From: Zygophlyctis sp. KS116
Lineage: Eukaryota > Fungi > Chytridiomycota
Length of the DNA stretch: 32,000 nt
Assembly: GCA_054661495.1 (NCBI GenBank)
Contig: BAAFSQ010000025.1
Coordinates: 30,001 to 62,000 of the forward strand
Direction: 5' to 3'
Shown: in pieces, positions 1 through 32,000 of the stretch
Numbering within the stretch: the stretch's first letter is position 1
Layout of the letters: each line of letters starts with the position of its first letter
Notes under the pieces: model-generated
The model's input: only the letters and a program-made list of their open reading frames with translations
What the model was told of the DNA's origin: nothing
The model's database searches: none
Program-made: the position numbers and the translations under genes

Positions 1-208
1 ATTATCATCATATAATGGATCTATTGCTTCTACTCTTGCAAGAATTAGTATTTTCCCTAAAATAATTACTAGAAAATATAAAACCTTTTACATAATGTGC
101 CTTTATTAGTTCGTATATTGACTCTCTTGTAAAAGGTTCTATATATGATATTGGTATAGCATTGAAAGGATCTTGAAGAGGGTCAAAGTAGAATTCAATT
201 TGATTCAT
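1..208 (-). CDS. 5' part of a conserved fungal protein, possibly DUF5092 family; runs off the window edge
   Basis: ATG at 208; a 28-nt GT-AG intron at 57..84 joins ...EPFTRESIYELIKAHYVK-G-KILILARVEAIDP, resembling the recalled DUF5092 motif DPFT.ESF..LI..H...GK.FI(I/L)ARV.T.DP. Confidence 0.55.
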
Positions 209-325
209 TGACTGACGTAATCAAACACTATCCAATGATCTACATTTAGTAAAAATAAACATACTAATAAAACACAATTTCCATCATCTCCTCCTTGATA
301 ACTGTATGAGTATTCTTGTTAAAAT

Positions 326-775
326 TCAAACCGAATGTTCATTTTCTTCATCATTCTCAACGTTTTCCATTTCTACATCCTGATTATCAGAACATTTTGT
401 TAGATTTTTCTGATTATCTAGAATTAAGATTATAAAAATACCAATAACTATTTTCATGTATTCCAAGTCTTTAGAAATACGCTCTTTCCATTCGGGTAAA
501 TTGACAAATTCCTTTAAATCTGTTGGCAGATACTTCAAGACCCCACTTTCATTAATATTATCTCTAATAAGAGAAGTCAGTCTAGCCTTCTCTTCCTCTA
601 CTTGAACGGTGGCTGTAGAATACTGAAAACGAGCAACGTCCTTTGCATGTTTTGCAATAATCTCTTTAATCTTCTCTTCCAGCGCTTGACCTCTTTCCGA
701 CTTTATCCAATTCTCTAAAACATCTTTTCTTAATTCATCAAAGTAACCCAACTGTTTATAATCCTTAAAAAACAT
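326..775 (-). CDS. BOD1/Shg1-domain protein (COMPASS-associated)
   Basis: N-terminal YKQLGYFDELRKDVL matches the Shg1/BOD1 pattern FK..G.FD.LR. Probable stopless 24-nt intron at 418..441. A further 30-nt intron could move the stop to 284. Confidence 0.65.
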   Translation of the reverse strand: MFFKDYKQLGYFDELRKDVLENWIKSERGQALEEKIKEIIAKHAKDVARFQYSTATVQVEEEKARLTSLIRDNINESGVLKYLPTDLKEFVNLPEWKERISKDLEYMKIVIGIFIILILDNQKNLTKCSDNQDVEMENVENDEENEHSV

Positions 776-1852
776 TCTTTTTATTTCTTTTCAATCGTTT
801 AAGTTGTTTTTTGAACGGGTCTGCTCCCAACGCCGACGATTGAGATTCAGCAAATGATCCAACAGCGTCATTTAAATTTGACGCTCTTCTTTTAGATACA
901 CCAGAAATATTATGTAATCCAGATGATTTTAATTCATGTCGTGTCTGATTTCTCTTTTTTAAAACTCCACTTTTGCCAAATGCTAAATCATCTTGTGATC
1001 CTATAAATCGATTTAAATCTGAAACTCTTTTAAAGTCTTTTTCAAGATTCTAAATTTAATTCTTGTAAAAAATCTTACTTGAAATTCATTATGAAATCTC
1101 ATTAAACCTCCAGATCTTGATAATTTCTTTGATAGTTTCTTATCTTCTCTAGTCATATTTAATCGCATAAAGTTTTCTTCTTCAAATGCTTCTCTTTCAT
1201 TCCATGTTTGATCTTCTTTTGTAGAATTAGAATCTCTATTACCATATCCAGTACCAGCAGCTGAAAATTCTTCTGGACGATCATCAAATTGATCTTTAAG
1301 ATCTGTTAATATCCTTGATTTTAGAGTTTTTTTCTTATCAAATTTAGATCTAGTTTCTAAATATGGCATTGGAGCTACTCTAGGAGGTCTGTAAACATTT
1401 TCAGTCTCTTGTACTGATTGAGACTGTAAAGATGAAGGATTTGGTTTAAATAATAACGGATCTACTTCTGCGTCAACTTCTTCAACTTCTTGAATACTTT
1501 GTAAATCTGCATTAAGAGCTGCAGATTTCATTAATTTATCTATTTGATATTTGATCTTGACTTCCATTGGTTTAATCTTTTCTAAAACTAGACGATGTTC
1601 AATCAAACTGTTAATTAATTCTTCATCAATCTCTGAACCATTAATCTTTAGTAGAATTAGATATGCAAGATGTTGCAAGTATCCTAGTAATGAATGCAAC
1701 TTGACTTGAATCAATGAAACTCCCTGATCAGTTGGTAAATCTTTTAGTTCGCTCAATAGGGGAGTTATGCGATCAGAAAGATCTAGAGTTGTAGAGTCTA
1801 TAATAGATAATATTTCAGAAAGAGAGTCCATATCAATGTCCAGATCTGTCAT
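765..1852 (-). CDS. LCP5: Neuroguidin/Lcp5, SSU processome (Sas10/Utp3/C1D domain)
   Basis: Motifs GVSL..VK..SLL.Y, LEKIKPME.KIKYQIDKL, FKPNP, YRPPRVAP, FEEENFMRL. A 29-nt intron at 1050..1078 opens a last exon ending KRLKRNKKNVF* (stop 765..767). Confidence 0.9.
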
Positions 1853-1973
1853 TTTGTAGTTGCAGAAACTGAAAATTTAAAAAAAGAATTCCTTCTTATA
1901 AGATTTTATTCGCTCTTATAAGCCTTTAAGTTTTCTGTCAAATCAGATCAAGACTCAAACTAATATCTGTAAA

Positions 1974-3519
1974 ATGAGATCTAGACTTGGGACTTTTATT
2001 ACAACTCTGGATAATGGCATTAGAGTAGCTAGTACTTGCGATCCTTGTCATTTTATGAGTGTCGGAGTTTATGTTGCTGCTGGAAGCAGATTTGAAAATA
2101 ATCAAACTACAGGATGCACTCATTTGATGGATCGCCTTGCATTCAAAGTAATTTTAAACTATTAATGCTAGAGTACTAAAAGTATTTCTGCAGAAAAATT
2201 AGTAGAAACAATGGAACATTTGGGAGGAAATGTTATGTCTCAGGGATCAAAGGAATATTTTATGTATCAGGCTGTAATTTCTTATTTCTTAATAATAGTC
2301 TATTTTTCCAAAAGATTTATCAAGAACAATTTCTACTTTTTCTTCAATGATCAATGAACCTCTTTTTGATTCAAAAGAAATTAAAACTACGCAGGAATCA
2401 ATGCTTTGGGAGATTGAAAATAGGAAATTTAATACTGATGAAACACTTCCAGAGATTTTAAATTCAATAGCTTATGGAAAAGTGGGAAATGATGATGTGA
2501 ATACATTGGGAAGGCCATTGTATCCTTCAAAAGTTTCATTACTTGATCTAAATGGAGATATTTTAAGACAATTTCATTCTAATTGGTTTACTCCAAATAG
2601 AATGGTTGTTGCGGGTGTAGGAGTTGATCATAATGAATTCGTGGATCTAGTTTATAATTCATTTAAGTCTTGTAATTCTCCCTCAAAGGAAATTCTTGAT
2701 TTGCAAAAAGATGTTCCTTTAAAATACACTGGTGGAACTCTAATTACAGATACATCTAGTCATCCTCCACATCCTAATCCAGAAAATATGCTATTGACAC
2801 ATTTACATATAGGTTTTGAAGCATTATCTGCGACTGATCCTGATATTTATGCTCTAGCGACTTATGTATCACTAATGGGCGGAGGAGGTTCTTTTTCAGC
2901 CGGTGGTCCAGGAAAGGGGATGTATACAAGAGTTTACAGGACTGTATTGAATAAATATGGATGGGTAGAATCATGTAATGCAGTTCATCATCCGTATTCT
3001 GACTCATCACTGTTTGTTATAAAGATTGCTGTTCCTCCTTCTCCTGGTTCTCATCAACATGTAGTTGATGTAGTTTGTGATCAGCTAGTTGGAATGGTAG
3101 AACGCATTGATCCTGAAGAATTATCAAGAGCAAAGAATCAATTAAAATCATCCTTATTGATGTCTCTAGAATCTAGATTAACTGAAGCTGAAGATATCGG
3201 AAGACAGATTTTAACATTTAACAAGAGATTAGATGTAGTTGAAACTTGCAAAAGAATCGACAGTTTAACGACTGAAGATTTGAAGCGAGTTGCCCGTCGT
3301 GTTATTCTAGGATCAAATGAAGAATCACCTCTTAATTTCAATGATCCTAGCAGTTCTCCATGGAAAAGAACAGGAAATGGAGAGGCGTCAGTTCTAGTTT
3401 GGGGAAATTTAGGACGGGGGGATTATCTTTATAAAATCAATGATCGAATGACTCAATGGGGAATCAAGACTCTCCCACCTCAATCTTGGATAGATAAACT
3501 TAAAAGATTAGTATTTTAA
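1974..3519 (+). CDS. MAS2: Mitochondrial-processing peptidase alpha subunit
   Basis: TTLDNGIRVAS, non-catalytic HLMDRLAFKST, glycine loop GGGGSFSAGGPGKGMY. Introns 2148..2171 (24 nt) and 2274..2298 (25 nt). Confidence 0.96.
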
Positions 3520-3647
3520 TATATTGCTCTCTTTCGACCCACTAAAAAATCATTCTTTTTGTGGGAGATACAGAGAGACATTTATATATGAACTTCTAGC
3601 ATAGAATTAATCATTGACAGATGTGATCATTGCCAAAAGAAATTCAG
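3518..3647 (-). ncRNA. Box H/ACA snoRNA with two 18S rRNA pseudouridylation pockets
   Basis: Minus strand: hairpin 1 (UGAAUUUCU/AGAAGUUCA, pocket UUGGC(A)...AUGCU), H box AUAUAA (3587-3582), hairpin 2 (CUCUCU/AGAGAG, CCCAC/GUGGG, pocket GUAUCU...UCG), terminal AUA-variant box. The pockets match conserved 18S AGCAUUUGCCAA and (C/U)GAUCAGAUAC. Confidence 0.8.
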
Positions 3648-4522
3648 TTAATCGAGGGTCGTGTTCGAGGTGAAAAAAAAATAATCCAAATCTAAACCTA
3701 CGACTCAAGATTTACGGATTGTATTAAAGGCCAACTTATCTAGCTCCATTCCGAAAAATCCAATCTTTGACTCGGAATGATTGCATTGTCCCATTGATTT
3801 GGTATTTTCTGCGGTCGGAAATCTATTTAGAATTTCTGATTTCACGACATCATCCAACTCCATCCTATAATTTCACTAAAATCTATCATACCAACTCTGA
3901 TCACTTTTAATAAAATCCAAATAGTTTTTTTGTGATTGATTTTCACCATTACACGTTTTTAAATGATCAAAATAATCAATATGAGTAAAGTAAGATTTAA
4001 TAGCAGTCATCCATTCACTTAATACAATACTCTTATTTTGGCAGAAATCTGCGATATCGAAAGTAGCTTGAAAAACAGATTTTGGAAAATCCGGACAAAT
4101 CTATTGTGAATACTACTGTTATTACTAATAGCATCCAGTTATGCAATTCATCTAGGCTAAAACATTCTTCAATAGACTTTTTCTCAGATTTAATGATCTT
4201 ACATTTGTAAACAGATTCTCATAATGTGAAATCAATGCTGTCCGATTACGCTTGTTTTTACAAATATAATCATATTCTCGAAGTAATACATGAGTATTTA
4301 AAGAAACGGCATCAAAACTAGATTTAGCAGTTTATGTCGTACTATTCGCTTAGAAACAGTAAAGGTTTATCATCCTTTTTGTTAAGTAATTAAATTAATA
4401 CGTATTGGGCAGACATTAATCTTGATAATGAATCATTTAGATAAAATTCAATATTATGTTTTCCTGGTTTTAATGCGATGGAAAATACTTAGATACAATT
4501 CATCCGCATCGCCGTCCATCAT
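3648..4522 (-). CDS. CSTPP1: CSTPP1/C11orf49 (UPF0705) homologue, centriolar-satellite tubulin polyglutamylase regulator; 8 exons; absent from the ORF track
   Basis: Introns 4464..4488, 4375..4401, 4318..4342, 4177..4202, 4101..4125, 3865..3891 and 3692..3715 (24-27 nt) give MMDGDADELYLRKHNIEFYLNDSLSRL...FLSEYFDAVSLNTHVLLREYDYI...NR...MLLICPDFP. This matches recalled human YL.QRH..TY.EDA...FFTEYFNSV..GTHILFREF...NR...LLCPDFP. Confidence 0.88.
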
Positions 4523-4693
4523 ACGTAAGTAGAGCGCGTTAAAAGTTGGACGGTACTTGGGTACTTGATCGTATTACCGTTTGAGAATCGGTAGATGAGA
4601 AGGATAATTTAAAATCTGAGATCTAGTAATAGTCGCATGCAATACTATCAAACCATGAGTATACTTGGATCGCAATGTTAGGCATGGGTTTTT

Positions 4694-5947
4694 ATGGCGT
4701 CTAAATTTGGTCAAATCCCTGCTATTGAAAATTCAAATGAGCGATCTGCTGCTATATCTAGCATGGTTGCTCAAACGATTGGAAATGAAGAATACAAGGA
4801 AGTGATTGCTTGGGCTGTGCAGGAAGCACATGGATTGACATTTTCAAGATTGGTTGTGAATGAATTTCTTGATCAGGTTAATAAGCTTACAGAGGATGTT
4901 AAATATGATATGCTGCTTTTTTCTCTTAATATATGTAGTCAGAGAACTACAGCATTTGAAGAACAGGTAGCTGGTTTATACTTATCTTAGATTTCTGTCA
5001 TTAGGGAGCAATTGGCTGATATCGCACAGAATAGAGGGGAATATACTCTCTCTGCAAATTATCTCATAGGAATTCCTCTTGACTCTGGTCATCGTAGTAT
5101 ATCAAACAATACTAAATTATCCTATTATGTTCGAATATCTAGGTTATTCTTGGAAGATGAGGATTTTGTTGGTGCTGAATCCTATATTAATAGAGCGGGA
5201 TTCTTGTTGGATAATTCTGTTGAAAAAGTATTACAATTACAGTTTAAGGCTGCACAAGCTCGAATTTTAGATATGAAGAGACAGTTCTTGCCAGCAGCTA
5301 CTAAATACTATGAGTTATCTTTGGATCAAGAAATGCATGAATCTGAAAGAAATTCTGCTTTGAAATCTGCAATCACTTGCTGTATATTGGCTGGTGCAGG
5401 GTATTTAAGAATTTGATAATATTATAGGCCTCTTCGCTCTAGAATGTTAAATACTCTTTATAAAGACGAACGGCTACATAGCAAAAATATAGATACTTCA
5501 TACAATGAGTTTAGAGAAAAAGGCCTGTATTTTATTCTCGAGCAAATGTATTATGGAGGAATCTTAAAAAAAGATCAAGTTGCAGAGTTTCAAGAGAGTC
5601 TATTATCACATCAATTGGCCAAGTTGGCTGATGGATCTACGGTCTTTGATAGGGCTATCATGGAACATAATTTACTTTCAGTATCCAAGCTATTTTCAAA
5701 TATTACATTTCAGTTATTGGGTTATTTACTTTCCGTTTCTCCATCACAAGCTGAACAGATTGCAGCAAGTATGATTGAAGAAGGGAGAATGTCTGGAACA
5801 TTAGATCAAGTTGAATCTTTAATACATTTTAGCCAGGAAAATCCCATGGAGGAATGGAACAAGTCAATCACGCAAATGTACAGTCAGTTAGATGAAATAG
5901 TATCTAAAGTAGCCAAAAAACACCCAGAATGGATAGGAAGTTTATGA
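4694..5947 (+). CDS. CSN4: COP9 signalosome subunit 4 (PCI domain)
   Basis: FEEQ-ISVIREQLA, GIPLDSGHR, AESYINRA, LAGAGP.RSRML.TLYKDER, DRAIMEHNLLS. Introns 4967..4990 and 5401..5427. Confidence 0.96.
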
Positions 5948-6021
5948 CTGTAGAAAATTCAATAGAGTTGATAAGGATATACAATATTCCGTGTATTAAA
6001 CATTCAGTTATAGACAGATTC

Positions 6022-8076
6022 CTAAACTTCAAATATATGATCAAAGTTTAGGATTATAGACTCTATAACGCGAATCATATAGTTCAGGTCGTTTGGATAG
6101 GATCCACCGCCATTCTCTGGAGAACTGAACAGAGAATTTGCCCATACAATCGATAAATTGAGAGCCGTCATTCGTGTATCCATTTGATGCGTCTGAATAC
6201 TATAATAAGCATGAGAAAATTACAGATTCAAGTGCTTCATTAGATCGCGCAATGTTGCATAATGCGCATCATGAAGACGATTAACCAATTCGTGAATCGC
6301 AATCAATCGTCTTTTAGGATCCTCCATACCTAGAAATTCAGCAAATCAATAGAGCTTACGTCCAGCATCCATAAATGAATGGTACATTGCCTTTGGAAAT
6401 AACGAATCAGGTAATTCTGCAAAAAATGTTTTCAAAACTAGTGTCACGTCATATATATTCCAGCTTCCTTGATCTAATACGACCGAATCTATATCTAAGA
6501 CCTTATTAAAATGCGAAAATACCCTTGTTAAAAGCATCTCGGATTCTTTGAGAGTTTTTCCATGATCCAGGCTCGCGATAAAGACCATGTGTTTTTAATC
6601 CTTTGTCTTCAATATGTTCAATACACTTTTTAACAACTTTCGGGACAGGTTCTTCTTCTCTTTCCATCAATTGAACGAGGTTCACTGCAAAATTACATTG
6701 AACAGTCCCATCAGGAAGAGGGAGCTGCATTGGAGATTCTGAAAGATTTAGAGAAAGATTGGCCATATAAGCCACCATAAATTCTTGAAAATCAGCAGAA
6801 TTATCAATAGAGTCAATAGCTTGATTGATACCACAATTCTCTTAAAATTAAGCGCTAAAATATATATACCCGTATTTTCAGGATCCACATCCACTGGACT
6901 GACTGCTGTAGCTTCCATCATTAACATTTCTTCAACAGTTCTAGAGTATGTGAACAAATGTCCTTTTAAAGACTCATCACATTGATCATTAGCTTCTTTT
7001 AGCAACTAAAATTTAATTTTCAAGCCTTTGATTACCCGAACGAATCTTGGAAGATTTCGATGATAATAATTGTTTCTCATCTCCTGCGTAGCCCTCAATT
7101 GATTTTGATAAGCCTGGACAGAGACTGAAACTTTTCCTCTTGCTTCTTCCTCATATTTTTGCATCTAACTATTAGAATACTTGAAAAAATTATACCTTTG
7201 AGGCCGACGCATGACTACTCTTCAAAAGAGATAATGGCATAGAAAGAGATCGAGTTATATTATTCATTGGTTTAGGAGGATACAAAGTCTTATTTTGACC
7301 ATCTCTAGCAATAATTGTTCGTTCCCATTCTTCTGAATACATTTCATATTTGTTTTTAGACTATGATTAAACAAAATATTCATACTTTAGTCAATGCATG
7401 CTCCGTTTCCTGTAAGAGTTTTGCATGTTGGTATCCCGCAGATTTTAACTAGATTGATTAGTCCTAAAGATCAACTTACTTGTTTACGTGATCGTTCCGT
7501 ATCCTTAAATAATCCACTTAATCCATCTCCCAACTCAGAAACTTTAAGCGCCAACTTCATATGAACAGAGGCAATCTTCTCATGCAGAGATAAAAACTGT
7601 TGCCAGTTATTGCCAAAAGTACTACTGATTAAACGCGACATCTACCCCTTCTTGCCTCCTTCTTTTGCCGAACTTTGTACCAACTTTATCATAGATTTAG
7701 AGTATTCTTCTTCAATCGCAGCTCTTTTCTTTAAGAAGGATGCAGCCTCCTTTAAATTTATTAAATCTAAAAATTACCTTGCTTGAATTAATATTCTCTT
7801 TGAGTCGTTCCAAGAGCAAATGAAATCCATCCTATTGATTAGAGCGCGCCGACTAAATTACTTGAAATTGACAGAGTGCAGATAGAGTAGAATCGGTGAC
7901 TCCAGGCTCATCGTCTTTGGCGAAATCACCCTCTTCGGACGGTGGAGTTCCTGGCCGAGAAGCTTTGCATTAATCAGCCTAAACATACTAAACTTGTTTA
8001 AATATTCATTGGAATCAGACAGCTCAGTTTTGGCCTTTGAAAAGAATGAGGCCTTGTCTTCTTTACTGGTGAGCAT
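6022..8076 (-). CDS. RGD1: F-BAR + RhoGAP protein (Rgd1-like), about 13 exons
   Basis: F-BAR segment FLKKRAAIEEEYSKSM; RhoGAP segments VPKVVKKCIEHIE..GL...GLYREPG, LKTFFAELPDSL, RMTALNLSIVW. About 12 introns of 24-31 nt (e.g. 7832..7861). Confidence 0.88.
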
Positions 8077-8099
8077 TTATTTTATACCCGTTAATTCTC

Positions 8100-9265
8100 C
8101 TATACTTTCTTTAGAAAAGCCGACTTATTTGTAATCATCCAAGAGTCCAACTTTTGCCAAAAATTAAAATATACTGTAGCATCAAGATATCTCTTTGTTC
8201 TATTTATCTAAATATATTATTCTAAAAAGATTTACATTTAATTGATCTACTTTCCAACTTTGAATTGTTGATTTTGCAGGTTCATCTGTAAACTTTAATG
8301 AAAATCCACAAACTAAGCAATAATTAAAATGACTATTACCACTATTAAAAATTTCAACAGGTTGCTTCCATTTCCATCCTTTAAATTGCCATTCTTGTCC
8401 TAGAGCAAACACGGCAACAATTCTATCCCTAAAAATTAATTAAATCTCTTCATATTTACCAGTCCGCAGGTTTCAATTTATCAACAGAATCAATCACTTG
8501 ATATTTTACTGGTAAATTTGGACTTATTTTTGACCCATCCCTTTCAATATATACTGAAACTGGTTTATCTATCCCTTGACTCCTATAACTCTCTCCTGGT
8601 ATATATTTTTGAAATTGCAACAAATCTTTTACATTATACATGGTGATCAAAGATTGTACTGCTGATGGTATAACAATCAATGGAACAAATTCCATCTTTT
8701 GTGAAACTTTTTGCGCAGGATTATTTAAACTACTCTTTTCCTTCTTTTTTAACGCCATTAAACTTGACACTGTCTCCCTTATTCCACTAAATCCTCTTCC
8801 AGATTTAGAGAGTAATATACTAGTTGAATTTCTTAGAGTTCGTTCTCTAGATCTAACAAACAATGTAAATTTCTTATTCTTGACGTTTGTTAAATACTTA
8901 TTTTTCCTTGATTCTTCCTTGACTAGAGTAGATCCCGCAAGAGCAGAAGTTGCGCCAGATAAATAATCCAAAATTCCCTTTCTATCGAGCATTGATATTG
9001 GATCTAATGCAACGGCAGTCGTTGGAGCCACTTCCAAGACTGACGAAAGATATGTTTGATGATCCAGAGACTTTGACAGATAGAAATAAACAATCGTATT
9101 AATGCTGTAATTCTTATATCCAGACGGCTCTGCAAGACTAAACTTGACGTCTTGTATTTCAACTTGGGTTGCATTCTCAACTTTAACATCTTGGCCATCG
9201 TCATCAAAAAAAGTTAAATCTTGTCCATTAAGACTGGCTGATCGAAGACTCTCAAGAATTGACAT
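8100..9265 (-). CDS. CDC73: Paf1 complex subunit Cdc73/parafibromin
   Basis: PLIVIPSAVQSLITMYNVKDLL and [22 protein letters not shown]. Three introns, including a stopless 27-nt one at 8313..8339. Stop at 8100..8102. Confidence 0.93.
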
Positions 9266-9299
9266 TTAAAGGGTTTTTTAAAACAATTTCCTAGACTTT

Positions 9300-11327
9300 T
9301 CAGATCTGATATGCTTGCATCAACTCTGTTAATTCTCCACATGCTTTAGAGTAATCAATCAGAGTTGCAGTATTAATGCTACATCGAACCTTGGTTTCTT
9401 CATTGTAATTTTCACTCTTGATACGAACTCTGAAATCATACATGGTAAAGTTTCTGGTGGCTATATAAGCTGTAAAGGCTGTTGAATCAGAATTCTTTAA
9501 TTCTAGTAATTCATTTGCAGGCATTCCCAATATTTGCATTCCAACTTCATTAAAAGCTTGAAGCCAAGTTTGTCCAGAATGATCAGAGACTGTTAGAGAT
9601 AGAATATAACGATGATCTGGTTCCGGATAAGAACGGTCACATTTTTCACATCGCCAGCCAGTACCAGATTCAAATACCTTTTTATTACATCCTTCTGTTG
9701 GGCAGGCAGGGTATGACATGTTTTCTTGTCTAATAAACGTAATTGTACAACGAAGAGTTAAATAGTCTGGCTAAAATAAGTTCATTATATATTTACCTTT
9801 TCTCCCTGTCCAAGGTGATCATCCTTGATGGCAGATATAGGTCTAAATAAGTCTTTAGTTCCTGGAATTCCAGGTATTCCTGGACCTCCAGAATTAAAAC
9901 CAGCAAAGCTCATATTGTTTCCAGTTAAATCATACCATCCTCTTAATTGATGTGCTTCAGGCAAATCTGGATTAAGAGTCATGGAAGAGGAATTCATCAT
10001 GGATAAGGAACGGCCTTATAATAAAAATAACAGATTTACCCCCATAATCGCCAACCTTTACTCCTTTAAACGCTACAACGGGCGCATCATAGTGCTCAAA
10101 TGATTCTGCAGTACGACCCCAAAGAGTTAATTTGACTTGATAGCCAGTAGAGTCAACGAGAGTTAATTCTCTCTTTTTCAACTATAAATTAAAAAATTCT
10201 AAACTCACAGGTTTTTGCGTATTTTTAGAGATTAAATCAGATAAAGATCCAGTTTCTCTAACAATTGCAATTATATCTAAAAATAAATCAAATTGTTTTA
10301 CCAACATTAGTATCTTTATCTACAGACATCAAGTTTGCAATCAGAACTGGTTCATATTTAATTCCAGGAACACTAGTATCTGCACACTATTTTTAATTAA
10401 ATTCCAATTACAGCAATAATACTTGTATCTGGATCAAATGTTATTTCATAATCATTCTTGACATTAGAATACTGCTTATTAGCAGCTTTAATTTGCGCTT
10501 TTGAAATTAGATATACCTAATTTCTTAATTTTAACTCAAAAATACAGAATTTTCAACCAACTTTTCATAGTGTGCATCTACAGCTTCATTAAAACCAGTA
10601 GCTCTTATTTCTCCCTAATATTAATCTTAATTAAAAAAGTACACTAGCATCAGCAAAAGTCACACTAAACAATTTCCCATCACCTCTAGTATTACTCCAC
10701 TTTCTAATTTCAGACTTGTTTATAACTCTAGCACAAATCGTCCATTTATTTTGATAAGGACTTAGACCGCATATCGGTATAGTATTTGCATTTCCTGTAC
10801 TTTCATTCTTGGTTACATTCGCAAACTCCTTTTTAGGGGCATTAAATCCAGGATTACTATTCAAATTATTAGTTTTTGGAAAAGCTGTTGGTTTGACATC
10901 TTCCATTGCATTTTTTGAAGCTTCGGCAATATCAACCGGTTCCCCAAGTCTTCCAATTTCCTGTCCTAAAATCTCCAAATCAACAATAATCATGATTCTA
11001 ATAATAAATAGAGCTGTACTACCTTATCTGATTACCGTTTGAATTTACAACATTCACCATATACCGCTTCAACTTGAGAACAGAGTACCGAGTGAGCGCA
11101 TTACTAGTAACAAATGTATTTAGTTGAGACGATAACATGGCAGACATATAATGTGAGCCATCAGACACAACAAGTTTAAAACGATCAGCACCGCCGTTTG
11201 TACTTGACTGCAAGTGTTTTAAGTGAATTACTTGTAGTATAATTTCAGGCAATACAGTAGACTCTGGAGGACTTCCTGCCTTTGCATAAGCATTCTTTAT
11301 TCCATCTGTAGTTAATGTCGCAGTCAT
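9300..11327 (-). CDS. RFA1: Replication protein A large subunit
   Basis: OB folds [34 protein letters not shown]; zinc ribbon [13 protein letters not shown]...CEKC. Eight introns of 25-29 nt. Confidence 0.97.
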
Positions 11328-11368
11328 TAAAATTTGGGCTGAAATTTCTTTATTAATTAAAAGGCAAT

Positions 11369-12346
11369 TTAATGTTTTGTTAATAATGCAAGCGGTACAT
11401 CTTCTTCAGATCTTTCAATCTTTTTAGATCTTCCAGGAGCTCTTTTAGAATTCTCTGATTTGTTTTTAATTGAATCAGTCTGAAATTCTACTAAATTAAC
11501 TCCTTTTTTAACTAGAAATTCTTTTGCTTTTCTTGAATCTCCCTTTTTCTTTACAAAATTCCTTGATAATTTCTTCCTAATATTCTTTGGCCTTGACAGA
11601 GTGACATCATTGTTTGTATTTACTATTGAAATAATGAAATTTGTGATTAATATTTTTTGTAACAGAGGTTTTTTCTCTGATAATTTCTTGTATGAAGCTT
11701 TATAAATAGACTTGATATTGATAATTTCATTTTTGATTTTTAATGCAGCACATGAATTTTCATCAAATTCATCTTGAGATTCTTGTAATGTTTCTATAGA
11801 GTCTAATGATTCCTGAACTTTTAATAATTCTTTTTGAGTTTCTACAAATGTGTTTTTTGAGTCTTTTTCTTGTTCCTTTATATAACTTTCTAGAGACTTA
11901 TCTAGAGACTTATCTAGTATTCCTCTTGATTTGATATTAGAAAACTTGAAAAATCCAGTAAATACATTTATAGCCTTTTTTAAAGACTTTGATAGAGGTT
12001 TCTTTGGTAAAAAACTTTCAAAGGCATGAGACTTGAGAGGTTGTACAATCAGTTCCTTTATAGATTGTTTATCATTTAGAGGTTTAAAATCCCTTAAAGA
12101 GTCCTGAAAAGAGAGTCTACTAGACTTTTCAGTTCTCTTACTAGTTTCTAATCTCTTTGGAATTGGATGTGTTTCTGGAGGCTCTGTTTGTGAGAATTGT
12201 TCTAATAGAAAAGACTTTAGTGCATTTGTACTTAATGATTCATTGTCTGGAAAAGAAAAGGAGACAAGATCAAAGTCTTGCTCTAAATAGACAGAAAAGT
12301 TTTCTACTAAATTATCATTAGAATTCATCTTGTCCAGTTGAATCAT
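11369..12346 (-). CDS. Lys/Ser-rich protein with a probable Zds_C (PP2A-Cdc55-binding) motif
   Basis: Intronless 325-aa ORF. IYKASYKKLSEKKPLLQKILITNF resembles Zds_C IYRLSHLKL.NPRRPL.QQVLLSNF. Confidence 0.55.
   Translation of the reverse strand: MIQLDKMNSNDNLVENFSVYLEQDFDLVSFSFPDNESLSTNALKSFLLEQFSQTEPPETHPIPKRLETSKRTEKSSRLSFQDSLRDFKPLNDKQSIKELIVQPLKSHAFESFLPKKPLSKSLKKAINVFTGFFKFSNIKSRGILDKSLDKSLESYIKEQEKDSKNTFVETQKELLKVQESLDSIETLQESQDEFDENSCAALKIKNEIINIKSIYKASYKKLSEKKPLLQKILITNFIISIVNTNNDVTLSRPKNIRKKLSRNFVKKKGDSRKAKEFLVKKGVNLVEFQTDSIKNKSENSKRAPGRSKKIERSEEDVPLALLTKH
11889..11917. repeat. 12-nt tandem duplication TCTAGAGACTTA x2+ inside the CDS (DKSL repeat)
   Basis: Directly visible in the sequence. 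Confidence 0.8.
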
Positions 12347-12422
12347 GAGCTATTTTTAGAATTTGTGCTTTTTGCTCAAGTTCTTTCACACGCCGCCGTT
12401 CAAACCAACGCCTCCTGCCCTC

Positions 12423-12497
12423 GGACACCTACGGGACACCTACGCAAAGGCTTGCTAAACCATGGGTAGGCTGTACGGTCAGGCTGTACGGTCAGGC
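12423..12497. repeat. Two tandem duplications in the GC-rich divergent promoter upstream of RPL9: GGACACCTACG x2 and AGGCTGTACGGTC x2.3
   Basis: Exact copies at 12423..12444 and 12468..12497. Confidence 0.9.
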
Positions 12498-12542
12498 GTC
12501 CGGACAAGGATCCCCAGTGGCTTGACTTAAAAAAAAGAAAAA

Positions 12543-13109
12543 ATGAAACATATCCTGCAAGAAAGAGATATATCCATCCCAGAAGGTGTGACTCTCAAGA
12601 TAAAGGCTAGATCAGTCTATGTCAAAGGTCCAAGAGGAGAACTCACAAAATCTCTAAAACATACAGATTTGGACATTCAACGAATCTCTGAATCTAAATT
12701 GAAAGTAAAGGTATGGCATGGATCTAGAAAACATATCGCTTGTATTAGAACTTGTTGTGCTCACATTGAGAATATGATCAAGGGAGTCACAAAGGGGTTT
12801 GAATACAAGATGAGATTGGCCTATGCACATTTTCCAATTAATGCTGTGGCCGTCAATGATGGAAAAATGATTGAAATTAGAAATTTCTTGGGTGAAAAAA
12901 TCACTCGTAGAGTACCAATGTTGGATGGTGTAAAAGTTTCAATCTCTGAATCTCAAAAGGATGAATTGGTCTTGATTGGAAATGATTTACAAAATGTTTC
13001 ACAATCTGCTGCTTCTATTCAACAATCTGTTCTCGTAAAAAATAAGGATATCAGAAAATTCTTGGATGGAATCTATGTCTCGGAGAAAGGTCTTTTGGTT
13101 AAAGAATAA
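12543..13109 (+). CDS. RPL9: 60S ribosomal protein L9 (uL6)
   Basis: VKGPRGEL, YKMRLAYAHFPIN, EIRNFLGEK, KNKDIRKFLDGIYVSEKG; intronless. Confidence 0.98.
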   Translation: MKHILQERDISIPEGVTLKIKARSVYVKGPRGELTKSLKHTDLDIQRISESKLKVKVWHGSRKHIACIRTCCAHIENMIKGVTKGFEYKMRLAYAHFPINAVAVNDGKMIEIRNFLGEKITRRVPMLDGVKVSISESQKDELVLIGNDLQNVSQSAASIQQSVLVKNKDIRKFLDGIYVSEKGLLVKE

Positions 13110-13145
13110 ATTCTCTTATTATTTGAACAGTAGAATAACTCGGCT

Positions 13146-16136
13146 TCATGATAGGATCAGATGTGAGATTCCAATACAGGCTAATTGTAATATACTCTCT
13201 ACTATTGTAAAGAGGAATTTAGGTGCAAAGACTCTCCATACCATCAAGTGTCGGCGGAAATGTCCGGCAAAGGTTATGCTAACAGTTGCATTCAACATAT
13301 ATAGTATAATCATTCCATTAAAGAGCCATAATAGTTCTTCTGGTTTGCTTTTGCGTTTCCAAACAATTAATAGTGGACAGCTAAACGCAAATAATATTTG
13401 AGAGCCATACGTATTGAATAGGACAAATAACGGAGATAAAATCCAATTTACAGTTTCCTGTCCCACAAATCCAATTTCATATTGAATTGAAGATAATGCA
13501 CGCTGATGTCCGGTAGAGAAGAAATAACGTTCTCCAATTAGAAATAGGCAAATCATAAATGAGTATACTAGATTTTTACTAGGAATAGTATTCTTGCGGG
13601 TTTTTGATGAATTATCACGCCACATACAAAAGATTTCCAGGACAGTCTGAAGTTGAATAAATGATAAACAGAGCATGATTGCTCCCATTGGTTTTTGAAT
13701 CATATTTAGCATCATGAATATAATCTTGACAAAAAGATAATATGATGTTCCTAATGATTCAGGAGTTTTCAAAAGTGCACTACGTATCCATAACGTTAAT
13801 GATAACATGATAATAATGGGAAATCCTACTGATCCAACTTTTAATTTGGTAACAGTTACAGTTGTTTGCCAAACTGGGAAGAGATTATGGCCCTCGATGG
13901 TATCTAAAGCCCAATAGATATTTGAGAACAACACCCCAAATGGAATAACGAAAAATTGTAATGATTTGTGAGAATTGGAGTTGTGAAGGCTTTTAAGAAT
14001 ACGGTATGTTCTCCAAACCGTCAACGAGCTGAGGAAAAATAAAACAATTACAGAGTATGGGCTAGCAATAGATGAGGTAGGAGAAAAATTAAAAGTAGGA
14101 GTACAGTATGGATGTTGCTCTTCACGACAAATAGTAGAATACCCACTGATCCTAGTAATTATCATGAAAAATATTCTGCGTATTAGTTTAAGAAGTAATT
14201 ACGAATGAATGATTATTTTGTTCCGATAAACCACATTTTTAATGGAAAACGAGTACAGGATATTGAAGAGTGCGAATGATTGTAAAAGATAAAGTGTTGA
14301 ACTGTCTTCATATACAGTAAAGCTATCTGAAGCCGGTGATACAATATACATGAGACCAATGACCGAAGATAGAACACTGAGCATGTTGGGAGATTGTGAA
14401 ATCCACTTGAAGCCCCATCTTTTACTTGCAGAGCTATAAACAAGCAGCCAAATGTTTAAAAGGGCACCCAATGTCCCAAGAAAGGCAGCGTGATGGTACC
14501 AGCTCTGAGCAGCATCTTCCTCTACGTAAGCAGACATCAATTGCTTAAAATACTTTGACCATCCAATTAATGAAAATAAAACTCCAGATATAAATATTTT
14601 CGAATATTCCTGTCTTAAAATATCGGCTATTGATAAATTGAAAGCAAATGAAGAAGCAAAAATGATTGTTGTAGATACTAGAATAAATACACCCATGAGG
14701 ATAAGAGTAACATCAAAACGTGCCCAAATTTTTCTGGCTGAAGTCAATGCTTTCCTAGAATATATAGTATAATCTAAAAAAGATTGGATCAAATCATCTT
14801 CATATTCCTTGGAAGTTTGTAGAGTTTCGTAAAAGGCTTCTGCAGTCTTAAAATGAGCATTGAGATCCTTTAAAGAATCGGAAGCCCAGGACCTAAGCTT
14901 ACTATATTCTGATATATATGCCTGAATCTGATGAGAATTAAGCCTTGTTTCACGAACCAGGTTTTCTAATGCTTCAATTGAAGAATTTTCTTTTGAATAG
15001 TAAAAGAGTTCAGGAATGATAGAGCCCAAATTTCCAAAAGGTATAGGCAAACCTGCTAAAAGAGCAATTGTAGGATTTATATCTATTTGTGGAAATGTCC
15101 TTTCAGAGTTTAAGGATACCAAAGGCTCATCAGAATCAAAATCTACCGAGTCTAACCTCTTGAACAACTTTATCCACGTAGAATCAAACAAGGTTAATGG
15201 CTGTTTTGAATATAAATATAGTCCAGCCGAGAGTTCATTTTCCGAATCTCCTCCATGATCTCCTTTTGGATCCATCCCATGATCTCCCATAACTATAACA
15301 AGTGTTTCCTCATCTACTTTATCAAAAACCTGTTCTAAAACCCCATTCATTTGAGATAATTTCCTTGACATTTCCGGATGTTCTGGTCCATATCTTTAAT
15401 TAGCAAAATAAATAAGCGAATTTTAGTATAATTTAGAATTTTAAAAACAGTATTGATATTCATACCTATGTCCTGCATGATCTACTCCCAGAAAATGTGC
15501 AATACATAAATCCCAATCTCCTTCCTCTCCCTTTAAAACCGGAAAAAGATTCTTGATTACACCATTATCAACTGTATGTAAATCCCAAACATCAAATGAT
15601 GGATACGGCCAAGCTTTTTTAAAAGAATTTGGATATAGTCCCATCCATGTATCATCTCCCATAAAGAATACTGTTTCATTAAAAAGTAAATCCTTACTAG
15701 TCTTGTTTGCATTTAAATACTGAAGCAATAAATTATCTTCATTTATAGCATCAGAATTAAAATTACTTCCAGCATCTACAAAAGTCGGTAAATTCCCTGT
15801 TGTAATTGCTTTTAAACGCTGCAAAGTAGTTGTTGGAGGATCAGCTCTTGCTCTTGCTAAAAATCCCTTCTTCTCCGATAGCACTGGCAGCTTATTTAAA
15901 TAAGGCCCATCAGATAAAGGATCCAATAGAGTAAAATCATATCTTAAAGCATCAATAATTATCAAGACTGTCTTTTTGAATCTTGGACTTGAGCAACCAA
16001 TAGAATGATGACAAATAGAAATACTTTCCAACTCAAGTCTAGTTAAAAGAAATCCTGAAGAGAACAGCCATATTCCTATTCCTAAAAAGAAGGAACTGAA
16101 TACCCAGAGCAACCCAATGTTCAATTTAAAACTCAT
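13146..16136 (-). CDS. GPI13: GPI ethanolamine-phosphate transferase 3 (PIG-O)
   Basis: IIDALRYDF, ADPPTTTLQRLK, HFLGVDHAGHRYGP, GDHGMDPKGDHGGDS, RRHLMVWRVFAPKF. Introns 15671..15697, 15394..15465 and 14176..14202. Confidence 0.96.
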
Positions 16137-16155
16137 TTCTCACTATTAAACGCGA

Positions 16156-16654
16156 TTAATTATAACCAATCGTTACTTTAACTCCAGTAGATCCCATCTT
16201 ACTAATGAAATCTGACATTGCATAATCTACATTAGACTTTGTATGATCTCCAACTCCCAATCTTCCATGTCCAACAGTAAATGTAATTGATCTTGATCCA
16301 CGCCGACCTTTGGCTTGAATGTTTACTCCAGTGATTTTACCAGCAGGACTTTCATTCTTCATATTAAGATTTGGTTCCAAGATATGTCTATGCAATGTTT
16401 TCGGAAGTGGTATATTATCATAAAATTTAGATTTTGGATTACTTTGAAATGTTGCATTGAAAGCCTCTGATTTCAATTTAACGACTTGTCCCTTGACAAA
16501 TAAAATCGGAGATGCTTCAAAAGGATTTGGTTTATATAAATGATAGTTTAAGAGTTTTGGTACTTTGATCTCAAGATTATTTTTTAGATCATCTTACATA
16601 TGGGGCCTCTTTAGTGATGGCCTTTAGACCATTAATCAGTTGTAGATAACTCAT
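16156..16654 (-). CDS. Nuclear-encoded mitochondrial-type ribosomal protein S3 (uS3m/Var1-like) C-terminal domain, about 156 aa
   Basis: ATG at 16654, 28-nt intron at 16570..16597. C-terminus ITGVNIQAKGR..RS...G.....VDYA......KMGSTGVKVTI fits the S3 C-domain pattern G.KI...GR...R.....G.....IDY......K.G..G(I/V)KV(W/Y)I. Confidence 0.72.
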
Positions 16655-16676
16655 TTCAACGCTCAAGGGTTCTTTT

Positions 16677-16712
16677 GGGCTCAGCAAGGGCTCAACAAGG
16701 GCTCAACAAGGG
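16677..16712. repeat. 11-nt tandem repeat GGGCTCARCAA x3.3 just upstream of the S3-like gene
   Basis: Units at 16677, 16688 and 16699. Confidence 0.9.
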
Positions 16713-16764
16713 TTTAGAAGGATTTAATGGGTCAAGCTAGGAATTTATTCAGAAGAAAACCTAA

Positions 16765-17463
16765 TCATCTTTTTCTACAAGGTTTCCACTTGTATACATT
16801 TAATCCTTGATTATCAACTCCGACTTTAAGTCTGGCGCCTTTTCCCATTAAATGTCTTTGAATTTCCAATTCTCGAGCAACTTTTGCTAATTTTTCTTCT
16901 CTTTCTTGTCTTTTCCTAGATTGATTTTCAAATTTTAATCTTTCTTCCAATAATTCCTTATCAAGTTTAATAGATTCTTCTGTTCTATTCCAAGGTTTTT
17001 TTAAAATAATTTCTTGAGGTGCTTTAAAATGATCTTGTAGATTAAAAGATTTTGCATCAGCTTCAGAATCTACAAAAATAGTATGATTGTTTTCAGGTTC
17101 ACTAGATAATTTTAAACCACTAGACATTTTTTTAGCATTAATAGATCGCTTTAGAGAAATATAATTTTGATCTTGAGTTTTTAATAATTTTAACAAGTCT
17201 GGTTCAAAGGATTTATTCCGATTATTGAGAATATGAACCCCTTTAGAAGTTTTAGAAGAAATCATTCCAAAATAAAATTCATCTGGATTCCTTAAAAATG
17301 CCTTTCTTTTTAAATTTGACAATGCCTTTTCCTTTTTATGGTAATCTTGAGCTCTTTTGATGTAATCCTTATGTTTTTCTAATAGACCCCATTTAGATCT
17401 TGTTGCAGGCTGTGATCTCTCTCGATGTGTCTTTTGATTGATTGCATTCTTGTACGACGACAT
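16765..17463 (-). CDS. UTP11: U3 snoRNP protein Utp11
   Basis: HRERSQP..R.KWGLLEKHKDY..RA.DY, RNPDEFYFGM, VYKWK..RKR. ATG 17463 (MSSYKNA) fits homologues better than 17490. Confidence 0.96.
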   Translation of the reverse strand: MSSYKNAINQKTHRERSQPATRSKWGLLEKHKDYIKRAQDYHKKEKALSNLKRKAFLRNPDEFYFGMISSKTSKGVHILNNRNKSFEPDLLKLLKTQDQNYISLKRSINAKKMSSGLKLSSEPENNHTIFVDSEADAKSFNLQDHFKAPQEIILKKPWNRTEESIKLDKELLEERLKFENQSRKRQEREEKLAKVARELEIQRHLMGKGARLKVGVDNQGLNVYKWKPCRKR

Positions 17464-17554
17464 TTTCAAATTTTTTTTGCCCAACGCCATAACGCCACGG
17501 CCATGAATCCATGAGTCTGATTTCCACCTCTTTTATCAGTGATTTTTACTTGAA

Positions 17555-18055
17555 ATGAATGATTTATGCAAACATATCAGTAATCACATCAATAGAGATT
17601 CTGAAACTTTATGGTCGCACGGAGGTTTAACAAGACATAATCTGGAGCTGATTCAATCTATTTTACAAGATCCAACAAGAGATTATAATCCAATAGAAAA
17701 CAGTGCACCTCCATACACTTTTAAAAAACAGGCTTCAGAGACTTCAATGTCTGAAAAACCATTAGTTCCTCCAAGAAATCCTAGTTTAGCTGAACAGCCC
17801 AAACCAATTACTCAAGGACATGATTCTCCACCTCCGTTTCATAAACAGCCTGTAAAGCCTGCAAGACCACCTCCACCTGCTTCAAAACCAGTGGCAAATG
17901 ATAAGTTGTCGGGTCTGTACAAGAGTGAAAAACAGACAGCGGGAGCAGGGAGCGGAAGCGGGCGTGGCGGTCAATTTAAAGATCGGATCGCAGACTCGGC
18001 TGCATCTGGATTAGGATGGGGAGTTGGAATGGGAGTTGCTAGACGTTTGATTTAA
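17555..18055 (+). CDS. Proline-rich protein with Pin3/Lsb1-like termini but no SH3 domain
   Basis: N-terminal helix (HI..HI.RD.E.L...G.L....E.I.S.L), PxxP runs, C-terminal GQFKDRIADSAASGLGWGVGMGVARRLI resembling Pin3 FGSKLGNAAIFGAGA.IG..IV..IF. Confidence 0.55.
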   Translation: MNDLCKHISNHINRDSETLWSHGGLTRHNLELIQSILQDPTRDYNPIENSAPPYTFKKQASETSMSEKPLVPPRNPSLAEQPKPITQGHDSPPPFHKQPVKPARPPPPASKPVANDKLSGLYKSEKQTAGAGSGSGRGGQFKDRIADSAASGLGWGVGMGVARRLI

Positions 18056-18483
18056 GAAAAGGATTTATTTTGATTATTTTGAATATTGTCCAGCTTCTTT
18101 AAATGATCTTGCAGGTTATAAATTAAAGTCTTTTTCCTGTCTCTTAAAGTATCAAAGTCTTGAGAGCTAGAAAGAATAATAGAGTCTAATGATTCAAGGC
18201 TCTTCATGATGCAGTCTTCTATTCCTGCCAAACTTGCAAGGGAATGTAATTGACTCTGAGATTGTAAATCTTGGATTTGATCTTTGATATTACTTATGAT
18301 TTCTTGATGGGATGACAATAATTTTGAGATTTCCCTCTTTTCTTTCTGATCTCGACGATATTGGACTTTAGAGTGATGATCGCTAATGATGAAATAAGTA
18401 ACACAACTGATTGAAAAAAGTGTAGCGGTTGTACATAGTATGCCCAATGTGAGATTATGATCTAGCAGACTTTTTAAAAACAT
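18052..18483 (-). CDS. Membrane-anchored BAG-domain Hsp70 co-chaperone (Snl1-like)
   Basis: N-terminal hydrophobic segment LGILCTTATLFSISCVTYFII; BAG pattern E.IMK.L..LDSI.......R.RKK.LI..LQ..LKKLD; first ATG at 18483. Confidence 0.75.
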   Translation of the reverse strand: MFLKSLLDHNLTLGILCTTATLFSISCVTYFIISDHHSKVQYRRDQKEKREISKLLSSHQEIISNIKDQIQDLQSQSQLHSLASLAGIEDCIMKSLESLDSIILSSSQDFDTLRDRKKTLIYNLQDHLKKLDNIQNNQNKSFS

Positions 18484-18639
18484 TTGCAAATCTTGATAAC
18501 TCAAATTTGATTCTCAAGACTATGATATCGGACTACGGCTATCGGACCGACAAAAATTCTCAAGAGTCTAGTACACTGGATTTAAACGTATAGTCATAAT
18601 TTCTACAAATTTAAACTGTTCTAGGAATACTCTAAAAGA

Positions 18640-19878
18640 TCACCATCCGATTTCATCATCAAATATGTCTTTTTGTCCTAATATCAACTTGAAATCCTAT
18701 CATTAAAATAAATTTAATAGTACCTTTTTGGAAATATGTTTTTCTGGATCCGATTCTCGAAAATATAATCGTCCATAGTTGGGGATTTGATAAGGTTCAG
18801 ACTTTAAAAAGTAATCTTTTGGGGTATGAAGATATCGAGCAGTTGTAAAAGATTTATCAGTGCATCTTTGAAGAATCTCTTGTCTTTTTTCCTCCCTTTT
18901 ATAATCCTGAGTATCATAATAATTAGTTTGAACTCTTAATGTCGGCTTTAATGGTAAATGAGTTCTTTTATGCAGATAATATTTTGGCTTGCGTAAATTT
19001 AAATAGAATTACCAAAAATGGTCCCTGTACTAATTTCTTATTACTGTCACAATCTGGTTGTAATCCTTTATGAAACTTTTTCAGGAATTTTTTAGAATTT
19101 TTGATATTGTCAGCAATCCATTTTTCCAAGACATGATTGGATCGGATTTTAGATTCTGTAATTTTTAAAATTGTATGTTGAAGATGAATTGCTTGTTCTG
19201 TAGGAGGTCTTTTATCTCTTGGAGGTAATGCATACACGCCGGGATTAGATATTGTTCCTAGTAAATGATGCCTTTTTCCTGCTAATTTTGAAATTAGATC
19301 CAAATGTTTTTCTTGTTTTTGTAGAATTTCAGCTTCTTTTTGATCTAATGCATGTTTTGCTAATGCCTGTCGTAAACTTTCCATCTATGTATTTTAATTT
19401 AAAATGTTTTACCTTTTCTTGCAAATCTTGCAGATATTGTTTCCGTCCTTTAAAATCAAATATTTTCATTCTTGAATGATAACCACGCCAACTTTATAAT
19501 AAGATCATTTTCACAATACCATTTTTGAATAATTGTAGCATTTTCATTATAATACTTGATTCTAGTTTTAATATTTATCTCTTCGCAGAGGAATTTAAAG
19601 CGTTTTCGTCCAGAGTATCCTCTAAATGTCCGCTGAATCTGAATCGCTGCATTCCTAAAGATCAAATTTAATTGAATACTCTAATTCTCTAAAGAATGCT
19701 CTAGTATTATATCCCTTCCATTTCTTCTGGATCTTGACTGCTGCTCTAATCTCCCGTTCTCTGAATTTTGCTGCATCACTATCATTATCAATGTGCATGC
19801 TTACCGGGCGAGCTCAAAATATTCATACATGAATGATTCTTTCTTACTGGAATTGATCTCTAAAAGAATATGTGCCAT
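18640..19878 (-). CDS. SPATA17: SPATA17-like IQ-motif ciliary protein, 7 exons
   Basis: Three IQ motifs (IQKKWKGY, IQRTFRGY, IQKCWRGYHSR), HHLLGT.SNPGVY, VQGPF, PLKPTLRVQT. Six introns of 25-28 nt. Confidence 0.85.
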
Positions 19879-20065
19879 GTTTATTTAAATAAATATTTAC
19901 GTCATTCAGTACTTTCGGATGTTTTCTTATTGTAGCTAGATGATTACTACTAATCACTCTCTATCGGTCAATGCATGATGCATAATGCATGCTTGATGAT
20001 CTCATATTTTGTAATAATATCAGCAAATCAAATCCCAAACTGGCGCCGGCCCTAAAATTAAGTTT

Positions 20066-21553
20066 ATGCCAGTCAAAAAGGATCCTGTTGCTTCTCCTTA
20101 CTCCTTACGGCCTCGTAGTAGGCCTTCTACCCCGTCAAAGTCGACTGTCTCTGCTAAAATCTTTGAAAAGCCAGAAGAGAATACCGAAAAGTCTTGGGGT
20201 CGAGCGCATTCAATCGGATGGTTGACGGTTTTGGCTTGTTTTTTGCTTCTTGCGCTGTGTCCAATTTTTGTGATTTATGTTTGGTCTAGCTGCACTAATT
20301 TTAATTGTGAAATTCTTACTCCTGCTCAAACTATTTTGCAAAATCTATCGTTGGGAACGTTGAAAGCGTTTGCGCCCGCTCCAACTATAAAAGGATTTGG
20401 AATATTTTTTGGTTGGCTTGGATTTCAAGCCCTTTTATATGTTGTTTTACCAGGGAAAATTGGATATGGGCAACGTACTCCAGCAGGTCATTTATTACCA
20501 TATGTTGTCAATGGGCTGTTGGCGTGGTTTGTAACGCATGCTCTCTTTATTGGTGTGTCTCTCCAAACAGGATGGTATAAACTATCTATAATTCATGATT
20601 ATTGGGGTCCTTTACTAGTTGCAGCTAATGTATATGGTTATGGTCTTGCGATATTTTCTTATGTTAAAGCTCACTTCTTTCCTTCACATCCTAATGATCG
20701 AAAGTTTTCAGGCTCAATCATTTATGATTTCTTTATGGGGATTGAGTTTAATCCGAGATTAGGAAAGTATTTTGATTTTAAACTTTTCCATAATGGACGT
20801 CCAGGGATTGTAGCTTGGACATTAATCAATTTTTCTTTTGCTGCTGCACAATATAATGAAATTGGATATGTTACAAATTCTATGTTGTTACTCAACTGGC
20901 TACATTTGGTTTATGTATTGGATTTCTTTTATAATGAAGACTGGTATTTACGAACAATTGATATTGCTCATGATCATTTTGGATTTTACTTGGCATGGGG
21001 AGATAGTGTATGGCTTCCATACATGTAAGATTTTGTATTTTATATATAGGTATACGATACAGTCTCATTTCCTTGTAAGACATCCTATTGATTTAAGCTG
21101 GCCCTATTTTTCCTTTGTATTATTAGTGGGAATGACTGGATATTATATCTTTAGAGCTGTGAATCATCAGAAAGATATTGTACGTTCTTCAAATGGTAAA
21201 TGTAATATTTGGGGAAAGCCAGCTCAAGTCATTCGAACTGAGTATCAAACTTCTGATGGAAAAACCCACAAGTCTCTTTTACTTGTTTCCGGTTTTTGGG
21301 GTCTTTCAAGACATTTCAATTATGTTGGCGACTTACTAATTTCTTCTGCAATGTGTATGACATGTGGTGTTGGATATATACTTCCATATTTTTACATTAT
21401 ATACATGACTATTTTGCTACTTCAACGTATTGAACGTAATTATTTTTAGACTTATTAATAGGTGATCAAGAAAGATGCCAAGGCAAGTATGGAAAATATT
21501 GGAAGGAATATTGCTCCAAAGTTCCTTATAAACTTATTCCTTTAATTTACTAA
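20066..21553 (+). CDS. DHCR7: 7-dehydrocholesterol reductase (ERG4/ERG24 family)
   Basis: GQRTPAG, MGIEFNPRLGK.FDFKLF.NGRPGIVAW, YLRTIDIAHDHFGFYLAWGD, AVNHQKD, LL.SGFWGLSRHFNY; these resemble DHCR7 more than Erg24/Erg4. Introns 21025..21049 and 21436..21461. Confidence 0.9.
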
Positions 21554-21651
21554 TTGGATAATAGATTTTCTTGATATCGCACATTATTCCGATTTTACGA
21601 TTGCAACGTCATGCGTGAGTTGTCCCAGATAGAGTGACTTCATTATAAAAT

Positions 21652-24600
21652 ATGGAATTAGATAATGATAAGATTGTTCAAGATCAGGTTCTACAGGATC
21701 ATTACATTAGTATGCAAAAGGCTCTGATCACTGCCGTTGATAAGGAACTTAGTCAGATGGAGTCGAAATTAAGGAATGCAGATTTAGATTTGGTCAAAAC
21801 AACAGAAGAAAAGACTGCGGTGGGAATGGCTCTTTATCAAGCAAACACTAAAATAGAACGTATGAATGGACAGCTTGAAATATTCAAAAAAGCATTAACG
21901 ATGGTGGAAGGAGGAACATTGATCAAAGATCAAGAAAGGACGAATTTAGTTTCGCAGCTTCAAAATACTATTAGAGATCTCACTGAAACTCAGGGAGATT
22001 TAGAAAAGACTCGTCGATATTTAGAAGATTCAAATATGAAGATTCAGCAATTAACTGATCTTAATGCATCGTATAATTCGGACATCAAAATTCAAAAAAG
22101 GATTCAAAGTAAATATAAAAAGGAATTGGAAATCTCTGAAACTAAAAGGAAACAGAATGATTCAGAGTTAATCGATGAGAAACGCAGAAATCAAGAGCTT
22201 TCACGATCATTAAAGGAAGTCATGGATTTTAACGCAGAACAGAAAAATGAAACTAGAATTGCGCAAATGGCAATTACAAAAATGAATCAAGGTATGCTTG
22301 TTAATTATAGTTTTCTAAATATTAAGAAATCTCACAATTGCAAGCGGCCAAGAAAACAATGGAAAAACAGTGGGAGGAATCAATCACTGCAATGGCAAAA
22401 AGAGATCAGACGTTGCAAATAACACATGATTCAAAAGAAAAAATGGAAGTTCAGCTAACAGAGTACTCTATAAATTTAAACGCTGTAAAAAATCAAAGAA
22501 ATGATTCGTTTGCTGAATTAAGAGAAAAAGATAATGGTAAAAAGTTTGACTCCTAACTCAAGAAAATAAAAATCTTTTGTCAGCACAAATATACTTAAAA
22601 ACGAAATTAAATGATCTAGAAAATGAACTTTTGCAATGTCAAAATACTCTGGCCCATTCTCAGCAAACTCAACAGCTTTACAAACAGGATTTAGAACAGG
22701 AAAAAAATGCAGTTTTGGTTAGTTTTTTCATCTTATTTTTAGAAAGCACATGCTGAAACTGAAGGTAAAATGAAGCTTATTTCGAATTTGAGATCTCAAT
22801 TGGAGGATATGAAGAGTAAATACGATTTGGCTATTTCGGATAAAGTCACTTTGGTATGATAAGAGATCTAAAATATAAGGAACAATCTATAAAGATTGAA
22901 GAACAAGAAAGACAACAGCAAGAAGCGAAAAATCACATAGTTGAACTCAGCGAGGAAGCAAAAAAGGTTCATCTAGGGAATCAACATGTAAATCTGAAAT
23001 TACAGCATAGAGCAGACTTGGATGAGCTGGTATGATATATCACATCATAATAATCTATAGAATGATGTGAAACGCGAGCGTGATAATATTAAAGAGCAGT
23101 ATGATCAACTTAATGAAGCATATAATTCACTTTGTTCAGAATCAAAATATTTACAATATGGGATTGAAAAAACGCAGCATCAAATGGACCTAATGGCTTT
23201 ACAAACGAGTAAAGTGGATGATGGTATTTCAAAATAGCATAATATTTAGGATCTGAGGGGTTCTTTAAAATGGAAATTAGACGGGTCAGTCAAGAGCTGG
23301 AGGATGCCGTAAAAGAAAAAGATCGAATTCAAAAAATGTGGATGAGCGAAAGGGCAGACTCATTAAAGATGAGAGATGTTATTAAAGAGTTGCAATCAGA
23401 CAAAGAATTTATGGCTGTATTTTTTAACTTTAATAAGTAGGTAAAACACAATATTTTGGACACAGTCAAGTTTAAGACTTCTGCTGAGACTGAAGACGCT
23501 AAAAGAGAAGCGATTGATAACAAAATAGAAAATGCGAGATTATACATACATTTAAAGAAATTGCAACCCGTAATTGAAGACTTGACACAAAAGAATGTAT
23601 GATTATGTTTATAATTTGTCCAGTCATTTTTGGAGAAGCAGTTGGAAGAGTCTCGAGCTATAATACAAGAGTCTAAGTTAGAAGCTACGGTATATTTGTA
23701 TATTTTTATTGACAAATAGACATCCAACCATATGCTTCGAAGTGAATTACGCCGTCTTCATCATGATCGTCATTCCGTGCATCAGACACTTATATCCCAT
23801 GAAAAATCTTCCAGTATAATTGAGCGGAAATATACTATTGCAAAGGAAATGCTTGATAAGGCCACTTCCGAGCGACAAAAACTTGCAAAAACCAATTTTG
23901 ATTTAAAAAGAAGAGCTGACCAATTAGAGGCAAAACTAAATGCTAACAAGATCAAGGAGCAGATAATGGCGAAAAAAGGAATCAAAAGTTTCTCAATCAA
24001 GCCAGATATTTTATCGGATACCAGAATCATGACACCCGAAACGCAGGTATCACATTCTTGGCAATCAATATTATATTCCGGCTCAGAAGATCAGAATAAT
24101 AGTGATCCTGCCCCATCAGCTATCACTAATCTTACAGAAAAATCGACCATAGAGAAACCCACAATCACTGATGTTCCCGATTTTGAAGCATTGAGACTAA
24201 AGATTGAAAGTCTTGGAAAGGAAAGGGACTTCGTTCAAAATGAAAATAGGCTTTTAAAAGTTCGTGTAGAAGAATTAACTAGAAAAATTGTGAATTTGGA
24301 GAAACGACTCTCAGAATCAAACACAAAATCTGATAAGTTAAAACAAACTTTGGACAACAAATCAGAAGAATTAGATAATGCGTCTAAAAAATATGAAAGA
24401 GCAGAAAAAATCGCAGCACATTTAGAAAAACAATACAAGGTAGCTTATAATTAGTGACTGGTAGGATCTTCGTCCGAATGGAAAGATCGATTACTATCTA
24501 TTATCAGATTCTGAACCTTCCACTCAACTTTTGGCAGCACTGATGGCACAAAGACCACCTGCAAATATGGAAAAGATCAATACGAGCATGCTTCCAGCAC

Positions 24601-24662
24601 TGCCCCGCAAGTTAACCCGAAAACCATCTCAACTTCAAACGCCTAAATTAGGTCTAGCGTAA
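21652..24662 (+). CDS. Long coiled-coil protein, CCDC40-like (axonemal ruler family), 11 exons
   Basis: Ten introns (24-35 nt) give one continuous frame. VGMALYQ, SDIKI.KR, QWEESI.AM.KRDQ and IQKMW resemble CCDC40 motifs GVELY, DI...RR, QW.SSL.GM..RDE and Q..W. Confidence 0.65.
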
Positions 24663-24684
24663 TATAGTGCATATATATTGAAAT

Positions 24685-25066
24685 CTACAAAATAACATGT
24701 TCAATGGTCCGATGCGTTTGCATTTCAAATGCTTTGTACATTGCCAGCTCCTCCTGTATCAAAACAATTTCACCATGAGAATAGCGCTTAAGGCTGTGCT
24801 TTCTATCATACTCATCTAATCTGAGTTTTAAAACACATACCTTGAGACCACGTATGATGGAAAGTGTCCGATTCCTCCTGAAAACTTACATGCTTGTTTA
24901 ATCTATTGGTTGATTGGATGGTAGAAATATCATGACTTTGATCAATCAAAGGTTCATTTGAATAAATCTGATCTGATGATTTTCTAGATTTGGATTTGCG
25001 ATGATAAAATGCGTCAAAGAATTGAGTCCAAGATCTTATTCTGGAAAGTAACTCAAATAAATACAT
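24685..25066 (-). CDS. Small PP1-binding protein with a Bni4/PHACTR-type C-terminal domain
   Basis: RVxF-like KHVSF. A 25-nt intron at 24816..24840 gives HTWSQDEYDRK...IQEELAMYKAFEMQTH, matching TW...EYDR....I.EELN.FK..EM.VH. Confidence 0.72.
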
Positions 25067-25126
25067 GATCAATAATCAATTATCTTATTCCCGAACAAAG
25101 GCTTCCCATGGGCGGATTCTCATAGA

Positions 25127-26823
25127 TTAAGTAGCGAACACGTGATTGGGATTCGTTTGCGGAGAAGAGTTTTCCTTCAATCCCTAGAGATTTAACAGTC
25201 ACAAAGCTTACCCATTGCACATAATCTGCAGATTCGCACGCTTCATATTCCGCAATTAAATCTTGAACGACTTCCCTAAAATATTGATTTCCTAAATTTT
25301 ACCTTGAAGAATCAAATTCCTCGAGTCCATCAGCAAACATTGCTTCACGTTTATATTGATCCAAATAAGCATTGCGCTTTCTCATTCTTTCATACTGAAC
25401 AACTGTGCGCTTAAACAGCTAAAACAATTAAAATTAATGATAGTACAGAAGCAATTGAAGTATGGTTGGCCAACATCAACCCAGAAACTCGCTGAGATTG
25501 ATCCACAAAAGGACTCTTCCTGGAAAGTGCTACCTGAATAGATGCAGGCCCCCAAGGTATAAACTGTGCAAGACGACGTTCTCTGATTCTTAAAAGAGAC
25601 TTATGAACCTACTATTATACAAAAAGATCATACATCTGTTGGATCCGCCTCACCTTGAATTATATTAAGAATAGAGATATAGCAACTCTTTTTCGAAGGT
25701 GTAGTTGACACCATCCTATTCTTATTCTGCAATAAACGGCGCATCACATCTAAAACAGTCGTTTTACGCACATTTTTTGCATTTTCCACTTGATCATTTG
25801 TAAAAGGAGTATAAGAAGTCATTAGGAAATGACATCTAGGAGTTGGAATTAGTGAAGCTAAAAGCCCAACCAGATCATTATTCATGTATCCAGGATAACG
25901 CAAAGTTGATGTACTTGCACTCATTACAGTAGAGACCTATTTTAAGAAAAGTAAAAATTACCAACTGATTAGTTTGAGCAAATGTAGGATTTTGAATATG
26001 TAAATGATCCGAAGCAATTCTTGTTAAAGCAGAATTATCCAAAACCACCTATAAACTCTTAAAAAACCATTAAAATTACCACAGAATCCGCGTTTAGAGC
26101 CAACCTTTTCAAAGACAAGAGAGAATTATAAGGTTGAACCACGACATCAGAAATCTTATCATCACTTGGAAAAACCGAATAAGTTTGTGTTAATTTTTTT
26201 GGATACCTATCGGACAAAGTTTCCAACAAGTAAGATCCCAAACCAGAACCAGTTCCTCCAGCAATAGAATGTAAAAGCATAAATCCCTCCAAACTATCAC
26301 TTCCATCCGCTTCTCGATCAATCATTTCCATAATTTCATCGTATACTTTTTCCCCTTGAGCAAATCCATAAGCCCAATTATTTCCAGCACCTCCCCCATC
26401 AGCCGATAATGAAATATTCTCTGGATTATATAGATTTGCATATGGCGAAGACAATATAGAATTGATCACCTACTTATTAGAATATGTATTAAATCTTATC
26501 AGAAACTGATTCAACAATATCAGACAAGATATTCAAAGTTGAGCATTGTAAATAACTTACACGAGGTTCTAAATCCACTAGAATAGCCCTTGGGATATAA
26601 TGTTCATCGTCAGCCTATATTTACACTTGAGCTTTTACCTGATAGAAGAAAACATCTTTTCTATCTCCCTGTCCTGCAGAGTCAGTTAGAATTCCCGAAG
26701 GCGATATCCCATGTTCAGCACAGAGCGTTTTCCAAAACTCTTGTCCGACTATACTATTACATGATTTTAAATACTTTGGTTTCCGCATTGTCCAACTTGC
26801 AACGTTATGATTTCTCGAGGCAT
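25127..26823 (-). CDS. TUBG1: Gamma-tubulin, 10 exons
   Basis: [65 protein letters not shown]; nine introns. Confidence 0.98.
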
Positions 26824-27144
26824 TTCAAACTGATTGCGGAGATTAGTTTAATATAATCTACCTTGTACGATTCAGTTGGCGATCAATGTCCTAAATCGCT
26901 AGTATAGTGTACAGATGATCATGATGGATTAATGCAGTTGTTATATACCATTGTACATGTTTGATCATTAATCACAAGCGTGTGGATGTTTAAATTGTCA
27001 AGATTAAGAATGTCAAGAGTGCATTTATTAAGTGTACAAGAAATAAAATAGATGCAATAGTTTACCTAGATGGAATAGATGGTAGAAATAGATGAAATCA
27101 ACTGATAACACAGCCTACGCCTTGACTGAGTGGTTAATTTGAAA

Positions 27145-28411
27145 ATGGCGGCGCTGACTGATCTTGAAATTCAAGCAAGAGCAGAGGAACTGGGTCTATC
27201 GTCTGTTGGGACTCGATCTACGCTTTTACAATTAATCAAGGAGAAGGAAGCTGCATTTGCAAAGGAAGCTACACAATCAAAACAGGACTCGAAAAAGAAG
27301 AAAAGACGGCGAAAGAAGAAGAATCGGCTTGTAAAAAGTTCTGTTGATGGGTCTGATGAGAAAATGGATGATTTCATGGATACAGATGAAAATGTGGAAA
27401 TCGAATATATTCCTGAACAGATTCAACTTGATCCTGAATTTTTAGAATTTTCTATAATCTTTAAACAGTTTCAAGAGCCCAAAGACATTCAGGAACAAGA
27501 AGAAGTGGAAAAATTACCAGTTGATGAAACTCCAGATCTGGAAGATTTGGAAGATTCACCAGAAGATAAACCGCTCTCAAAAAAGAAATTGAAGAAATTG
27601 AATAGACCAAGTGTGGCAATGTTGAAAAAAGTAGCATTCATGCCAGAAGTTGTAGATGTACGTACTTGTAAATTGTTAATAGGAATAGTGGGTTGATGTG
27701 ACTGCGTCTGATCCATACTTATTGATTCAACTTAAATCTACTAGGAATACTGTTCCTGTTCCTGTACATTGGTCCCAAAAAAAGAGATATTTAGGGGGGA
27801 AGAGAGGATTTGAAAAAATTCCATTTGAATTACCACAGTATATTAAAGATACTGGAATTATGGAAATGAGAAATGCAATGATTGAAAGGGATGAGGCAGC
27901 AGGAATTAAAGGAAGGACTCGTGCTAGAATGAAGCCAAAATTGGGTAGGCTGGATATTGATTATCAAAAACTCCATGATGCTTTTTTCAAGTATCAGACT
28001 AAACCAATAATGACTAAATTTGGTGATATGTATTATGAAGGAAAAGAATTTGCAGCAAATGTTCAGTTAAAGCGCCCTGGATCATTATCTGAAGAACTCA
28101 AAAATGCGTTAAATATACCTCCAGGGGCTCCACCTCCTTGGTTGCTGAATATGCAACGTTATGGACCTCCCCCTGCATATCCTAATTTAAAGATTCCTGG
28201 CTTAAACGCTCCTATTCCTGAAGGAGCACAATGGGGTTATCATCCTGGAGGCTGGGGTAAACCACCAGTGGATGAACTTAATAGACCATTGTATGGAGAT
28301 GTCTTTGGAATGATTAAAGCTCCAAAAGCTTCCAAGATTAATGAAAATATTGATAAAACATTATGGGGAGAATTAGAATCCGAACCTGAAGCAGAAGAAG
28401 AACTAGAAGAA

Positions 28412-28443
<32 letters not shown>

Positions 28444-28811
28444 AAAAGAAGTTGAAGAAACTGAAAGTCCAATTGAAGAGATTGCTGTTGCCTCAGGACT
28501 TGCAACTCCTTCTGAGGGAATCGAAACCCCTAAAACCATTGAATTACGAAAAAGGTAATTTTATAAGTTCTAATTCTAGTATTCCAACTTCAGCTCGCCC
28601 TCTTTATACAGTCCTTCCCTCTAAACCATCTTCTGTATCTGGATTTATGGGCTCATCTCATGGCTATGATTTACAAGAATCAACAGAGTTATCTCTTAAT
28701 CCTGAAGATCTTGAAAGTGGAATAGAATCAGAGATGTTGAAGAGGAAATTGGAATCATCTGTGGATAGTAGCACTGGAGATAAATCCAAGAAGAAAAAGT
28801 TTAAGTTTTAA
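27145..28811 (+). CDS. SF3B2: Splicing factor 3B subunit 2 (SAP145/Cus1) with an N-terminal SAP-like motif
   Basis: RNTVPVP.HW.QK.RYL, DIDYQKLHDAFF, PPPWLLNMQRYGPPP.YP.LKIPGLNAPIP, GYHPGGWGKPPVDE, terminal KFKF. Introns 27658..27688 and 28555..28579. Confidence 0.97.
28394..28459 (+). repeat. GAR trinucleotide tract encoding poly-Glu in SF3B2
   Basis: Directly visible in the sequence. Confidence 0.85.
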
Positions 28812-28849
28812 GAGAATTTAATATTTCCACGAAACGGGTTACGAATAAA

Positions 28850-29596
28850 ATGAAGAGAAAGTCTAAACGTCTTGCTATATTTCCCAGAAAGAAATCTACA
28901 CAGACTCCCTGGAAGATTCATCCGCTTAAAGAAGTTGATTCCCTTGAAGAAAGTACCAGAGAGGAGTTATCTTGTTCTATTTGCATGGATTATCTCAGTG
29001 TTCCTCAAGCCACTCCTTACGGTCATGTATTTTGCTATGTTTGTTTGTATAAATGGCTGGAACAAGAATCGGTGTGTCCTCAATGTCGTAAAGATGTAGA
29101 TAGCGCTCCATATCCTGTATATCTATTATCAAATCAAGTGGATCAAGCTCTTGTTAAATTTCCAGATCCAAATGCTCTGACTAGAATCGGCAAAGACTTG
29201 GAATATTATAAATCTTTTCCGGCTCCTTGGGATAGTATGTTTTCATGCAATTCAAATTTTTGGGATCATACATACTCTACATCATCATCGGATTATGATC
29301 AAAATGAACATTTTTTCTATATTACAAATGGGTTTGATCAACATACATCTGCTAATGAAGAAAATGATGATGACTCTAGTGATTCTGATGACTCTGATGA
29401 AAATGAATCTCCCGCTCAGGTTGTAAATTCTGAAGCAGATAGAAATGTAAATAATCCAAATTCTCAAAATCCAAATCTAGTACAGGATTCAGATAGTGAT
29501 GATTCAGATTCTTCCCAAGGTCCTATAGAAATAAGATCTAGAAGACCTGGGCCGGCACTAAGAAGAAGAGGTCAAAGGGAGTTTCCTCGTATTTAG
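28850..29596 (+). CDS. RING-finger (C3HC4-type) protein with an acidic tail
   Basis: CSIC...TPYGHVFCYVC...W...CPQCR; the third Cys is replaced by Tyr. Confidence 0.85.
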   Translation: MKRKSKRLAIFPRKKSTQTPWKIHPLKEVDSLEESTREELSCSICMDYLSVPQATPYGHVFCYVCLYKWLEQESVCPQCRKDVDSAPYPVYLLSNQVDQALVKFPDPNALTRIGKDLEYYKSFPAPWDSMFSCNSNFWDHTYSTSSSDYDQNEHFFYITNGFDQHTSANEENDDDSSDSDDSDENESPAQVVNSEADRNVNNPNSQNPNLVQDSDSDDSDSSQGPIEIRSRRPGPALRRRGQREFPRI

Positions 29597-29621
29597 GTCA
29601 ATAAGAGTCTCAAGTTTTGAA

Positions 29622-30870
29622 ATGTCAATATTGAAAATGAGTTTAGCGGGTGATGCAATGCTGGGAAGACTAGTAGATCAGGTACAGGAAATTCATTTGA
29701 CTGTTGATGATGAATCTAGAGCATATGTAAAATACTTGAAAGAAAAGCATCCAACCTTGTCCAATGCTGATAAGAATTATCCGTTTGGAGATTTATTGAG
29801 TGAATTTCAAAGTTCTGATGTCAATGTTTTGAATCTTGAAACAGCAATCACTACAGAATCTAGGCCTTTTCCGAAAACTTTCAATTATAGAATGCATCCA
29901 AAAAATATTGACATTTTGACCAATGCACAAATATCATACGTTTCCTTGGCAAACAATCATATTTTGGATTATGGAGTAAAAGGTTTGTTGGATACGATAC
30001 ATCATTTGTCAAAATCAAATATTGCATACGCTGGTATCTATTATAACTTTTGGATAAATAAAAGGTGTGGGGAAATCAAGGACAGAAGCGGTATTTCCTA
30101 CTTATAGATATATTAAAGGGATCAAGTTTGCATTCTTGTCTGCATCTGATCACCCAAAAGTCTGGGGAGCTTTTGAAGGATTTAATTACCAAGATGTAGA
30201 GAATCCTTCGATTTTGGGTCTATCTACTACGATCAAGGTTGCAAAAGAGTCTGCTGATTTTGTTTTGTTTAGTTTTCATTGGGGTCCAAATTATCAATGG
30301 TTTCCTGATGCGCAAATACGTCGTTTGGCACACTCCTTGATTGATTTGGGAGTTGATCTCATACACGGCCATTCAAGTCATCATATTCAAGGGATTGAGA
30401 TATATAAAGGTAAACCAATCTTTTATGGGATGGGAGATTTTGTAGATGACTATGCGGTAAATTTATCTTATCGTAATGGTAATCGTGTCCGAAAATATTA
30501 AAATTAGATCTTTCGTTTCTTTATCAGTTAGAATACAATGTGTATGATTCTAGTGATCTTGAAAACATTGACCCGTCTCTGAAAGTAATTCAAGGTTGGG
30601 AAATACCAGAAATGAAATTACCAGGAGGATTCAATCATAAAAAGAGACTTTTCTTGTCAAAATTGACCTTGATTCCAACAAAAATTGAATTGATGCAGGT
30701 TAAGAGAATTTCAAAAGACTGCCATGACTTGAACTGGCTTTTTGAAAATATGTCAAGGTTTATTACTTTTTTAATAATCCAAAAGATTATGCTTTGATCT
30801 AGGGACAAGGATTGAATTTGAGCGGGATCCTCTTGGAAATCCGACATTTAGAGTGTCTGAAAAAGATTAA
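29622..30870 (+). CDS. CapA/PGA_cap-family metallophosphoesterase-fold protein
   Basis: LAGD.MLGR.VD, NLETAIT, FNYRMHP.N, SLANNH.LDYG, HWGPNY, IHGHSSHHIQGIE, YGMGDFVDDY; three short introns. Confidence 0.92.
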
Positions 30871-30877
30871 ATAAAAT

Positions 30878-31993
30878 TCAATCAAATGCTTTACACAAGG
30901 CATTAAATTGATCCATTGATAGTCCTGTTTTTTGTACAATTTTCTCCCATTTTCCATTAAAATCTTGAAAAATTCTGTCTGATTTGAATGACAAGGCTCT
31001 TAAAAATACGCTAGTTAAAATCCAATTTTCCTGATTAGACGAAACAGAAGAAAATCTTGCATAATCAAAAGACTTTAACAGATTCAACAAATCATCTTCA
31101 AGCCGAAGTGATATATTGAAACTTTTCTTGATATTATTATACGAAACCAGAATACTTTTTGAGAAAAGATTTAACCTTGTGACATTTCCCGAGTCTGATG
31201 ACATTTTAAAATCAATAGAGTCATCTTCTTTAACCATCATTTTTGAATTTTCCGTAATCAATCTATCCAAATACATCCATATTCTAGCAAAACAACTTAA
31301 TTTTAAATTAAGCTTCTTCTTTGAGGGTACTAACCATTCTTCTTCCTCGGATGAATCAGATAAAGTTGCTTGTGAATTTATAGAATCTTGCATTGAATCA
31401 TCATCTGATTCTTTTAAATTTACATTTTCTCTTTGAAATTGACCTTTTCCTAGTTTCTCTTTATTTATATTCTTTTTAGTACTTGAAGATCTTTCTTTAA
31501 CTGAATTTCCAGACTGTGAATTTGCAGGCACTAAAGAACTCTGAGGCCTGTTAATTTCCACTTTCCTTTCCTTTATAGTCAACGCCTTGATTGACTCGTC
31601 CAGTCCTACATCTCTACAAGACTCATCTCTGAGTGAATTGTCGTTGACTGGCTGATCTCTGAGCGACTGATTTCTAAAATGCTCAATGAGCGAATCCTGA
31701 GATTCTTTTTCTGCAGGAGAATGAAACTGTAATAGTTCAATTTGTGGCACTCTGGTTCGAACATAGACAGGCTCAATTGACATTTGTGAGATCAAGTACT
31801 TATAACAAGCCAAACATTCCCTAGAACAAAAGAAATACAACTGATCCATTGGCAACAACTTTAAATCCCTAGAGATTTTATATTTTCCCTTTAAACCAGA
31901 CTTTTTCTTTGGACAAATCGGATATCCACATAAATCAGACGCACATCTTTCTTCAATAACAGTTTGGAACTGATCAACTGTTAGATATTGAGC
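30878..31993 (-). CDS. RTR1: RNA polymerase II CTD phosphatase Rtr1/RPAP2, last exon; 5' end lies beyond the window
   Basis: The frame extends upstream of the listed ORF to an AG acceptor at about 31994: VIEER...LCGYPIC...KYKIS....FCS.EC. Confidence 0.9.
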   Translation of the reverse strand, partial: AQYLTVDQFQTVIEERCASDLCGYPICPKKKSGLKGKYKISRDLKLLPMDQLYFFCSRECLACYKYLISQMSIEPVYVRTRVPQIELLQFHSPAEKESQDSLIEHFRNQSLRDQPVNDNSLRDESCRDVGLDESIKALTIKERKVEINRPQSSLVPANSQSGNSVKERSSSTKKNINKEKLGKGQFQRENVNLKESDDDSMQDSINSQATLSDSSEEEEWLVPSKKKLNLKLSCFARIWMYLDRLITENSKMMVKEDDSIDFKMSSDSGNVTRLNLFSKSILVSYNNIKKSFNISLRLEDDLLNLLKSFDYARFSSVSSNQENWILTSVFLRALSFKSDRIFQDFNGKWEKIVQKTGLSMDQFNALCKAFD

Positions 31994-32000
31994 CTAAATT

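Follow-up and report, generated by a model that had tools for sequence, protein, structure and literature searches.

A predicted two-pocket box H/ACA snoRNA between convergent genes of the chytrid fungus Zygophlyctis sp. KS116

Background

Some of the pseudouridines of the small ribosomal subunit are guided by RNAs that have been described in several kingdoms. The pseudouridine at position 999 of yeast 18S rRNA is guided by snR31, and the equivalent small-subunit position is guided by Nc ACA5 in Neurospora crassa (where it is numbered 996), by snoR5 in Arabidopsis and by ACA8, also called SNORA8, in human; in all four RNAs it is the ACA-proximal, or 3′, hairpin that does the guiding. In vertebrates, SNORA57 (U99) uses its 5′ pocket to guide pseudouridine 1004 of the 18S rRNA, which corresponds to yeast U947, while its 3′ pocket targets 18S position 1045/1046. 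The 945–947 site carries no pseudouridine in yeast and is modified in vertebrates. In guide RNAs of this class, the H or ACA box stands at a fixed distance, about 14–16 nt, from the position in the pocket that holds the target. The literature consensus for the H box is AgAnnA, and AUA is an accepted variant of the terminal ACA.

Here we present a candidate box H/ACA snoRNA from the chytrid fungus Zygophlyctis sp. KS116. It lies in a stretch of 32,000 nucleotides (contig BAAFSQ010000025.1, positions 30,001 to 62,000), hereafter the window, in which all coordinates are counted. An earlier note, made from the letters of the window, had proposed a dual-guide H/ACA snoRNA on the minus strand, exactly filling the gap between two convergent stop codons. 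Most of that proposal held when it was compared with related genomes, and its account of the upstream boundary was not confirmed.

Results

The minus strand from about 3647 to 3519 folds into a hairpin, a hinge, a second hairpin and a tail, with a minimum free energy of −34.2 kcal/mol (z = −3.81) that none of 200 shuffled sequences equalled, which bears out the two hairpins that had been proposed at this place. The predicted mature RNA, about 129 nt long with putative ends at 3519 and 3647, is supported by the fold, by the covariance model R1 and by homologues in seven relatives. Hairpin 1 begins with a lower stem whose 5′ arm (3638–3646) pairs with a 3′ arm at 3589–3597, and five of its nine pairs have changed on both sides among the relatives. 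Within it lies pocket 1, formed by the 5′ guide strand UUUGGCAA (3630–3637), whose core UUGGCA is complementary to 18S UGCCAA, and the 3′ guide strand UAUGCU (3598–3603), whose UGC is complementary to 18S (A)GCA(U). The upper stem and loop above this pocket (3604–3629) are weak in this genome and in L001 (−1.8 kcal/mol) and in L003 (−1.6 kcal/mol), as against −5.8 to −13.1 kcal/mol in the other four relatives, with strong stems in L002, L004 and L005. Because of this weakness, pocket 1 may work poorly here, judging from the modelled fold.

The H box, AUAUAA (3582–3587), was placed by alignment with those of the relatives and follows pocket 1 by 14–16 nt when counted by hand, in agreement with the ANANNA box that the earlier note had seen about 15 nt after the pocket. 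Hairpin 2 has a lower stem of 3572–3577 paired with 3527–3532, again with covariation, and a pocket made of the 5′ guide strand GUAUCU (3566–3571), complementary to 18S AGAUAC, and the 3′ guide strand UCGAA (3533–3537), whose UCG is complementary to 18S CGA; yeast has UGA there, which brings in a G-U pair. The guide strands of both pockets are those that had been read from the sequence originally. The upper stem and loop of hairpin 2 (3538–3565) rest on a CCC/GGG base that never varies, while the remainder differs among relatives and still forms a stem. The proposed AUA-type terminal box was also found, at 3522–3524, preceded by the 13 nt that make up the 3′ pocket strand and the lower stem, and the predicted 3′ end lies three nucleotides further on, at 3519.

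Seven syntenic relatives (L001–L007) were collected by means of the neighbouring gene MAS2, with amino-acid identities of 98, 85, 80, 80, 64, 59 and 53%. The element stands at the same place and on the same strand in all seven (R1, 85–145 bits), and the same succession of hairpin, hinge, hairpin and tail is common to all eight homologues. Its parts have evolved at very different rates: the eight sequences agree fully in the pocket strands UUGGCA/UGC and GUAUCU/UCG, while the loops diverge and the stems covary. Mean pairwise identity is 0.94–1.0 in the 5′ guide strands, 0.66–0.82 in the 3′ strands around their invariant UGC and UCG cores, 0.54–0.88 in the stem arms and 0.38 in the upper stems with their loops. 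Across the alignment 87.5% of cells are paired and nine pairs are altered on both sides, a result reached by none of 500 shuffles, while alignments slid out of register pair at 35–59%. Covariation in related genomes had been suggested as a check, and the element, conserved with covariation in seven relatives, goes far beyond chance. In seven of the eight homologues the sense strand is 5–8 kcal/mol more stable than the antisense.

The boxes behave in the same way. The H box of six relatives aligns as AGAUNA (AGAUAA, AGAUUA, AGAUCA, AGAAUA), and that of L005 reads AGAUUG, which lacks the last A of ANANNA. In L004–L007, the more distant four, the terminal box is ACA, column for column with the AUA of the window and L001–L003. 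The spacing from pocket to box is constant, with 13–14 nt of 3′ strand before AUA or ACA and 14–16 nt before the H box in all eight sequences. In hairpin 1, the guide nucleotide adjoining the upper stem is A or C among the relatives. Beside MAS2, R1 found no copy in three further relatives, where synteny is broken, nor did it find one adjoining MAS2 in Phlyctochytrium, Spizellomyces or Batrachochytrium dendrobatidis (filters off for the last); these absences concern the MAS2 neighbourhood and not whole genomes. The element is likewise absent at the MAS2–CSTPP1 junction of B. dendrobatidis. In its own genome the candidate is single-copy, the copy in the window scoring 141.5 bits with R1, and the same genome encodes a Cbf5 DKCLD domain.

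If the RNA acts as its pockets suggest, the 3′ hairpin (GUAUCU/UCG) would pair with CGA-UC-AGAUAC and hold the U equivalent to yeast 18S pseudouridine 999 at the top of the pocket, from which 13–14 nt of guide strand lead to the AUA box. The 5′ hairpin (UUGGCA/UGC[U]) would pair with AGCA-UUU-GCCAA and would isomerise one U of the run that corresponds to yeast 945–947 and human 1002–1004. Both target sites are present in eukaryotic small-subunit rRNA, in more than 115 metagenomic rDNA contigs, one of which (L019) was confirmed as RF01960. On the L019 rRNA, pocket 2 pairs through 3 + 6 bp and pocket 1 through 4 + 7 or 5 + 6 bp (11 bp), and the two targets are the sole matches at the threshold used. 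Pocket 2 has only 9 bp, a length at which similar G-U-tolerant matches arise by chance a few times per 10–15 kb. On a eukaryotic small-subunit rRNA, the third U of the run precedes the U of pocket 2 by 52 nt, the distance from yeast 947 to 999, and this spacing and the literature agree with the numbering that the earlier note had given to the two targets. Which U of the run pocket 1 presents is ambiguous in silico; canonical geometry favours the first or second over the third.

The 18S rRNA of this organism was sought in the assembly. Conserved 18S patterns were not found there, and BLAST with a metagenomic small-subunit sequence gave two scraps at contig ends, one of 125 nt (extendable to 167 nt) and one of 77 nt, with no match in the central region that holds the targets. 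Since this region is missing from the assembly, the targets in this organism are assumed from universal conservation, and its own 18S rRNA is predicted to carry CGAUCAGAUAC and AGCAUUUGCCAA.

Downstream, the predicted 3′ end of the RNA touches the last base of the TAA stop (3517–3519, plus strand) of MAS2, which encodes the alpha subunit of the mitochondrial processing peptidase, and the same contact is seen in L001, L002 and L003. Upstream, the last clear open frame of the minus-strand gene ends at a TGA (3705–3707), most likely the stop of a CSTPP1-like gene, which aligns with the stops of the homologous ORF in L003, L005, L006 and apparently L002. The earlier note had instead used a TAA at 3648–3650, 1–2 nt before the RNA. 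This stop needs the splicing of a putative 24-nt intron (3692–3715) that resembles the local introns (24–27 nt) but is absent from the relatives, and in L001, 98% identical, an in-frame TGA stands inside the supposed last exon. Because the TGA aligns with the stops of relatives, the short intron is not conserved and L001 has that internal stop, a gap of 185 nt between the two genes is the more likely, and a spacer of 57 nt then precedes the RNA. The claim of an exact fit holds at the MAS2 side and is not borne out at the other, where the RNA would begin 57 nt from the stop. The spacer (3648–3704) contains a run of nine T (3673–3681), a degenerate CCCTAA-like site, GACCCTCG (3653–3660), and TCGATTAA (3648–3655), motifs that recur in relatives; it may be a promoter, a leader or the 3′ UTR of the upstream gene. 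The CSTPP1 identity of that gene follows from synteny with B. dendrobatidis, whose copy gives a weak hit to PF27900, and should be taken as provisional; Pfam had no match among the pieces of the upstream ORF.

No Rfam family reached its gathering score for the element. The models for snR31, SNORA8 and SNORA57 gave no match even at E ≤ 10, and the L005 copy gave only noise against Rfam. One metatranscriptome run (0.06 share of words) was compared with positions 1500–6000; the sole match, 42 nt long and 86% identical, fell well away from the locus, which the run did not cover.

Discussion

We conclude that the minus strand from about 3647 to 3519 very probably holds a single-copy gene for a canonical two-hairpin H/ACA snoRNA with two pockets that guide 18S modification. 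The core of this reading, with pocket 2 directed to the snR31 site and pocket 1 to the UUU of yeast 945–947, is strongly supported at the level of comparative sequence because of the conserved synteny, the invariant guide strands, the covarying stems and the aligned ACA box of the relatives. The RNA would assemble with Cbf5/dyskerin, Nop10, Nhp2 and Gar1 and would offer both pockets to the pre-18S rRNA. We infer that it accumulates in the cell, and likewise its exact ends, the two pseudouridines, the U that is hit within the run and the mode of transcription.

Two other readings of the element would alter this picture to different degrees. The milder is that only the 3′ hairpin, the guide of the 999 type, is active in this genome, the 5′ hairpin being a structural half for RNP assembly or in decay. 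The weak upper stem of hairpin 1 in the window, L001 and L003 fits such a view, and the best local stem in this hairpin shifts register and takes the UGC guide away from the stem; the variable nucleotide beside the upper stem and the unmodified yeast site point the same way. However, the invariance of UUGGCA and UGC in eight of eight lineages, despite changing stems, is difficult to account for unless the guide is under selection, weak stems can be stabilised by bound proteins, and vertebrates do modify the target of pocket 1, so that we regard a lone active 3′ hairpin as unlikely. More radically, the element might be no snoRNA at all but a conserved structure of overlapping 3′ UTRs, acting as a terminator, a regulatory element or an antisense for MAS2 or CSTPP1. 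Its location is indeed where both 3′ UTRs must overlap, but that reading leaves unexplained why exactly the rRNA-complementary nucleotides are invariant, why H and ACA boxes stand at the correct spacing and why the G-U pairs are valid on the minus strand only, and in L004–L007 the element lies 35–140 nt from the MAS2 stop. We consider it highly improbable.

Two modes of transcription may be envisaged for such an RNA. It may have no promoter of its own and be cut from the 3′ UTR, or a read-through transcript, of the CSTPP1-like gene, as the snoRNA half of an mRNA-snoRNA dicistron, and we give this close to an even chance. The first stem follows the stop after 20 nt in L002 and after about 46–62 nt in the window, L003, L005 and L006 (and would do so after 1–2 nt in the window if the putative 24-nt intron were real), the linkage to the CSTPP1-like gene is kept in every relative with a readable upstream flank (L001–L006), and one H/ACA snoRNA of N. 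crassa is annotated as lying within a 3′ UTR. In L004 the spacer measures about 270 nt, which speaks against a dicistron, and the conserved short upstream motifs (the T run, TCGATTAA and the CCCTAA-like site) could instead be promoter elements. These same motifs are the basis of the alternative, an independent Pol II unit whose promoter would be very compact and would occupy the spacer together with the 3′ end of the upstream coding sequence, perhaps using a telomere-repeat-like (A/G)CCCTAA site. In yeast, snoRNA genes have Tbf1 sites, and in plants they have telo-boxes. RCCCTAA, exact or with one mismatch, is found 4–55 nt upstream of the element in L002, L003, L004 (several copies) and L007, and is rare in the window (1 found, 4.8 expected); an upstream T run is shared by the window and L005–L007, and TCGATTAA follows in the window and in L001, L006 and L007. 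However, L005 and L006 lack the site and the window has it only in degenerate form, and an upstream activator site would usually stand further than 4–15 nt from the mature 5′ end, which leaves a separate promoter possible but doubtful. Because the spacer is only 20–62 nt in five lineages, we lean slightly towards transcription that depends on the upstream CSTPP1-like unit.

Three further identities were considered and rejected. An intron-hosted snoRNA would require flanking splice sites, of which no conserved pair was found; the downstream TACTAAT...AG lies antisense to MAS2 coding sequence and is not conserved. The typical introns of 24–27 nt are indeed too small to host snoRNAs, as had been stated. 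The H/ACA domain of a telomerase RNA, suggested by the upstream CCCTAA-like motif, does not suit an RNA of about 129 nt with two conserved rRNA guide pockets and coding DNA upstream. A search of the assembly for three tandem TTAGGG gave no match, which is uninformative on the telomere repeat. A scaRNA would carry a CAB box (UGAG), and neither terminal loop has one.

With this candidate, an early-diverging fungal lineage that is poorly annotated and known mainly from metagenomes gains a well-supported H/ACA guide RNA. Two 18S pseudouridines are expected from it; one falls at a site that is unmodified in budding yeast and modified in vertebrates, and so bears on the age of that modification. The tight placement, 20–62 nt after one gene in most lineages, makes it a handy case for snoRNA expression in genomes with introns of 24–27 nt, and the change from ACA to AUA in one sub-clade offers a small natural test of how much change the box tolerates. 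A more ambitious proposal joins these points: a conserved CSTPP1-like mRNA-snoRNA dicistron in this short-intron lineage, encoded by DNA that is also antisense to the MAS2 3′ UTR, and guiding an ancestral pseudouridine in the region of human 1004. We hold this combination tentatively, as somewhat less than an even prospect. If the dicistron is true, three transcripts share about 130 bp, and if the whole is true, the 18S pseudouridine of the human 1004 region dates back to the common ancestor of fungi and animals, with a loss in budding yeast.

Comparison with known guide RNAs

As an H/ACA snoRNA the candidate is of an ordinary kind and leaves knowledge of H/ACA RNPs unchanged. Like snR31, Nc ACA5, snoR5 and ACA8, it has a 3′ hairpin whose pocket brackets the same U at the standard spacing to the terminal box, which differs in being AUA in this genome. 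Unlike Nc ACA5, which is 187 nt long, the candidate measures about 129 nt, and it has no detectable sequence or covariance-model similarity to the Rfam models. Its 5′ hairpin carries a second conserved guide, whereas none has been reported for snR31 or Nc ACA5. Since it does not match the family covariance model, we file it, from sequence comparison, as a putative functional equivalent of the snR31/SNORA8/snoR5 group.

The resemblance to SNORA57 is of another sort. Pocket 1 would pair with the flanks of the same UUU run, and three nucleotides may lie in the pocket, as in that RNA; however, the 3′ pocket of the candidate fits the site equivalent to 999/1056 and not 1045/1046, and what the two are seen to share is a target region, with no covariance-model similarity. 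The only Rfam model that aligns with the candidate is TtnuHACA18 of Tetrahymena (RF02325), at 28–30 bits and E-values of 0.007–0.016, where the gathering threshold is 100 bits. The pocket, GUAUCU ... GGGUCG, recurs in its first hairpin, but this is the 5′ hairpin there and the 3′ hairpin here, and the remainder is unaligned; a literature search for TtnuHACA18 found nothing. In its genomic setting the candidate resembles Nc ACA10, which is annotated in a 3′ UTR of N. crassa: it too would come directly after a protein-coding ORF of the same strand, as read here from the DNA alone. It differs from such non-intronic, mRNA-tied snoRNAs in that a convergent gene has its stop codon right at the other end of the RNA.

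A conserved, predicted two-hairpin RNA downstream of MAS2

Folding the minus strand from 3647 to 3518 yields a pair of hairpins with a short hinge between them and a short tail after the second. The minimum free energy is -34.2 kcal/mol, whereas shuffled versions average -21.6 (z -3.81), and not one of 200 shuffles was as stable. The coordinates of its parts, all on the minus strand, were verified by script. The lower stem of hairpin 1 pairs 3638-3646 with 3589-3597 and leads to a pocket formed by UUUGGCAA (3630-3637) and UAUGCU (3598-3603). The H box, AUAUAA, lies at 3582-3587. The lower stem of hairpin 2 (3572-3577 paired with 3527-3532) opens into a second pocket, GUAUCU at 3566-3571 and UCGAA at 3533-3537, which is closed by an upper stem at 3538-3565, and a terminal AUA at 3522-3524 is followed by three more nucleotides, ending at 3519.

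The window comes from contig 25 of an assembly that totals 12.7 Mb in 1175 contigs (G+C ~34%). The best named matches of its MAS2 protein are in Chytridiomycota, at ~50% identity, and closer ones come from metagenome assemblies. Contigs of seven syntenic relatives (L001-L007) carry MAS2 at 98, 85, 80, 80, 64, 59 and 53% identity to the window, with Sas10/Utp3 (LCP5) upstream in all seven, Shg1 also in six, and CSN4 downstream in L001, L003, L004, L005 and L006, which are the contigs that reach that far. On the strand opposite MAS2, close behind its 3′ end, each of the seven carries a sequence with the same two-hairpin fold. When the eight sequences were made into a covariance model, the relatives scored 85-145 bits and the window's own genome gave a single copy (141.5 bits; next match E 0.7). 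With this model, a search of the 455-nt MAS2-CSTPP1 gap of B. dendrobatidis gave no copy, also after the filters were turned off, nor was there one beside MAS2 in Spizellomyces, in Phlyctochytrium, or in three further relatives with differing synteny, so the snoRNA at this position is a feature of the window's clade. The order Sas10/Utp3, MAS2, CSTPP1, CSN4 is itself common to that clade and B. dendrobatidis (contig L129, 2138-9622), at a MAS2 identity of only ~48%.

The columns of the eight-sequence alignment that never vary coincide almost exactly with the rRNA-complementary nucleotides: pocket 1 contributes UUGGCA and UGC, pocket 2 GUAUCU and UCG. Apart from these, invariance is seen at the CCC/GGG base of upper stem 2 and at single box positions. 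Mean pairwise identity is 0.94-1.0 for the 5′ guide strands, 0.66-0.82 for the 3′ guide strands, 0.54-0.88 for the stem arms and 0.38 for the upper stems and loops. Across 22 well-aligned base pairs, standard pairs occupy 87.5% of cells, nine pairs have changed on both sides, and one lower-stem pair is seen as AU, UA, GC and CG among the homologues. None of 500 shuffles matched these covariation values, and sliding the partners by 1-3 columns as a control lowers pairing to 35-59%. G-U pairs and energies favour the minus strand in seven of the eight homologues.

An earlier note, made from the window's sequence alone, had proposed a minus-strand H/ACA snoRNA with an ANANNA box and an AUA-type terminal box, to be checked for covariation in related genomes, and this reading is well supported by the fold, the boxes, the conserved guides and the covarying stems. 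The window's H box fits ANANNA and aligns with AGAUNA in six relatives, in agreement with the consensus AgAnnA (L005 has AGAUUG). AUA, an accepted variant of the ACA box, occupies in the window, L001, L002 and L003 the columns that hold canonical ACA in the four more distant relatives, L004-L007, and the distance from upper stem to box is 13-14 nt for both kinds. In L004 a scaffold gap (a run of N at ~1547-1556) starts 6 nt past the ACA box, and its 3′ flank is therefore not comparable. The genome also encodes the DKCLD domain of Cbf5/dyskerin. We regard this as, very probably, a true single-copy gene for a conserved box H/ACA snoRNA with two guides.

Flanking stop codons and expression

The earlier note also held that the snoRNA exactly fills the gap between two convergent stop codons, and on the MAS2 side this stands: the MAS2 frame closes with TAA at 3517-3519 (+), so the predicted 3′ end at 3519 touches that stop codon. 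The 5′ side fares less well. The upstream minus-strand gene is CSTPP1-like, its counterpart in B. dendrobatidis, which likewise sits between MAS2 and CSN4, being a weak match to PF27900 (CSTPP1_N). The last clear frame of the window's gene stops at TGA 3705-3707 (-), and the homologous frames in L003, L005 and L006 (L002 too, as read) end at most a few codons from the aligned position. The TAA at 3648-3650 chosen in the earlier note can be reached only by splicing out 3692-3715, a 24-nt stretch (GTAAAT...TTTAG). This candidate resembles the local introns, but it has no counterpart in relatives, the 15 residues it adds are a T-rich, low-complexity tail, and L001, 98% identical, has an in-frame TGA inside that tail; we consider it doubtful that the intron is real. 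The gap between the stops is more likely 185 nt: the snoRNA would take up the 129 nt next to MAS2, preceded by a spacer of 57 nt.

Introns of 24-27 nt are unusual for fungi. Homology-guided exon mapping places MAS2 introns at 2148-2171 (24 nt) and 2274-2298 (25 nt) on the plus strand, and the reading frame alone points to a 27-nt one in the CSTPP1-like gene at 3865-3891 (-); they follow the pattern GTAATT/GTATGA ... TAG. The view that introns here are too small to host a snoRNA thus holds for typical introns. In the CSTPP1-like gene region there is also a C/D-box-like Rfam match to snoZ278 (3812-3893 (-), 16 bits, E 1.9), weak and probably noise. The intergenic, divergent-promoter stretch that separates the CSTPP1-like gene from CSN4 (4523-4693) differs from L001 by 15.8%, compared with 1.2-1.4% for the flanking genes and 0.8% for the snoRNA.

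Between the upstream stop and the first stem, L002 has a spacer of 20 nt, the window, L003, L005 and L006 have ~46-62 nt, and L004 has ~270 nt. The tight, conserved linkage to the CSTPP1-like gene slightly favours expression that depends on CSTPP1 transcription, by 3′-UTR or read-through processing. A small promoter of the snoRNA's own is an alternative to be taken seriously, since yeast snoRNA promoters are marked by Tbf1 sites and plant ones by telo-boxes, and certain short motifs turn up close upstream of the snoRNA in several lineages. There is a T run in the window (3673-3681), L005, L006 and L007; TCGATTAA follows it immediately 5′ of the first stem in the window (3648-3655 (-)), L001, L006 and L007, and so recurs in lineages as distant as 53-59% MAS2 identity. 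A telomere-repeat-like RCCCTAA, 4-55 nt upstream, occurs in L002, L004 (several copies in a degenerate array) and L007, with one mismatch in L003; it is degenerate in the window, at 3653-3660, and over the whole window RCCCTAA is rarer than expected (1 found, 4.8 expected). By analogy, this might be a Tbf1/telo-box-type promoter element. By the geometry of the locus, a MAS2 3′ UTR of any length would have to run antisense to the snoRNA.

Predicted 18S targets

Pocket 2 can form 3+6 Watson-Crick pairs with CGA-[U C]-AGAUAC; in L005 the pairing extends to as many as 11 bp. Since 9-bp matches with G-U allowed occur a few times per 10-15 kb, the case for this pocket rests on conservation and a known family, not on complementarity alone. 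Pocket 1 forms 4+7 or 5+6 pairs, by register, with AGCA-UUU-GCCAA(G); its target U is ambiguous within the UUU run. The guide base beside the upper stem is A in half of the eight lineages and C in the other half. More than 115 metagenomic rDNA contigs hold both target sequences. In one of them, L019, confirmed as eukaryotic SSU rRNA, the distance from the third U of the run to the pocket-2 U downstream is 52 nt, as from yeast 947 to 999, and the yeast 945-947 and 999 numbering of the earlier note is therefore right. The central part of the organism's own 18S was not found in the assembly, which has just two short 18S rDNA fragments, at contig ends (contig 28:32-156 and contig 180:1-77).

Hairpin 1 has a strong upper stem in L002, L005 and L004 (-13.1, -10.4 and -7.8 kcal/mol) and a weak one in the window and L001 (-1.8) and L003 (-1.6). 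This weakness leads us to keep the reading that pocket 1 works poorly or not at all in this genome, but its guide strands are intact, and we think such a loss unlikely.

Comparison with known H/ACA RNAs

Three aspects are of some interest: an intergenic, stop-codon-abutting snoRNA in a genome with ~25-nt introns, a shift from ACA to AUA within one sub-clade, and a predicted 18S pseudouridine at a site unmodified in yeast, where U947 is unmodified and Psi999 is the sole pseudouridine of the region. The snoRNA is a further member of the already known H/ACA class. No Rfam family matches it at gathering score; the only suggestive match, at permissive thresholds, is the first hairpin of the Tetrahymena H/ACA RNA TtnuHACA18 (28-30 bits, E 0.007-0.016), whose pocket is identical. 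In yeast, snR31 guides Psi999, and its equivalents Nc ACA5, snoR5 and ACA8 guide by the ACA-proximal hairpin, which likewise holds the 999-type pocket here. SNORA57 guides human 18S-1004, the equivalent of yeast U947, by a non-canonical three-nucleotide pocket in its 5′ hairpin, and pocket 1 shares that target region. The predicted function is thus twofold, with an snR31/ACA8-type guide in the 3′ pocket and, in the 5′ pocket, one directed at the target region of SNORA57.
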